Shown: in pieces, positions 1-64,000 of the stretch
Layout of the letters: every line of letters begins with the position of its first letter
How positions within the stretch are numbered: the first letter of the stretch is position 1
Source of the DNA: an uncultured virus (IMG/VR IMGVR_UViG_2061766007_000763)
Taxonomy: Duplodnaviria; Heunggongvirae; Uroviricota; Caudoviricetes
Reading direction: 5' to 3' (one strand)
Virus record (IMG/VR): IMGVR_UViG_2061766007_000763
DNA: 64,000 nucleotides
The notes under the pieces: model-generated
Told to the model about the DNA's origin: nothing
Database searches by the model: none
The model's input: the letters and a program-made list of their open reading frames with translations, nothing else
Position numbers and translations under genes: made by a program

Positions 1-982
1 TATTCTTACATTATATACGCTTATTTTATTGTAAATAAGACTTTTATACGTTTATGTATAAAAGAATCATTTACAAATTAAAATACATATTATTTTAAGT
101 TTTGCAGTATCATAACAGGCCAAAATATTGATTAATAATAAAATAGGCCTTTTTTGAGTATATATTCATATAGTCAGTAAGGCCAGCGGCGGCGGCGGGT
201 TGACTCTTTCCGGCTGGCCATCCGTAAACATATCAAAAGCGACCCTTTTTGACATGTTTAAAAGGGTGCTCCCGTATTTATGTAAACATTTAGACGGGGT
301 CCCCTACTATGCCAGCCAAGGCCGAAATCCGCAGCCTCAAAAAATAATTTTTCCAATTTTTTTTCTGGATTTTATTTTTTTTCTGGAAAAAATAGGCCCA
401 TTGGCTTCAAATAAGGCGTTTTAAGGCCATGAAAAAGAATGAGGTGGTAGTTTGTACGTCTGAGGGTATGAAAATCGCTTGTGTGTCAGGAAATCGGCCA
501 AATTTGGAAAATTTTGCTTGATGATGCTATTGGGATTGNNNNNNNNNNNNNNNNNNNNNNNNNNNNNNNNNNNNNNNNNNNNNNNNNNNNNNNNNNNNNN
601 NTCGTGCGATTTGGCGGCATATCTGGGTATTGGGTGGTGAGGAGTACGTCATAGCCCGGGATGAGGGGTTGTAAGGCTTGGGTGGGAATGCTTTATACCC
701 CTTCCGGTTAATGGGGGCCGGCGGAGGNNNNNNNNNNNNNNNNNNNNNNNNNNNNNNNNNNNNNNNGTATTAACGAAATATACATCCCCCATAGTGATGT
801 ATATTTCTTATAATACAAAAACCGGGGTTTTTGCCGGTTCATGGGGTTATGTGTGGTCCGGATGTGGGCCTAAGAGGGTGTTTTTGAGAAAATTATAAAA
901 AAGGAATAATTACATACACTACGTGTATATAATTTTCCCTTTTATATAAAGGCTGTTCACTGTGAAAAAAGTTTTATAAATG

Positions 983-1015
983 TTTGGAAGTTTGGAACGG
1001 AATGCGTTATCTTTG
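983..1015 (+). promoter_or_regulatory. Bacteroidetes-type sigma-A promoter for the rightward small-ORF operon
   Basis: TTTG (983-986), a 21-nt spacer, then TATCTTTG (1008-1015), matching the TTTG/TAnnTTTG consensus. Confidence 0.7.
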
Positions 1016-1075
1016 TCCCGACGATGGCCGAAGAGAGGAGCCGTCGCGGTTGGTTGGATTAAAGAAAACGTGGTT

Positions 1076-1318
1076 ATGGAAAGTAACATCAACGAAAACG
1101 CGGAGGTCTCCGCATCTCAGGCCAAGCGTATCCTTGCTTACATGGAGGATGGTAACAGCATCACTCCGATGGAGGCCCTGAGAAAGTTCTCTTGTTTCAG
1201 GCTCGGTGCCCGCATAGCGGATATTTCCGCGATGATAGGTCGTCCGGTTCCCCGCCAGCGAGTCAAGGTCCGTAATGCGGACGGTAAGGACGTGTGGGTC
1301 ATGCAGTATCACCTCTAA
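1076..1318 (+). CDS. Winged helix-turn-helix protein (HTH_39-like)
   Basis: QAKRILAYM..G.SITPMEAL..F.CFRLGARI.DI motif; the ATG at 1076 follows the promoter. Confidence 0.75.
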   Translation: MESNINENAEVSASQAKRILAYMEDGNSITPMEALRKFSCFRLGARIADISAMIGRPVPRQRVKVRNADGKDVWVMQYHL

Positions 1319-1327
1319 TCACATTCT

Positions 1328-1641
1328 ATGGCAGNNNNNNNNNNNNNNNNNNNNNGGCTCTGAGCCGGATGGTTCCGATATTCACCATCAGCCGCACCCC
1401 TGACATGACCGGCATGTACGGTGTCACCATAGACCGTCGGCTGGATGACAAAGGGCTGGCCGAGGCTTTCCTGTCAGCTATCAACGCCTTTGAGGGTGAG
1501 ATGCGCGAGACGGTGCTTACCTCCATGATGGTGGCCTGCGCCGAGGTGCTTCGGGAAAAACCCTTGGACGAGACCTCCGAGCGGATGCAACGTTACGTAG
1601 ATTATATACTCAGCAGGCCCAAACCCTGCGCTTCATGCTGA
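1328..1641 (+). CDS. Hypothetical phage protein
   Basis: Tightly packed ORF; 5' part interrupted by Ns, so the start is uncertain. Confidence 0.5.
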
Positions 1642-1644
1642 ATT

Positions 1645-1983
1645 ATGGAAACTACAATAAACGGGAAAACATATCATTCCGGTACGGATAAACGTTTTGC
1701 GGGGTGTGAGTTCTGCGATGTAAGAATCAAAGACTATGCTTATTTCGAGAAACATTGCTTGCCCCAGAACAGGCCATATAGACCTTGCGGAGATGAGTCT
1801 TATCTCAAAATCGGCCCCGAAAGCGGTGGAAATACTGCAGATACCAGACCGGAATGGGAATACNNNNNNNNNNNNNNNNNNNNNNNNNNNNTGGATAAAA
1901 GAGGTTCTGAGGGCTGGATGATGTGTGGCACATCTTATGCGGGCCACTTCTACTATTATTTCAAGAGACAGAAATTATCGTAA
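1645..1983 (+). CDS. Cys-rich N-terminus plus DUF4177-like C-terminal domain
   Basis: CEFC...C motif; WEY....RGSEGW....YYFKR tail. Confidence 0.55.
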   Translation: METTINGKTYHSGTDKRFAGCEFCDVRIKDYAYFEKHCLPQNRPYRPCGDESYLKIGPESGGNTADTRPEWEYXXXXXXXXXXDKRGSEGWMMCGTSYAGHFYYYFKRQKLS

Positions 1984-1985
1984 TC

Positions 1986-2300
1986 ATGGAGATTCTGAAG
2001 ATAAAACACAAAAAAGGCTCGTGTTTCGAGCTGTCGCGCAAGTGTCCTCATGGTATGGAAGGCATGGTTGGCAGTACAAGATGCTCGCAGTGTGTCTTTC
2101 ACGAGGGGCACAATGATTCTTACGTGAAATGCAGCTTCGAGCCGGATAAATGGCAGTATAAGATACTCAAGAGCCCCAAGTTCCTCAGTGAGAAGGACCT
2201 TGGCGCGATGGGTAAGGAAGGCTGGGAGCTGGTCAGCGTCACGGAGCTGGGCACGTTCTGGCACTATCATTTCAAGAAACCTGTAACTGTCATACGATGA
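1986..2300 (+). CDS. Cys-rich N-terminus plus DUF4177-like C-terminal domain
   Basis: CPHG..CSQC; KWQYK...LGAMGKEGWELVSV...YHFKKP. Confidence 0.65.
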   Translation: MEILKIKHKKGSCFELSRKCPHGMEGMVGSTRCSQCVFHEGHNDSYVKCSFEPDKWQYKILKSPKFLSEKDLGAMGKEGWELVSVTELGTFWHYHFKKPVTVIR

Positions 2301-2656
2301 AAGAGATTACCATCGAGCATAACGAGATAGGCGGCACCCAGCCGTGTCCTTACGGCCTNNNNNNNNNNNNNNNNNNNNNNNGCCGCGAATGTATATACAA
2401 CATGAGCGTGAGAACGGTGGATGACAAGACCATCTGCTGCAACTATGAGTTTTTCCTTGACCAGTGTCCGGTGAAGTGGCGTATATGTAAGGCCGGATTC
2501 AGCTTCCCCGAGGAGGCTCTGGTCATACCGCAGGGCGTGCCCGGTCAGGAATACCCGCGAATCGCCAAATGTGCGGTATGGGATTCCAGATATATACTTC
2601 TCAGCGACCTGATGAAGCTGAGGATTAAGGATAAAGAGCAATCAATAAACAAATAA
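2297..2656 (+). CDS. Hypothetical Cys-containing phage protein
   Basis: ATGA overlap with the upstream ORF; operon packing. Confidence 0.55.
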   Translation: MKEITIEHNEIGGTQPCPYGXXXXXXXXXRECIYNMSVRTVDDKTICCNYEFFLDQCPVKWRICKAGFSFPEEALVIPQGVPGQEYPRIAKCAVWDSRYILLSDLMKLRIKDKEQSINK

Positions 2657-2666
2657 GAATGCTGCG

Positions 2667-2990
2667 ATGAAAATAGTAAATGACCTGCCGGAAGGCAAGC
2701 ATGAGGTGGAACGCCAGCAGGAGGAGCGCAGGGTTCCCAACGAGTTCCGTTTTGATGGCCGTATCAGGCGCACCCCGGGCCATACCCTGTTCTCGTATAA
2801 CGTAAATACCGGAGAGTGGAAGGTGGCCGACGTGGAACGTAAGGTTGTCATCGACATCAAGGGCCGTGAGCATTATGTCACCAAAGTGAAGCGTGAGGCC
2901 GGATGTGTGTATATTCAGGCCCTCAATCTCAAGAACGCGCAGAAGAAGATGGCGCGTGGCATTCAGAAACTCGAAGAATCGAAAGAATAA
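2667..2990 (+). CDS. Hypothetical phage protein
   Basis: Operon packing; PGHTLFSYN...CVYIQALNLKNA. Confidence 0.65.
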   Translation: MKIVNDLPEGKHEVERQQEERRVPNEFRFDGRIRRTPGHTLFSYNVNTGEWKVADVERKVVIDIKGREHYVTKVKREAGCVYIQALNLKNAQKKMARGIQKLEESKE

Positions 2991-3266
2991 TGATGTTATT
3001 TACGGTTAGACTTTACGAGAAGAAAGACGGCTGTTATGGCACTCTGTCTATAAGACATCAACCGACCGATGGATTGATAGAGTTTCCTATTGGGGATGCT
3101 CCAACCAAAAAAGAGCTCTCAGAAAAGGCGATGAATATTTTGAAATGTATTCAAAGCGACTTGAACCATACTATTGAAATTATGCAGGAGCATATCAATA
3201 CAAATTGTGAGCATATCCCTTATTATTCCAAAGGCAAATATTATCACCATAAACCAGAATCCGAAA

Positions 3267-3596
3267 ATGAAAAAGATAGACCGAGACCCATTCAGCAACG
3301 GAACGGCACACATGCTGTTTGAGGAAGCCAACTGCGACCATTGCATCAAGAACAGCGTATGGGATGAGGCCCGCGACCGATACACCAATGCTGACGAGGA
3401 TAATATGCCGAACAGATGTTCCATCTTGAGGGATATTATGAATAGGATGGTGAGTAGCAAGCCTATCAATCAAAGGACGGTGGATGTCTGCGACAACTAC
3501 ATACTACATGGAGTTCTCTGTCCTTATCGTAAGACCGAGTGGCCGAAAAGAAAGGCAAAAGGTCAATCAAAGGAACAGCTAAGTTTGAATTTATAA
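3267..3596 (+). CDS. Conserved-type phage Cys-rich protein
   Basis: PFSNGT..M.F...NCDHC motif. Confidence 0.6.
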   Translation: MKKIDRDPFSNGTAHMLFEEANCDHCIKNSVWDEARDRYTNADEDNMPNRCSILRDIMNRMVSSKPINQRTVDVCDNYILHGVLCPYRKTEWPKRKAKGQSKEQLSLNL

Positions 3597-4222
3597 AACG
3601 CTCTAACTATGAATATTGTAATCAGAAACAAAAAAAACGAGGTAGTCGATATTTGGGCCGATTGGTCAGGTGTTGTTCCGGTTATAGGTGATACTATTGT
3701 AGTTCGCACCGGGGACCACAGAGAGATAACCATCCATAAGGTTGTGTTGGGCCGATTCATTGATGTAAACAAACCTGAGAAGGTAACACTAATAATTGAC
3801 TTCCAGTAGTATGGCACCAGATATGTTGATAGGCTTAGATAATGCCCGAAAAGAGGAACTGCATAATGATGCCGTAGATGCAGTAAGATGTGGGATATTT
3901 GGAGTTCCAAGCAGACCTGTGTTTATTGGTGCAGATTTCGGGCACGGAAGGAGTCTATCTTCGTTGATGTTGGTAGAGATGGATTCCTGTAAAGTTATCC
4001 ATTGTAGCAAGGCTTCCATTATTTCTATAAAAGATGATATGAAGATGGAAGTGCGCGAGAATGACTTTTCTTCCATACCTCCTGTAACGTGGAGTGTAAA
4101 AGTCGAGACTGCTAAACAAATTCGGAAATTCCGAAAATTCAGGCGTGAACTCGGTCTGAAGAAGCCGCGTATCCCTCGCAAACTAAAGAAAAAATTGAAA
4201 ACCAAAATTAGACTAATGAGAT

Positions 4223-4711
4223 ATGAGAGAAATAAAATTTAGAGGCAAAGACCTCGAAACAGGTGATTGGGTTTATGGAGACCTTGAAATCCATCGCAAA
4301 GACTCAAGAAGGCTCATCCATTCATATAATGATGATGGCGACTATAACAGGCAGTATGATGTTGACGAGGAAACCATCGGTCAGTTCACTGGCCTCAAGG
4401 ATAAGAACGGTGCCGATGTTTACGAGGGTGATATACTTCGTGTTAGGGAGTATAAGAACCAATGTATGTTGGATATGACCCGCGAGGAGAGAGAACTCTT
4501 TTCATTAGAAGAACTGAAGGGTGAGTTGGAGAAAGATTTTATTAGCCCCGTCGTTTTTGAAGAAGGATGTTTTGTAATCAGTTCAAACGGAGGTGATTAT
4601 AACGACTATACATTATCCGTCTTATATGGTAATATGAAGCATTCTCAGCCCATCTTTGATTTTGTGGTACTCGGCAATATACACGATAATCCTGAATTAT
4701 TAAAACAATAA
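4223..4711 (+). CDS. YopX family protein
   Basis: MREIKFRGK..WVYG; GQFTGLKDKNG..VYEGDIL; VLGNIHDNPELL. Confidence 0.92.
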   Translation: MREIKFRGKDLETGDWVYGDLEIHRKDSRRLIHSYNDDGDYNRQYDVDEETIGQFTGLKDKNGADVYEGDILRVREYKNQCMLDMTREERELFSLEELKGELEKDFISPVVFEEGCFVISSNGGDYNDYTLSVLYGNMKHSQPIFDFVVLGNIHDNPELLKQ

Positions 4712-4733
4712 ACAACTTTAAAAACGAACAACT

Positions 4734-5084
4734 ATGAGTAAGAAAGAGAAGAATGGCCGCAAGCCCGGCCTTTGGTTTGAGATTGTTTCTTCAGTGATTC
4801 TGATTTCACTGAGTATGCTTTTGGGTATAGCCCTTTTCTGCCATGAATGGCAGGTGGCGATAGCTCATAGCCTTTATATTATACTTTGGGCCCTATGGTA
4901 TCGTGCTCAGAAGGCGAACATCCGGCTCCTTTATGAAAACAGACATCTGAAAGGTTTAATCGTCACAGCAATCGCCGGCTTAGAGGTCGCAACACAGAGC
5001 AAGGAAGATAAGGATGAGCACGATGCCGGCGATAGCGAGGCTGAGGCTCCTAAAGATAACAACGATGGCAAAGAAAAGAAATAA
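4734..5084 (+). CDS. Membrane protein with two predicted TM segments
   Basis: Two hydrophobic stretches followed by a charged tail. Confidence 0.6.
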   Translation: MSKKEKNGRKPGLWFEIVSSVILISLSMLLGIALFCHEWQVAIAHSLYIILWALWYRAQKANIRLLYENRHLKGLIVTAIAGLEVATQSKEDKDEHDAGDSEAEAPKDNNDGKEKK

Positions 5085-6054
5085 GTCACGTCTCTGCAAG
5101 AAGGATGTCGATACCATCTGTCAGATGCAGCGCACCATTGATTCCTACGAGTCATATCTCACCGGCCTGATGTATTTAGCAATGCACGGCAAGGAAGAGA
5201 GTAAACCTATTGTGTTATTGCATGGCACAGATATGGACCCTGTGGTCAATAGTGCGTATAAGAACATTAACCGTCTGCATGATACGATAGAACAGCAGCA
5301 AGAGGCAATCGAAAAACTCCGTGAGCAGCAGACTGAGGCCCACAAACCCCAAATAGAGAATCTATGATTTGCAGAGATTGTGTAGCCCTCTATTGTCCGT
5401 ATCGCAGAACTGACGCGACAGCGCAGTGCGCGTATGAGATAAACAACCCACAGGGTAAGATGATATACATACCATCTGAACCGTTTGACGTAGTTTCCTT
5501 CCGTTGTAATGCGGCAAAAGATTTTGTGGTTGGTATGCTTGCTCACGCTCATCGTTACCATCCTCGTGACCCAAAAGAAAAAGATTGGCATAAGGCAATC
5601 GTCGAGGAGGGTATAGAAATAGCCGACGAACTGATTAAACAACTTAATTTGCCGTTACCGCAATGAAAACATTCTATCTAATGATTTCATATAGGGTAAT
5701 GAGCCCGAATGGTATCACTTATGCTATCGGAGATAGTCTTAATAAAGTTGATGTCGGGCTCCCCAAGGGCGAAGGTAAATACGATTATATCGACTTCAAC
5801 ATCATAAAGGAGGATATAATTAAGAACAGCAAACTTCGTGAGACCTATGGTAATGATGTTGTGCTTGTTTTTACATCTTTCTCTGAATTGAGTAGGGATT
5901 GTTATCTTATGTTGAACGGAGAACTGACTTCAGATGGAAAAGAAAAAGCGTGAGATAATCGGCCAGTATGTATGCTGCGAAAACCCTCTTGATGGAAGGT
6001 TGGTGGCTATACATTTTAGTGATGGCTCAATGGTAATCATAAGAACTTTGTAAG

Positions 6055-6411
6055 ATGGAAATCGTAATTCACAGTAATAACTGGAAATGGGGTCGTAGCT
6101 TTGACCTTATTACCGAAGATGGTACCGGAACCGTATCGGTTAGTATAACTAATGATGAGCCGGAGCAAGCTTATATAAGCGGCCTGTCCGTGCATCAGTC
6201 GAGACGGAACCTGCATCTCGGGAGCTTCTTGATGAAAGAAGCTATGCGTGTCTCCATGAAGGAACGCGCCCGATACGCATATCTTATGGCAGACAAGGAT
6301 TCCTTTGTCTTCGATTGGTATAAGCGTTTGGGATTCAATTATTATGGCCACAAGCCGGATGAGAACGGCTTTGTGCCGATGTATGCAGACCTAAAAACAA
6401 TAAGCAAATGA
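6055..6411 (+). CDS. GNAT family acetyltransferase
   Basis: AYISGLSVHQSRRNLHLGSFLM (motif A); WYKRLGF. Confidence 0.85.
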   Translation: MEIVIHSNNWKWGRSFDLITEDGTGTVSVSITNDEPEQAYISGLSVHQSRRNLHLGSFLMKEAMRVSMKERARYAYLMADKDSFVFDWYKRLGFNYYGHKPDENGFVPMYADLKTISK

Positions 6412-6953
6412 CAACAAAAGCGAAACTGCAAGAATGGCAGAAGGAGATAGTAAAAACTGCAACCGAGCATGGATGGCATGAGACCGAACAGTCGGTGGGT
6501 GTGTATATGTGCCTCATAATGACTGAGGTTGCCGAAGCGGTGGAAGCCGACCGTATGGGGCGTAACTATAAGCTGACCAAGAACGATTACAAGGCCGGTG
6601 ACGTAGATGACGACATCTCATTCAAGAAGTTTTACCTTGACAACATCAAAGGTACCGTTGGGGAAGAGTTCGCAGACATAGTGATTCGCCTCTTGGATTA
6701 TTCTGGAGTCATGTGGCCGGAAGGTATCAATCTCGGCTTTGCAGACCACATGCCCCACGGGGATAATTTTGCTGAAAATGCTTGGGCGTTCAGCAAATAT
6801 GTACTGTTCCATACAAAAGAATCTGTTTCAGACTCTATCTGGTATGTAATAAAGTGGGCCGAGTTCTTGGGTATCGACCTCGAACAAAATATCATCTGGA
6901 AGATGCGATACAATAAATTGCGCCCGTATAAGCATGGCGGTAAAAAATACTGA
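6408..6953 (+). CDS. MazG-like nucleotide pyrophosphohydrolase
   Basis: LIMTEVAEAVEADR; EEFADIVIRLLD; KMRYNKLRPYKHGGKKY. Confidence 0.85.
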   Translation: MTTKAKLQEWQKEIVKTATEHGWHETEQSVGVYMCLIMTEVAEAVEADRMGRNYKLTKNDYKAGDVDDDISFKKFYLDNIKGTVGEEFADIVIRLLDYSGVMWPEGINLGFADHMPHGDNFAENAWAFSKYVLFHTKESVSDSIWYVIKWAEFLGIDLEQNIIWKMRYNKLRPYKHGGKKY

Positions 6954-6955
6954 TT

Positions 6956-7249
6956 ATGTGTGTGGTATTAGATAGTGAGCTGGTTGCTCAGAAAGTGCAT
7001 ACTTGTTATGTCTGCGGAGAGTCTATCAGAGTTGGAGAGAAACACAATATTCTCTCCAACTCAGAGAACACCATCCATCTTCACAATGACTGCTATAAGG
7101 CTGTATGCGATTGGGGAGAAGAAGTAGGAGACGAGATAATGACTTCATCGGATGTCATAGATTTTGTTTATAGCAAATTGAGGAAGAAAGGCATCCGGCC
7201 TCCTAAAAAACATCATGCGGCAGTACAAAAGTTGTATCCTGAGAAATAA
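6956..7249 (+). CDS. Zn-finger-like hypothetical protein
   Basis: CYVCGESI...HxxC. Confidence 0.6.
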   Translation: MCVVLDSELVAQKVHTCYVCGESIRVGEKHNILSNSENTIHLHNDCYKAVCDWGEEVGDEIMTSSDVIDFVYSKLRKKGIRPPKKHHAAVQKLYPEK

Positions 7250-7257
7250 AAAGACCT

Positions 7258-7818
7258 ATGGCAAAGATAGAGTTTAACATAAAGTACCGCCCGGAGATTG
7301 AGAGCGGCAAATACAAGGTGGTAACTAAGGACAATAAGAATGTCCGAATAATAAGTTGGGATATGCACACCTCAAGCGGAGATAAGATAGTCGCTCTTGT
7401 TACTGGTCAAGGCGGTCAGTTCGAGAAAAACCGCACCTATTTTCTTGATGGCAGGTGTTGCTCAAGTCAGCATGATTCCACATCCCTTTTCATCTTGACC
7501 GATAGTGTCGATTTGACGGAGTTTGAGATGCAGTACGCCACGTACCGATATGGCAGTCAAGCCGTCGAGATGTTCGGTCAAGAGCAGATAGAGGCGGTCA
7601 AGGAAGAGTGGGCTACTATACTCGCCATCGTACGCGAGGAAATGCGAGGAGTAATACCCCATTGGCATCACATGGAATCAGGTGCAGCAGGTAGCGGTGA
7701 CGGGAGGAACATTTATCTCATCAGGGATGGCCTTGATTCTTATAGGTTCTCACCTGTCATAGCAGGCGGTGATGACTATCTTGTGTTGGACGAACTTAAC
7801 AAACTTCCGAAGCTTTGA
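7258..7818 (+). CDS. Hypothetical phage protein
   Basis: 186-aa ORF in operon; YRPEIESGKYKVVT N-terminus. Confidence 0.65.
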   Translation: MAKIEFNIKYRPEIESGKYKVVTKDNKNVRIISWDMHTSSGDKIVALVTGQGGQFEKNRTYFLDGRCCSSQHDSTSLFILTDSVDLTEFEMQYATYRYGSQAVEMFGQEQIEAVKEEWATILAIVREEMRGVIPHWHHMESGAAGSGDGRNIYLIRDGLDSYRFSPVIAGGDDYLVLDELNKLPKL

Positions 7819-7824
7819 TTAATA

Positions 7825-8133
7825 ATGTATCAGAACGAAAATGAAGATAAGGAGATTTACAACAATCTCCTTGAATATATCAGCGAAAACGCTAAGGTGG
7901 ACCTTGAAACGTTAAAGACAAAACGGACCTATCCTATGCCTCTATACAGATATGGAGCCATCTGGTATCTTTTCGATACAAAAGGCTGGGGTTGGAGCCG
8001 CATCGGTCGTGCTATAGGCAAAAACCATGTAACGGTCATGTACGGCATAAAAACCTTGAAGAATTGGTTCCAGACCGGTAATGAAAAAGCAAAATATATC
8101 ATAGAATTAATAAATAATTATCATCATGCTTAA
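7825..8133 (+). CDS. DnaA C-terminal (domain IV)-like HTH protein
   Basis: R..AIWYL......SRIGRAIGKNHVTVMYGI resembles DnaA SLPEIGxxFGxRDHTTVxH. Confidence 0.65.
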   Translation: MYQNENEDKEIYNNLLEYISENAKVDLETLKTKRTYPMPLYRYGAIWYLFDTKGWGWSRIGRAIGKNHVTVMYGIKTLKNWFQTGNEKAKYIIELINNYHHA

Positions 8134-8554
8134 TTACAATCACATTACACTTGTAGGTACTATCGGCAAAGATGCCGAAACAAAGAGTTTTGAAGATAAG
8201 ACACTTATCAAATTCACTATGTGCGTAAGTCGCAGTTTCAAAAAAGGCGATGAGTGGACTAATGAATCTCAGTGGTTTAACGTCCAGATGTGGGCAAAGA
8301 ATACAACCCAAGCCAGAGCTTTGACAAAAGGGCAGACTGTGCTTGTCGATGGCCAGATGCTTTCTTCTGCATATGACAACAAAGATGGTGTAAAAAGCGT
8401 TTATTGGTACGTTCAAGCCAACACTGTACAGGTTCAACTTCAGAAAAAGAACTCTGAATCCGAGAGCGGTGTTAGTGAATCCCGGGCGCAGAAGGGAGGG
8501 ACCGAGCCGGCATCTGGTAAGAGGAAATCGACAAAAGATGATATACCGTTCTGA
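8126..8554 (+). CDS. ssb: Single-stranded DNA-binding protein
   Basis: N.ITLVGTIGKDAE; WFNVQMW; LTKGQTVLVDG; acidic DDIPF tail. Confidence 0.93.
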   Translation: MLNYNHITLVGTIGKDAETKSFEDKTLIKFTMCVSRSFKKGDEWTNESQWFNVQMWAKNTTQARALTKGQTVLVDGQMLSSAYDNKDGVKSVYWYVQANTVQVQLQKKNSESESGVSESRAQKGGTEPASGKRKSTKDDIPF

Positions 8555-8556
8555 TT

Positions 8557-9195
8557 ATGTCACATCAAAGAATAATGCAGCGGTTCCTTGAGGCACAGGG
8601 CCTGTCAATCATCAAGGGACATTTGTGTACAGACCTTTTTCTTCCCTACCTTCTTATGGATTGCCAGTATCAGATTTTCGATAAGAATATCAAGGGCATC
8701 AATATGAAGGGATACATGAAGAGTGTCAAAAACAGATGGGCTGAACAGAATAAGCTGTTTTTCAAGTCTTTGTTTATAGGTCTTAATCCAGAGGAATGCG
8801 AGGAACTGACTGACCTTATGGACGAATTTGAGGATTTCATACAGAACGATGTCTCAATCCTCAAATCCCATATAGTAAGTTGTATTCCTTCTGAGGTGGA
8901 TTTCGAGAAGCGAGTTTTGATTGGAGATTCCATGAGCTGCAATATACTGGCCCAGTGCGCCCAGATAGTATGGGGGTCTATGTTTAAAACACCGAACGGG
9001 AACCAAGATACAAACGCAAAAATCAAGGGTATAGAGAATTTGTCTCACCGAATGGCATGCGAATTGCATAATTGCGACAAACAAACAATAGACCTTAACA
9101 AAGAGAAAATCATTCATGCTTGTGTCGATGGGCTGAAGCATAAGATTGTGCTCTTTTTGCGTAATCAGGACGAGCCGGAATCGCAGACAGCTTAA
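8557..9195 (+). CDS. Hypothetical phage protein
   Basis: 212-aa ORF directly after ssb. Confidence 0.7.
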   Translation: MSHQRIMQRFLEAQGLSIIKGHLCTDLFLPYLLMDCQYQIFDKNIKGINMKGYMKSVKNRWAEQNKLFFKSLFIGLNPEECEELTDLMDEFEDFIQNDVSILKSHIVSCIPSEVDFEKRVLIGDSMSCNILAQCAQIVWGSMFKTPNGNQDTNAKIKGIENLSHRMACELHNCDKQTIDLNKEKIIHACVDGLKHKIVLFLRNQDEPESQTA

Positions 9196-9233
9196 AAATG
9201 CTCTTAGAAGGCATTTATTTGTGAAATTCTTTC

Positions 9234-9241
9234 TATATTTG
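9234..9241 (+). promoter_or_regulatory. -7 promoter element
   Basis: TATATTTG just upstream of the ATG at 9248. Confidence 0.55.
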
Positions 9242-9247
9242 CGTCAT

Positions 9248-9739
9248 ATGAGAATAACGGATTATTTACACCAACTGCAGGACAGAAGCTTAATTTGCGA
9301 CAGCTATGCAAAGAAAGTTTTTGCCGCCAGCACAAAGACGAGTATGCTTAATATCGGACTGGATGTTAACGGCATTGATTTTCTTGCCTCCATGTCCACC
9401 TTTGAGAATAAGCCCGATTATACTCTCATTGAAAAGGAATTTGGCCGTTACGCTAATGGCCGGTTCGTAAGACGTGACCGATACTCATCATCTTTCTATC
9501 TATTCAACAAAGAGAAGGTCGAGGTTAACACCAATATCACTCTGTTTATGCAGTGTAATTGCGATGTTAAAGTGAGGGATTATGATTGCGTCTCTTTATA
9601 CGTGGATTCCGGAAGCGTTATAAACATCTTAATGGGCGAACACTCGTCCATTAAGATTCACCGGTATGGTGATGCTGAGATTTTGTATGACAAGAAATTT
9701 GAAAACAACATTACGTTAAAAGATGGCCGGCGAAGATAA
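9248..9739 (+). CDS. Hypothetical protein of the type usually found after the tape measure gene in Bacteroidales phages
   Basis: ICDSY...GIDFL N-terminus with a beta-helix-like C-terminus; family recalled, not searched. Confidence 0.5.
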   Translation: MRITDYLHQLQDRSLICDSYAKKVFAASTKTSMLNIGLDVNGIDFLASMSTFENKPDYTLIEKEFGRYANGRFVRRDRYSSSFYLFNKEKVEVNTNITLFMQCNCDVKVRDYDCVSLYVDSGSVINILMGEHSSIKIHRYGDAEILYDKKFENNITLKDGRRR

Positions 9740-10190
9740 ACCTTTTTCAATAGTGTTGGTCCTGAATAAGTTCCGGAATGCGGAAGTCGTAACCATTGAG
9801 GACCGCTACGGCGAGAAAAAACGCGCCGTTTGCATACCTTTGGCTGACAATGACCTACACGAGACAATGAGCGGCAATGTTAATATAAATATAGTCGCAA
9901 TACCTGTAAAAGAAGTGGACTTCCGCAACCAGCAGACCCACTTCCTTAAACAGATATTCTCCAAGGACTTTTTTGAGCAAGTAATTAGAGCGGAAAAGTA
10001 CAAAACTCCAATCATAGGAAACGTAAATAAAGGATGTGGAAATCTGAAGTATGAAAGAGAGTCTGAGGAACATCGGTTAGATTTCTACACCTACTATTCT
10101 AACCGTTTCCATCTGTCTGCAAACAAGAAAGTTATACATAATGCTATTGCGAGAAGTAATGCTTACCTCAAAAAGAAGAAAAAACTATGA
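9723..10190 (+). CDS. Putative Bacteroidetes-phage ssDNA-binding (OB-fold-like) protein
   Basis: VCIPL..N.L...NINI.A......QTHFLKQ.FSK.....PIIGN pattern. Confidence 0.45.
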   Translation: MAGEDKPFSIVLVLNKFRNAEVVTIEDRYGEKKRAVCIPLADNDLHETMSGNVNINIVAIPVKEVDFRNQQTHFLKQIFSKDFFEQVIRAEKYKTPIIGNVNKGCGNLKYERESEEHRLDFYTYYSNRFHLSANKKVIHNAIARSNAYLKKKKKL

Positions 10191-10642
10191 GTAATGCGTA
10201 TCACATTTATATGAAGAAAGAGTCGGATGCAAATTACACCGACCTCGAGTCTCAGTTTCCCGGCCTGTATTATTCCAAATGTACCGGTCTTAACGATAAG
10301 GGTAAACGTAAGAATATTTACTTTGAGTCTTATCCCGAAGAGAAGGGCTCCAGAGTGCATATGGGTTCTGAGGTAAACCGAGAGCCTACCGACATTAGTC
10401 TAACATTGATTTTTCACGGGCCGGTATCAGACAGGCAGGTCGCCTATGAAGGATTTTGTTCTTTTGTTGAAAATAGCAAGATACTATTCTATGATTCTGT
10501 TCGTCTGAAGAAAGTCCTTATAGTATTAAGCGAGCCGGTCAAGCCGGCTAATGAAGTCTTTGTTGGCTCCGACCCTTATACAGAGGTGACATTCAAATTC
10601 AAGAACCTGTGGGGGGAATCCAAGGATTTTGATGATGAATAA
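10187..10642 (+). CDS. Putative distal tail (Dit-like) protein
   Basis: K.KNIYFESYPEE.G.RV...REPTDISLTLIF...EVTFKFKN; size and beta-rich pattern. Confidence 0.5.
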   Translation: MSNAYHIYMKKESDANYTDLESQFPGLYYSKCTGLNDKGKRKNIYFESYPEEKGSRVHMGSEVNREPTDISLTLIFHGPVSDRQVAYEGFCSFVENSKILFYDSVRLKKVLIVLSEPVKPANEVFVGSDPYTEVTFKFKNLWGESKDFDDE

Positions 10643-10784
10643 AGAGTGGTGAAGTTCTTTTTTTATGAGCGAGAGATATGCTGGAGCGCGTATTTCTCTT
10701 ATTCAAACGACCGGTTATACAATGTAATTGTATAAAGTCGGATTTTATTGTTTACTTTTGTGGAAGTAAACAATAATTGTAAGT

Positions 10785-11030
10785 ATGAAACATACACTAA
10801 TCTTCTGGTTTTGCTTGGTATCTGCTATCGGCCTTTTTATTGGAGGTTTCTTTGTGCCTCCAATGGGTATTATTGATGGCAGTGTGATTACATGTGGGGG
10901 TATATTATTTGGTTTTGCCGCATTGAGTCAAATCCGGCCCATTATAGAGGCTGCTGGTACAGCTAAGATTCAGCATGGCAATACGACCATAGAGGTTCAA
11001 GGAAAGGATAAACATAAAGATAACGCATAA
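10785..11030 (+). CDS. Putative holin
   Basis: Two TM segments (FFVPPMGIIDGSV); first gene of the lysis cassette. Confidence 0.6.
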   Translation: MKHTLIFWFCLVSAIGLFIGGFFVPPMGIIDGSVITCGGILFGFAALSQIRPIIEAAGTAKIQHGNTTIEVQGKDKHKDNA

Positions 11031-11233
11031 TGGCACTGAGACAAGTAGAGGTTAAATTTACGGTCTGGGTCGATGAGGTCGGTTCAAGACTGAACAAAGG
11101 TCGTTTAAGAAACGAGATGTCACTTTTTGCACAACATCTTCTTGAAGCATATGATTCCACTCTTGTAGAGGCTACCGTTGATGGGGAAGATATTAAATAC
11201 CCCATAATGCCCGGCGAAAACTATATGAACTAA
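11030..11233 (+). CDS. Small hypothetical protein in the lysis cassette
   Basis: TAATG coupling on both sides. Confidence 0.6.
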   Translation: MALRQVEVKFTVWVDEVGSRLNKGRLRNEMSLFAQHLLEAYDSTLVEATVDGEDIKYPIMPGENYMN

Positions 11234-11657
11234 TGAAACTGATAGTAGAGCGCAAATGGCGCAAAGAAGATTACACCATCGGCATCCTATACGTCAATGG
11301 TGTTCGCTTATGTAACACTCTGGAGGATGCGGTAAGACCAGAGAAGATATACGGCAAGACCGCGATACCGGCTGGCACGTACCGCGTGCTGATGAACACC
11401 AAGAGCCCAAAATTTGAAGGTCGTGCATGGTCTAAGCCGTATGGAGGTATCGTCCCCAGACTTCGTAATGTACCCAATTTTACAAATGTGCTCTTGCATG
11501 TCGGGANNNNNNNNNNNNNNNNNNNNNNNNNNNNNNNNNNNNNNNNNNNNNNNNNAAGCTTACAAATTCTACCAACCGGTATTTTGAGTTAATGGGCAAG
11601 TTGCTGGGTGCCGCACTTGCAGGTGAAGCTATAGATATAACAATTCTTGAGCCATGA
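11233..11657 (+). CDS. DUF5675 family endolysin (L,D-peptidase-like); frame broken by N-gap
   Basis: LIVERKW..EDYTIG.LYVNG..CNTLED..KIYGKTAIPAGTY..SPKF..VPNF..LLHVG; after the gap it reads KLTNSTNRY...IDITILEP* to 11657. Confidence 0.85.
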
Positions 11658-12127
11658 CCAATCGCAACAATGATAGCATCGGCAAGTTGCTGGCGTTCAT
11701 ATTCACGTGGGCCGTCGTACTTACGATAATATTCTGCTCGTTGGCAGGTTGCAAGACTGTCTATGTACCTACTCCGGAGTATCACGAGGTACATGATACT
11801 ATCGTTAAAAAAGAGGTTGAAGTGAAAGAAGTCATAAAGGAGGTGACTGTACGTGATTCCGTTTCCTTTCTCGTCAAAGGAGATACAGTTGTCAAAGAAA
11901 GATGGCACTGGGAACGGGATTACAGATACGAAAAAGCACTGCAAGCGAAGATTGATTCTCTCACCAAACTTAAAAGAGATTCTATTCCTTATCCAGTACC
12001 GGGACCGACTGAATACATCGAGAAACCATTAAAGGGTTGGCAGAAGGTTTTGATTTGGATGGGTGTAATTGAAACAGCTTTGCTCGCCGCGTTTTTATAC
12101 TTCAGAATCCGAAAACGACGCTTTTAG
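11654..12127 (+). CDS. Spanin-like lipoprotein (u-spanin architecture)
   Basis: Lipobox LAGC after a hydrophobic signal; C-terminal TM segment followed by basic RIRKRRF. Confidence 0.75.
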   Translation: MTNRNNDSIGKLLAFIFTWAVVLTIIFCSLAGCKTVYVPTPEYHEVHDTIVKKEVEVKEVIKEVTVRDSVSFLVKGDTVVKERWHWERDYRYEKALQAKIDSLTKLKRDSIPYPVPGPTEYIEKPLKGWQKVLIWMGVIETALLAAFLYFRIRKRRF

Positions 12128-12163
12128 AACAACATGTAAGGTTTTTTATAAGATATTATTTGG

Positions 12164-12472
12164 TTAGGGATTTAGCCATCCGTGAGGATGGCTAAATCTT
12201 TCTATTTCCTTTTTGCATATATAGCACATAAAGACCAAGCAGAATTGGAAGCACAGAGACAGGTAAGACATGAAAAAGGATACAGCCAGAGATTCTATCA
12301 ACCGGCCAGTATTGCGTAATGAATAGACAAAAACTATACAAAAAGTGAAACGCACAGGATGGCTGATGACCAAGAATTGCTTTCCCAGCTTCTTCTCAAG
12401 CCATTTAACCAATCCTGCGTCGTTTACCGCTATTGCAATAAACATCAAAGAGAAAAGTACCGTAGCCTGCAT
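12164..12472 (-). CDS. Small membrane protein
   Basis: Three hydrophobic segments; TATATTTG element at 12481-12488 on the minus strand. Confidence 0.55.
   Translation of the reverse strand: MQATVLFSLMFIAIAVNDAGLVKWLEKKLGKQFLVISHPVRFTFCIVFVYSLRNTGRLIESLAVSFFMSYLSLCFQFCLVFMCYICKKEIERFSHPHGWLNP
12169..12198. terminator. Bidirectional intrinsic terminator
   Basis: GATTTAGCCATCC-GTGA-GGATGGCTAAATC perfect hairpin between convergent genes. Confidence 0.85.
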
Positions 12473-12473
12473 G

Positions 12474-12860
12474 TCATTCGCAAATATAGGGTAACAAAAT
12501 CCTGCTTATTTCGCGCATGAGATAACCTTGGGTCCACGCGGCATCCTCTCCTCCTGCTAAGACATCATAGTGCCGGCATATGGAATATTGTACATGGTCT
12601 ATTTCGTGTGCAATAGTATCCAAAAGCTGCTCTTTGCTGGTGGCCGGGCTTACAAACATGAGGCTCATGGTGGTTGCACTATTGGAAACGGTCATACCCG
12701 TATTCGGATGGAGAAGCACTTCGATAGCCTCTATTATTTTGTATTCCGTCATGCCGAAAGATTGCATTATGGCGTGCATCCGGTCATAATCCCTGCGAGT
12801 ATAGTCGTAGCAGAGTAATATGCCCCAAGCTCCATCTACATCAACATATTTTTCTATCAT
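12474..12860 (-). CDS. HExxH metallopeptidase-like protein
   Basis: DTIAHEIDHVQ...GEDAAW.QGYL. Confidence 0.65.
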   Translation of the reverse strand: MIEKYVDVDGAWGILLCYDYTRRDYDRMHAIMQSFGMTEYKIIEAIEVLLHPNTGMTVSNSATTMSLMFVSPATSKEQLLDTIAHEIDHVQYSICRHYDVLAGGEDAAWTQGYLMREISRILLPYICE

Positions 12861-12899
12861 TTCATTTTATCTTTTTTAAATTATTACTATATTTGTGTC

Positions 12900-12992
12900 A
12901 CGAGGATAGATAGGAGTAGCTACCTATTGACAAGGGTATCAATGCGCCCTTCCTCGTTTCTCAATCGCATTGGTCTTTTAAAGCATTGATAT
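12900..12992 (+). ncRNA. Structured cis-leader RNA of HNH gene 1 (three-way junction plus pseudoknot)
   Basis: Starts 5 nt after TATATTTG (12888-12895); P1 ACGAGGA/TCCTCGT, P2 ATAGG/CCTAT, P3 AGGGT/GCCCT; covaries with the copy at 15106. Confidence 0.75.
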
Positions 12993-13826
12993 ATGAATCA
13001 AGAAGAATTTTGGAAGCCTATAAAGGGCTTTGAGGGGTTTTATGAAGTAAGCAACTTGGGTAGAATAAAATCCTTGGAGCGTATCACCAATCATCCTAAA
13101 GGTAAAAGGCTTGTAAGGGAGTATATATTAAAGCCGTACATAAGTCGCCGTGGTTATTACGAAGTAACCTTATGCAGATTNNNNNNNNNNNNNNNNNNNN
13201 NNNNNNNNNNNNNNNAAATTGTATTAGAGACGTTTGTCCCAAATGTCCAAAATAAACCTTGCATAGACCATATCAATACAAATAAGCTTGACAATCGCCT
13301 ATCAAATCTTCATTGGGTTACTCACAAAGAAAATAGCAATAATCCTATTACCTTGGCAAAAATCAAGAGAGCTCGTAGCGATAAGAATTATATCTCCAAA
13401 ATGCTTGAGTCAAGGCGAGCAAATGGGAAGAAATATGCTCCCATTTATGTTTATCAATACGATAAGAATGGGACTTTTATTAGTAGATATGATAGTCTTT
13501 CAGATGCTTATAGAAAGACGGGCACTACTATAAAAAGCATAACATTAGCACTTGACAATTTTCATTTAACAGGAGGTGGCTATCTTTGGAGTACCACATA
13601 TCACAAACAAGTAACTTATACGCCTAATCCCATTCACAATGCTATTGCTATTTGTGCTTATGATGGCATGGGCAATAAGATAGGAGAATGGAAATCTAAA
13701 AGCGATGCCATTAAGTCGCAGCATATACATCGTCGCACTTTAGAAAAGTGTCTTGCTATGGGCTGTGCATATAAGGACGTTGTCTATAAATATGATAAAA
13801 TCAAAGCATCATATCCCAATGAATAG
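12993..13826 (+). mobile_element. Free-standing NUMOD4-HNH homing endonuclease with NUMOD1-like repeats
   Basis: EFWKPIKGFEGFYEVSNLGRIKS (NUMOD4); CIDHINTNKLDNRLSNLHWVT.KEN (HNH); VYQYDKNG.FI..YDSL.DA (NUMOD1); antisense to the flanking operon. Confidence 0.92.
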
Positions 13827-14217
13827 CAATCCCCTTTGCACTACAATCAGCAAGGTATCTGCAAAGCACAATGCCATCGTAGCCATCCGGGTCGCATATC
13901 ACATCCTTGATATACTTAGCCATGTGTTCCTCATCCTCAATGGAACTGCCCCAATAATCTGCCTTTACCATAGCCGCAAGGTATAACGCATCATACATGT
14001 CGTTTGTGTCAATCTCAACCTTGTACTTGGTAAGCATAGCCTTAACTTCTTCCATTGTAGGCGGCACAACTTTTATCATTCTCTCCGTTTGTGCGTCTTT
14101 TTTCATCATCTTACTTGTGGCGAACTCAAACAACTTTTTGTTGAAATGCCATCCGTAATATGAAAGATATTCCTGCATGTCCTCGGGAATATTATAGTTT
14201 GTAAGTGGTGTGTGCAT
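13801..14217 (-). CDS. Conserved Bacteroidales phage hypothetical protein (DUF7841-like)
   Basis: YLSYYGWHFNKKL; AMVKADYWGSSIEDE.H.A.YIKDVI.DPDGYDG. Confidence 0.8.
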   Translation of the reverse strand: MHTPLTNYNIPEDMQEYLSYYGWHFNKKLFEFATSKMMKKDAQTERMIKVVPPTMEEVKAMLTKYKVEIDTNDMYDALYLAAMVKADYWGSSIEDEEHMAKYIKDVICDPDGYDGIVLCRYLADCSAKGIAIHWDMML

Positions 14218-14281
14218 AATTCTCTATATTTTGTTTGTTAATAATACAAAGGGGCGGGCTCACGCCCAAACCCCTTCAAAA

Positions 14282-14497
14282 TTACATGTAACGACCGCGA
14301 GAGTCGCGAGAACGACGATACATATCCTCCTCGTCTGCATCCTCCCAGCCGTGACGATAGCCCTGACGGTAGCCGTGGTCGTAGTCATCACGGTATCTGC
14401 CGTCATAGCGGTATCCGCCGCGCATATTGCGGCGCATCTCTGAGCGCATCTGCTCTTGTGAGCCTTCGCTCCCTTTGTCAACAAATATCCAACTCAT
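14282..14497 (-). CDS. Small Arg/Asp/Tyr/Gly-rich low-complexity protein
   Basis: GYRYDGRYRDDYDHGYRQGYRHGW...RRSRDSRGRYM. Confidence 0.75.
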   Translation of the reverse strand: MSWIFVDKGSEGSQEQMRSEMRRNMRGGYRYDGRYRDDYDHGYRQGYRHGWEDADEEDMYRRSRDSRGRYM

Positions 14498-14511
14498 TGT
14501 AGTAAGGGTAT

Positions 14512-15060
14512 TTAGGGTTTCGCGGTCTTGGCCGGTCCGCCATTTAGCGTCCTCAAGATATTAAGCATCTCCGCGCTCTGCTGTTCAAGAGTCGCCAGAC
14601 GTTTGTCTTGAGCATTACTCTTTTCCTGCAGGTCGATTATAGACTGAGCCCGTAGCTTTTCCTCTTTGTAGTTGGGATTGAGGCTTTCGAGCATTTTGTC
14701 TCCTTCGGTCAGTATCATCTTGTGATAGTCAACCTCGGTCAAGGCTTTCTTGGAGGCTTGTATCATGCTATCTACAGCCTGAATCATAGCCTCTCTGCTG
14801 CCGGTAAACGTCTCGTTGCCGCGAGCGGCTATCTCCACGTTGACCGGTACATCCGGGATAACCCTGTCATTGCCGTTGACTGTCACTGTGATACTGGTTA
14901 CATGCTGCATACCCATGCCGTTATAGACTCCGGGTGTCTGCTGCTGATACTTAGGTTGCGGAGCGGTTTTCTCTTTAACCACACCTTGCTCAAGAATGGG
15001 CTTATCGCCCTTTCTCAGTATATAAAATGGCGAACCTGCGCCAAGACTTTGAAAATCCAT
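14512..15060 (-). CDS. Hypothetical protein with a C-terminal coiled coil
   Basis: FQSL..GSPFYIL.K N-terminus; long helical C-terminus. Confidence 0.8.
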   Translation of the reverse strand: MDFQSLGAGSPFYILRKGDKPILEQGVVKEKTAPQPKYQQQTPGVYNGMGMQHVTSITVTVNGNDRVIPDVPVNVEIAARGNETFTGSREAMIQAVDSMIQASKKALTEVDYHKMILTEGDKMLESLNPNYKEEKLRAQSIIDLQEKSNAQDKRLATLEQQSAEMLNILRTLNGGPAKTAKP

Positions 15061-15105
15061 TGTTAATCACTTTTGTTCGTTAATACTTTTTTGTACCTTT
15101 GCATT

Positions 15106-15201
15106 AAGGGATAGTTCAGTTTGGCCACTGAATGACAAGAGTATTTCTGAGGCTCTTCCCTTTTTCAAAAATCTCAGAATTATCATAAACTCAGAAAATC
15201 T
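15106..15201 (+). ncRNA. Structured cis-leader RNA of HNH gene 2 (same fold as 12900)
   Basis: Starts 5 nt after TACCTTTG (15094-15101); P1 AAGGGA/TCCCTT, P2 TTCAGT/ACTGAA, P3 AGAGT/GCTCT; same TAG and TGACA junctions. Confidence 0.75.
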
Positions 15202-15819
15202 ATGACAAACGAAGAATTTATTGAGTCTGTTAGGCTCGAAGGAGAAGAGTGGAGAGATGTAGTCGGATGGGAAGGCTACTATATGGTGTCATCTTATGGT
15301 AGAATTTTGTCGTTGGGTAGGTTTGTTAAGTATCATACTTACACAAAGATGATAGAACCTTGCATAAAGCAACAACATAGAGGGAGAAACGGATATTTTT
15401 CTGTCACTCTCAAAAGAGACGGGGAGAAAAAATGTATATCCGTACACCGTTTAGTTGCGATAGCATTTGTTTCTAACCCAAACAATTATCCTTGTATAGA
15501 CCATATAAATGATAACAAAATAGACAACCGTGTATTCAACCTACAATGGTGTACTCACAAGTTTAACAACTCTAAAGGACATCATCGTATTGCCGAATCT
15601 TTATCACAAAAAGGGAAGATACTTACATCAATTAGAAAACCAATAGTTCAGTTAAATACTAATGGAGACCTTGTGCGTATTTTTCCATCCATGACAGATG
15701 CAGACCTTAACGGTTTCCAACATTCGGCAATCCATAGGGTTATCCACAACAAGTTAAAAACTCACAGAGGATTCAAATGGATGTATCTATCCGACTACGA
15801 GAATCTTGTCAATCAGTAA
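15202..15819 (+). mobile_element. Free-standing NUMOD4-HNH homing endonuclease with NUMOD1-like tail
   Basis: EEWRDVVGWEGYYMVSSYGRI; VHRLVAIAFV.NP.NYPCIDHINDNKIDNR.FNLQWCT; KPIVQLN.NG.LV..F.S; antisense insertion. Confidence 0.92.
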
Positions 15820-15851
15820 GTCAAAGAACTTTCGCCTTATCATAAGGCCGT

Positions 15852-16193
15852 TTAGTCTATTGTTCTCGACATCAACTGGAGCAAATTGTTGAATCTGTCG
15901 TTGAAAACAAGGATAGCCCCTGTGCCTCCGATAAGTTCAGCAACTGTCACTGCAGTGCCATCAAACAAAGTAAGGTTCCGTGTAACTCCGTTCAGAGAAA
16001 GAGTAACGGGCAGTGTGGTGGTTGTGCCAGCAGGTATCTCACTTGCGAGTCTCACGGTGAAATATCCAACTGGTGCAAGCCTATCCCTTCTCCATCCCAG
16101 CGCAAGGTCAACAGATGTGTCCGAGACTGTTACGTTGGATGTGGTCAGGTAGGGCACGCCTCCTGCGTTGGTGGTAATACTAAAGCATCCCAT
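15852..16193 (-). CDS. Beta-rich hypothetical protein
   Basis: Thr/Val-rich ORF directly downstream of the CCC protein. Confidence 0.75.
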   Translation of the reverse strand: MGCFSITTNAGGVPYLTTSNVTVSDTSVDLALGWRRDRLAPVGYFTVRLASEIPAGTTTTLPVTLSLNGVTRNLTLFDGTAVTVAELIGGTGAILVFNDRFNNLLQLMSRTID

Positions 16194-16212
16194 AACCAAT
16201 CCTCCTTATGCT

Positions 16213-17088
16213 TTAGAATACGATGTTGCCACCAAAGTTGTTGCCGTAATAGCCGCCGTAGAAACCACCACTATAAGGAGTGTTGTTCACAGCAACGAGG
16301 TTCGGATACTGCACCGGAACTGTGTTAGGCATCTTGTTCTCAATCTCCGTCAACTTGGTCTGCAGAGGTGATACGACGGTGTTGACATAACCAATAATCT
16401 GGTTGGTCTGATTAGCATTGTCAATCTGACCGCGAAGCTGGGTTATGATGTCGGCCTGAGTGTCAATCTTGGACTGCATTTCGCGTTCCTTGAGTGCGCA
16501 GAACTGGTCGTTCATAGCAACGGTCTGAGCGTTAATGGCGTTCAGGATGCTGTTGGCGTTGCGGTCAGCCTGAGTCTCCAGAGCGTTGGTCTGCTGGCAG
16601 ATAGCGAGTCTGTTCTCGCAGCAGCAGTTAGCAAACTGAGCGGCCAGAGAGGCGTCACCTGCCTGAATAGCGTTGACAATCTGGAGGGTTGACATACCCT
16701 GTTGTGCGGCAAGGGTTGCCAGTGCGCTCTGTACATTCTGTACTGCACCGAATACTGTGTTGTAGTCCTGACCCAACATGGTTGCAAGGTTCTGGATTGC
16801 TGAACGTGAAGCCTCACCGTTGGAGTTGATTGCGTTCATAATGAGTTCACGGCCAGAGTCGTTGTTGAGCTGATTGGAGAGGAAGCCAGCACCACCGGCG
16901 TTNNNNNNNNNNCAGCCGCCATTACCCCAACCAAACATCGAGGCGATGATTGCAAGGCCAAACAGGTCAGCGATGCTATTGAAACTGCCGAAACCTCCAC
17001 CAAAGCCATTACCCATGCCAATGGGGATAGAAAACGGAATACTTCCGTTGTTGTTGCCGTTCTCGGGCAACTGATAAATTTCTGCCAT
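16213..17088 (-). CDS. Gly/Asn/Gln-rich coiled-coil protein with a CCC motif
   Basis: Gly-rich N-terminus with a hydrophobic stretch; QFANCCCENRLAICQQTN; Tyr/Gly-rich tail. Confidence 0.85.
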   Translation of the reverse strand: MAEIYQLPENGNNNGSIPFSIPIGMGNGFGGGFGSFNSIADLFGLAIIASMFGWGNGGXXXXNAGGAGFLSNQLNNDSGRELIMNAINSNGEASRSAIQNLATMLGQDYNTVFGAVQNVQSALATLAAQQGMSTLQIVNAIQAGDASLAAQFANCCCENRLAICQQTNALETQADRNANSILNAINAQTVAMNDQFCALKEREMQSKIDTQADIITQLRGQIDNANQTNQIIGYVNTVVSPLQTKLTEIENKMPNTVPVQYPNLVAVNNTPYSGGFYGGYYGNNFGGNIVF

Positions 17089-17214
17089 ATAAAAGCGTTT
17101 TAATTGTTTGTACTAAGTTTAGTTCTCACAATCGCGATTGATATGGCAAAAATAGAGCGGCGCACAACAGAAAACTAACGATTCCGCTGTGCGCCGCAAT
17201 AAGTTGACTTATAA

Positions 17215-17523
17215 TTATTTATCTTCGGACTTGAGTTTCTTGATAGCTTCTATGAGTTTAGCTTTGTTGAAATGTATTTCCTTGAAGCCTTGTATATGTT
17301 CACCTTTTGGCAGTTTGCCTTGACGGATAAGCTCGTAGAACTCGCTTTTCTTTCTGCCGGACATCTTTATTGCGGTGTATGTGCTGACGTAAGGAGAAGA
17401 TATTTCTTTGAGACTACCAAGAAGGGCTCTCTCCTCTTCTTCGGATATATTGGTATTACCGGCATCTATGTTTTCAACCCAGTTCGCCAATATGCTTCTT
17501 ATTTCTTTTAGTATGCTTGACAT
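17215..17523 (-). CDS. AlpA/excisionase-like HTH protein
   Basis: YVSTYTAIKMSGRKKSEFYELIRQGKLPKG. Confidence 0.65.
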   Translation of the reverse strand: MSSILKEIRSILANWVENIDAGNTNISEEEERALLGSLKEISSPYVSTYTAIKMSGRKKSEFYELIRQGKLPKGEHIQGFKEIHFNKAKLIEAIKKLKSEDK

Positions 17524-17848
17524 GAGCTATTGTTGCTGATATAATTAACACCACGGTTAAACTGCAATACACAACAAACATTCCCCAATTAGAAATAGGA
17601 ATATGGAAGATATAGTCAATGGTGTTTATTGTTTCACATGCAAGAATGTATAAAACTAAAAGCATATAGAACACACAGAACTTGAAGTAAATTGCCAGTG
17701 CAATCCATGTCAGCATCATCATTCCGTGCATAACGTATCCTAACCATACCATATCAAGATAGAAATAGGATAAGATACCATTCAATGCACAACATAGCGC
17801 ACCAACCATCGGTACTATCTTCAGCAGGATTAAAAGGAACTTCTTCAT
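17474..17848 (-). CDS. Membrane protein with about four TM segments
   Basis: Continuous hydrophobic helices. Confidence 0.7.
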   Translation of the reverse strand: MKKFLLILLKIVPMVGALCCALNGILSYFYLDMVWLGYVMHGMMMLTWIALAIYFKFCVFYMLLVLYILACETINTIDYIFHIPISNWGMFVVYCSLTVVLIISATIAHVKHTKRNKKHIGELG

Positions 17849-17919
17849 CAGTGAACCCTTTTGCGGTTGGTTGTCACTCCAGCTTTTGTTGCCAACGGCC
17901 CTGCTCTGTTATTGGACAT
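17848..17919 (-). CDS. 23-aa basic micro-ORF
   Basis: MSNNRAGPLATKAGVTTNRKRVH*; TGATG coupling to the next gene. Confidence 0.5.
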   Translation of the reverse strand: MSNNRAGPLATKAGVTTNRKRVH

Positions 17920-17932
17920 TTTCAGAGAAGGC

Positions 17933-18541
17933 TTAACCTTCACTTTCACCCTGATTGTTTTCTTCGGCATGAGGCTGTACTCCTTCTGTTAAGTTTTCTA
18001 TTGATGAAACGGCTTCTTTGAAATTCTCGTTACGCTGATACTCCTCTTCCGAGGCTTCCGAACCAAGAGATTTTTCAACCTGTTCATTGGTGTATTCCAG
18101 TATCTCTGCAGCCAAATTGCAAAGCAACGTCATGTCGGTTGCGGCTACAAGTGGTGCCTGCATCGCAGCTTTTAATGCGCTGGTATTAATGATTAGGTTT
18201 TGTACTTCCTCTTCCGACATATTATCTTTGGTCTCGTGGGCCTCTATGAATGTCTGTATGAGCGAATAAAGACCAAGGCCGGGCTTTACGAATATTCGAT
18301 AGCCGCCTTTTGTGCGGAAATAAGCGCACTTCTCACTCAAGCCTATTTCGCAGGTCCCAAGGTCTATTTTTTTAACAACATCCTTTTCCTCCAGATAGAA
18401 GGCCATTGGCTCAACCGCTAACTGAGCACGCAGAGAAGAAAGATTGTCTATTGATTCCTTGAGCTTGTTGTTATCACCAACGAGCTCGTAAACCTTAGCT
18501 AACTGCTCGTCATAGCGTTTCTGTATTTCTTTCCTATCCAT
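17933..18541 (-). CDS. Hypothetical acidic protein
   Basis: 202-aa ORF in operon. Confidence 0.7.
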   Translation of the reverse strand: MDRKEIQKRYDEQLAKVYELVGDNNKLKESIDNLSSLRAQLAVEPMAFYLEEKDVVKKIDLGTCEIGLSEKCAYFRTKGGYRIFVKPGLGLYSLIQTFIEAHETKDNMSEEEVQNLIINTSALKAAMQAPLVAATDMTLLCNLAAEILEYTNEQVEKSLGSEASEEEYQRNENFKEAVSSIENLTEGVQPHAEENNQGESEG

Positions 18542-18545
18542 TGTA

Positions 18546-18968
18546 TCAATGTTTTGGTTCGCTGTTTAACTGAATCTTCATGGCATAACCAACCATGATT
18601 TCCTTCTGCTGTTTTGCAGAAAGATTTTTGACCTCCTCTATGCTCTTTCCGGATATGCGAGCGACGTACTCGTGCTTCTCGTTTGCCTGCTGTGTGGTAA
18701 ACTTAGGAAGGAACTGGGAATCAATGTAGATATAAGGGTAAATCTCGTCGATGGAACGAATGGCATCAAGGCTGAAATCCTTTACCGTAAAATAACGACC
18801 GTTGGCCTCTCGGCGCAATATTACGTAACTTTGAACCCGGCCATTCATACGTGTAACAAGGCCTATGGCTTTTATCCATAAAGCCTTATTATCCCACTTT
18901 GCCGGTAACTCGTGCAGGTGGGCGTAATTGAGGGCTTCCTTCAGAGTGCTTTCTTTCTGATTTTTCAT
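18546..18968 (-). CDS. Hypothetical protein
   Basis: 140-aa ORF preceded by TAAATTTG. Confidence 0.7.
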   Translation of the reverse strand: MKNQKESTLKEALNYAHLHELPAKWDNKALWIKAIGLVTRMNGRVQSYVILRREANGRYFTVKDFSLDAIRSIDEIYPYIYIDSQFLPKFTTQQANEKHEYVARISGKSIEEVKNLSAKQQKEIMVGYAMKIQLNSEPKH

Positions 18969-19168
18969 AACGTCACAAATTTATGGAATATTTATCATAT
19001 TGCAATAAATACACAATATTTATTTATTTCAAACAAGCGCAAGCCCGAAGACCTGCGCTTGAGTAAAAAATGGAAAACAAACGAGGTTAAGTATAACCTC
19101 CCCCATTATTATCATCCTTATACAAGGAGGCGAAGATTGCAAGTAGGAAAAGAACTAAATACCACATG

Positions 19169-19666
19169 TTACTCTGCACCTTCTGGTGCTTTCCAAAGTA
19201 TGCCTTCAAGGGCGTTCTCGAATTGAGCAAGCAGTTCAAACTTGCCGAATTTGAGTTCCTTGTTCTCTTCCTGAAGTTTGCGCCATTCCTCGTAAGGCAT
19301 GACCTTCGGCTCAATGTCAATGCGGTCTTCAAGGAGTTTGTCAAATAGGCCGTTGAACTTCTCGTTCTTGGCTACCATCTCCTTGAACTCCTGTTCTTCA
19401 GCCTCGGTACGCTGGGCTTTTGCGGCCAACTCGTTCATACGTCTTGCGAACGCATTGCCATCCTCAATACCGGCCTCCTTTGTAAGTTGTTCTCTGCGGT
19501 CATTGAACTCGTGGTAAGCGTTCTTCAACTTGGTCTTGAATGATACCACCTTGTACGCATGGGCTAACTCCAATGTGCGTGATGAAAGACCCATCATACC
19601 ACCTTCAAACATTGCCCGGATGTCACCGAACATGACATTACCTTTGTTTTCTTTCTTCTCTGCCAT
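19169..19666 (-). CDS. Helical phage protein, possibly tail-fibre associated
   Basis: 165-aa charged helical ORF downstream of the tail fibre block. Confidence 0.7.
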   Translation of the reverse strand: MAEKKENKGNVMFGDIRAMFEGGMMGLSSRTLELAHAYKVVSFKTKLKNAYHEFNDRREQLTKEAGIEDGNAFARRMNELAAKAQRTEAEEQEFKEMVAKNEKFNGLFDKLLEDRIDIEPKVMPYEEWRKLQEENKELKFGKFELLAQFENALEGILWKAPEGAE

Positions 19667-19668
19667 AA

Positions 19669-19803
19669 TTATTTTGATTGGTTAAACATATTGTCAAGTA
19701 TTTCTCCGGCGTTGATATTATTGTCACGGATGTGGTCTTTGGTCGATTGTCTTACTGATACAGACATCGACACTTTCGGATTATCTACTTTCTTTCTTCC
19801 CAT
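19669..19803 (-). CDS. 44-aa ribbon-helix-helix-like DNA-binding protein
   Basis: MGRKKVDNPKVSMSVSVRQSTKDHIRDNNINAGEILDNMFNQSK*; alternating beta strand then two helices; absent from the ORF track. Confidence 0.55.
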   Translation of the reverse strand: MGRKKVDNPKVSMSVSVRQSTKDHIRDNNINAGEILDNMFNQSK

Positions 19804-20031
19804 AACAGCGGTAAAGATAGAAAATAATTGTAATATATTATAGATTTAATAAGAAAATATTTACTAATGAACCAACTTAGTAATCCACCCCTTTCACTTG
19901 GCATACTTGGCAAGGTTGCGAAGTAAAAGAAAAAGCGCACAGAACTAAATCTATGCGCTTTCTCGTCAGACTTGCGCCTGAACTAATTCATCGTGTGGCT
20001 NNNNNNNNNNNNNATTAAAGGGAAATTTCCC

Positions 20032-20379
20032 CTATTTCTTTTCCTCTACCTTGTTGTACCACTTTCCGCCGAGTGCCTTGCCAAACAGACCAAAGATGAG
20101 GTCGTAAACCTTCTTGATGATGTCAAGTTTGTTGTAACCGAACCAGTCAATAGCGAAGATGATGCCTCCCTCTACGATGACACAGGCCCACTCAGGAGTG
20201 AAGAATGTGCCGAGATAGCCGAGTATCCAAGCCACGAAAGCCGTGCCGAAGCAGATGATGACAGTAAGCAGTTCGTTAAACCACTTCTTGTCTACTTTGA
20301 ATAGACGTTTAAAGAACTCAGTGAGAGTTGTCACTGTGGGAATCAAGGCTAACATAGCCAACCAAATAGTTTCTTCCAT
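20032..20379 (-). CDS. Holin-like membrane protein with three TM segments
   Basis: Three hydrophobic helices and a basic C-terminus; follows tail genes. Confidence 0.6.
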   Translation of the reverse strand: MEETIWLAMLALIPTVTTLTEFFKRLFKVDKKWFNELLTVIICFGTAFVAWILGYLGTFFTPEWACVIVEGGIIFAIDWFGYNKLDIIKKVYDLIFGLFGKALGGKWYNKVEEKK

Positions 20380-20417
20380 AATTGTAATGTTTTAAGTTAA
20401 TAAAAAAGTATGTATGA

Positions 20418-23400
20418 TTAAAAAATCCTCACTTTGAAGTAGTCGCCAGCCTGCACGTTGCTGAAAGTCTTTTGGAACCTATAACAATCCTCATATATCA
20501 CATCATCAAGACCAAGAATTTGCTTGGTATAAGTATGAACTGTTACCGATTGTTGTGTAACGGTCTTGCTCAGCAGGTTATAAGCGTAATCCTCAGTGGA
20601 GGATACCAATGTTCCGCTTGAATTATACCTTTCTATGACTATCTTACCGCTGTTATTGGATGCTGAGACAATTGGAACCATGACAGGGTTGGCGGCCACA
20701 TAAGCACTGCCATTGCGGGTGAATGCACGGAAATACAAGTATAATGTTACACTGCCATTCTCGCGTGTAGTCTGTAACCATGAATCAGCCATTTCGTATG
20801 TACGCTGGCTGGTTATTGTTTCACCACAATCGGGGAATATGACGTGATGGTGGGTAGCATCCCATAATGCGTTGTCATAAACCACAAATATGGGTGTGGT
20901 GCTTGCATCATAAACATGGAATATAGCAGTTGTATCCTTGGGTATAGCATAATTATAAGGGCCGTGAGATATATTGAAATCGAAGCCGTTGACAGCCAAG
21001 AAACGCACCTTGTCATACAAGTGGCCAGATTCGCTATTGTGGGCATCAATATTTTCACAATCTTCTGGAGTGTCAAGAATGGCTGACGCAGATGTACTTG
21101 TATAATAGCCAAACTGACGCTGGCCGTTTTTCCACAAGGCATAAGGTCTGTTCAGGGCGTTACCCGCCCAAGTGCTTGCGGTAAATTGGCCATACCACTT
21201 ACTCAAATCAGACCCCGCAGACGCTTCAAGTGCAGTCTTGGTGATGCTTTGCTTAACTGTCGCCGCGTAGTTATAATTGTTGTTGGCATAGTAGAACAAC
21301 TCAACCACTCCCATATAATCGGTAGCCGCGCTATCAAGTGCCGTGATAGCACCGCTTGAATTGGTGGTGCAACCGATGATAGGCATTGACAAGGTGGTGA
21401 AAATCTGCAAAGCACCGCCTGCTCCTCTGTTATAGTCAAAACGAGTCTGCATCAACGGAGAATAGTTCTCGTTGAGATAATTGGTTGTGAAGTTACAACC
21501 ATAGACATTGCAGATATTCAAGTTGCCTTCGGGTTTGAGAATAGCACGATAATTGGGCGCATCGGCATTTATCCATCCTTCGCGCCATTCTTGGCTGTCA
21601 CTATTCCAGTTCTCGTCACGTTGACTTACACCCGATGTGCCGTCTATCTTCATATCAAAGGCGGGGTACAGACTGCATTTCTTCGGTGCAACCAGATACG
21701 AGCAGTCAACGAGGTTGTTGATAGCAGACGCACCAACTACCATTGACATCTTGGCCCACAACGGCATGGGATTGCTTTCCGTGTAGTTCATTATATAGTC
21801 GAGCAAACGCCATTTGCGTTCGGGGTCGGATGTCGGAACTAAATCCTCAGACCATCCGTCCCTACGGTATTCATTCTTAACCGCATCGGAAGCACCTGAT
21901 GTGAGGAAAGGTGCAGATGTTTCCTTATGTTCCTTGGTTTCAACAAATACATCAGACCCTTGCTCGGTGAGGGTGAGTGACAACTTCACACCCTTCGGTG
22001 TCCATCCTATAAGGCTCATATCGTCATAGGAGCGATTCCAAGGTGCGAGATTGCCAAGACGATAGGAAACCTTACCTCCAAGGGTTTCGTTGAGGACATA
22101 GACCACCTCGTTATCTCTTGCGGGATGGCCAAATATTGTGGATGCGGTAAGACTACCGCCATTAATATCTTCGTTTTCCGTCCGTACCATAGCACCATTG
22201 TGTATGTTCACTTTTAGTGTGTCATTGTCGAAACGGATGAAAGGTGCGTGGAAGCAGTTGACATCGGTATTGTAGTTGTCAAAATACTGCAGGGGTGCGC
22301 CAATGGTCTTTACCTTGCAGAACGCGGGGCTACCAGCGTCCTGACCGCTTGTAACCATACGCTTGAGCATATTAAATCTCATACGTCCGTTGGCATCCAC
22401 CAAGAAGCCGAAATCAATGGCATCGTTCCATATCGACCATTTGGGTGTGCGTCCATGATGCAGTTCACCAGCATCGTAGTTGAAACCACCCGATATAGAG
22501 GGGGTGAACTCAGCGTAAGTCCATCCGCTCGGACGTGGAAGGTCTTTCACCGATATAGCGAATTTGCGTACATCGGAACTCTGAGTGAGTGACGCGGGAT
22601 AGTCCGCTTGCCCTGCTGCTGTTCCATCTTCGGTAAAGCCTGCATCGGTATCCAGACCCTTATCCTCGGCCAGTATCGGTATGATATTGTTATAACCAGA
22701 GTTGGTAATGAACTTGATGTCATGCAACTGCACGCCGTAGCCTTCTTGGGGGAAGTTCTCGGTGGAACTTGTCGATGTGCCACCTGCAGCACTGCCATTG
22801 ACAGTAGTTCCGATATCCTGACTATCACGAATATCCACCATCGTGCCATCGGTAGCAGATGCGTTATAGTTGGCGGGATACATATCGAAGGTGTAGAGGG
22901 CCTTCAGGTCATCAAACATAAATGAGTAGGCGTAGACCTCATATATCCTTATGGCCCACGAGCCTGACGAATGTATGCAGGCCGAGTTGGTCGTGCCGTC
23001 AATCACACCGCCGACACGAGCGTAATACGGAGAGACAGTAGTGGTAATCTCGATAGTATCATAGGTGACACCATCGCAGAACGGATACATCTTACGGCCT
23101 GCAAATGAACTGAGGTCGGGTATGACACCCACAAATCCGATGTCGTGCCGTTTGTCGTCACAATCAATAGAGAGCAGTGGTGTCGTGCCGTTACGCCATT
23201 GTATCTTATGTGTGCTACCATTCTTGTAGACAAAGATGTTCGCACCTGACGTATTGCCGTAGATATACCCCTCGGCATTTTCCTCTATCTGGCATCTGAT
23301 GAATACCGACTCGCCGAGCGCATGATACCAACGCATACGGACATACCTGTTGTTCATCTGCCTGTAATAGCGGAAGTAGAATGTGTCATTACCTCTTGTC

Positions 23401-23477
23401 ACGGCGACATCCTTCGGCATACGTTTGATAGTCACCGCAGTATTGTAGAGGTCGCCATTGTTCTTGAATATAGGCAT
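20418..23477 (-). CDS. Large putative virion or receptor-binding protein (1019 aa)
   Basis: Beta-rich, rich in Asn/Thr/Tyr; N-terminal region resembles the upstream 219-aa protein; lies in the tail fibre operon. Confidence 0.65.
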   Translation of the reverse strand: MPIFKNNGDLYNTAVTIKRMPKDVAVTRGNDTFYFRYYRQMNNRYVRMRWYHALGESVFIRCQIEENAEGYIYGNTSGANIFVYKNGSTHKIQWRNGTTPLLSIDCDDKRHDIGFVGVIPDLSSFAGRKMYPFCDGVTYDTIEITTTVSPYYARVGGVIDGTTNSACIHSSGSWAIRIYEVYAYSFMFDDLKALYTFDMYPANYNASATDGTMVDIRDSQDIGTTVNGSAAGGTSTSSTENFPQEGYGVQLHDIKFITNSGYNNIIPILAEDKGLDTDAGFTEDGTAAGQADYPASLTQSSDVRKFAISVKDLPRPSGWTYAEFTPSISGGFNYDAGELHHGRTPKWSIWNDAIDFGFLVDANGRMRFNMLKRMVTSGQDAGSPAFCKVKTIGAPLQYFDNYNTDVNCFHAPFIRFDNDTLKVNIHNGAMVRTENEDINGGSLTASTIFGHPARDNEVVYVLNETLGGKVSYRLGNLAPWNRSYDDMSLIGWTPKGVKLSLTLTEQGSDVFVETKEHKETSAPFLTSGASDAVKNEYRRDGWSEDLVPTSDPERKWRLLDYIMNYTESNPMPLWAKMSMVVGASAINNLVDCSYLVAPKKCSLYPAFDMKIDGTSGVSQRDENWNSDSQEWREGWINADAPNYRAILKPEGNLNICNVYGCNFTTNYLNENYSPLMQTRFDYNRGAGGALQIFTTLSMPIIGCTTNSSGAITALDSAATDYMGVVELFYYANNNYNYAATVKQSITKTALEASAGSDLSKWYGQFTASTWAGNALNRPYALWKNGQRQFGYYTSTSASAILDTPEDCENIDAHNSESGHLYDKVRFLAVNGFDFNISHGPYNYAIPKDTTAIFHVYDASTTPIFVVYDNALWDATHHHVIFPDCGETITSQRTYEMADSWLQTTRENGSVTLYLYFRAFTRNGSAYVAANPVMVPIVSASNNSGKIVIERYNSSGTLVSSTEDYAYNLLSKTVTQQSVTVHTYTKQILGLDDVIYEDCYRFQKTFSNVQAGDYFKVRIF

Positions 23478-23496
23478 AATATATCGTTTTAAGTTA

Positions 23497-24156
23497 TTAC
23501 CATATTACTGGGCCAGCCACGAAAGCCACACCCGTAGTAGACGAGTAGAACGTGCTATTCGTCAGGTTATACAAGCCCACCACACCATCACTCTTGCGCT
23601 TGGCAGGTATCAGTTCCGCAAACTTTGTCGTGCCGTTGTATATCGCTATGTACTTGATGTCAAAGTGTGCGGCGGCACTTGTCTTACCTGAGTCTGACGA
23701 TGCTCTCTGACCGATACCGATAGCCATCGTTCTCATACTGCTATAACGCGCATTGACCGATTGGGTGCTACCCGTAAACTTGGTCAAGGTGGTTGACTGC
23801 AACTTACACGTCTGGAACGTGTTGTTGTTCGTCAGCGAGCAGTCATAGGTCACACCATTACCTGACGAGTTGGTATAATCCACATACACCTTTCCCGCGT
23901 TGGTTGCGCCACTGGCATAACGTGTAAGCCAAAAGCGTATGTTATACGCAGAACGTTGGTTAAGTCCACCAAGAATATAGACGGCCTCACTATCTGCCGT
24001 AGTGGGAAAGCGTAAGGTTGCCTCAAAGCCAGCCGTTGAGCCGTAGTTGAAAGAGGGTATGAGGAAGCCAGCACCACCATTGGTGCTGACATACTCCAAC
24101 TCATTGTATGTGCTGGGTAAGTTATGATTGGCTACTATGTAACTGCGTCTACCCAT
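23497..24156 (-). CDS. Tail-associated beta-sandwich (lectin-like) protein
   Basis: LPSTYNELEYVSTNG...ELIPAKRKSDGVVGLYNL.NSTFYS motif, common next to phage fibres. Confidence 0.65.
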   Translation of the reverse strand: MGRRSYIVANHNLPSTYNELEYVSTNGGAGFLIPSFNYGSTAGFEATLRFPTTADSEAVYILGGLNQRSAYNIRFWLTRYASGATNAGKVYVDYTNSSGNGVTYDCSLTNNNTFQTCKLQSTTLTKFTGSTQSVNARYSSMRTMAIGIGQRASSDSGKTSAAAHFDIKYIAIYNGTTKFAELIPAKRKSDGVVGLYNLTNSTFYSSTTGVAFVAGPVIW

Positions 24157-24157
24157 A

Positions 24158-27100
24158 TTACATTGTGGTTATATCCTTGAGTGGCATTGACCATGTTACC
24201 ATACACTTGGCATTGGATGCTGGGTGTATGATTGAGAACTCCATATAAGAGTTGGCGGGAATGCTAACGCTGTCGGCAGGGGCTATCACTCCTTTGTTTG
24301 CAGGGTCAAAGAACTGCACAGTGGTTGCACTACTGCGGTCGTTGTATATCATAACATAGCGATGCACACCATAGGAATTGGCTGCCGCGTTAGAGGTCGT
24401 GACTGTTATTATAAGCGATGACTGCGATGAGTTAGTGATATACTGATAGGTTGGGTCTGCGCCCGTAGCCACATCAATACTGCTGCTACTTGCAGTAGAA
24501 GTGCTGTAGACCATACCCTTCTTGTATCCCCATCCTGCAACAGTGGTGGTCGATGGCAGGCTATTGATTATGGCTGTGTACATCGTTTTTGCACCCTTCT
24601 GCGACAAGGCTTCCGTTGTGCTACCCGAATTGGACGGGTTGTAGGTGGCGGTGTAGTTCGGGAGTGTGATTACGCCATTGTAAGCCTCGTAGTTCTGACC
24701 ATTCATCGTAATCTTCTGCGCGAACGCTACACCCGATACGGAATTGATAGCCATAGATGCGATACCCATGGCCGATACACCGCCCATTGAGCAAAGGTCT
24801 GCAGTAGATGATGATGTACCCACCTCCACCTTGCGGTTNNNNNNNNNNNNNNNNNNNNNNNNNNNNNNNNNNNNNNNNNNNCTTGCAGAGAAGGCTATAT
24901 TACCTACGTTGGTCATATCACCACTGATGGTTGCAGGGATACCACCTGATGTCCAGAATGTCTGACCCCAAGCGGTCTTGCTCACTGTGGTCAATGCGCC
25001 TGCCGTGATAGATGACTGATTTATCCATTCGGGTGTACCTGCGGTAGATTTGAGAATCTGACCACTTGAGCCTGCGCCCGTAGGTGCGTAGAATGATGCG
25101 GTGCTTGCAGCCTTGCTTGAGCCGTTCAATGTCACTGCCGTTCCACCTGCATAGGTAGAGCATTCTTGGAACGCGCCATTGGCATCGGTATATATAGGCT
25201 TTGTTGTAGAGCCTTTGGATGCGGCCTTGACTGCGTAGTATGAGCCGTGCTGTCCGTCAAGGAGGTCGGCATTGAGGTTGGTGACGACAGTGGTTGAGTC
25301 AACCTTGAAAGGTGCTGTACCTTGAGCCGCAGACGAATATATAACTCCTGCGACTTGAAGTTTATGAGAAGGAGAAGTAGTACCGATACCAACATTACCG
25401 CCATGAAGGATATTTACATAGTCAAACGGAGTTGTGCCAGAAGTAGATGCAGGGCCTCTAAATCTTAGACCATTATCATTTGCGGTGATACCCCACATTC
25501 CTGCATCGTAATCACTTTGTTGAACGCATCTAAACCAAATAGAAGATATTCCACCATAGTTGTGAATCCTTATTCCTTCAGAATATCCACTAACACCAGT
25601 GATATTCAGGCAGCCTGTCATCGCGCCACCTGACTTCTTTAGATAGGTAGTGTTGATAGCATTATCATCGGAGTCGTTGGTGGCTTTGGTGGCAGAGGAA
25701 GCATTGCCATATATTCCACTTGGAAAATATCTTGCCCTGCTTATAGCAAAGGTGACAACAGATGTTGTTAAAGTAAATGTCAAACTATTATTTACCTCTG
25801 GATTATCTATTACCTCTGGATGTCCGCTATAAGTACCTGTTTTATATACAACATCTTTGGGTAAACCCAAACTATTAGAATCCCAATCACTTCTACATGC
25901 ACCTGTAAATACTATGTTAGTAAACGGGTTGGCATGATAAGGACAATATAGTGCATAATATTCTATATTGTTATAACTACACCTACATAGTTTATATTCT
26001 CCGTTTTGACCATAATATTCAATATGATACTCTAATGTATTATATACTTGGTTAATATTTATATCTACTACGTCATAAACATTTCCACCAGTTTTATATA
26101 AAAAGAACCTGCCATCTATATTGTTGTATGCTGACTTATTGGCTGTGCTTTGAACAGCAATAAGTAAGATAACATGATATTTGTAAGAGTCTGTTGATGA
26201 ATTTATATCTCTATGTACGAACGTTGTCGCATTGTTATCAGTGTTAACGCCAAATGATTTTTCTGCACTTGTCGCATACGGAATAGTCAAGTCGGCATTA
26301 GTGCCATTGGTATTGATGCGGAGGTAGTTGCCGTTGATGGTTGCCGCACGGACACCTGAGTTATCAAAGGTCACAGTCCCACTGCTGTTGGTAAGCGACA
26401 CGCCTGTACCTGCCTTGAGGTTCAAAGCGGTAGTGTTGTTACCCAATATTTCAGTGCCGTTCAGTTGTATCGGGCGATGGGTGTTGGTATCGGTGAATAC
26501 CGCATCGGCAGGCACTGTCTTGTTCAGCGAGTAGGTGCAAGCAACGGGAACTCCGTTAGCGAAATAGACGGGGTTGCTTGCACTGCCTGCGTTGGTGTTC
26601 AACTTACCTGCGGCAGTAGCATACGGCACAGTAATAGCAGTCTGAGCCGTACCGCCTTTACTCCAAGTCAGAGTATTACCGCTTGTGCCGATAGATGTCA
26701 CATAATCCCCGTGAGCGTGGGTTGATGCAGTGCCGAGATTGGCGGCAAGGGCATACTGACTATGCGTATGGTTCTTACCGCAAGCAACACCATCAGCACC
26801 ACTCGCGCCATTCATATCACCCGTAGCGAGTTTGACGTGACCATAGTTGGATGTAGTACCTACACCATAGCCAGTGCCACTTGATGCGTGAGATGACGGA
26901 GTACGGGCCGATGTATATGGGTCACTTGCAGGCAGAGCCAACGTGTGAGTTCCGTCATAGGCTTGAGCGGTAGTGCTGAGAGTCAGCGAACTATGCGTAT
27001 GACGCTTGTCGTAGGCATCATCCCAATTACTTTGCTTTGCGGTAGTAGGTAGTGAGTATCCGCTTGCGAAAGCCACAGTCAGAGTACCCGATGTTGTGAC

Positions 27101-30100
27101 GGGACTTGATGATACAGAGAAACCCGTAGGCATAGATAAGCCCACGCTTGTGACAGTACCCGAAGGCTCATCACCCGAAGGTATGAGTTCCCAAGTATTT
27201 GCGCTTGAGGTCTTGGTCAGGCAGATGAAGGTATCACCTACCTTTGCGGCCTTGCTTGCGTAAGTTCCTGCAGTTATGACCTTGTAGGTATCACCGATGG
27301 ATGCAGTTCCGTTGACGGGCAAAGCGGTGATTGTGCCGCCAGTACCGAGGCTCCCCTTGAACACCATAGGTTCGGGAAGGTTATCAATGGCAGTCCATAC
27401 GGCACCTGACGTAATAAGGTTGGTGCTATCCTTCGTAACTGCGGTATCATAACCTACATAAGCCGATGCGCCAAGACCTTTCACAGCCACATCAGTACCA
27501 CCGATAGACAGAGTTCCGTTGGCTGAGCCAGTTGCTATATTGAAGGTTGAATTACCGCTTTGGTTGGCGGTGAACGTAACCTTTGTAGTTCCGCTTGCTT
27601 GCAGATAAAGGTTGCCGTTGTTGACAGTCGGTATGGTCGGCTTATCGCTCAAATCATTGTAACTACCGCTTGTGGCAACAGTTGCTAATGCTGTTCCATT
27701 CTGATAAATGGTTGTAGCATTAAGAGTGCCGTTGACATCCAAATTATATGATGCACCAACCTGTGAACCAAGTAACTTGTTGATAACAACCGACTGCCCT
27801 TTGATTTGCATGGCAGGTGTCAGAGTATTCCAAGCAGGTCTATCAGAAGGTGTACCATAGGCAAATATCCACGATGTCGTATAATTTGCCGTGCCACCAA
27901 CATTTAAACCGCGGTTAAGAAAAACTACTGCTTCATCAGCACTTGTATTATGATAAATGCCACTTGCCCAAGAACCATTTGTTCTTAGAAAAATAGTATT
28001 TGCTCCATCTCCTATAGCCAAGTTGCCTGCACCAATCTCGTTATGAGTATAGGAGGGCTTATTGGCTGCTAACGCCCAATCGCTGATACCAAGCGTACTC
28101 TTGATATTGGCTTGAGTAAAATTAGCGGCATCGTAAGGGGTATAACCCAATGCGGTAGTCACCATACTTGAGGTAATCCCCGTTAACGGAGTGATATTAT
28201 TGCTACCGATGGTAATCACACCATTGGATATGCTTGCGGTCGGCATCGTGAATATGAAATTCGTACCGCCTGCCGTCAGAGCATATTTTGTTCCGAAATT
28301 CAGATTGAGTTGGTTGGTGCCAGTGCTTGATGCTATCGAGGTTGTGTGGGTATGACCTGACGTTGCAAAGTCTGACGCAGCGTGGAAGGCCGCAGTATCA
28401 AGACCCGTGACATCAATATTCTGAGCAGAGCCGCCTGAAGGAGTGACCTTTATCTGACCATCATTATCACCTGACGCAAAGGTGTAGGTGGTATCGGTAG
28501 CCGCGATGGTAATCACGTTGCTTGCGGCTGATATGGTCACGTTACTGCCTGCCTTGATAGTCTTGCTCGGACTGGTCGTGGGCTTGTATATATCCACCTG
28601 AGTACCTGCTGCGTTCTGGAAGGCGAGATTGTAGAACGTGTACTCGGTATTTGACCAAGGCACATAAACATACGCCTTGTTGTTGTTATCCAACTGCACG
28701 GCATAATACTTACCGCTTGCACCATAACCTATCCTGATACCGCCAAGTGCGTCTGACGTGGCAACAGGAAGGGTGTAGTTGTTCGCATGGTCAGCGATAC
28801 CATCCAACTTGGTCTTATCCGCATTGGACATCGCACCATCACGTCCGTTCGTGCCAGCAACGGCCAACGGAATGTTGACCACGCCATTCACGTCTGACAA
28901 AGCCGTGCCGTTGACTTTTATCTGTGTAAGTGTACCCTGACCGCCACCTCCGTTGATTGCCATATTAGCGATACCCAAAGCGGCCACGCCACCGAATGAC
29001 TGTATGTCGGCAGGTGCTTCCGATGTGCCGACTTCCACCTTGCGGTTGGTCTTGTCAAAGTAGAGCAGACCATCTATGTTGGTTACATAGTCAAGTGCCG
29101 CAGGTGCGGTCGCCGTACCTATTGATGCAGGGATACCGCTTGCAGTCCAATAGGTGTTACCGAACATAGTCTTGTTGGTATCCACAAGTCTTGCGGCTAC
29201 GATATTAGGTGCTGTCTGTGCCACTCCACCCAGATACCACTTGAGTTTGCCGTTGGTCGCGTCTATGCCAACTGCGGTGACATAATCTCCGTGAGCGTGA
29301 GTGGCAGCAGTGTTCCATCCTTTGACGGATACATTAGTACCTGCTATCTTGACCTGTCCGTTGTCATCTCCCGTTGCGAGGTCTATATTGGATGAGTTGA
29401 GTTTGCCGTTAGAGAAATAGCCCTCCAGAGTGCCGACTCTCGTACTTACATCCGACAATGCCGTTCCACTGGCTACATCAGTATCTAAAGCCCAAGTGTC
29501 AGCGGCGGNNNNNNNNNNNNNNNNNNNNNNNNNNNNNNNNNNNNNNNAGGTCATCCGCACCCGTGACATCAGCCAACGCCCAAGTGGTCGGGAAGTCGCT
29601 CACCTGCGATTTGGTGATGCTGATGTCTTGAAACGTAGCGGCTATCTTACCATCCGTCTCGGTCAATGAAGCCAAGGTCTTGCCTGCACCAAAGCCCGTG
29701 ATATTGCTTACGTCAAGGGCATTGATAGCGTTAGTCACTGTGGACTTGGTGGCAACCTTGTTGGTTGAGGCATCGTAAGTGCCGTCAAAGGCGAGAGCGT
29801 TCTGTTTGGCGTTCCAAGTGGCTGCACTCGCAATATAATAATCTGCGATTGCCGAGCCGTGCCATACACCTGTGGCGATAGTACCCAAGGTGGTGATGTT
29901 CTGAGTTCCAGCCCATGTACTCAAGGCTGTGTTCTCTACGTTACCAAGACCGATATTTGCCTTGGTGATATTAACGTTACCAATTCGGTATACACTTTCT
30001 GCGTCACCCTTCACTCCCGTCACGGCATCGGTATTATCTATCTTACCCCAACCTGCGGATGTGGCTATTATCCAGTCACCGACCAATACGCCAAGTGATG

Positions 30101-33100
30101 AAGGCACACCACTTGAGCCATTGGCACTCGCAATAAAGAATGCGCCCTCATAGTCAGCATAGTTGGTTGAGGTCAACGTGAGAGATGTTATACCCCACTT
30201 GTCCTTCGCGTTCTGAGACAGCGTGACAACACCACTTCCATTGACAGTACCGCCATAAAGCATCTGACCCAATATAGCATCGGGTATCTGTGAGAGCGGT
30301 ATCTTACCGTTGTTGAGAGTGGCGGGTGTAATGGTGTTCTGACCCAGCGTAATCTCTCCGTTGGTGATATGAGCGTCAGAAATCCCGTATCCGCCAAGAG
30401 TGGATGGTTTCGCGCCTATTTCGGAGAAATTATAACTCGGCTTGGTAGATGCCAAAGCCCAATCGGATATACCCAACGTACTCTTGATGTTCGCCTGAGT
30501 GAAGTTCGCGCTGAAATAAGATGCAACGTAACTCTCAGTCGCATAACCATCCAATGAAGGATAATCGGGCAAGGTTATTAAGCCATTAGAGGGAGTATAT
30601 CTATTGCCGTTGACAGATACTGCGGTGACTGTTCCGCCTCCGCCAGTTCCGCTTATCGCCATATTTGCAATACCGAATGCAGATACTCCCCACATCGCCT
30701 CTACATTCTTCTGGGTGCGTATGCTTTCGGGTACTTCGAGGCCGTCTACTTCCTTTGGCTTAGTCTCTTCATCGAGATAAATGGGCCTATTCGAGTTACC
30801 CTTGGGTTTTAAACCCAAATTATTAAGAAGACGAGTTCTATCTAAAGAAGACCGGCCTTTACTTGTTTCCAGTATGACAGGCTCTTCTTCAGATGATGAA
30901 ATAGCCGCAGAAGTTATAGGCTTACCTGAAGGAGCTGACATATTCAGAACCGTCTTTGTTACCCTTGATTCAAGTAACTGAATAGAACTCAGTTCCGGAA
31001 TAAGAGAATCGGCCAGCTCAACGGTTATTTCAGGAAGTGCATCTGTTGTCATGCTGTATCTAAACGAAGACACATACAAACCGACTGCGGGGTCGGTGTT
31101 ATTATGCTTCACCCAAATTTTAGCACTATCACAGAGCTTACTTAATTTTTCCGGATTCTCTTCAAGATAAATCCTTGAGAAGTCAATACCAGTGTTAAAC
31201 CGGTGGAAGTTATTATTGTAAACATCCGCAACAATCTGCTGAGACAATCTCCTTTCAGCTTCAAGAATGTACTCAAAAGGCATCCATATTCCGGTAATGA
31301 CATATTTGTCTCCCACTTCCGGCTTAATTCCCTCCTCTGTCTGTTGACCGGCAAAAGGTCTCGGCTGTGCACTTCCGTATGTGGATATATCCTTTTGCAG
31401 AGCAATCCAAACCTCATAGATTTGCGTGTTCTGCTGCTCATCCTGCGGTGTGCCGAAGATTACATTTCCGTTCTCATCCCTCTTGAGTTCCCCAAACTCA
31501 TCAACCTGAACAGTATTCTTGTTGCTGTCCTTTTCTACCATTATCTGAAACTTGCAGGCAGCGCAAATTCCGGATGTCATGGATATTATAGCAGGCTCCG
31601 TTCCGACACAAGAGAACAGGTTGAATGGCATCTTTGGCAGCTTCACATAGAAGTAGGGGTGTTCCATTGTCTCGCTACCGCCATNNNNNNNNNNNNNNNN
31701 NNNNNNNNNNNNNNNTCCAAAAACTCGTCAATAGGTTGATGGTCGCTGTTTTCTATTCCGGTTATAGACGCTTTGATTTCATCGTAACGGCTTATGTGTT
31801 CAACCGGTTTCTTTTCATTGAATGGGAATCCAAACAAATAGGGGTCCCCCTCTTCATTGAAATAATAACGGTTATAAACCTTTCCGTCGTTTTCATCAAT
31901 ATACTCTCCTGCGATAACATCCGGAACATATCCGGCAGAGGGAGTGAACGGGTAGTTCTTTGCATTATAGAAACGACGTACAGGATGACTCGGGTTGACA
32001 ACCTTGTCTAAGATGCTTAATCTGTATATCTCAGGCATAAGATTGGGCTGAGGTGTCATCCACGCATCCCAGTTCGTCTTTGATATAGTCAGAGAATCAC
32101 CGTCTGCAGGGTTATCTTTGATGCCGAGAATATATCCCTTATCTTGATATATCATTTCATGCCCGGTATCTTCGGTCTCTCTTCTGAAGTGTGGGGCATC
32201 TATATCAAAATAAAGGTCACGATTAAGTCCAAAAGTAAACGAGGCCGCATTCTGTCTTGACGTTGGAACGCTATTGGGAATTGGGAATCTGCGTCTGAAC
32301 TCAAAGAGGTATAGGCCGTTTTCTGATGCCGTAAACTCAAATCTACCGTCATCTTCTGTCAAGTCCGTGCCTTGACCATCCTGCAGCATAGTAAAGACAA
32401 ACTCATTATCAATCTCGGCATTATTTCTGTGACCATCCAAATGACTTATATGTCCGCGATTGAGCATATAATTTTCAATCTGAGTCTGTATGTTTACTGA
32501 TGAGCCGGAAATCTTCACGACTTTCGTGTATCTTGAAGCTGCTGCGGAATCAACATTGAGATTTACGCTGTTTAAATTGAGCTTTATATCGGGTTCCATG
32601 TGGATGGATTGTCCAGCTTCAAGGAAGAAGATAAAGCCCACTGTCGCATAAGCATCATACAAACGTCCGTACTGCAGTGAGGTGAACCCTTCGTTTACTA
32701 TAGATGATTCATTCTGCTTGAATATCGAATAATACCCCGGTATTCCCTGTTGCTCATTATCTACGTACTCGGGCCAATGAGCATAAATTGCTCTTACAGG
32801 AACATCATAATATGTCTTGCTGACATCGGTGTCTCTAAAAAAAATCTCACAAAAACTGGGTCTAACTTTATACGGATACNNNNNNNNNNGTTGTTTGCCG
32901 CGAAGTTTTCAAAATTGCGAGACAAGGCATTGTAGTCAACCTTTGTTTGGCCGGGGACATTAAGGATTCCGCCCAGCTCGTGTGAACCGGTGTCACTCTC
33001 GTTAGGATAATACCAAGGCAGGTTTTCGCTACTACCATAGCCGGTTGCACGATTAATTACATCGTTACCCGAGTGTTCTTTTTTGGTCATGGTCAGTCCC

Positions 33101-33762
33101 TCTGTCCTATATGTCAAAGGATGCTGGGCATCACCTATTTCGGTCTTATAATAACCAAAATGAATCTCGGTTTTACCTGAAGTTTCGCTATTGAATATAT
33201 AATAAGGTATGCCCCAAGTTTCTACCGCATCTGATAAAGCCTCGTTGAAATACTTATCCTCAAAGGTGAGAGTCTTGTCATCAGTCTCAATGCCATCATC
33301 TATAACTACGACAAAACGTGAACCGAGTTCTGATACATTCAAGGATGCGTTAAGTTTCTGAATGAATCCATCTAATTGGCCGGAATAACGAACAGTCGTA
33401 TTGTTTGATGCCGGGCTGTCATCACCCTCAACCGCATCATAGACGTATATACCAGCAAGAAGAGAACGCTCACTGCGAAATAATATTGAATGGTGCCAGC
33501 GTTCATCGTCGTTGTTCTTCTCTGAGCTTGGCCTATGGTAGAGGAAATATTTTTCACCCTCAAACTCGACAAAAACATTGTCGGTCCATTCATCATCGAG
33601 GCAGGTGGGCCACATGAGTTCGGCTCGTATTTCCGGAGCGACACCCATACGGGCACTCTCGAACTGAAACTCATCCAAACGGGCCGGATTCTGCGCAGAG
33701 GGGAATGGAGTGGAATCTACACCCTCTCCATTCCACACTTTTATATATAAGTGCTTGTCCAT
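24158..33762 (-). CDS. Giant tail protein (about 3200 aa): baseplate hub/Tal-like N-terminus fused to a long modular tail fibre; split into four ORFs only by N-gaps
   Basis: Reading continues across the gaps at 32880, 31685 and 29509; N-terminus has INRATGYGSSENLPWYYP and PEVGDKYVITGIWMP..YI..AE..L; C-terminus has GNVGIGTTSPSHKLQV and NLNADLLDGQH fibre motifs. Confidence 0.8.
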
Positions 33763-33780
33763 TGTTTTTTACAAATATAC

Positions 33781-35301
33781 TTATTTTGTGGGTGCCTGAA
33801 TGCCAGTGTTTGTCTTAACTACTTCACCCTTCTTTGCAGCCTTTTCTTCTGCGATTTTCTCCTCGCGTGCAACTCTGGCCTTCTCATTGGGCTTGGATTC
33901 CGTATTAAGCTCAATACCAGACTCCTGAGAGAGCAATCCAGCTTGCTTCAGAGCTATAATCATATTATTATACTCTGTTGCGCTCATAGGTTTCCATACC
34001 GGCTGAGAAGCGTTTATTTGCATATTCTCAAAACGAGATATGGCAGNNNNNNNNNNNNNTTCTTTTGAAAGGCCGTACTTGAACAAACGAGTCATTTTAT
34101 CGAAAACATTCTGCCATTCGATTGAACCGCTTGTGGCACATTCAATATCCATCGAAAGGGTGAGCATGATAGCTATACCGCTTATATCTCCGGATAGGCG
34201 TATATCATCAGGCATAATAAAGGTTGTGCTGGAACCCTCCTGTATTGAGCGTTTGATATTTTTGAGAGTATCCATTGTGCCTTCCGGGGATGGAGGTGTG
34301 AGGAATTTGGCATCACCCTTGTCGTCGAGAGATGTGTCGTTGAGAACGATTGAACCGGCTATTTTCTTTGCTTCATCTTTGAAATGACCGCGAATATAAA
34401 GAATACCCCAGCCCCAACGTTTCTGAATGACGTTGAAGATGTTATACAAGACCTCATAACTTTCAATGTCGCTCTGAACCTCATTCCATGCAACTGTTCC
34501 ACGCTTAGAGATAAGAGGAATTTCTTTAAACCCGTGCTCTACCGGTTCCTCAAAAACCCAAGTGGTTTTACCATCTTTGTCGATATTCTTACCATCTCTG
34601 ATGCAGCGGTACATATATTTGTTGTCATAGCTGTCGATGTATTCGACATCATCAACAGTGTAATATACACTTTCGAGAACACGGTCGCCATTATCATCGT
34701 TGTGAGGACAGAGAACATAACCATCATCAAATGTAAGTAGGCGAGACTTGATGCAGCCATCGAGGTCGAAATAATACAGAAGTCCAGCATCGCCTTGGGT
34801 TTTCTGGGCGTATATCATCTTGTATTTCATACCCTCTTGGTTGCGTCTCTTCCAATACTCCTTAAAGAGAATATAGTCTTTTTGCTGTTTCTCCGTAGGG
34901 TCTGTGCCTTCAAGTGTGTGCTGAAGGGGTAGAGCTGCGAGATGCAGAGTCTGCTTCTGAGCTATCTTCTTTTGGAATGGTATAGCCTGTCTGTTATACT
35001 GTATATCCATAAAAGAGCCATCCTTCAATTTCATCGTGATAGAAGGAACGTTCTCATCAAAGAGAATCTTATGACATGCGGGGTCAAGCTCCAGCGCGAA
35101 CTCCTCTTGCTGTATTATCCTGCGTTTAATCTGAGGAGTGTGGGCTGTAACTTTTTCACCTACCTCTGCGTAAACATTACCGCTTCCAGTATTAATATTA
35201 ATTTGTGCCCCTCTTGTAAAGGGTTTTTTGAGAAGCAGCTCATCTGGATTGTGTATCAACGAATCCACTATCTGCTGTCTTTTACTTACAGTCTCTCCCA
35301 T
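33781..35301 (-). CDS. Portal protein (SPP1-like)
   Basis: 506 aa; downstream of TerL; HGFKEIPL, DAKFLTPP, SGDISGIAI motifs. Confidence 0.85.
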   Translation of the reverse strand: MGETVSKRQQIVDSLIHNPDELLLKKPFTRGAQININTGSGNVYAEVGEKVTAHTPQIKRRIIQQEEFALELDPACHKILFDENVPSITMKLKDGSFMDIQYNRQAIPFQKKIAQKQTLHLAALPLQHTLEGTDPTEKQQKDYILFKEYWKRRNQEGMKYKMIYAQKTQGDAGLLYYFDLDGCIKSRLLTFDDGYVLCPHNDDNGDRVLESVYYTVDDVEYIDSYDNKYMYRCIRDGKNIDKDGKTTWVFEEPVEHGFKEIPLISKRGTVAWNEVQSDIESYEVLYNIFNVIQKRWGWGILYIRGHFKDEAKKIAGSIVLNDTSLDDKGDAKFLTPPSPEGTMDTLKNIKRSIQEGSSTTFIMPDDIRLSGDISGIAIMLTLSMDIECATSGSIEWQNVFDKMTRLFKYGLSKEXXXXXAISRFENMQINASQPVWKPMSATEYNNMIIALKQAGLLSQESGIELNTESKPNEKARVAREEKIAEEKAAKKGEVVKTNTGIQAPTK

Positions 35302-35303
35302 AA

Positions 35304-35864
35304 TTATTGCTTATGAACAAGATTATATTTTTTTATCAATTCTTCTTCGCTCGGCACTGCTATCTCGTGGCCGCAGTATTCACACACAGAGTTGTATTTA
35401 TGTTCCACGACCACTACACTATCCCTCACATCTGCAGCTACCTTGAATTTATCATTCAGTTTGATGCGGAGGTCCGCTTGTATCTTCAGTGCATCCTTAG
35501 CCTCTATAGTTCCGGCTAAGAGCTCCTGCTGGGTTTTTTCTATAAGGGCAATCATTTCGGATTTATTCTCCTCGAACGAGAGGTCAGCCGTCTTGACACC
35601 TTTTTCATCCTTACCTCCGAAGAGTATAGCGTTTACCACATTCTCCTTGATGTAAGACTTCAAAAAAGAGACCTTTCCATCCTTGACATATGCCTTATAT
35701 CCATCCGTAGAACCAAATACCGACTTATAGGCCAGTTCGGTATTTTCATACATCATGGAAAGAAGAGCGAAGGAAATATCCCTCAAGCCCACTTCATAGC
35801 CGCTGCTTTTGCAGTCGCCGATTATATTTAATATACCATCATCTTTTATCATAGTTATTGCCAA
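35304..35864 (-). CDS. Hypothetical protein between TerL and portal
   Basis: Helical, with a C-terminal CEYCGHE zinc motif. Confidence 0.65.
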   Translation of the reverse strand: MAITMIKDDGILNIIGDCKSSGYEVGLRDISFALLSMMYENTELAYKSVFGSTDGYKAYVKDGKVSFLKSYIKENVVNAILFGGKDEKGVKTADLSFEENKSEMIALIEKTQQELLAGTIEAKDALKIQADLRIKLNDKFKVAADVRDSVVVVEHKYNSVCEYCGHEIAVPSEEELIKKYNLVHKQ

Positions 35865-37466
35865 AGAGTCTCATCATATATACTATTATTGCTATCTCCA
35901 TAAGCGTAGGCTGCCTCATCTTCGTTTATAGTGCAGTCAAGCTCCTCTCCATACGGATATTTGAGAACTGGGTACATGCGCATAGCACAAGGGTCTAAAA
36001 GGTCCATTGAGCGGTTGCGCCCCAACATTGCGTTCATCTCTTTCTTTGAGAAGAGTGCCTTACGTCCGGACGGCATGTCACGGAAACGGACCACAAGGCA
36101 TTCCTCACTAAATTCCTGACGTATGGTAATGGGGGTCTTGAAATTCTGATGTTCGTAAAGTCTATTGGCGACATCCTCACATATAGAGAAATTGCGTCTC
36201 TTGATTGCATTCACGAGGCGCATATAGCATTCGTCCTTGAGTTTGTTCGCGGTTCTCGCATATAAGCCAACTGTAGCGTGCCCCGATATAAAAGGAATTG
36301 CATCTGGAATGTAATCGTTGATATAACGGCCTCTTACGGCATCGTATATAATATGCGAATCCGGTACTCCATGAGCTGCAGCAAATGTAGCAAGATGCTC
36401 GGCATTCATTCTTGGCGTTGACTGAGTCATAATGTCAATATCCAGCAAATGAAAACCATCCCAAAACATTGCTATATAGTTGTCGGTTCCGGTATCTGCA
36501 AGGTCACAGGTTATCCACTTGTCACCATTGACCTGCGGGTCTGCAAGAAATACCGCATCGGCGAGGTCCATCGTGATAGGTGCATCAAGCTCATCTTCCG
36601 GCGAGACATTCCAGTTACCTTCGAGCAACTGCTGGGCGTTACGTCCACCCATAACAGCAACGGAACCGACATATCCGTCGTTATTCTGAAGCATCGCCCT
36701 GTTCTCGCTCATACGACCGAGATAAAAGCAAAAAGACTTTACAACATCCCTATAAGTTGCTGTTCCGTTTTCTCCATTAAGTCTGTATAGTATTCTATCT
36801 ATAGCTACACGGGCTTTGTGATATACTTCTTCTTTGGAATCTCCCCAGACAACATCATCGACTCTTTCTCCATTGATAAAGAAGTATCTAACTACGCCAT
36901 CTCTTTCCGGAATAATGAAACCATCCGGGCCAATATACCAATCCAAGAATTTCCTCAACCAATGATTGCGGTCTGGGTTAGTGGTCATACGAACCTTTCC
37001 GGTCCATTTGCCACGGCCACGATTTCGGGTGTATATAGCCGAGAAGCACTCCCAAGTAAAACCGGTTCCCTCATCGAAATAGATGTAGTCATACTGACGA
37101 CCCTTGAAACGCTGCAATATTTTATCTCTTGCTTGCTCGGACACATGAGTGACATCTATTCTCGCCCCCGATGGGAAATCGACATGCGGCTCACCACTTT
37201 CAACGACGGTACAACCTTCGCTGTAAATGTCCTTAAAAGTATCAATTATACCACCGGCAGCCTTTGTATCACCAAGGTTGTTACGAAGAAATAAGCCTCT
37301 AAAATTTCTATCTTCAGTAGCTTCCGCAACGCTTAATNNNNNNNNNNNNNNNNNNNNNNNNNNNNCCTCCGAGACAGCCGCCACCAACCGCAAAGTCTAC
37401 ATTAGACCTTACGAATTTCTCTTGGAATCCGGCCTGTGCTCTGATTATACGTTTTGCGGTCGCCAT
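35855..37466 (-). CDS. terL: Terminase large subunit
   Basis: True start MATAKRIIRAQAGFQEKF..VGGGCLGG[gap] (Walker A); YIYFDEG (Walker B); MTTNP; nuclease ITCDLAD...DLLD. Confidence 0.92.
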
Positions 37467-37484
37467 TTTACGGAAGCTTTTGCG

Positions 37485-37598
37485 CAAAAATAGAGACGTT
37501 AATTACTTAATAATAATATAAAGAGAAAAAATGTGCTTCATAGTGAAATATATTAATAGCGGAATTATTAGGACTATATTTAACTCACTATATTTTTG
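37485..37598. promoter_or_regulatory. Divergent late promoters
   Basis: TATTTTTG on the minus strand (37485-37492, terL) and on the plus strand (37591-37598, scaffold). Confidence 0.65.
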
Positions 37599-37625
37599 CG
37601 GCAAACGTTCTTAATTTTTTTGTAT

Positions 37626-38264
37626 ATGAAGTTTACGAAAGAGCAGGCATTTGAAAAACTCAAAGCCATCCTGACTAACAGCGGTAAGAAACCCTTACGC
37701 ATGTCAGAACAGTCAATCAACAAGCAGTTAGAAACCCTGATGCCGTTGATTGCAAGTGAAGAAACCGAGTTGGACGACTTCGTTGAGAAGGTGAAACCCA
37801 CTTTCGAGACGATGAACGGAAACGCAGAGCACGACCAGTCAGCCTTTGTGGATGATTGGAAGCAGAAGCATCCGGAGCAGACTCCTCCCGCACCTCCGGC
37901 TCCCAAGACCGAGAGCGAAGAGCTCAAGAATGCGCTTGACCGCATTAAGGCTCTCGAAGAAAAAGAGGCTAACGCCGCAAAAACTGCAGCTATCTCTCAG
38001 AAAAAGAAAGACCTCTTGGACAAACTTATCGAGAAGGGACTCAAGAAGGAATGGGGCGAAGCCGTCCTTAACGAGATTTCGCTGGACGAGAACACCGATG
38101 TAGAGGCTAAGGCCACAAGCTTGCAAGAGCTCTACAACAAGACTCAATCCGGTTACTCACCCAAGACACCGAAAACACCAAGTAGGAATCACGAAGGTGA
38201 TGACGAACTTGATGATATTCGCAATGCGAGGAAACAAGAACTGGGTCTGACAGAAGGTCAATAA
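37626..38264 (+). CDS. Capsid scaffolding protein
   Basis: Charged coiled coil with a Pro-rich linker; precedes the capsid genes. Confidence 0.7.
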   Translation: MKFTKEQAFEKLKAILTNSGKKPLRMSEQSINKQLETLMPLIASEETELDDFVEKVKPTFETMNGNAEHDQSAFVDDWKQKHPEQTPPAPPAPKTESEELKNALDRIKALEEKEANAAKTAAISQKKKDLLDKLIEKGLKKEWGEAVLNEISLDENTDVEAKATSLQELYNKTQSGYSPKTPKTPSRNHEGDDELDDIRNARKQELGLTEGQ

Positions 38265-38323
38265 GCTTTTCGTAGCCGCATAAGCGAGTTTTCAACACAA
38301 TTAACAACACAAAATGAACTGCT

Positions 38324-39243
38324 ATGTCTGATTTTGAAAATTTCAGAAAAGGTATCTTCAACGGTCGAGTGCTGTTGCAGCAGTCAGGCGAGATAGGCGG
38401 ACATCGTCACGTGTTCGTCAAACTGCAGGGTGGAAACAAGAATGAGCTTGTTCATCCCACCTTCGGTTGCCGTCTGATGAACCCCTTCAAGGGTAATGCA
38501 AAGTTCTTTGCCGGAGATTTGGTCGAGTACCGTATTGATGGCACCGGCTACATTCTCAAGACCTATGAGGTAGCGGCAGNNNNNNNNNNNNNNNNNNNNN
38601 NNNNNNNNNNNNNGGTTATCGCCACATACCTTTTGTTGGTGACGTTCTTATGGTCGCTCCCGACACTCTGTCCGGAACCGGCAAGGCCGTCACAGTGACC
38701 GCAGTCAATGCTACCACAACCACCGTTGGCACAACCGCCAATGTTCCGGTTTGGGAGCTGACTATCTCTGCTGCCCTCGGCGCAATGTCCAAGGGTGCTA
38801 TTCTCGTCGAGGCTGTTGAGGCCGGTAACGATAAGGCTATGCTTGTAACTAACCCCAACATGCTCCTTCCTTGGGACCTTGATTGTATCTTTGACCCCGC
38901 CTCAACAGGTGTAGCCGGAGATGACGACTACGAGAAGGCCAAGTATCTCTTCACTCCTATTCTTGAGGGTGTTTGCTATCTGTCAAAGATGTCACCTCTC
39001 CCTGACTGCGTGAAGAAGCTGAACGGAAGCCGTGTTACCGGTTGGTTCGTAATGAACGCTCTTGCCACCAACGGTGATGACAGCATTGCTCTGACCAACT
39101 TCTACACCAAGAGTGCCGCAGACGCTAAGTTCGCTGAGAAGGCCACAACCCTCGCCGGTTATGGTATCACCGATGCAAGCATCAACACTGGAACTCGCAC
39201 CGTAACCCTCGGTGAAAACAGCCTTGTTGTTCCTTCTGAGTAA
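38324..39243 (+). CDS. Head decoration or head fibre protein; frame broken by N-gap
   Basis: Lies between scaffold and major capsid; ORFs 38324 and 38650 join across the gap. Confidence 0.65.
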
Positions 39244-39268
39244 AAATTAACTAAAAGGAATAAGTATT

Positions 39269-40435
39269 ATGGGAAAGTTTGATTTTAATAGTAGCAGATT
39301 CGCTCGTCTGTTCTCAGAGAGCGATGTGCGTTTCCTCCAGACTTACATTGACAAGGCCGCATTGCTGGAGGTTAATCACGGATGGTGGAGGTCTCAGTTC
39401 CGTAAGGCCGGTCAGATGACTCCTACCGCCGACGATGGTACGGCTACATTCACCGTTAAGGCTCGTAAGCTGGAGGTTGCTCCTATGATGGACCTCCGCG
39501 CACCCCTTGGCGATTCCATGCCGCTCGATAACGAAGGTCTGTCCTTCTATAGTGCAACTATTCCGGACTTCATTGCTCCGGGTATTGTAGAGAAGGCTCC
39601 CGAACGTTATCACAAAGAGCAGATGTTTGAGGAGTTCGGTAATGACCGTGACATCCTTCTTGCATGGACACAGGAGCTGCAGACCCGTTATGACTCTGCC
39701 AACGCAACCCTGACCAATCTGGGTGCTCAGGCTATGACAAAGGCTAAGATTTTCTACGGCGCAGGCCGTGGTGCTCATCTGCCTCTGCATCAGATTCCTG
39801 TCCCGGCAGCCAACTTCAAAAATGCAGGAGCAGTAGTATGGACTGACACAGAGAACTGCAAACTTATCGACCAGATGGCCAAGATTGAGGATGACTTCCG
39901 CATGGCTACCGGTTATGAGGGTGCAATGAAGTGGCAGATTCCTGTTAATATGTTCCGCAGCTATTTCAAGACCAACAAACAGGTAAGGCAGTGGATTATC
40001 GACAGTGTTAAGGTCAATAACGACCCCATCACCGCTAATTTCGTCTATGACGATAACACCGTCCTTGCTTTCCTTGCAAAGAACGATACCATCTCACCTA
40101 TCGAGTTGGTAAAGGAGAAGGAGCGCAATCTGACTCAGGAGAGCGACGTAATGGTCAATGGTTGGGAGCAGAATATCGCCGTGCTCCGTCCTGTTGGTTA
40201 CGCTGGTGAGATTCAGTTTACCGACCAGCTTGAGATTAAGCTTCATCAGAAGTATGGCTCAAGCGTAGTGAACAAGAATTTCGCCTCCATCATGGATGGT
40301 ATGGCATGGGTTATCGCTACAACTCTGAACAACGGTAACTACAAGGAGTGGCATACTGACCTTATCATGTCGGCTGTTCCTACTCTGACTGAGTTCCCGT
40401 ATCACGTAATTGTGAACACCACTACCGCAGACTAA
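39269..40435 (+). CDS. Major capsid protein
   Basis: 388 aa; APMMDLRAPLGDS, LIMSAVP.LTEFP; canonical position. Confidence 0.85.
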   Translation: MGKFDFNSSRFARLFSESDVRFLQTYIDKAALLEVNHGWWRSQFRKAGQMTPTADDGTATFTVKARKLEVAPMMDLRAPLGDSMPLDNEGLSFYSATIPDFIAPGIVEKAPERYHKEQMFEEFGNDRDILLAWTQELQTRYDSANATLTNLGAQAMTKAKIFYGAGRGAHLPLHQIPVPAANFKNAGAVVWTDTENCKLIDQMAKIEDDFRMATGYEGAMKWQIPVNMFRSYFKTNKQVRQWIIDSVKVNNDPITANFVYDDNTVLAFLAKNDTISPIELVKEKERNLTQESDVMVNGWEQNIAVLRPVGYAGEIQFTDQLEIKLHQKYGSSVVNKNFASIMDGMAWVIATTLNNGNYKEWHTDLIMSAVPTLTEFPYHVIVNTTTAD

Positions 40436-40438
40436 GAT

Positions 40439-40808
40439 ATGGCATCTAAAGCAGTTATAGATTATCTGTCCGGTCTGACACAGTTTACCTTTGACAAGGC
40501 GGTGCTTGACCGCATCGCCTTGGACAGAGGTATCAACGGTGAAGAACAGACTATAGAGAGTATCGACCGCCGAACTAAAGACCTTTGTACTGCAGATTTG
40601 CTTCTCGCAGCCTATCTCTCTCCGGAGGTATGGGCCAGCTATCAGAGCAAACATGGCAATTACAGTAGGGCTGTAGGCTCTCAGACCCTTTATAATAAGG
40701 ATAGAATCTATAACTACTTGATGAACATATACCGCCGGTATGATGACCCGATGNNNNNNNNNNNNNNNNNNNNNNNNNNNNNNNNNNNTACAGTTCCTTG
40801 ACATCTGA
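40439..40808 (+). CDS. Head-tail connector (adaptor)
   Basis: IALDRGI...KDLCTADLL; position after the capsid gene; end inferred past the N-gap. Confidence 0.65.
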
Positions 40809-40813
40809 TAGCT

Positions 40814-41161
40814 ATGGCGTACATTGACAAGAATAAACCGCAAGAATATCCGTACACGGGAACCTTTTCCCGTATGACGGTTGATACGTCCAAACCTCTC
40901 ATTGAGAGAAGGGATGAGCCGGTAGTCGTATTGACTACGGAATGTGACATTACGGAAGCCGGCCACCTGCGTGCAGGTATCTTTGCCACTGCGGATTATG
41001 CGGTTTTTTTTCCTGTTGGTGAGTCTGAAAACGTGAACGTACAACGTGGAGACACCTTTAAGGCTAACTTCCGGGGCGTGAACGTATCAGGAAAGGTGAT
41101 GGGAGTTTTCCCGTCCCAGTTAGACGGATGTACCGCTTATATACAGGTGATAAATGCTTGA
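40814..41161 (+). CDS. Head closure (stopper) protein
   Basis: 115-aa beta-rich protein; synteny. Confidence 0.55.
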   Translation: MAYIDKNKPQEYPYTGTFSRMTVDTSKPLIERRDEPVVVLTTECDITEAGHLRAGIFATADYAVFFPVGESENVNVQRGDTFKANFRGVNVSGKVMGVFPSQLDGCTAYIQVINA

Positions 41162-41687
41162 GAGTAATGACACACCGGTTAGCAAAGATTTCCTCGACTC
41201 CATTTGCCAGTATCTCGCTGAAGAAGGAGGCAGGATATGTAAAGCGGCCTATGATTCCCATACTTTCGAGAATCGCCTGTATAACCTTCACGATAGTTAT
41301 GGCTCTTCTGTTTTTGTAGCTGGAGTTGAACAGCCCGGATGCAGACGTTACGCTGAGGCAGCCCAATCCACGGGACCGAAGATAGATGGAGTACATAAGA
41401 TAACTGGCCGGCAGGCTATTGACGAGTATTTTACAAATTATGCGAAGAGAACTCATAACGACCATGTAGAACTTGTTGTAGTAGCTGCAATGTTTTATGC
41501 CTCTTTCTTGGAAAATCCGAATGAGGCACCGAACCTGAAGCATAAGTACAGAGTTATTGCATTGGCGAAGGATGAGCTCGATAAGCTAAAGCGGGAACTC
41601 GGCATAAGAGGGGTTAAAACGAGAGTGGTAAGAGCAAGAGACGACCAGTATTTAGAGGCAAAGCGTCAAGGATATGGAGAAGAATAA
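41154..41687 (+). CDS. Neck protein (HK97 gp10-like)
   Basis: FENRLYNLHDSYG; LVVVAAMFYASFLE. Confidence 0.7.
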   Translation: MLESNDTPVSKDFLDSICQYLAEEGGRICKAAYDSHTFENRLYNLHDSYGSSVFVAGVEQPGCRRYAEAAQSTGPKIDGVHKITGRQAIDEYFTNYAKRTHNDHVELVVVAAMFYASFLENPNEAPNLKHKYRVIALAKDELDKLKRELGIRGVKTRVVRARDDQYLEAKRQGYGEE

Positions 41688-42063
41688 TATCAACATATCG
41701 CAGATAGAATCCTTCTTGGATTCGCTGTTCAGAGGAACGGTCAGTGAAAACGTTTTCCCGGATGATATTCCTTCCGCTATTCCGGAGGAATGGACGAGAT
41801 TCGTAGTCTATGACTGTGCTTCCATAATGGACAATGACGCTATCGGTAATGGTTTTATCCTTGTCAGTCTCTATGCGAGACCGCTTACCGACGGCACAAA
41901 GAATGTCGCTGTGATGAGTGAGATGGAAACCGCACTCAATACACAGATTGCTACCACAAACGGCGGAACCTACCGTCTAAGCCGCAACGCAATGTGGCCC
42001 GATATGGATAGCCGAATAAAGTGGCATGTCAACATCGTGAAAGTAAACATAACAATCGTATAA
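41674..42063 (+). CDS. Tail terminator protein
   Basis: Size and synteny immediately before the tail tube gene. Confidence 0.55.
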   Translation: MEKNNINISQIESFLDSLFRGTVSENVFPDDIPSAIPEEWTRFVVYDCASIMDNDAIGNGFILVSLYARPLTDGTKNVAVMSEMETALNTQIATTNGGTYRLSRNAMWPDMDSRIKWHVNIVKVNITIV

Positions 42064-42081
42064 CAATTAAAGCTCATAACT

Positions 42082-42986
42082 ATGGATTATAACCACAGCA
42101 ATGCAACCGTATTGGATTCAGGTAGAGTCGTGTTCTCTAACGCGAAGCACCTGTATTTCATCCCTTACGTTGATGAGTTCACCATCGGAACAGAGCAGTT
42201 CGACCTCGTGAATATCGTGGGCGACACCATTTCTGTAACTCCCGATGACAACACCATCAACAGCAAGGACAGTGAGTTCAAGNNNNNNNNNNNNNNNNNN
42301 NNNNNNNNNNNNNNNNNNNNNNNNNTGTTCTCGGCAAGGTTCAGTTTGCAGCAACCTGCATTGACTTCCAGAATGACGTGCTCAAGGGCATTTTCGGTTG
42401 GAACGTCAACAACGAGACCGGCATCGCATCTATGCCTACAGCCTACAAGAAGGTTTACGCCGCCATTATTATCAATTTTGGTGAGGGTATTCCTGAAGTA
42501 GTTCTTCCGAAGGTAAAGATGAACTCAAAGGCCATCATCTCAACCCTCAAGACCGGTTCCGGAGAGGGTGCTCTTGCAGGTACAGCTTATGCTGCTATCA
42601 TCGCCGGCACCAAGGGCGGTACAACCCAGAATATCGAGACTTCATATTGCATCATTCCCAATGATGTAACTTATGAAATCGGTACTCCTGCAGTTGAGAC
42701 CAAGGTAGTCACCAAGGGTGCTTCTGTATCAAGTGGCACAGTTACCCTTACCGGTAACGCAACCTTTGCCGGTTCTCTTGATTCCGATGGCTACGGATTC
42801 AAGTACCGTAAGGGCACTTCCGGTTCGTTCATCACTGCAGCACTTGGCAGTGCTCCCACCAGTGGCACAGACTTCACCAAGGCTGTCACTCCCGCTGGCG
42901 GCGCAGGCACATACACCTACTTCGCCTTCGTTGAGAAGGATGGTAAGGAATATGCCGGTGAGAGAAAGACCTTTGTCATCGAGTAA
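42082..42986 (+). CDS. Major tail (tube) protein with a C-terminal FN3/Ig-like extension; frame broken by N-gap
   Basis: After the gap it reads LGKVQFAATCIDFQNDVLKGIFGW; followed by a terminator and the chaperone gene. Confidence 0.75.
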
Positions 42987-43008
42987 CGATAGACGAAAGT
43001 CCATCAAC

Positions 43009-43043
43009 AAGGAGGGTGGAGGCAGGTTCTCTGCCCTCCTTTT
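43009..43043 (+). terminator. Intrinsic terminator after the tail tube gene
   Basis: AAGGAGGGT...GCCCTCCTT followed by a T run. Confidence 0.6.
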
Positions 43044-43079
43044 GGTATAAAGAAGGAAAAACATTAGAAGAGAAGAGAA

Positions 43080-43631
43080 ATGGGATATAAGTTAAATAAC
43101 GTACAGAAGGTTGAGCTTTCAGACAAGAGGCGTAAGGAGATGGCGGAACAGGTGCAGCCGCCGGTATCTGATGCTTCGATGGAAAGACTGGCTCAGATAA
43201 TGAATGACAGCCCTTCTGTGGCTAAGCTGGCAGGTACAGAATGGGAAATCAGGGCTTTGCATCCTGCAGTACAATGGCAGATAGCGGAAGTCGCATGTAA
43301 GATACATAACGTTGAGAAGGCTACTTTTGGTGACGTTCTCGATGGTCTTGCACAGAATTTCCCCAGTGTAGTTAAAATTATAACACTTGCGCTTCTGAAT
43401 GACAAGGAGCGAATAAAGAAAGAGTATGACAGAGTATATGAGACGATTATGTGGGAGAGTGAGCAGCAAGAATGGACCACGCTCCTGTATGATATTCTCA
43501 ACATGCTTGATGTCAGCTTTTTTTTTGCGACTACCAATGCAGTTCAGATATTCCGCGACCTGTCTCTGGCCAGAAAAAAGACGACGGAAGAACAGCATAC
43601 ATCATCGCTCGTACAGAATGGGGGCAAATGA
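43080..43631 (+). CDS. Tail assembly chaperone (gpG-like)
   Basis: Between tail tube and tape measure; contains in-frame slippery heptamers. Confidence 0.75.
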   Translation: MGYKLNNVQKVELSDKRRKEMAEQVQPPVSDASMERLAQIMNDSPSVAKLAGTEWEIRALHPAVQWQIAEVACKIHNVEKATFGDVLDGLAQNFPSVVKIITLALLNDKERIKKEYDRVYETIMWESEQQEWTTLLYDILNMLDVSFFFATTNAVQIFRDLSLARKKTTEEQHTSSLVQNGGK

Positions 43632-43843
43632 TGGATTTCCTGAAGGCTTATCCGTCAGTCACGAGAGAGGAATACATGTGGGTATGGACGGTGCCGCAGA
43701 TTAAGTTGGCCCTAACCGACCATTCACACCAGATAATACTATCTGAAGAGGAAGCTGAGATGAGGAATGGCCGCGAGCTTATAGGTGCAGACGGTCAGGT
43801 AAAAAACGATTTGGGATTACCGGTATTTAATATCAACGATTAA
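43520..43843 (+). CDS. Tail assembly chaperone -1 frameshift extension (gpGT-like)
   Basis: The -1 frame is open from the T run at 43518 into ORF 43628-43843. Confidence 0.65.
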   Translation, partial: FFCDYQCSSDIPRPVSGQKKDDGRTAYIIARTEWGQMMDFLKAYPSVTREEYMWVWTVPQIKLALTDHSHQIILSEEEAEMRNGRELIGADGQVKNDLGLPVFNIND

Positions 43844-43854
43844 AGAGTATTGAT

Positions 43855-46800
43855 ATGGCAGGTGAAGGTTTTAAGTTAGTCATAACGAAAGAAGAGTTGA
43901 AACGCATTGAGAATGCGGATAAGAACATCGAAAATCTTGGTACCACAGCCGAACAGACCCGTACCAAGGTCATAGCTGCATTCAACGCAATGATAAAGGA
44001 GGGTGTAAATCCGTTCCGGGATTCATTGAAAGAAGCAAAGACGGAGTTTGTCGAACTTAAAACTGCAGACCTTATCTTCAAGAAGCTTGAGGAATCCATG
44101 AAGAAACTCGGCAATCAATCCAAGAACACAGGAAAAGATGTCGGGGATTTGGTCACTCAGTTTGCACAACTCAAGACCCAAACAAATCTGAATCCGTATG
44201 CCGGATTAAAAGAGATGAATCTTGGGCAGACTTTAGCGCAACTGAAATCTCTTCAGACTCTACTTAAAGACCCGAAATTAAGTCTTGATGAGGCAAGCTT
44301 GGATTTTCTTAAAAGAAGGATTGAACTTCTAAAGGAGTTCCAGAAAGAGTCTCTTAAATCAAAGGAGACAATCAACTCAGAAGAGAGAGCGGAATCTGAA
44401 CGCAAAGAAAACGGATATGCTAAGGAGCGTCTTGACAATCTGAACAAGCTGGTTGCTGAACAAAAAACTTATGAGGAAGGTGTAAAACGTACCAATAAGG
44501 AATTGGAAAAATCCAACGAGCAACAGCGTAAGTTTGCGGAAAAAAGTTCTGAGCAGAGGGCTATAACTCAAGACATAGCTCATGGCTACGACGAGTCTCA
44601 GTTGCAGAAAGAATGGCAGGATGCTCAGAAGGCCCAAGATAACTATTACGAAAATTGGGGTAGAGCAGAAGACGAGAAGCGTAGGGAGGAGGAACGTAGC
44701 AAACAAGAGAAAATACGCGCTCTGGAGGAAATAAACAAGCAACAGGAGGAACAGGCCAGACAAGAGCAGGAGCGCATACGTCAGGAAAATAGCACCTTTG
44801 CCGGCTCTATAGCTTTTTCTAAAAAAGCTCAGAGTATTAACGAGGAGAAGCAGGCTATAGAATACCTTACTATTGCTCGTGATAATTTAAATAAATCTGA
44901 TAAAGANNNNNNNNNNNNNNNNNNNNNNNNNNNNNNNNNNNNNNNNNNNNNNNNTCTTCAGCACAAGATTAACATAGACAACGCTACAAGCGCATCAAAT
45001 AGACTACAGAAGGCCCACAGCAATATATTACAGGGATTAGGACCTCTCGGCAATAAACTGGCCCTTGTATTCAGTTTCTCAGCTATTAGCGGTTACTTGA
45101 GCCAGATGGTGAACGTTCGTGCAGAATTTGAGCTGCAGAACCGGGCATTACAGGCTATACTTCAAAATAAGGAGCAGGCTGATGCTTTGTTTGACCGCAT
45201 AACCCAGTTGGCGGTCCGCTCTCCTTACCGCGTAAAAGACTTGGTTACTTATACCAAGCAGTTGGCTGCATACCGTGTTGAAGAGGAAAAGCTGTATGAC
45301 ACCACAAAGATGCTCGCAGACGTATCTTCTGGTCTTGGTGTTGATATGCAGCGACTCATCCTTGCTTACGGTCAGGTGAAGGCCGCAAATTATCTCAGAG
45401 GTCAGGAGCTTCGTCAGTTCTCTGAGGCCGGTATCAATATCCTTGGTGAGCTGGCCCAGTATTTCTCTGAGCTTGAAGGCCGTGCCATATCCACCGGCGA
45501 GATATTCGAGCGCGTATCGAAGCGCATGGTGTCCTTCGAGGATGTGGGAGAGGTCTTTAAGCGCATTACGGAAGAGGGCGGTATCTTCTATAACATGCAG
45601 GAGATACAGGCCGAAACGCTTCGCGGTCAGATTTCCAACCTGCGAGACTCTATTGATATAATGTTCAATGAGATAGGCAAAGGCAACGAGGGCGTNNNNN
45701 NNNNNNNNNNNNNNNNNNNNTACGCACCATGATAGAGCATTGGGAAGAGATTGCAAGAATACTTAAAGTAGCAGGAGGTGCTTTTGGCGTTTACATAGCC
45801 TATGTCGTTCTGGCCGGCGTAAAACAGAAGATATGGACCGCCTCCACCATTGAAGCCATGGCCGCACAAAGGGGATTGAATGGTGTTATTGCTACAACCA
45901 TAAAAGGTATGAGGGCCCTGTTCTCCACCGGAGGAATAATAACCATAGCAATAGCGGCCCTTGCAATACTTGGTAGCCATATCATTCAGGTTCGTAAAGA
46001 ACAGAAGGAAGCTAACAAAGAGTTTGCGGAAAACATAAAAAAGCTCAACGCATCCAGAGCTGCAGCCCAGAGCTACACGCCTGCGTTAGTTGAATTGGCA
46101 AAACAGCAGAAGAATTTGCTGGAATCCAGCAAGTCAGATAAAAAGGCTCAAGAGGAATTGGCTGAAGTACGAGCCAAACAGCGTAACATACTGAATGAGC
46201 TGGCTGAAATAGATGCGGATTACGCACGAAGGGTTCGTGGCCGCCTTAACGATGAGCAGGAGCTGATAAAGCTGTCAAAAGAGTACAATCAGGAACTTGA
46301 GACCCGTATGACCCTTGAGGCTGGTATGGGTGTAAATCAGTTGTATTTAACGAAACAATATAACAAGGCTTCAGAGGCTTATACCGAGGCATTGTCAAAC
46401 ATGCAGGCCCACTACCAAGATTTTGTCATCATGGCTCAAAGAAAAGTTGAGGCCCATGAAACANNNNNNNNNNNNNNCTCAATATAAAGCATACAAAGAC
46501 TTTTTGGATGCTGGGGCTGGTTCCATACAAGATAGGTTACAGAAGCTATACGGAGCTTTATCTCTCATAAATGTCAATCTAAACAAATCTTTAGGAGGAT
46601 ATAAGGATATAATCGAGGATTATAATCGAGCTTCTGTCCATCTTGCTCTGGCTGAAGATGCTATGCTCCAAAGATTTAAAACGGCTGCCGAAAACGCAAA
46701 GGTCACTCCCGGAGTACAGGCTTACTGGAAACAATTTACGGATACATCTTTGAGTCAAGAAGACAGGCAGAAGGCAAGAAATGCAATCATTGCCGAATAC

Positions 46801-49647
46801 AATAAGGTTCTCGACACCAGTTACCTGTCTCCGGACCTTCAGAAGAAAGCTAAGGAGTTTCTCCTTAATCTATTCCCGGGTTTTGGCACTTGGGAGGTAA
46901 CGGTAGATAACAACCTTTCTTACCTGCAGGAGCAGATGTCAAAGTACATCGAGAAAAACAAGCTTGATGACACAAGGATATTCCCGAAGATAAATGCGAC
47001 TACTGATACGGATAACTACTTCAAGGAGCTGCAGAATAGATACAAGGAACTTAATGACGAAGCAGGCCGGGCTCGAATAGCTACTGAGAGTCTGAGCGAG
47101 ACCATGTCTAATGAGGAATTTGCCCAGAGTCTCGAAAAGCAGGCTCAGAATGTCAAGAATTTCCTTCTCGCATTCGGTTATGATGACGACTCTAAGGCAA
47201 ACAAACAGATGCAGCTCTTCAAGCAGAGATTGCAACTACTGCAGGATATGTACAAGAAGTATATAGACCTCAGAAAGAACTTCTCTGAAGAAGAGGCTTA
47301 TTCTAAAGTCAAGAAGAGTTATACAAACATATTCAATGACCTGTTCGGCAGCATGGGTTGGAATATCAATGACTTTGATTTCACAACCCTGCAGGGTGTT
47401 CTCGTGCAGTTAGGTAAGCTTGATAATCAGGCAAAGAAACTGGGTAAGGAGGCTGTCAGGGAACTTGACGACGCGATGGGTGATACAGAGGTCCAGATTG
47501 ACGTTAAGATTCGTCAGGATGCGAGGGAGGATTTACAGCGTGACATAGCAGACCTATTTGACGGATACGAAATCGCTACGGAGCTTGACAAACTTGATAT
47601 TCCGGCAGACCTTGCTCAGCAGATATTTGGCCTGCAGGCTACTTCTCTGCCTCAGATACAGGCTATCATAGAACAGTGGCATGAGGCCAACCTCTTTATT
47701 GGAGAAGATGGAGAGAAGGTCTATAAGGATACAATGGAGAGAATAGCCGACATGGAGGATAGGGAAAACCGTGAACGTCTCAAGAAATATCTGGCACTTC
47801 TCAACGATGCTACCGATGCTCGTATCACCATCAAGCAAAAAGAGCTGAGAGAACTCCGTGAAATAGATAAGCTTGAGAATGTTCCCGAGCCAGAGAAGAA
47901 CCTCATGCGTGAGAAGGTTCGCGAGAATGCCGAGAAGGAATTGCTGCAGCAGCAGTGGAAGGAGTTCAAGGACAGCGACCTCTATGTACAGATGTTTGAG
48001 AATCTGGACAAGGCATCAATGAAGAGCCTTGGGGTGATGCGTTCTCAGCTCGAAGAGATGCGTGCTTCTCTAAGCAATCTCGACCCGGCCAACGCAAAAG
48101 AGGTTGCAAGGGCTATAGAAAGGATTGACGAGGCTACACATAATCGTCACCCGCTCCGTTATCTGAATGAGGACTTGAAAAAGGCTCAAGAATATATCGC
48201 TAACCGGCAGACGTGGGAAAAGGCTCTTACTGATGCCATGACGCGGGCCGCAGAACTCACTCAGAGCCGCAATGATGCAGCAGACATTGCCGCTGGCTGG
48301 TGGGACCAGTATCAGAAATATTCCGACCAAGGTCTTACCAATGAGGCTTCATATTCGTATATCATGTGGCAGAAGGCCCATGATGTAACGGAGAAATATG
48401 CAAAGCAGCTTGAAGAGACCAATAAGGAAATTGACAAATATACCCGTAAGCTCAGTCAGGGTCAGCGTGCGATGCAGAACTACTGCGATACGCTTATTCA
48501 GATGTGCGAGTGGACCAAAGAGGTTAGTAACCTAATGGAAGAGTTTGCCGTATTGTCGATGGAGACTTACGGCAAAGCAACGACTTCAGCAGAGGCTTAC
48601 GCTCGTATTATAGGTGAGACGGTAGAGAACGTAGCTAATCTGGCTGCCAATATAGTTAAGATAGTTGCCTCAGATGGAGCAGATGTATCAGCTTGGATTG
48701 CTGCCGGCGGTGCCATCGCCGGCTTATGGCGCAATATAAATGACTTCATCGACAGGGGAAAGCTTGACATTATTGAAGAAGAGCAGAGGGCCATAGACCA
48801 GCTCACTTGGGCTTATGCACGTCTGGAGGAGCAGATAGATAAGGCTCTTACCCTTGAGGCCGCCTTGGTAAGCAGCGACCAGATGCTTCAGAATATCGAA
48901 ATGCGCCGGCAGGCCATCGAAGCCCAGCTTGCAGCAGAAGAGGAGCGGAAGAATACGGATGAAAGCGAGATAAACAAATATAAGCAGCAGCTTATCGAAC
49001 TTGAAGATGAGGCTGAGAGAGCGAAGAGCAAGATGATGGAAGCCTTCGGCGGTATAGGTAGCGAAAATTACGCTTCACAGGCTGCCAGCATCATTACCGC
49101 TTGGGTGGATGCTTACAAAAACGGCACCAACACTCTTGATGCTATAAACGGCAAGTTTGACGAGTTTATCGACAACCTTCTCAAGAAACAGTTGCAGTTG
49201 CGTTATGCCGGTCGTTACATTGAGCAGATAATGTCCGAGTTTGACTCGATGTTTGAAGACGATGGTGTGGCCAGTCGTGAAGAAATGCTGGCTTTCAGGG
49301 AGATGAAAGATAAGGCTGTAGCCGACTTGGATGCTCGTATGCGTGAATGGATGGAGATTATGGGCTACGGTCAGGGCTACGAGAACGAAGGTCTGACATC
49401 ACTGCAGAGAGGCATACAGGGCGTTACAGAAAAGGAGGCTGAGGTCATTGAGTCATACTTAAATGGAGTACGTTCCAATCAGATGACCATGAACACCAAC
49501 ATAACGAACATCTACAACGCTTTGACGGCGGAAAACAGTGAAATAATAAGAAACCTGAAGTACGCAAAAAAGATTTATGACTTGCTATTCAGCCTTTCGG
49601 CAGAATCAACCAGTAACGGCAGAGTCTTGAAGGTCAAGATGGTATAA
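43855..49647 (+). CDS. Tape measure protein (about 1900 aa); split by N-gaps
   Basis: Long helical protein; tape-measure domain SPY.VKDLVTYTKQL.AY...RLILAYGQVKAANYLRGQELRQFSEAGI. Confidence 0.92.
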
Positions 49648-49678
49648 CAGCAATTCTCTTCTTCTATGCTGTTTTTCC

Positions 49679-49718
49679 GGAAGGAGTGGGGTTATCGCCC
49701 CATTCCTTCTATTTTTTT
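49679..49718. terminator. Terminator between convergent modules
   Basis: GGAAGGAGTGGGG-ttatcg-CCCCATTCCTTCT followed by a T run. Confidence 0.8.
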
Positions 49719-50029
49719 ACCATTTGCTTGTTAAGCAGGTTGCCAAGGATTTTGTCATAAATAGACCGTTCTTCAAATGGTCCCTCGGTTAAGAACTTGA
49801 TTCCGGAAATCTGCATAAACACGTTTCTCCTTGTTCGGCCATATCTCTTTGCTATTTGGGCGGCAGACAGCTTCATGTCTTGATGCAATATGAGCCAAAG
49901 GAAGGCTCTTGCGTTTGATGTGTTGCGTTTTCTATCTCGGGAGTATAGATTGCTCACCTCGATAGAGAAAAACTCGCTGACGGTCAATTCTGCAAGTTTG
50001 ATGTCGTTTTCTGTTGCTATTGCCATCAT
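49709..50029 (-). CDS. DnaA C-terminal-like HTH protein
   Basis: LYSRDRKRNTSNARAFLWLILH...SAAQIAKRYGRT.RNV. Confidence 0.65.
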   Translation of the reverse strand: MMAIATENDIKLAELTVSEFFSIEVSNLYSRDRKRNTSNARAFLWLILHQDMKLSAAQIAKRYGRTRRNVFMQISGIKFLTEGPFEERSIYDKILGNLLNKQMVKK

Positions 50030-50433
50030 TCTTCAAACAAAGTTGGGTAATTACTATTCTTTTCTTCAACTCCCTTCACCTCGACGAGAGTAAACTCAAT
50101 ACGAGGATTCAACTTGTCAATAAACTTGTTTGCTACAATTTTGACGCAATTGCGGTCGTTCTTAATAGCATTGCAACCCTGCAGGCAATCCAGCAAACCT
50201 TTTAATGAATTATCAAGGTCCGGTTGGTTACTCTGAAAATATACATCTGCATAGAGCTCGAAAAAACCTTGGATGTTACGATTGCGGTAGGTGCCACACT
50301 GAAGGTAAAATTTCTTTTCAAACTCCTTCATCGCAGATGTTTTAGCCAAAGAGCCGTGCCCGCCTAAAGTTACTATTCTGTAACAGTTACTTTTACTGGG
50401 CACTGAACCTAAAATGACCTGTTCATGCTTCAT
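50026..50433 (-). CDS. rusA: RusA-like Holliday junction resolvase
   Basis: G.VPSKSN; PDLDNSLKGLLDCLQ....IKNDR; NPRIEF. Confidence 0.88.
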   Translation of the reverse strand: MKHEQVILGSVPSKSNCYRIVTLGGHGSLAKTSAMKEFEKKFYLQCGTYRNRNIQGFFELYADVYFQSNQPDLDNSLKGLLDCLQGCNAIKNDRNCVKIVANKFIDKLNPRIEFTLVEVKGVEEKNSNYPTLFEE

Positions 50434-50782
50434 TTTTATCTTCTGTTAAATTGGGTTCAACAATTTCTTCCTCTTCTGCAGCAGTAAGTCGCTTCAGACG
50501 TATATTTACGAAATCAAGGCTTACCATATCCGGTTTTGACTTGTGCCATGCACACAGGAAATCCCAAGGCTCGGTGGCATATAGAGTCTTGATAAGCTCT
50601 TCGCACTCACATATATTCTTAACCTCAAGCCATACTACCTTACACCTCACTCCATCGGCGGTTATAACTCTCTGGCCTGTGCGTGCCTCGAAGAATTGTA
50701 TGTTATTCCGGATGGCAGCGTAAGGAACAAGTATCTCCTCCTTAAAGCTGTGATTGATATAAAATTCTAAGTTAGAACTCAT
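50423..50782 (-). CDS. Hypothetical protein
   Basis: Operon packing. Confidence 0.65.
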   Translation of the reverse strand: MSSNLEFYINHSFKEEILVPYAAIRNNIQFFEARTGQRVITADGVRCKVVWLEVKNICECEELIKTLYATEPWDFLCAWHKSKPDMVSLDFVNIRLKRLTAAEEEEIVEPNLTEDKNEA

Positions 50783-51493
50783 ACTGAGATATATTCATAG
50801 TTAAACCTTTATGTGCGGCACATACATTCTGAAAACCAAGACTCTCTTTTATTGTATCCACAAACATCTTTTCGTTGCTATTGGTGCTACTGAGATGTAT
50901 GAGCATAATTCCGTTGCAGGCGGAAGAAAAGTTGTTTCTGAGAAAAATCTCGGCTTTCTGAAGCGACATGTGGTCGTTGTATCGAGAGAACTGGTAGCCG
51001 CCTTCCATCATNNNNNNNNNNNNNNNNNNNNNNNNNTGGCTTCTACCATAAAGAAATTTACATTCTTGAATTTTAGTGGTACATCCCGGCAGTCCGTAAC
51101 AAAGACAACGCGGACACCATCGGGGCAATCTATAAGGTATCCAAAGCATTGTGTGGCATGTTCCAGCTCAAATGCTTGTACCTTGAATGGCCCGATATGG
51201 TTTATCTTGTTTAGCTCAATATCTTTGATACCCGGACAAACTGAAGCGCATAAAGATGGTCCATAGACCTTATATCCCATGCGTATTAACGAAGAGGCGG
51301 TACGCGGCGCGAGGTGGTCCCCATGTCTATGTGACACCAAGCATCCGCATACTTTCGCCATACCTTCGTCGTAGTTGCAGGCTTCAAGATAATCAGTCAT
51401 GTCACAGCCCAGCTCAAGAATAAGAATCTTATTCTCGGACTCTATCAGGTAGCCATTACCTCTTGAACTTGAACCTACAACCTTGATATTCAT
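50772..51493 (-). CDS. Metallo-beta-lactamase-fold hydrolase (phage nuclease type); frame broken by N-gap
   Basis: GSSSRGNGY; VSHRHGDH; FVTD; HMS; LIHLS..N. Confidence 0.88.
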
Positions 51494-51498
51494 GTGTT

Positions 51499-52443
51499 TC
51501 AGAATCCAAATGAACCTTGGGGCTGCTCGTCACTCGGAGCTTGGTCCTCGGACTGATTTTGCTGTTCTGGAGCCTCGCTTCCATGCGACTCCTGTTCTGC
51601 CGCATCTGCCGGCTTATTATCTTCTTTCACCTTTTTCTTGGCAACGACTTGTTTCGGGGACTTGTTCTCTATGGCCGGCTGCTCATCTTTAACCTCCTGA
51701 AATTCAGACGGGCGCAAATCCTTTACCTCATTCTGTGTCTCGTCGTCATCATCCGGCTCGCCAGCTCCATTGAGTTCTGGAGTAGAGTTAATAACCATGC
51801 GACAACCCGAATTAACGATAGTCTTACCTATCATCTTCTCAGTAAACTGCTTGTGTACGCCCTGCTGCGAAGGTGACTTGCTCCATGCCGTCAGAATCTG
51901 CTTCTTGGTCATAATATACAGATTGGGCCCCTTCTTGGAAGGTATGTACATGTATGCACCGACAAAATCCTTGTCTATGTTCCCAAGGTCCTGCTCGTGT
52001 TCTACAAGAATCTTACGGCCAGACTCCGCGTCAATTCTGTACACGAATTTATCACCCTCGTGGATGACAACCGGGAACGGCTCCCAATCGGGATATATAC
52101 GTTTTACCAACAGGACCTGACCGAAGTAAGAGGGGTCGATGCAGAGCTGGTCGCCACGTACAATAGGATAACACTGGTCAAGAGCCATATTAAGGCCACG
52201 AGTTACCATTTTGAAGAGCGCGGTCTGGATTGAGGCCGGCGTACATACCTCAAGGGCACGTTTGCCATTCTTGTCCTTAACCTCCGAAATCTTCAGATAA
52301 GACATCTTGATTGCGTTCACATAGTTATAATCAGCCGGCATAGTAAATCCAGCCTCACACAACTCTTGGATTCTCTTGATTACGTTGTCACCAATCTCAC
52401 TAACCTTAATGACTGCTGACGGAACATTGTTATTTTCTTCCAT
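51499..52443 (-). CDS. recT: RecT-family ssDNA annealing protein
   Basis: CTPASIQTALFKMV..GLN....QCYPI.RG; SYFG; M..KTIV; acidic tail. Confidence 0.88.
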   Translation of the reverse strand: MEENNNVPSAVIKVSEIGDNVIKRIQELCEAGFTMPADYNYVNAIKMSYLKISEVKDKNGKRALEVCTPASIQTALFKMVTRGLNMALDQCYPIVRGDQLCIDPSYFGQVLLVKRIYPDWEPFPVVIHEGDKFVYRIDAESGRKILVEHEQDLGNIDKDFVGAYMYIPSKKGPNLYIMTKKQILTAWSKSPSQQGVHKQFTEKMIGKTIVNSGCRMVINSTPELNGAGEPDDDDETQNEVKDLRPSEFQEVKDEQPAIENKSPKQVVAKKKVKEDNKPADAAEQESHGSEAPEQQNQSEDQAPSDEQPQGSFGF

Positions 52444-52467
52444 TGTCTATAAATAATTAATAGTTAA

Positions 52468-52866
52468 TCATTTTTCATCTATTCTCGGGCTATCGCCTTC
52501 TTCTTCCCTATATATGTCAATAGGGATGTTATCCAAATCAGAGAGCTTGCGCCTCGTGTATTTGCGGTATTCGCTTTCGTTGCAGTCAACCCAGACCTTC
52601 AGGCATTGGGCCCTAAGCAACCAGTAATCACCTTTTTTGTGCCCCATGACATTGAGGTCAACTCTGACGTTCCTGCCGACCTCAAGCGGCCATTTCTTCT
52701 TTCTTGGATTAAAAGCAACAAAAGGTATGCAGGTGTCCTCTCTTCCAAAGTCGTTCTGCTTAATCACATAACTCCAGACTTCACTCCGGTTGCCATGCTC
52801 ATCAGTAAGATACTTCTGCAGTTTGGCTTCAACTATTTCCCCGGCCACAGTAAGATTATTTTCCAT
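52468..52866 (-). CDS. DUF3127-like OB-fold protein
   Basis: LTVAGEIV...IPFVAF...LEVG..VRVD.NV.G......W.....C.KV. Confidence 0.5.
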   Translation of the reverse strand: MENNLTVAGEIVEAKLQKYLTDEHGNRSEVWSYVIKQNDFGREDTCIPFVAFNPRKKKWPLEVGRNVRVDLNVMGHKKGDYWLLRAQCLKVWVDCNESEYRKYTRRKLSDLDNIPIDIYREEEGDSPRIDEK

Positions 52867-52868
52867 CC

Positions 52869-54827
52869 TTATCTGATAACTTGAAGATTACTGTCGTCAG
52901 AGCAACGAATAAGTATGGTCTGGCCATCGGTGTTGAGAGGCATATTGTCTTCATTGATTGTATTGCTCTCATCAATCCACAAAGGCATGTTGACCCCATA
53001 GGACTGGCAGAAGAAACGCTGGACCTCAGCTTCAATCATAGCTTGTGCCGCACCGTTAGAAGTGTTATACTTGATGTCGTTATTCTGACACAGGATGCAA
53101 TCATCAACAAGACTTCCGTCTTTCTGACGGCGTTGCATCATAATTTTTGTGTGAACAAAAGAAGAGTTGATTCTGGATGATACTATATCAGCTCTTTCCC
53201 TAATATATTCATCCACCTGATGCAGTATTTTTTCTTGTTTGATGACCTTGAGGCCCACCTCGGTCTTTTCTTCCTCAAGCTGTTTGATTTCATTCTGAAG
53301 AGCATCGCGCTTGGTTTTTAAGCCATAGCTGCGGTTAAGCTCTTCGAGCTGGGAGAGAAGTTCGCGCTTGCGCTCCAAGAGAGCGGTATTGTCAGCCTTC
53401 TGCTCGTCGTCAATGACGCAGTCATCCACAGCCTTTTTCAACTGAGCGTACTCTTCTGTATTTTCAAAAATAGGATGCTGGGAATTGTACTTGTCAAGTT
53501 CCTTCTGTAATTCATCCTTGGATTCCAGAGGCTGCTCCGTGAATCCGGCGGCTTGTTCTGCTTCAAGCTTTTTGATTTGAGCCTCACAAGCATCCATTCG
53601 CTCACGGACACTCTTACCCTCATTAATCAGACGCTGCAGCTCAGATTCCTTTTGCGCGTTGAATTTAGCTCTCATCTCTTCCTGCTTTTCTATAGGAAGT
53701 TCCTGACCGCAGTAAGAGCAAACGGAAGGCTTGAATATACGTTCCTTAACCTCATTGCATTCCTTAATCAGCTCTTCGCGTCTTTTGGTATGGCGGACAA
53801 GGTCGTTTTTTTGCTGGGTTATATCATTGGCAATAGAATCCATACGCTGACGGCCACGATTGTTATCAGCTATCCTTTCGCGATTGATAGCATCTATGTT
53901 GTCCATCTTTGATATAATGTCTTGAGCACCAGACTTAATATCCGCATTGTATTTTCTTTTGGCTTCATAGAGTTTGTTCTCTGCGGCCATCTTATCGTCC
54001 ATCTGCTTACGCCTTTTTTCCAAGAGAGGCTTTAGAGCGTCGGACGCAGCCAGCATTTGATTATCAATACCGGAGATTTTTTCTCTCACTTCATTCATCT
54101 GGGAATTGATAGCATCAAAATCGGTCTGATTATAGTTTGCGAGGTCGGTCTGATTCCTCTCGATTATGGCCGGAATTTCTTTGAGACGCAACTTCAAAGG
54201 TTTCAGGGTGTTTTGCGCCTGATTGATTATTTCAGATATGCTATATGTCTGAAGCTTTGGCAAAATCTCCGAATAATCTCCTTTAAGCTCAGAATCGGAT
54301 ACGACACCTACAATCTGCTCAAGAAGAGCCCGGGCCTTATCTTTGTTCTCTTCGGCCAGACAAGCAAAGAATTTACCGGACAGACAGTAGGTCAACAGGT
54401 CTATGTCGCAGAAATTCCGCGAACAGAAAGTTTTCCAGTCTGCGGCACTTGTCTCAATATCATCGACCAAAAGAGTGTATTTATCTGACGGGGCTTTCTC
54501 ATAGACATCCGTTCCTTGCTTTCTGACGAACTTAGCCTCGGCCTTACGTTCTATCGTACATTCAACGCCATCTATCTCCACGAAAGCCTTTACGCAAGCA
54601 AGCGGAGTGTTCTCGTTCAGCTCGACCTTATTGTCGTAGAGCTCGGAGTTCTTGGGAAGAAGAGGGTCTGTATAACCAGACAGGAGCCAGAACCAAGCTC
54701 GCATTAGGTTGGTCTTTCCGGTCCCATTACGTCCAACAATCGTGTTGATTTTCTCGTCAAAGACAAGGTCACTATTTTGTGCTTTAAAATCACTCAGCAC
54801 AAGCCTCTTCAGGATAACTTTTTTCAT
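52869..54827 (-). CDS. SbcC/Rad50-like AAA ATPase
   Basis: GRNGTGKT Walker A; long coiled coil with a CSYCGQ hook; PLWIDES Walker B. Confidence 0.9.
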   Translation of the reverse strand: MKKVILKRLVLSDFKAQNSDLVFDEKINTIVGRNGTGKTNLMRAWFWLLSGYTDPLLPKNSELYDNKVELNENTPLACVKAFVEIDGVECTIERKAEAKFVRKQGTDVYEKAPSDKYTLLVDDIETSAADWKTFCSRNFCDIDLLTYCLSGKFFACLAEENKDKARALLEQIVGVVSDSELKGDYSEILPKLQTYSISEIINQAQNTLKPLKLRLKEIPAIIERNQTDLANYNQTDFDAINSQMNEVREKISGIDNQMLAASDALKPLLEKRRKQMDDKMAAENKLYEAKRKYNADIKSGAQDIISKMDNIDAINRERIADNNRGRQRMDSIANDITQQKNDLVRHTKRREELIKECNEVKERIFKPSVCSYCGQELPIEKQEEMRAKFNAQKESELQRLINEGKSVRERMDACEAQIKKLEAEQAAGFTEQPLESKDELQKELDKYNSQHPIFENTEEYAQLKKAVDDCVIDDEQKADNTALLERKRELLSQLEELNRSYGLKTKRDALQNEIKQLEEEKTEVGLKVIKQEKILHQVDEYIRERADIVSSRINSSFVHTKIMMQRRQKDGSLVDDCILCQNNDIKYNTSNGAAQAMIEAEVQRFFCQSYGVNMPLWIDESNTINEDNMPLNTDGQTILIRCSDDSNLQVIR

Positions 54828-55011
54828 ATTCCGTCAGTGTTATTTCCAACTTTAATACTTTGCAAATTCTCTGCACGGTATCGAACGCGCATTTCTTATT
54901 TTTCTCTACGTGCAAAACTGTGACGTAATCAACACCGGCCATTTCGCCGACCTGCTGCTGCGTCATCCTCAGTTCGATTCTTCTTTCTTTAATTCTCTTT
55001 CCGAAATCCAT
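54790..55011 (-). CDS. XRE-family HTH regulator
   Basis: FGKRIKERRIELRMTQQQVGEMAGVD..TV..VE; TATCTTTG promoter at 55032-55039. Confidence 0.85.
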   Translation of the reverse strand: MDFGKRIKERRIELRMTQQQVGEMAGVDYVTVLHVEKNKKCAFDTVQRICKVLKLEITLTEYEKSYPEEACAE

Positions 55012-55125
55012 GTGAAATAAAAATGTTTTCACAAAGATATGAAAATGGTTTTATATTTCAAGAGTTATTACAATAAAGTTATTTACAGCTTTTCCGGCTA
55101 TATATTTTCAATTTTTGTTTTGAAT

Positions 55126-55494
55126 TTATGAANNNNNNNNNNNNNNNNNNNNNNNNNNNNNNNNNNNNNNNNNNNNTAGCCTATCTTCCACGTGTCGTTT
55201 CTCATGCCCCATGACTTCCTCTCTTGCCTCATCTGAAGAGAATGGATAGAAAATTACAACCATCTCACGCTGTATGAGCCGATAAANNNNNNNNNNNNNN
55301 NNNNNNNNNNNNNNNNNNNTATTGTACTCCTTGTTATCTACATTGTCCATCACATAATCAATGTCATCCTTCTCTGTTATATGATGCACTTTTAAGAGAT
55401 TTAATACGGCCTTCTTATCCTCTCTGCCCTCCACTTGGACTAATGTTATTTTGACATCTCCAAATATCGGCACCTTGAATGTATATCTTTTCAT
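55126..55494 (-). CDS. HExxH motif protein
   Basis: EEVMGHEKRHVED; partly masked. Confidence 0.55.
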   Translation of the reverse strand: MKRYTFKVPIFGDVKITLVQVEGREDKKAVLNLLKVHHITEKDDIDYVMDNVDNKEYNXXXXXXXXXXXXYRLIQREMVVIFYPFSSDEAREEVMGHEKRHVEDRLXXXXXXXXXXXXXXXS

Positions 55495-55769
55495 ACTTTC
55501 TCCGTTTAGTGTTAATGGTTGGTCGGAAAAACCGACATACCACTATCCGTTAATAATTCCCCAATACAAGTACCACTTCAAATCGGCTATCTTTAATAAC
55601 CAATCATTGAACTTGCACACCCTCATAGGTTTACTCCAGTGCCATTTCAGCCAAGATACTGCGATATATGCAGTAGTCGGATTGACTTGAATTGTCGGCA
55701 ATATATAGAAGAAAATATTATTTCTTGTCATACACTATATTGAGTTTAATTCTGTTTCTTTTACTTATC

Positions 55770-56006
55770 TCACATTCCCCTGAAACCAAATCTTCCAAAC
55801 ATTGTTTGCANNNNNNNNNNNNNNAGGTTGAACAACCACCAATTCCTACCTCTTATTCTCTGTTGCAAGTCCACAATGGTATAGAGGACTGTGTGCTTTG
55901 GTGCAAAGGGTTTGGTACATATTAGATACCTTTCATTACAGGCTCTAATGGTATAAGGTTTCTTTTCCTCCACAAACTTTATCTTATCTCCAACTTTGTA
56001 TTTCAT
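55770..56006 (-). CDS. Hypothetical phage protein
   Basis: KVGDKIKF.EEK.PYT..ACNERYLICTKPF motif. Confidence 0.6.
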   Translation of the reverse strand: MKYKVGDKIKFVEEKKPYTIRACNERYLICTKPFAPKHTVLYTIVDLQQRIRGRNWWLFNXXXXXXQTMFGRFGFRGM

Positions 56007-56604
56007 ATCTCTATCTGTTAATAATTCACCGATTCTTTAACTTGTTCTCTCAAATGTGTTAAGGTTTCTCCGATTGCTTAACTTGTTTCTTTCTCCCTCC
56101 GCATAGCACCTTTCTGCTATTCAAATCCTCTGTGTTGAACTTGGCGCAATAATGGAATCCTCGCCTTACCTTATAACCGCTTGCAGTCCAAGTGTCATCA
56201 GGTAGCCACTCCCAATACTTGCATCCTGTACAGAATGATTTGCTCATATTTCACTCTTTAATGATTACTACTTTAACTTCTTGCCCCTTCTCATACTCTT
56301 TGGCTTGTAGAAAATCAGTCTCTACATATTTATGGGCTACTCCACCGTCAATGTTTAGCATTTCGACAACGAAACCGCTAATCGCATCCTTCATCATCTG
56401 CTCTTTCTGCCATTGTGCGAAATGCTTGGCAATCTTTAACGGGTCTATGTATGTGGTTATAAACCCACCGCTATAGTCTTTTTTTGTAGCCTTTCCGCTT
56501 GCTATGAAGCGTTTAAGTTCTTTCTCTATCTCTGTCATACCTCAATCTCTTTATTTCCAATTATTTGCGTATTAAGCAAAAATTTGTACCCTTAATCTGC
56601 AAGT

Positions 56605-56988
56605 CTATAACACTATCTCTTTATCAATTCCGCACTCTCTCAATGCGTGTTGTAGGTTATGAACATAACTGAATACCCTCTGTTCGTGGGGAGTATTCAT
56701 TTCAGTACATTCATATCTGAAAACCCAAATGCTATCAGACCACTCATAGACAATTATGTCGTAGTAGTCATCCGCGAGAACAAATTCCTCTGCGCCGCCA
56801 TCAAGTTTTCTGCGCTCAAACCCATTTTTTTCAAGTATCTCTGCGGTAAGGGGAATTGGATGAAAGTAATAGTCGTGGCTATCCTCATAACTATCCGTGC
56901 AGATAAAACCATCATATACCGATGTTACTTGTTCTATTTTTCCTCTTGATTTTACCCAATCCCCAATCATCAATTCAGTTGCTTTCAT
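56605..56988 (-). CDS. YopX-related hypothetical protein
   Basis: MKATELMIGDWV; PIPLTAEILEKNGF; YVHNLQHAL..CGI. Confidence 0.75.
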   Translation of the reverse strand: MKATELMIGDWVKSRGKIEQVTSVYDGFICTDSYEDSHDYYFHPIPLTAEILEKNGFERRKLDGGAEEFVLADDYYDIIVYEWSDSIWVFRYECTEMNTPHEQRVFSYVHNLQHALRECGIDKEIVL

Positions 56989-57227
56989 AACTTAATCAAT
57001 CGTTTCTATTGTTATTTTTACTTTACGAGGCTCGTTCTCCCATCTTTGAAGCGGGAAAAAATATATAGGTAATATTAAAGCATATCCTTTTCCAAAAGTT
57101 CCAAGCCTTGTGTTTCTTTTAGGTTTACCACCTCTAAATTTTAAGGTGTTATTTTTGTCTCTTGCTATCCATCCTTCAATTACCTCTTCCATATCTCAAT
57201 CTGTTTTTGTATTCGTGGATATACTAA

Positions 57228-57617
57228 TCAGTCTCTTAAATACTTGTCTGCTAACTTCTCAAATATCTCATACACCCAAGAGTATTGTTTCATTTTAGCA
57301 ACGAGATATTCATGGTCTTGGGTGTGATTACCTTTTACAATGAACAAACTCTTTGAACCGGGCCTTTTATCATCAAGACTCTTGGGATAGCCTACTATTG
57401 TGACATCTGCACTTTTCCACCAAAAGCATTTGAAAGACGATGTGGATAATTGCAGCATTATCCACTCTCTATCAAACTCGCCGGCCCAATCACAAATATC
57501 AATACCAGAAAGTTCTCTGTAACCATCGAGAACTACCAAATCATGACCTGCGCGACCTGTGGTACCAAAATACCCCACGAAGTCTTGAGGTAATTCTTTT
57601 AGTGTATTATGCTCTGC
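57228..57617 (-). CDS. Hypothetical phage protein
   Basis: YFGT.G.AGH; S.DDKRPGSKS.F. Confidence 0.6.
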   Translation of the reverse strand, partial: AEHNTLKELPQDFVGYFGTTGRAGHDLVVLDGYRELSGIDICDWAGEFDREWIMLQLSTSSFKCFWWKSADVTIVGYPKSLDDKRPGSKSLFIVKGNHTQDHEYLVAKMKQYSWVYEIFEKLADKYLRD

Positions 57618-58312
57618 CATAGTTATTTCTTTACATATCTCCACAATACATTGTCACCTATGCTGCAATAGTTTCCGTTCCGAGAATACAACTTGTTGTA
57701 ATACCAAAACGTCTGCCCCATGCGATACATCTTCATTGGCCTGCGTCCCATGACACGAACCCATACGGGGGTAAGTTCTTTGGGAAGTTCGTCGGTTGAC
57801 TTAATATATTGCGCCTGTGCCATAACTTTATTCTCCTTTCATGTAGTTTTTGAAGTCCTCATACATTTCTTCCATAGAGTTAAAGTCGGTACTTACAACC
57901 CCGTAAAACACATTGTCAAAGTGTAACTTATCATGCAAGTATGTCAACGCCTTCTCAATTAAGGCATCGGTGCGGGTGTATTCAACTGCATGAGGAAAAT
58001 TTTTATCACAAGTAATATATTTATATCCACCAAGTTCACTTGGCACATTACTTATATACATATTCTCTGGTGCTTCCATAACCCTATTTTTCTATCTTAT
58101 TCAACAAATTACGATATTTTTCATCGAACCACATAACAGGGTCATGCGGTAAAAACGGAGTGTTTTCTACATCGCCAGTTTTTACAAAAAAGTATGCCGC
58201 TGATATTGGAAATATGATAAACGATACCAGTATAAGCGCAATAATGCCAAAAACAAAAATTGGAATATATCCAATAAGCCACAATGTTCTTAAAATGTAT
58301 TTCATAACTTTA

Positions 58313-59083
58313 TCATTTTAATTTCTTGAGGTCATAGTAAAGAGAGTCTAATATCTCATGTTCGTGAGAATTTCCAGAATCTTTTATAATAGACAAGGCA
58401 GTCATCTGTTCCTCACTCGGCTTCCAAGTGTATCTTTCTTTGAGGGATTTGAGCCAATCAACACATGAGTTAAACCACTTCTCATCCCATAAAATGTTAT
58501 CATCTTTTTCAAAATACTTTNNNNNNNNNNNNNNGGAATCCCTTATACTTCTTTCATCCTCTCCACTCCAAGCAGGCTCCTGCTCAATCTTCTTTAATTC
58601 CTCCATTTCTGGATTCCACATATAACCCGACTCATTCATTCTCCTGAATAACTCTGCTATCCAGAATCTCGGAGCAGGTTCAAAATCCATGTCCCAAGGT
58701 AATTCTTGATGAATAAAGATTCCCTTCTGTAAGGCACAATAAGCATCAATATGTTTGCCATCGGGATTAAAGCCTTTGAATATGATGGTAGCCTGTACTC
58801 TTGTTGAATTTAGTATATCGCCGGGCGCAGCATCTTGAAGAGTCCAAACGTGTTTTCGTTGTTCTTTTTGCTCACCTTGCTTTTCAAGCCAAGCAATAAT
58901 ATCCTTTGTAGAATATTCGTGCCAGACCTCACCAATTTCTCTGAATTTACCTATAAGAAAATTCTTTATCCTCTCGTCCTCGCTCTCCTTGAGTTGAGGA
59001 AAGATAGTTTCTGCAATCTCTTGGCTAATCTTGCCATCCTTGACAAGTTGCCTTGTTACCTCTATCGAATTGTAGGTTTCCAT
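58313..59083 (-). CDS. Modular hypothetical protein of Prevotella-type phages
   Basis: FPQLKESEDERI; IAWLEKQGEQK; WS.EDER; WKPSEEQM segments. Confidence 0.7.
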   Translation of the reverse strand: METYNSIEVTRQLVKDGKISQEIAETIFPQLKESEDERIKNFLIGKFREIGEVWHEYSTKDIIAWLEKQGEQKEQRKHVWTLQDAAPGDILNSTRVQATIIFKGFNPDGKHIDAYCALQKGIFIHQELPWDMDFEPAPRFWIAELFRRMNESGYMWNPEMEELKKIEQEPAWSGEDERSIRDSXXXXXKYFEKDDNILWDEKWFNSCVDWLKSLKERYTWKPSEEQMTALSIIKDSGNSHEHEILDSLYYDLKKLK

Positions 59084-59095
59084 ATTCTATTCTTT

Positions 59096-59428
59096 TTACT
59101 TGTTTAGTTTGATAATTTCCCGGCCATCGTCATAGATTGAGGTGTTAAACCCGTCTTTTCTTGGCTTCAATTTTGTGGTATATGCCGGTCCATAATAAAC
59201 CGCATATAAAGTATTCCGATATGTAAGGCCACCGCGTATCTTGTCCACTTTGATGATAAAAGAACCCGACTTGAGAAAATCTCCGGGCATGAAACGGGCG
59301 TTTTCTGCAGCCCATTTATCTAATACTTTCTGACGCTTAGACCTGTATGTCTTTCTAAGCGAGTCAAGCTTTATGTTCTCTTCTTTGAACAGTTCAGCGA
59401 TTTGGTTGATTGTTTCTATGTCTGTCAT
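59096..59428 (-). CDS. Hypothetical protein
   Basis: Operon packing. Confidence 0.6.
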   Translation of the reverse strand: MTDIETINQIAELFKEENIKLDSLRKTYRSKRQKVLDKWAAENARFMPGDFLKSGSFIIKVDKIRGGLTYRNTLYAVYYGPAYTTKLKPRKDGFNTSIYDDGREIIKLNK

Positions 59429-60000
59429 ATCTTATTTGTTTAATTTGGCGAGCGGAAAGTGATACCAGCACCGTCCGCTCAGGAGAAGCATACGAGTTGT
59501 ATTTATTCACGAAACAGATTATGGTAAACGGTAGCTTCTCCGCTCCTTACACTGGCCTCACGGCTGGCTTGGGGAGATTTCAGTAACAATAAAACAGTAA
59601 AGCAAAAATCGAGTTTACTTAGAGAAGAGGGGGTGTACCACCAGACCCCTCTCCATGCGCCTATTGCCGGTATCACTACCAACGTTAGACTAAGGACATA
59701 TTCCAACATAATAAAAAAGAAATTCATCATGTGCTATATGTTTATCCTATCACAAGTCTATTTCTTTGTTCTTTTGTTGGCCTTATCAATCAGCTCTTGG
59801 CATTCTCTCACTTGTTTGGTGAGAATCTGATTGCCCTCAGCCATATTGTTGAGTCGAAGATTGAAATCCCTCTCTACGTCGTTCAACCGCATCTGAAGGT
59901 TTATGATACGAGTGATTATGACAAGGCTTGCTGCCGAAAATGCAACAACTATCGCGATAACGAATATAATAAGTGCTGTAATCATAACTATTTTATTTAT

Positions 60001-60240
60001 TTATTTATCAATATCTTCTCTGTTCACAGAGGGAAGCATAGGCTGTAAGGGATGGCCGAAATTCATTACGCCAATCCAAAGCTGCCTTGTCTGCTTCAGC
60101 ACCTCAATATCTTGGTCCGATAGCTGCCAACACGTAAGTATTGTGTTATCATCAACCTTCTTGGCCGGTAGCGGCAGATACTCCGGCTGATTCTCTGCGT
60201 AGGTTATGTCTGCTCNNNNNNNNNNNNNNNNNNNNNNNNN
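60001..60240 (-). CDS. Conserved small phage protein (start in N-gap)
   Basis: YAENQPEYLPLPA...TCWQLS......LWIGV.NFG.PLQP; absent from the ORF track. Confidence 0.6.
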   Translation of the reverse strand, partial: XXXXXXXXXADITYAENQPEYLPLPAKKVDDNTILTCWQLSDQDIEVLKQTRQLWIGVMNFGHPLQPMLPSVNREDIDK

Positions 60241-60572
60241 NNNNTATTACTCCTCTATTTTGTTAATACTCTTCATTACGTTATCGTGTATATCCTTCAG
60301 CATCTCTTTTGTAGAGCCGGGAGTGAACGCGGCTTTACGAGCAAGGTAAACACCGAACTCGATAGTGCAGAATTTGAAGCCTATAGTGGTCAGCACATTC
60401 CGGTTATTGTTGTAAACTGCAGAAAGAAAGAGCGTAGGTATAAAATAGAACGCCGGGAAATCGTTGTCTTGCTTTTTTGAATAGAATAATACCATAATCG
60501 TTAGTTTTTAATAGTTCATGTCGCAAATATAATACTTAATATGAAATGTTGTTCATATTGATGGGATTTTTT

Positions 60573-61928
60573 TTAGAAGGGAGCTGAATCGTTCTCGTCA
60601 TTCCTTCGTTCAGGTATGCTGGCCATGTCATAGAACAGTGTCCGGCGGGCATCGAATCCCATGATAAACTTGGTGGTTCCTATATTGCGGCCCTTGGCGA
60701 GATTAATCAAAGCCGTGCCTTTCGTCGATACAGTGTTGTATGGGTCTGAATATTGTCTGCCATATATCTCTGGGCGATAAATCAGTATAACCAAATCTGC
60801 TGCCTCAACAATCTGTCCGGAATCTCTTAGTCTGTTGAGTGTTGGCTCCGGGTTTTCCGGATTCCTATTCAACTGAGAAAGGGCTATAATCCAGATGCCG
60901 AGTTCCTTGGCTGCATTCTTCAGCTTTCTTGCGGCCTCAGCAATAGCTTGTTCCTTGTTAAGCTTTTTGGTGTTCATGTTGAGAATCTGGAGATAATCAA
61001 TTATGGCACCTTTGATTTTGTACTTGGCAACAAGCTTATGAAGGGATACAAGTATGTTATCTATGTTAGACGTACTTTTTTCATCGAGGTATAAGTTCTG
61101 GGCCTTCATCTCGGTCATAGTATTCTTAATCTCCTCATATTTGTATGTACTGATATTCGGAGAATAGAGAAGGTCACTGGAAGATATGTCCACATTGAAA
61201 GAAACGAGCCTTGCAGATAATTGTTTCTTGGTCATCTCCATAGAATAGAAGGCTATCGGTTCGTTATTCTGGATAGCACTATAAGCAATCTTCAAAGAGA
61301 GGGCTGTTTTACCCATTGAGCTTTCTCCGGCGATAATAATCAAATCAGAAGGCTGAAGTCCTCCCTTCTTGTCAAGTGCGGATATGCCGGTAGGAGTACC
61401 GGTAAGCTTTCCGTCATTCTTCTGATTGTCGCTAATTGTCTGAAGCAGCTCGGTAAAACCATCTGCAAGAGTCTCCTCTTTGGAGCCGTTCACCTCAAAG
61501 AGCTGCTGGACCTTATCCAGCGCATATTGCCGCACTTCATCCAAATCTCGGACCTCTTGTGTGCCGGCAGTGATAAGTTCTTGGCCGAGGACCAACAAAT
61601 CTCTTCTGATAACAAGCTCTTTCAGTCTGATTGCGTAAGGCACAATGTTGTTTGTCATCATCGGTTCACGATTGATAGCCGTGATTACATCAAACTTCAC
61701 ATTGGCATCTATCTTACAAAGTTCGGCGTAAACAGTGACGACATTCAAATCCAAACCTTTTGCTGCTGCATTCTCAATCGCCTGCCAAACCTTCTTGTGA
61801 ACATCAAAGTAAAAGCAATCTGCATCAATATATTCCTTTGCGTCAAGAAAAGACTGGTAATATGTCATGCAGTTCTGCAGAACCTGACGTTCGCACTGTT
61901 CATCCCATCTTGCTGCTACGTTCTCCAT
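60573..61928 (-). CDS. dnaB: Replicative DNA helicase
   Basis: IIAGESSMGKT; FYSMEM; IIDYLQ; IALSQLNR; LRDSGQI...AD; KGRNIG. Confidence 0.95.
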   Translation of the reverse strand: MENVAARWDEQCERQVLQNCMTYYQSFLDAKEYIDADCFYFDVHKKVWQAIENAAAKGLDLNVVTVYAELCKIDANVKFDVITAINREPMMTNNIVPYAIRLKELVIRRDLLVLGQELITAGTQEVRDLDEVRQYALDKVQQLFEVNGSKEETLADGFTELLQTISDNQKNDGKLTGTPTGISALDKKGGLQPSDLIIIAGESSMGKTALSLKIAYSAIQNNEPIAFYSMEMTKKQLSARLVSFNVDISSSDLLYSPNISTYKYEEIKNTMTEMKAQNLYLDEKSTSNIDNILVSLHKLVAKYKIKGAIIDYLQILNMNTKKLNKEQAIAEAARKLKNAAKELGIWIIALSQLNRNPENPEPTLNRLRDSGQIVEAADLVILIYRPEIYGRQYSDPYNTVSTKGTALINLAKGRNIGTTKFIMGFDARRTLFYDMASIPERRNDENDSAPF

Positions 61929-62687
61929 ATGGATTCTTTAGTTTTTCGAGTAAACTTAAATAAACCGAAATTCTTTTTTTGTGAAAATCTGGCCAGTTAC
62001 CAAGTTGTAATAAAGCACTTACAATATCATCGCTGGTATATTGGCTCTTTAGTTTTTTAAATTGTTCTAAGGTTAATTGTTGCTGTACTCTGAGTATATT
62101 AGGGCAATTATCACTTACATACTTTTGAAACTTTTTGAAATTAACCTCCATTTCAGTTGGTTCTCTTTGAGGAATTTCTCCTTCTGCAAATNNNNNNNNN
62201 NNNNNNNNNNNNNNNNNNNNNNNNNNNNNNNNNNNNNNNNNNNNNNNNNNNNNNNNNNNNNNNNNNNNNNNNNNNNNNNNNNNNNNNNNNNNNNNNNNNN
62301 NNNNNNNNNNNNNNNNNNNNNNNNNNNNNNATTTAGCCTAACGTTTGACTGTCTTTTTGTTTGTTGTTGTTTACTTCCTACACTTTGGTAACTCTCATAG
62401 TTACAGATAGTTATTATGCTAAATTTGTTTGTTGTTTTGATTGCTATTTCACCGGTGTTTTTTAGTTTATTAAGAGAAATGCGCACTTGCGCTGGAGTAA
62501 GATTTATTTCTCCGGCAATAGATGAAACAGTGGCTTCAAACTGCCCGCGCTCAATAAGCATTCCTCGCCATTCTTTTTCCTCGAAGTTAGCCTTCAGCAA
62601 ACAATGCAGGAACACCACCTTCGTATTGGTATCGGTGTACCATTCCCATTTGAGCATCTTGCTATAAATTTTAACCCAGCTTTCCAT
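61900..62687 (-). CDS. Phage replication initiator (replisome organizer type); middle masked
   Basis: WVKIYSKMLKWEWY.D....VFLHCLLKAN..IERGQF; the post-gap frame FAEGEIPQREPTE runs into the 83-aa ORF. Confidence 0.75.
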
Positions 62688-62950
62688 CTTGTTCACAATA
62701 TTTATTAANNNNNNNNNNNNNNNNNNNNNNNNNNNNNNNNNNNNNNNNNTTGAACCATTCCCCACGATGATGAAGTCCTTTTTCCTTTAACTCCTGATGT
62801 ATATTATACTCAAGTTCTCCACACCCTTTGTAAATTTTAAATAAAGTCAAACTTATATTATTGGACGTTTGCAANNNNNNNNNNNNNNNNNNNNNNNNNN
62901 NNNNNNNNNNNNNNNNNNNNNNNNNNNNNNNNNNNNNNNNNNNNNNNNNN
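62671..62950 (-). CDS. T5orf172/GIY-YIG-like domain protein (start masked)
   Basis: LQTSN...L.L......ELE..IH..L......RGEWF. Confidence 0.65.
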
Positions 62951-63224
62951 NTTTGAGTTTGTTTATAGAAAGAACTTTCGGCCACGATTGCATTATATTA
63001 CCATTTTCAGAACGATATGTTTGGGATATAAATTCTACTTTTAAATTTTGCCCTACATATAATTTGAAAAAATCTATATTCTCTTGCTCCCAGACTGTGA
63101 AAGCGTAAGTAGAACGACCATCTTTATAGTCTTTCGCAATAAAACGTTGGTAAATACAACATTTGCCGTCTTTTTCCAATCGTCTTACGTTGTCTACTTC
63201 TATTACTTGGCAAAATACCTTCAT
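62950..63224 (-). CDS. DUF3127-like OB-fold protein (end masked)
   Basis: YAFTVW....ID.F.L.VGQ.L.V.F..Q.Y. Confidence 0.5.
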
Positions 63225-63231
63225 AATTGAA

Positions 63232-63510
63232 TCAATCGACTCCTTCAAACACGTGGTAGTTTAGTTCACCATCATCAAGAGAGATAGTGCCTATATAACC
63301 ATCATTCTTTATACTGCCGGAATCAAAGGCCCGGTTGGTGTCATAGAGACGGAAAATACGTTCCTCTTTCTCTTCCTGCTTTATATCAGCAAGAACAAAG
63401 ACACATGGTTTACCTTGGACCATTTTCACTGAGAGAATCTTAGCTCCCTTTGGCATAAGGATAGACTCCTTGTCTATTATCCTTAGCCTGTACTGCATTA
63501 CTTTCAACAT
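63232..63510 (-). CDS. Conserved small phage protein
   Basis: I.MPKGAKILSV..VQG.PC......YIGTI....GEL.YHVFE. Confidence 0.7.
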   Translation of the reverse strand: MLKVMQYRLRIIDKESILMPKGAKILSVKMVQGKPCVFVLADIKQEEKEERIFRLYDTNRAFDSGSIKNDGYIGTISLDDGELNYHVFEGVD

Positions 63511-63544
63511 ACTCGTATATTTTAATTATTACAATCAAAAAACA

Positions 63545-63703
63545 AATGCGTAAACACAAACAACCTCGCAACCGGATTGGGAGCGAGGTTACAAGGTCAT
63601 TTGTGCTTACGCAATTTTATGTGGTTGGATAGAATGGGTATCTAAACCAGATAAAGCCGATATGTCTGTAATCCGCTCCCATTTGATTACACCGGCAAAA
63701 ATA
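63545..63703 (-). promoter_or_regulatory. Promoter plus structured 5' leader of the replication operon
   Basis: TATTTTTG (63696-63703), then a 7-bp hairpin and a long nested hairpin with complementary segments. Confidence 0.6.
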
Positions 63704-63957
63704 TGTGATATATTTTATACTCGCAAGAAAACGAGCAAATTTTTGCAAAAAAAATAAAGGGCCGTGACTCTCACGAGGTGGGCCCTTCTTGTTAACCTAA
63801 AAATCCAAAACCTTAGTTATGAAACAAAACTGCGTCTGTGGCTTGCCTAAACTTCACGTTCCGTAACAGCCTTAATGAGTTTATCGATGTCATACTGCCT
63901 GATGGCACCGGAGTTCCTCACTAAATCGCAGTTTACATTGTGCATATCAGTTGATAG

Positions 63958-64000
63958 TGGAGGTAGTGGGAGTCGAACCCACGTCCATACAATCTATCCT
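63958..64000 (-). ncRNA. ssrA: tmRNA 3' end (tRNA-like domain), truncated by the window edge
   Basis: GGAC-GTGGG-TTCGACT-CCCAC-TACCTCC-A: GGAC before the T arm, U70 and discriminator A (Ala identity); no encoded CCA. Confidence 0.7.

Follow-up and report, generated by a model that had tools for sequence, protein, structure and literature searches.

A three-way-junction leader RNA before phage homing endonuclease genes, a probable cis regulator of translation related to the orphan motif int-alpA

Two NUMOD4-HNH genes of an uncultured virus (IMG/VR record IMGVR_UViG_2061766007_000763, of which a stretch of 64,000 nucleotides, here called the window, was analysed) are each preceded by a leader folding in silico into a three-way junction, whose P3 hairpin loop (loop 3) has its complement in two near-identical boxes further along the leader, one some 10 nt 3' of the junction (the 'decoy') and one directly 5' of the start codon. 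Control of translation in cis, by occlusion of the ribosome-binding site (RBS), is the most likely function of this arrangement, and among the options raised by an earlier sequence-only reading of these loci a cis regulator silencing a toxic nuclease agrees best with the evidence. The leader is neither private to this phage nor HNH-specific, and is read as an uncatalogued variant of the orphan motif int-alpA (RF02996), because real RF02996 examples share its apparent architecture, its tail pseudoknot and its second box on the RBS.

Two leader cassettes in a tailed phage

The window is that of a tailed gut phage, with portal, terminase, tape measure, DnaB and RecT genes. A TAnnTTTG box, which we take to be the Bacteroidetes-type -7 promoter consensus, and the layout P1-TAG-P2-TGACA-P3-P1' precede both NUMOD4-HNH genes (Table 1), exactly where the sequence-only reading had placed them; its 5-nt spacing is also correct in that 4 nt separate the box from P1, which begins 5 positions past the last G in both copies. 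The genes follow P1' at a distance of roughly 35–40 nt, their ORFs match the Pfam families NUMOD4, HNH_3 and NUMOD1, and their products are as diverged as had been claimed (35% identity across 195 aa). The stretch from junction to ORF showed no box resembling a promoter in either window copy. Each HNH gene is a self-contained cassette consisting of its own promoter, a structured leader of about 100 nt and the ORF, and both cassettes lie antisense to their neighbour genes.

Both copies have the three-way junction as their minimum-free-energy fold, with a folding energy at z -2.36 relative to shuffles for copy 1 and an unremarkable one for copy 2 (z -0.52, 56 of 200 shuffles folding equally well). 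The junction pattern occurs at these two sites only in the window and at none in 100 shuffles, and the covariance model R1, built from relatives, likewise finds exactly the two leader sites, the next best scoring 12.6 bits and the minus strand of copy 1 scoring 6.7 bits. The word TGACAAG was considered as a sign of further copies, being present 22 times in the window vs 8.9 expected, and was rejected: the other 20 sites, mostly coding, lack the flanking motif, so that no further leader copies are present there. A blastn search of positions 12400–16200 against 50,697 phage records gave two short matches only, covering 2–3% of the query, and hence no annotated close relative among these records. 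An RNA-library contig of a relative (~91% identity) spans 14716–15819; being an assembled contig, it reveals neither strand, ends nor expression.

Table 1. Features of the two HNH cassettes in the window
Feature	Position	Strand	Remarks
TAnnTTTG -7 promoter box, cassette 1	12888..12895	+	read in sequence
Three-way-junction leader RNA, copy 1	12900..12957	+	MFE fold -18.9 kcal/mol; R1 67.0 bits
Copy 1 P1; UAG	12900-12906/12951-12957; 12907-12909	+	read in sequence
Copy 1 P2; loop 2	12910-12914/12923-12927; 12915-12922	+	read in sequence
Copy 1 UGACA; P3; loop 3	12928-12932; 12933-12937/12946-12950; 12938-12945	+	
Copy 1 U-rich linker, P1' to box 1	12958..12966	+	
Copy 1 box 1 ('decoy')	12967..12974	+	loop 3 complement with one G-U; duplex -8.3 kcal/mol
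Copy 1 box 2 (ribosome-binding region)	12983..12990	+	perfect 8-nt loop 3 complement, end 2 nt 5' of ATG; duplex -9.4 kcal/mol
Gene 1, NUMOD4-HNH-NUMOD1, homing-endonuclease-type	12993-13826	+	277 aa; masked N run 13181-13216
TAnnTTTG -7 promoter box, cassette 2	15094..15101	+	read in sequence
Three-way-junction leader RNA, copy 2	15106..15162	+	MFE fold -14.5 kcal/mol; R1 66.2 bits (copy 2 in R1 seed)
Copy 2 P1; UAG	15106-15111/15157-15162; 15112-15114	+	read in sequence
Copy 2 P2; loop 2	15115-15120/15127-15132; 15121-15126	+	read in sequence
Copy 2 UGACA; P3; loop 3	15133-15137; 15138-15142/15152-15156; 15143-15151	+	
Copy 2 box 1	15173..15179	+	7-nt loop 3 complement; duplex -8.3 kcal/mol
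Copy 2 box 2	15190..15197	+	8-nt loop 3 complement, end 4 nt 5' of ATG; duplex -9.6 kcal/mol
Gene 2, NUMOD4-HNH, homing-endonuclease-type	15202-15819	+	205 aa

A mainly viral leader family

When P1, P2 and P3 were each required to contain at least four pairs, at least 96 of at least 233 pattern matches in viral contigs passed this stem filter, with at least 63 distinct copies among the matches listed, and of 122 matches in genomes of bacteria and archaea just 3 did so. On comparative grounds the leader family is real and mainly viral, with covariation in all three stems. In a 25-sequence alignment (A2) 95.2% of cells are paired, a value that, like the junction invariance of A2, is high partly by construction since seed sets were chosen by pattern and stem filter, and both partners vary in 14 of the 19 pairs. 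The A2 covariation score of 0.610, compared with 0.186 in shuffles, is reached by none of 500 shuffles and falls to at most 0.118 when partners are slid, while RNAalifold predicts the same fold as the A2 model. A further alignment (A4), comprising 17 leaders reached through HNH homology and independent of the pattern, is 91.7% paired, with 15 of 17 pairs changing on both sides and a score of 0.615 vs 0.263. These compensatory changes bear out the earlier claim of a conserved RNA fold whose stems differ while pairing is kept. Conservation in the family is much higher at the junction letters than in the stems. The invariance claimed for these letters is true of the two window copies but not of the family, where UGAUA, UGAAA and CGAAA occur in J2/3 besides UGACA, and CAG occurs once in J1/2. 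P3 ends in a U-G pair in 18 of the 25 A2 sequences, which bears on the strand that is read.

The TAnnTTTG box is present in 36 of 65 family members, ending 6–9 nt 5' of GAUAG in 35 of these 36, and sigma-70-like boxes lie upstream in nine of the 65. All 17 R1 hits to leaders of HNH relatives are on the gene strand, and in most family loci the ORF starts about 30–42 nt after P1'. The sequences suggest a leader read on the strand of its gene, from the promoter onward, and judging by promoter spacing transcription probably starts at the first P1 base or a few nt from it.

Pfam searches of 61 ORFs behind the leader identified 23 as NUMOD4/HNH and six as GIY-YIG, with two each of Bro-N, integrase, Prim-Pol and DUF4379, one each of Lin1244_N, amidase and portal, and 21 without a Pfam family. 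By these assignments the genes are mostly selfish or accessory. The leader accompanies only 17 of 80 HNH relatives; three of these 80 loci, for which no start preceded by 100 nt of sequence could be set, were left out, and of the 63 relatives without a leader 60 were evaluable, 59 of which also lack the box signature described below. The tabulation of downstream genes that the sequence-only reading had suggested shows ORFs of other families or of none besides the NUMOD4/HNH genes, and the dedicated ncRNA-HNH system it envisaged does not stand. In one relative HNH gene 2 has been replaced beyond the first ~50 nt of its ORF, the leader and this ORF start being kept. The leader and these first ~50 nt are also over-represented in one metagenome run.

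An anti-RBS loop and its two boxes

Boxes were defined as stretches complementary to loop 3 over at least 6 nt with at most one G-U, and were sought in 61 non-redundant leaders. Two boxes were found in 34 of them, one in 18 and none at this threshold in nine, compared with two or more in 1.05% and one in 10.6% of 3618 mismatched loop/leader pairs. Box and loop 3 sequences vary freely in the family with complementarity kept, and in 44 of 51 two-box loci box 2 ends 0–7 nt 5' of the start codon. GGAG-type leaders have CUCC or UCCC in loop 3 and the GGAG-type site itself as box 2; read from its letters, box 2 is the Shine-Dalgarno sequence in hosts using one. The HNH-derived set contains two boxes in 14 of 17 leaders, and a strict 7-mer signature ('two boxes plus inverted copy') is present in 12 of the 17 loci that the model detects, in 1 of 60 that it does not, and in 20 of 1540 shuffles. 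A second leader class with the same logic was not found among the 60 evaluable model-negative HNH loci, the single hit being at shuffle level. Between P1' and box 1, the linkers of the 51 two-box loci are mostly 7–13 nt long and consist of 58% U and 3% G. The mean duplex energy over these loci is -8.80 kcal/mol for box 1 vs -8.32 kcal/mol for box 2, with the stronger pairing to loop 3 at box 1 in 30 loci and at box 2 in 18. As box 1 pairing is on average as strong as that of box 2, the RBS could often be free at equilibrium, and strong repression is not implied.

The repression and switching that we infer would operate as follows. The first 57–58 nt of the transcript would fold into the three-way junction and present two loops, of which loop 3 would act as an anti-RBS able to pair with either of the two near-identical tail boxes. 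Engagement with box 1, forming a pseudoknot about 10 nt after P1', would leave the ribosome site free, engagement with box 2 would make the ribosome unable to load, and the relative occupancy of the two states would hold translation of a potentially harmful selfish gene at a low, controlled rate. Since loop 3 can cover the ribosome landing site, the leader probably limits nuclease output.

RBS-sequestering RNA structures are an established control of T-even homing endonucleases according to PMC2988022, in which a 5' RNA structure in the leaders of endonuclease genes, free-standing or carried by introns (I-TevI, I-TevII, I-TevIII, segB and Aeh1 mobE), pairs with the RBS and limits translation, as is proposed here; similar hairpins precede 'fractured gene' endonucleases, as outlined in PMC2677866. 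The T-even leaders are portrayed in PMC2988022 as simple hairpins with a late promoter inside, so that late transcripts escape repression, whereas here the promoter lies upstream of the entire structure. Of these two T-even traits, base-pairing of the RBS within the leader recurs in silico in both window copies, where box 2 ends 2 and 4 nt 5' of the ATGs, and embedding of the promoter in the inhibitory structure does not, as TAnnTTTG lies 4 nt 5' of P1. Also unlike the T-even hairpins, the anti-RBS loop is mounted on a conserved three-way junction that also bears a palindromic loop, and an additional 'decoy' box is present.

A self-complementary loop 2

Of 54 loop 2 hairpins, 53 hold a Watson-Crick palindrome no shorter than 4 nt and 37 one no shorter than 6 nt, compared with 44% and 10.5% of shuffled loops, and with 10 of 51 and 1 of 51 for loop 3. 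The self-complementary core, present in 25 of 25 A2 sequences, is usually 4–8 nt long and varies in sequence while staying self-complementary. Its centre is +0.5 or +1 nt off the hairpin centre in 47 of 54 cases, so that the palindrome is not a stem extension, and the few matches of loop 2 to its own leader (two in 1 of 61, one in 5 of 61) indicate that the tail is not its target. The window copies carry mutually different palindromes of 8 and 6 nt, the three copies in record G160 all differ in palindrome and in loop 3/box words, and so do the two copies on one contig (L374 and L377). Neither this loop nor the loop 3 boxes appeared in the sequence-only reading.

It is possible that the loop 2 core joins two leaders by a loop-loop kiss, giving a candidate dimer. 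The HIV-1 DIS is a kissing-loop dimerisation site formed by a hairpin loop with a self-complementary core, and the leader would resemble it in having a 4–8-nt self-complementary core flanked by purines and varying between members, here on a bacterial-virus mRNA leader. In replication control of IncI-alpha/IncB plasmids (repZ/repA, Inc RNA) a pseudoknot between a loop and the RBS region activates translation, and a kissing antisense RNA regulates it. Common to both systems is a hairpin loop able to pair with a stretch by the RBS, and RNA-RNA control in the plasmids begins with loop-loop kissing; the plasmid regulator is a separate antisense RNA, whereas here the box lies over the RBS itself, and the partner, if there is one, would be another copy of the same sense RNA. 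A more tentative and rather improbable proposal is that the leader senses the dose of its own transcript, with no protein involved, through loop 2 pairing of two RNA copies. These could both be mRNAs, or one could be a short RNA that comprises the junction alone and ends in the U-rich linker. In such a complex one loop 3 would occupy the decoy box and the other the RBS box, one kiss, two loops and two boxes satisfying all conserved elements together, and translation would be turned off only at high transcript abundance, e.g., as phage genomes multiply. Because palindromes and loop 3/box words differ per cassette, each cassette would count only its own RNA.

Relation to int-alpA

A cmscan against Rfam 15 gave no match, so that the element, which the sequence-only reading did not recognise as a named family, is also without kin at the level of database hits, but its architecture fits int-alpA. 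This motif reportedly originates from a survey by Weinberg and colleagues of 2017, and its name implies integrative elements near integrase/alpA genes of Proteobacteria. RF02996 is typed 'Gene; sRNA' in Rfam, and its consensus has a U run directly after a G+C-rich P1. Both families follow the order P1, UA, P2 closed by G-Y, a 5-nt A-rich joining strand starting with GA, P3, 0–2 nt, P1' and a U-rich linker; in both the first box pairs with loop 3 (in int-alpA inside the 3' end of the Rfam model) and the second lies on the Shine-Dalgarno sequence before the start codon, int-alpA examples combining a CCUUC-type loop 3 with GAAGG at the model end and a GAAGGAG-type site 5' of the start codon. Several junction letters differ between the int-alpA consensus P1-UA-P2-GAAAA-P3-CU-P1' and the present P1-UA-(G..Y P2)-GAnAA-P3-(0-1 nt)-P1': the joining strand is GAAAA in the former and GACAA, GAUAA or GAAAA in the latter, the CU between P3 and P1' is absent here, and P1 has GGA/UCC as its inner pairs where int-alpA has GCC/GGC. 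The CGAAA and UGAAA variants, found through HNH homology, bridge the two. Whereas loop 2 is palindromic almost throughout the present family, it is so in 5 of 10 int-alpA examples, and the other five have a non-palindromic GACG loop 2 with two boxes still present. The settings also differ, namely phages with Bacteroidetes-type and other promoters here and gammaproteobacterial chromosomes for int-alpA, as do the genes, which are mainly homing endonucleases here, whereas none of nine scanned int-alpA ORFs has a Pfam family; integrases follow the leader in only two of the 61 loci, unlike the setting that the name int-alpA implies.

The RF02996 model itself, which scored in 12 of 151 gammaproteobacterial genomes, gave no match in the window at its gathering cut-off (35.8 bits), none in 12700–15400 or 12893–12996 at E up to 10, and none in 20 family loci (E up to 1) or two viral records; R1 in turn reaches at most 6.3 bits on int-alpA sites. 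Literature searches found no description of the endonuclease-leader motif. The main text of the 2017 survey (PMC5737381) contains none of the terms 'int-alpA', 'HNH', 'GIY-YIG' and 'homing endonuclease', and its authors' account of int-alpA may already include the pseudoknot; elsewhere in the literature searched, int-alpA occurs in an Rfam name list (PMC12370729) and in a gene-order use (PMC13612085), and this literature assigns it no function.

Alternative explanations

An alternative that is compatible with the cis model, and would extend it, is that the leader makes a trans-acting small RNA, transcription often stopping in the U-rich stretch to release a junction RNA of ~60–70 nt with a free loop 3. 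This RNA would dock on the full-length mRNA via loop 2, placing its loop 3 on box 2 and the loop 3 of the mRNA on box 1. The Rfam typing of RF02996 with its U run after P1, the near-universal loop 2 palindrome and the match of two boxes to two loop 3 copies are all consistent with this idea, as are the U-rich linker and the 29 of 61 leaders in which U makes up at least five of the 8 nt that follow P1'; yet 32 of 61 have fewer, P1 is short (4–7 pairs, counted from the likely start) and encloses a branched structure, unlike a classical terminator, the one element picked out by a terminator scan was the P3 hairpin of copy 1, weakly and with a poor tail, leaving P1 unflagged, and half of the int-alpA examples are two-boxed with no palindrome in loop 2. 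We consider it possible but unlikely. An improbable reading is that of a riboswitch-like sensor, in which the junction letters (UA, the G-Y pair, GAnAA and U) would bind a small molecule or ion and so choose box 1 or box 2. Several riboswitch aptamers have three helices with one long joining strand, the layout seen here, junction letters much more conserved than stems would suit a binding site, and two mutually exclusive pairings resemble an expression platform. Against this, only about eight conserved unpaired positions could form a pocket, the genes behind the leader serve neither metabolism nor transport, being selfish or accessory, no Rfam 15 riboswitch matches, and the phages with Bacteroidetes-type or sigma-70-like promoters and the Gammaproteobacteria of int-alpA have no shared pathway.

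We hold it to be similarly improbable that the leader is a translational activator or mRNA stabiliser, its 5'-terminal helix guarding against 5'-end-dependent decay or its loop 3-box 1 pseudoknot opening the start region, as the repZ pseudoknot does in IncI-alpha plasmids, so that expression would be raised by the leader and not lowered. The 5' end is indeed predicted to be base-paired in P1, pairing to box 1 equals that to box 2, and the antisense orientation of the cassettes is one where a stabiliser could help, but the covariation of the RBS-covering box 2 with loop 3 would be left unexplained, and for stabilisation a plain 5' hairpin would be enough, with no need of a conserved junction or palindromic loop. 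That the RNA is a cofactor or guide of the HNH nuclease, like nuclease-associated guide RNAs, was the other option of the sequence-only reading, and rests on the leaders of both window HNH genes and the 23 NUMOD4/HNH ORFs elsewhere. It is contradicted by the same RNA standing before GIY-YIG, Bro-N, integrase, Prim-Pol and other proteins and by the many close HNH relatives that have neither leader nor box signature, and the variable loops match their own leader, not an external target; we regard it as exceedingly improbable. Very little probability also attaches to a self-cleaving ribozyme or a DNA-level element such as a protein operator or a recombination or homing site. Ribozymes include small three-way junctions with conserved joining strands, but no Rfam ribozyme matches, and the hammerhead reading was dropped together with a tRNA-like one, the defining core letters and loops being absent and Rfam giving no match. 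A recombination hot spot would fit the kept and over-represented leader and ORF start, while G-U pairs, the one-strand model score and freely varying box and loop sequences with kept complementarity oppose double-stranded recognition.

Implications

Homing endonucleases are selfish and potentially harmful, and to our knowledge their restraint beyond the T4 model is largely unknown. The leader is a single small RNA architecture reused before nuclease genes of unrelated families (HNH, GIY-YIG) and before further accessory genes, in phages with Bacteroidetes-type and with sigma-70-type promoters, and it marks independently transcribed mobile cassettes in phage genomes. For int-alpA-type RNAs, the covarying loop/decoy/RBS triad provides a concrete hypothesis testable by mutation. 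Natural RNA–RNA dimerisation as a layer of control is, as far as we know, rare in bacteria and phages, and the nearly universal self-complementary loop raises the possibility that it may operate here. The leader would also represent, as proposed, a compact, sequence-programmable translation throttle.

The two leader-bearing cassettes

Both HNH genes of the window follow a leader of identical layout (table), and reading of the sequence together with minimum-free-energy folds, which return a three-way junction for copy 1 and copy 2 alike, bears out the observation of two similarly organised leaders made in the sequence-only reading. Apart from these two sites the junction pattern is absent from the window, and 100 shuffles yield no instance of it. 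On folding energy only copy 1 stands out (z of -2.36, against -0.52 for copy 2), so that the case for an RNA fold rests on comparison and not on thermodynamics. The window belongs to a tailed phage, with portal, large terminase, tape measure, DnaB, RecT and SSB genes, and since no further recognisable homing endonuclease was found in it, the leader is present on two of two. The HNH proteins share 35% identity over 195 aa, and both cassettes, oriented against their minus-strand neighbours (region 12474-16199), look like two separate insertions of promoter-bearing units. The 3' ends of HNH gene 1 and a DUF7841 gene overlap by 26 nt (13801-13826). Short N-masked runs occur in the window, for example near 2400, 11520, 16900 and 40800, and one within HNH gene 1 (13181-13216) leaves X at 13 protein positions.

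Features of the two cassettes and their surroundings
Feature	Position	Strand	Remarks
Gene	12474-12860	-	
TAnnTTTG box, copy 1	12888-12895	+	4 nt between box and leader start
Leader copy 1	12900-12957	+	P1 - UAG - P2 hairpin - UGACA - P3 hairpin - P1'
Loop 3, copy 1	12938-12945		
Box 1, copy 1	12967-12974		one G-U
Box 2, copy 1	12983-12990		perfect 8 nt
HNH gene 1	12993-13826	+	NUMOD4/HNH_3/NUMOD1 ORF, 3' of copy 1; start codon 12993
Gene	13801-14217	-	
71-aa ORF between the cassettes	14282-14497	-	R/Y/D/G-rich, RGGY/RYDG-like repeats; no Pfam match
Gene	14512-15060	-	
TAnnTTTG box, copy 2	15094-15101	+	4 nt between box and leader start
Leader copy 2	15106-15162	+	P1 - UAG - P2 hairpin - UGACA - P3 hairpin - P1'
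Loop 3, copy 2	15143-15151		
Box 1, copy 2	15173-15179		
Box 2, copy 2	15190-15197		
HNH gene 2	15202-15819	+	NUMOD4/HNH_3/NUMOD1 ORF, 3' of copy 2; start codon 15202
Gene	15852-16199	-	
291-aa ORF	16213-17088	-	glycine-rich ends, Q/N/A-rich middle, short N run; no Pfam match

Near-identical DNA is found in ruminant-gut metagenome runs. In a relative, a DNA contig from run X4 retains the leader together with the opening ~50 nt of HNH gene 2, 391 other letters taking the place of 15254-15803, and in a goat-gut run (X3) positions 15114-15247 show ~8-fold higher summed contig depth, on six contigs, a pattern consistent with a leader and N-terminus common to several cassettes, for which the two may serve as a shared recombination module. 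An RNA-library contig of a relative spans 14716-15819, although as an assembled contig it carries no strand, RNA-end or transcription information.

A conserved and essentially viral RNA

Two pattern scans of viral contigs returned at least 233 matches, 96 of which, representing at least 63 distinct sequences, passed a filter requiring four or more contiguous pairs in each of P1, P2 and P3. The same pattern run over prokaryotes, one genome per species, gave 122 matches with only three passing, and this control for the filter indicates that the element is essentially viral. The three prokaryotic copies (L254, L259 and L323, in G004-G006) lie on MAG contigs, one per genome, from a Bacteroidales MAG, a Syntrophorhabdus MAG and one more, and may be prophages or binned phage contigs.

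In A2, a gap-free seed alignment of 25 sequences, 95.2% of cells are paired, both partners vary in 14 of 19 pairs, and the covariation score reaches 0.610, compared with 0.186 for shuffled alignments (0 of 500 reach 0.610) and with no more than 0.118 after partners were shifted by 1-3 columns; the RNAalifold prediction agrees and adds a G-U pair that closes P2. The A2 sequences were selected by pattern and stems, and a protein-side set, the best 80 of 585 confirmed viral loci encoding relatives of the window HNH, was assembled as a second route. The covariance model R1, built from relatives, matched 17 of these 80 loci (29.6-78.2 bits), always on the gene strand and just upstream, and the 17 leaders, in an alignment fitted to R1, which favours pairing, have 91.7% of cells paired, both-side changes in 15 of 17 pairs and a score of 0.615 versus 0.263. 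Two results identify the sense strand as that of the RNA: 18 of the 25 A2 sequences have U-G as their last P3 pair, and R1 scores copy 1 at 67.0 bits in the sense orientation versus 6.7 bits on the reverse strand. The window element is a real conserved RNA.

Three leaders (L371, L372 and L373) occur in one complete 82.7-kb phage record (G160), where the proteins encoded behind them are a Cys-rich one of 270 aa, one of 185 aa and one of 463 aa carrying repeated 'GDKYDYS'-type modules. The junction letters deviate in two of these leaders (UGAUA; CAG and CGACA), which the strict pattern overlooked.

Upstream, the TAnnTTTG box was found in 36 of 65 members, ending 6-9 nt 5' of GAUAG in 35 of them, and a sigma-70-like -10 hexamer 5-12 nt 5' of GAUAG in nine; by simple patterns, 20 of 65 have neither. 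From the spacing that usually separates such boxes from the start in Bacteroides and sigma-70 promoters, transcription is predicted to begin at the 5' arm of P1 or a few nt within it.

Self-complementary loop 2 and the two boxes complementary to loop 3

Two further properties, overlooked in the sequence-only reading, reside in the hairpin loops. The four central positions of loop 2 are palindromic in all 25 A2 sequences, in several different words. When 54 distinct P2 hairpins are scored by the longest Watson-Crick palindrome of their loop, 53 reach 4 nt or more and 37 reach 6 nt or more, compared with 44% and 10.5% for shuffled loops, and with 10/51 and 1/51 for loop 3 under the same treatment. 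In 47 of 54 the palindrome is displaced by +0.5 or +1 nt relative to the middle of the hairpin, which rules out an extension of the P2 stem. A loop word of this sort, variable and yet self-complementary, is what two molecules of one RNA would need to form a loop-loop kiss. The two window palindromes differ (one of 8 nt, one of 6 nt), the three G160 copies all differ in loop 2 and in loop 3 too, and L374 and L377, two copies on one contig, differ from each other; one palindrome, however, is so frequent across the family that these differences speak only weakly for selected orthogonality of copies within one phage.

Loop 3 is complementary, in both window copies, to two repeated words of the tail, the 'decoy' box 1 and box 2 adjoining the start codon; the words vary between copies and across the family, with complementarity kept. 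Counting complements of at least 6 nt with at most one G-U, 34 of 61 non-redundant leaders have two boxes, 18 have one and nine none, compared with 1.05% (two or more) and 10.6% (one) of 3618 mismatched loop/leader pairs, and with one two-box and ten one-box leaders when loop 3 was reversed (n = 61). Of 51 two-box leaders, 44 have box 2 ending 0-7 nt 5' of the start codon, and in GGAG-type members, whose loop 3 carries CUCC/UCCC, box 2 and the Shine-Dalgarno sequence are one and the same. A U-rich linker, of 7-13 nt in most cases, leads to box 1 (58% U, 3% G; at least five U in eight in 29 of 61 leaders), and the spacer between the boxes is A-rich. Both boxes are present in 14 of the 17 HNH-derived leaders, and a strict 7-mer signature occurs at 12 of the 17 loci that R1 matches, at 1 of 60 that it does not match and in 20 of 1540 shuffles. 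Mean duplex energies with loop 3 are about equal (box 1, -8.80 kcal/mol; box 2, -8.32); in the window box 2 forms the stronger duplex (-9.4 vs -8.3 kcal/mol for copy 1, -9.6 vs -8.3 for copy 2).

Relation to known RNAs

Against Rfam 15 the whole window gave no match at gathering thresholds, the surroundings of both copies no relevant one with E relaxed to 10, and 20 family loci none with E relaxed to 1. To this extent the sequence-only reading, which recognised no named family, stands, but the architecture of the leader is shared with int-alpA (RF02996), a catalogued orphan RNA motif whose sites were taken here from 12 of 151 genomes of one gammaproteobacterial class. The int-alpA consensus reads P1 (8 pairs) - UA - P2 - GAAAA - P3 - CU - P1', followed by a U run and, at the 3' end of the model, a word complementary to loop 3, and in examples a second copy of that word lies on the Shine-Dalgarno site 5' of a start codon. 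HNH-derived leaders in which J2/3, the strand joining P2 and P3, reads UGAUA, UGAAA or CGAAA bridge the two consensus sequences, and the junction nucleotides, identical in the two window copies, are not invariant across the family. The models are nevertheless blind to each other (no RF02996 match here, R1 at most 6.3 bits on int-alpA sites), and loop 2 of int-alpA is palindromic in only 5 of 10 examples. Given shared architecture and no mutual detection, we place the window element outside the Rfam family as its model defines it, and regard it as an uncatalogued int-alpA-like variant. In the literature searched, no functional study of int-alpA was found. A tRNA gene (L359, 19-100) lies ~1.4 kb upstream of one int-alpA site, which fits an integrative element at a tRNA.

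The closest functional precedent is found in the RBS-sequestering hairpins that control T-even homing endonucleases (PMC2988022), with similar hairpins also reported in PMC2677866. In the T-even case a late promoter within the hairpin allows late transcripts to evade the block, whereas the window leaders have their promoter 5' of the whole structure.

Proposed mechanism and associated genes

The best-supported reading, and in our view a likely one, is that the leader acts in cis as a translational throttle. The junction would hold out loop 3, which by pairing with box 2 would hide the ribosome-binding region and by pairing with box 1 would leave it free. Box 1 is transcribed first and lies one linker's length from the P1-P3 stack, so that the open form may precede the closed one, the latter arising later or in fixed proportion. 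The near-equal duplex energies do not imply strong constitutive repression, and the balance might be shifted by dimers forming through loop 2, by a short RNA that comprises only the junction and ends in the U-rich linker, or by a ligand bound at the conserved junction. Of the two roles originally offered, that of a cis regulator is probably correct, and for a conserved RNA, but one neither specific to HNH genes nor without known kin.

The other role, an RNA cofactor dedicated to the HNH nuclease, can be judged from the first ORF 3' of the leader in 61 loci, which in most starts ~30-42 nt after P1'. NUMOD4 and/or HNH domains are indeed the most frequent by Pfam (23 ORFs), but GIY-YIG, mostly with NUMOD3 (6), Bro-N, phage integrase, Prim-Pol/AAA_25 and a DUF4379 zinc-finger type (2 each), Lin1244_N (1), an amidase 116 nt away (1) and a portal 100 nt away (1) also follow the leader; 21 ORFs, many clipped by locus ends, have no Pfam family. 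Conversely, the R1 leader is absent from 63 of the best 80 HNH-relative loci. As the leader is not tied to one nuclease family, a dedicated HNH cofactor is ruled out, and the element does not constitute the ncRNA-HNH system first envisaged. The varied downstream genes, together with the many HNH relatives that lack it, show instead that the RNA accompanies independently transcribed selfish or accessory cassettes.

Follow-up and report, generated by a model that had tools for sequence, protein, structure and literature searches.

The catalogued RNA family closest to the leaders described here is int-alpA (RF02996, typed in Rfam as Gene; sRNA, with a cut-off of 35.8 bits), which reportedly stems from a 224-motif survey and, judging from its name, presumably lies near integrase and alpA genes; we know of no function for it. 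Among phage RNAs with a described mode of action, the P4 CI RNA ends transcription through pairing with two sites, and the short IsrK RNA of Gifsy-1 activates translation of its own read-through transcript (both in the accessible part of PMC4825925). In T-even phages, leader RNA structure limits the translation of the free-standing homing endonucleases (I-TevI, I-TevII, I-TevIII, segB, and Aeh1 mobE), which are held off until late (PMC2988022, partial text). Natural regulation via RNA homodimerisation is seldom described (PMC7357161, partial text), and in the OLE RNA the palindrome-to-palindrome covariation of L9.3 marks an intermolecular kiss seen by cryo-EM (PMC12286853, partial text). The name int-alpA is absent from the accessible portion of the main text of PMC5737381, and nothing matching the leader occurs in the accessible portions of PMC8040213 and PMC2864571. 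The accessible portion of PMC10690425 gives an anonymous 105-nt candidate, DNAVirus_8377, located before HNH_3, NUMOD4, AP2, and GIY-YIG genes with Bacteroidetes hosts, which may be the same RNA as the leaders reported below.

The window, by which we mean the whole 64,000-nucleotide stretch of DNA that was analysed, is phage DNA with genes for a terminase, a tape measure protein, and DnaB. It contains two units, each composed of a promoter-like box, a leader, and an HNH endonuclease gene (Table 1). At both cassette sites, all six relatives have the flanking genes next to each other, the junction of cassette 2 being read in L413 and L415, and both units are optional insertions. The two leaders are predicted to fold into a P1 helix of 6–7 bp, a UA junction, P2, a GACA junction, and a 5-bp P3 stacked directly on P1, with the code loop on P3; none of the conserved stems includes the start region, and the entire fold lies downstream of the promoter-like box. 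Our covariance model R1 scores copy 1 at 64.6 bits and copy 2 at 59.8 bits, and no third copy was found in the window, where the next-best score is 11.1 bits. The preliminary description had assigned to each P3 loop two complementary boxes, the second next to the start codon, and all of these strings were confirmed at their positions in both copies. The predicted duplexes of the loop with box 1 and box 2 amount to −10.9 and −11.8 kcal/mol in copy 1 and to −9.7 and −10.7 kcal/mol in copy 2, box 2 being slightly the stronger partner in both, compared with only −0.1 to −0.5 kcal/mol for the four cross-copy duplexes; loop and boxes co-vary between the copies, as had been stated.

Table 1. Positions of the leader, cassette, and gene features in the window.
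Feature	Positions	Strand	Detail or basis
Promoter-like −7 box, Bacteroidota type (TAnnTTTG), cassette 1	12888..12895	+	Read from sequence
Three-way-junction RNA, copy 1 (7-bp P1)	12900..12957	+	P1 12900-06/12951-57, UA, P2 12909-14/12923-28, GACA, P3 12933-37/12946-50
P2-loop self-complementary hexamer, copy 1 (AGCT at centre)	12917..12922	+	Palindrome and covariation analysis
P3 code loop, copy 1	12938..12945	+	Fold, duplex energies
Box 1, copy 1 (one G-U)	12967..12974	+	Pairs with own P3 loop
Box 2, copy 1 (ends 2 nt before ATG at 12993)	12983..12990	+	Pairs with own P3 loop
NUMOD4-HNH_3-NUMOD1 endonuclease gene 1, free-standing (277 codons, short N run inside)	12993..13826	+	Pfam, PHROGs phrog_59
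Insertion cassette 2 (promoter, leader, HNH gene), approximate extent	15088..15851	+	Flanks directly joined in relatives
Promoter-like −7 box, Bacteroidota type, cassette 2	15094..15101	+	Read from sequence
Three-way-junction RNA, copy 2	15106..15162	+	P1 15106-11/15157-62, P2 15114-19/15128-33, P3 15138-42/15152-56
P2-loop self-complementary hexamer, copy 2 (GGCC at centre)	15122..15127	+	Palindrome and covariation analysis
P3 code loop, copy 2	15143..15151	+	Fold, duplex energies
Box 1, copy 2	15173..15179	+	Pairs with own P3 loop
Box 2, copy 2 (ends 4 nt before ATG at 15202)	15190..15197	+	Pairs with own P3 loop
NUMOD4-HNH endonuclease gene 2, free-standing (205 aa)	15202..15819	+	Pfam, PHROGs

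Neither window copy matched int-alpA at the gathering threshold or, when searched alone, at E-values up to 10, and the Rfam search of the window returned chance matches only. Nine of 32 homologous loci match RF02996 at the motif in E-value mode, and all nine match model R1 at 33.8–59.9 bits; L447 matches both models, L295 and L350 score 34.3 bits against int-alpA, and L358 reaches 44.6 bits, above the cut-off, together with 38.8 bits against R1. The notion of an uncatalogued motif was dropped, since L358 passes the int-alpA cut-off. Another 20 loci gave no Rfam match at gathering. A total of 19 canonical int-alpA matches came from 12 of 151 genomes searched in the class of G006, and 15 of these matches have two boxes, the second in a purine-rich site ahead of the start. 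Their P2 loops contain a 4-mer palindrome (nine), GACG (seven), or neither (three); one of the 19 scores well against R1 (24.4 bits), and none of the 14 following proteins matches Pfam. Both groups share the topology P1-UA-P2-GA.A-P3-P1 and the U-run, and the Rfam consensus also holds a box complementary to the P3 loop. The window-type leaders differ by a P2 of 5–7 bp with a loop of ~8 nt (3–4 bp in int-alpA), by the lack of the J3/1 linker, which is 2 nt in the Rfam consensus, and by a promoter of the Bacteroidota type. Furthermore, whereas the code of canonical int-alpA, with its shorter P2, is bound to the Shine-Dalgarno sequence, box 2 of the window type is not a Shine-Dalgarno site, and hence about 100 private codes exist; the pairing in these members is a free code and not plain anti-Shine-Dalgarno recognition. 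Based on these comparisons, we take the window leaders to be a divergent int-alpA variant, joined to the family via intermediates and not members by score, and the variant to be a long-P2 form found mainly in Bacteroidota phages. The int-alpA-type family is thereby extended to these phages, in which Rfam mostly misses it.

Homologues were gathered from viral, genome, and metagenome collections with search patterns that fixed junction bases alone and no loop or box bases. The first round gave 250 matches, of which 51 failed the stem or length filter; a second parser, filtering on stems alone, retained 320 matches from 319 of 413 sequences, corresponding to 191 unique cores (all counts among the matches listed), and misses the variants of L409, L411, and L412, which were inspected manually. 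In a gap-free alignment of the 57-row subset with a 20-nt P2 and a 19-nt P3 hairpin, 96.5% of the cells pair and 13 of 20 pairs vary on both sides, a level that none of 500 shuffles matched, in a control that ignores relatedness and after a filter that itself required stems. At an unfiltered stem position, G-U outnumbers A-C by 84 to 7 among the matches listed, and this excess identifies the RNA as that of the + strand. The motif TAnnTTTG, which we take to be the Bacteroidota promoter consensus (−7 box), ends 7–11 nt upstream of the UA junction in 118 of the 191 unique cores (among the matches listed), a spacing from which the RNA probably starts at P1. With model R1, the 150 genomes searched from the order of G002 gave no further match, and the 150 from the class of G004 gave a single weak one of 26.5 bits without recognisable anatomy (37 candidates scored per genome in both searches).

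The genes behind the leader are diverse. By Pfam, the 107 downstream proteins among the matches listed comprise 35 NUMOD4/HNH, ten DUF4379/DUF723, five GIY-YIG, four integrases, two Bro-N, two DUF6291, one terminase, and four others, with 44 giving no match; PHROGs assigned seven HNH and four DnaD-like proteins among 15 of these 44. The leader heads homing endonucleases as well as integrases, antirepressors, and replication proteins and is not HNH-specific; both window genes are NUMOD4-HNH. RNA-guided HNH systems of the HEARO and RAGATH-18 type, in which a large ncRNA belongs to a single nuclease family, were considered and rejected, as no Rfam match was obtained, the proteins are NUMOD4-HNH_3, and the leader heads unrelated proteins.

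When loop/box covariation was checked across homologues, as the preliminary description had proposed, at least two complementary boxes were present within the next ~55 nt for 123 of 150 distinct P3 loops among the matches listed, compared with 2.96% of 21,050 mismatched loop/leader pairs; the other 27 loops have fewer than two under the rule used. The smaller first set gave 76 of 107 loops against 1.86% of 10,704 mismatched pairs (also among the matches listed), and none of 106 loops finds two boxes in its own +60..+112 region. The loops fall into 100 distinct shared cores, and in none of the 12 same-contig pairs, the window pair included, do the two elements share a loop (both among the matches listed), in agreement with the suggested private specificity code of each element. 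In 56 of the 69 elements with a start found among the matches listed, 0–7 nt separate the end of box 2 from the start codon downstream of it, which upholds the placement of box 2 at the initiation region. Genes 91–97% identical across the first codons bear entirely different loop/box sets, and examples of members with a Shine-Dalgarno-like site in the leader carry an anti-Shine-Dalgarno loop. RNA pairing at the initiation region has strong comparative support, and we infer that this pairing affects translation; translational control by the leader is very probable. As to the geometry, the registers of the two boxes are offset by 14–21 nt in 107 of 126 elements, and the boxes pair with the 3' side of the loop (box 1 in 101 of the 126), typically leaving two 5' loop bases free. 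The linker measures at least 5 nt in 122 of the 126 elements, and its length is not correlated with P3 length (rho −0.015, p 0.87), so that pairing of box 1 in cis is allowed, no more.

Both boxes bind the same face of the loop with similar strength (mean duplex energies, −10.8 kcal/mol for box 1 and −10.1 kcal/mol for box 2), box 1 being the stronger site across the family in 63 cases and box 2 in 33. Such similarity is consistent with a two-state switch or kinetic throttle in cis, in which the loop of a single molecule is bound now to box 1 (on), now to box 2 (off), to give a low fixed output, and dimerisation or a protein merely shifts the balance or stabilises the RNA. Both boxes are reachable in cis, and a short RNA would be unnecessary. 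A cis switch alone leaves unexplained, however, the about 100 private codes and the P2-loop palindrome described below, which covaries at adjacent bases and switches between alleles; we regard it as unlikely. It may also be considered that loop:box pairing determines whether transcription ends early within the U-rich linker, or whether Rho is loaded, by analogy with the CI RNA and its two-site pairing (PMC4825925, partial text). In 157 of the 191 unique cores among the matches listed, the tract behind P1 is U-rich, with four or more U within 8 nt, and P3 of copy 1 scores terminator-like, but the U-runs themselves are short (longest mostly 3–4), and box 2 is linked in position to the start codon and, if present, to the Shine-Dalgarno-like site, making transcriptional control highly improbable. 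The short U-runs also leave a terminated short RNA poorly supported.

The P2 loop, which the preliminary description had overlooked, appears to hold a second code. Among the matches listed, 79 of 85 distinct interiors contain a 4-base palindrome (mean, 39.9 and maximum, 56 in 2,000 shuffles) and six contain none; nine types occur, and 76 of the 85 interiors have the palindrome in a fixed register displaced by +0.5 to +1.5 nt from the hairpin axis. In the 57-row alignment, the adjacent columns 19:20 are Watson-Crick in all 57 rows (GC 35, AU 22), and columns 18:21 in 56. Since the neighbouring bases 19:20 cannot pair within one strand, their pairing needs two molecules. The palindrome differs between alleles up to 98.6% identical, and seven of 27 multi-member clusters include eight extra P2 types, all palindromic and none non-palindromic. 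A downstream partner of the palindrome in cis showed no excess (33 of 182, versus 34.2 shuffled). Homodimers of the window RNAs are predicted to be favoured (−9.2 and −9.9 kcal/mol; heterodimer, 0.0), these energies being those of extended duplexes, as ViennaRNA cannot model kissing loops; AU-only palindromes pair weakly when the hexamer is taken alone (about −0.4 to +0.2 kcal/mol). No avoidance of shared palindromes was seen among co-resident elements, for which a difference in 10 of 12 same-contig pairs equals chance (P(same) = 0.2). The palindromic P2 loop points to RNA homodimers, and dimerisation of the leader RNA is likely. Its adjacent-base covariation is of the same type as that of OLE, and unpaired 5' purines (most commonly AG, GG, and AAG) precede the hexamer in the loop, in a manner similar to the six-base loop palindrome behind unpaired 5' purines in HIV-1 DIS (PMC7357161, partial text). 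The GACG P2 loops of canonical int-alpA may be compared with the GACG kissing loops of MoMuLV. These are analogies and not homologies: dimerisation in those RNAs is for packaging or assembly, whereas the dimerisation proposed here would act together with a loop directed at the start region.

In DNA, P2 and its loop also form an inverted repeat, and the leader precedes nuclease genes in most annotated cases, in keeping with a DNA-level element (an operator palindrome plus direct repeats for the encoded protein) or with an RNA guide or scaffold for the nuclease. We give these readings very little credence in view of the excess of G-U over A-C, the off-axis position of the inner palindrome, the occurrence of seven palindrome types and many loops within a single HNH clade, the presence of one loop code ahead of unrelated N-termini, and the integrases, Bro-N proteins, and replication proteins that the leader also heads.

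A self-pairing loop together with two equivalent boxes is read most simply as one box per dimer subunit. The preliminary description had offered a pseudoknot switch in cis or an antisense RNA in trans; loop/box covariation supports this proposal, which was incomplete in that a P2 loop pointing to homodimers merges the two options into one mechanism. With a probability of roughly 0.45, we propose that each cassette is a mobile promoter-leader-nuclease unit, the leader of which acts as a dimer-dependent, RNA-only translational repressor, with box 1 bound in cis and box 2 in trans. In a lone transcript, the P3 loop would form an H-type pseudoknot in cis with box 1, while box 2 and the start region stay accessible and the gene is translated; box 1 is transcribed first, tends to be the stronger of the two sites, and can be reached in cis, which would leave box 2 open at this stage. 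As copies build up, either as short or decay-trimmed junction RNAs of ~58 nt or as other full transcripts, a second copy would dock through P2-P2 kissing, and its free P3 loop would cover box 2 and block ribosome loading. The outcome would be a burst of expression upon entering a new cell, followed by concentration-dependent self-silencing, a course that suits toxic nucleases, integrases, and antirepressors. Repression would require a match of both the palindrome and the loop code and would thus be element-specific, like an immunity group. The homodimer would be comparable to a dimeric repressor on a two-site operator, one loop dimerising and the other gripping the two boxes. The RNA structure is real and has good support from the comparison of homologues; within the mechanism, offered as a testable proposal, we infer repression as the direction and box 1 as the cis-bound box. 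The direction would be reversed if a copy activates in trans, as IsrK does on its own read-through transcript (PMC4825925, partial text), or if a domain-swapped dimer frees box 2: the monomer would be off with its loop on box 2, dimerisation would shift the loop to box 1, and expression would need high RNA levels, for example late in infection. The T-even homing endonucleases are off until late (PMC2988022, partial text), and box 2 is marginally the stronger in both window copies; on the other hand, the partner brings an extra box-binding loop that would more simply add occlusion, and box 1 is transcribed first and is more often the stronger site family-wide. Activation is accordingly improbable. 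In the literature searched by features, without the name int-alpA, no account of a two-box, dimer-coupled mechanism was found. The repressor reading gives a catalogued RNA family a concrete, testable mechanism, and, if it is true, the loop/box pairs would be ready-made orthogonal translation switches for Bacteroides. More tentatively still, int-alpA-type leaders in general might be protein-free, concentration-sensing translational repressors, the two codes of which form a combinatorial immunity among phage genes; two independently mutable codes (about nine palindromes × about 100 loops) would then be distributed among selfish genes, integrases, antirepressors, and replication genes.

Like P4 CI and P1/P7 C4, the window leader is a leader-derived structured RNA that would pair with two sites of its own transcript. 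In P4, seqA and seqC flank CI, whereas both window-type targets are downstream; neither the window copies nor the homologous loci gave a match to Rfam C4 (RF01695); and a self-pairing loop is not described for C4, CI, or IsrK in the accessible part of PMC4825925, IsrK being, moreover, an activator. The analogy drawn earlier with C4 and CI therefore appears to extend to the logic only, an Rfam match and flanking targets, by which those RNAs are defined, being absent. In T-even leaders, a stem buries the ribosome-binding site and an internal late promoter bypasses it, whereas in the window leaders a loop would contact the start region, its target is duplicated, and the promoter-like box precedes the entire structure; the window leaders seem to share the purpose of the T-even endonuclease hairpins and to lack their defining features.

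The leader also occurs in cultured phages, namely before an HNH gene in Polaribacter phage P12002L, before an HmuI-like endonuclease in Parabacteroides phage PD491P1, and in three copies in Bacteroides phage C3_41T2LP, where the genes that follow encode an endonuclease, an HTH protein, and an AntA/AntB antirepressor. The copy that heads the antirepressor is in this respect similar to C4, which controls an operon of that kind.

The gene for a DUF7841 protein that adjoins HNH gene 1 in the window, its 3′ end being overlapped by the nuclease gene over 26 nt, is only 33–38% identical to its counterpart in the relatives L413–L415, whereas the neighbouring genes are 65–98% identical. The sequence comparison suggests that the DUF7841 allele was swapped in along with the endonuclease, and such a replacement is as expected for the neighbourhood of a homing target.

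Coordinates of the DUF7841 gene and of hairpins in the window
Feature	Position	Strand	Remark
DUF7841 gene	13801-14217	-	adjoins HNH gene 1
Weak predicted hairpin	12961-12990	+	copy 1, linker with box 2
Terminator-like hairpin	12166-12201	+	between convergent genes
Terminator-like hairpin	15834-15848	+	end of HNH gene 2

The weak hairpin predicted in the copy 1 leader could act as a competitor of the P3 loop pairing. Among the homologous loci, a near-identical leader precedes an HNH gene in L130 and the terminase large subunit gene in L011, where box 2 (the loop complement near the start codon) is weakened; L396 also has a near-identical leader, and its downstream protein has a similar N-terminus. 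This is possibly a leader that remained once the nuclease was lost. Three other copies (L158, L180, and L198) have identical P3 loops and a long U-run after P1, without a pair of boxes downstream, and are candidates for stand-alone small RNAs that would act only in trans.

Two homologues co-resident on one contig (L305 and L318) have P3 loops one base apart and different P2 loop palindromes; in contrast, L357 and L404 have a common palindrome and different P3 loops. Seven of the 19 canonical int-alpA matches (L436, L437, L439, L440, L448, L453, and L454) carry a GACG P2 loop, the same sequence as the loop that, in PMC7357161, is described as forming a two-base-pair kiss in the leaders of murine leukaemia and sarcoma viruses.
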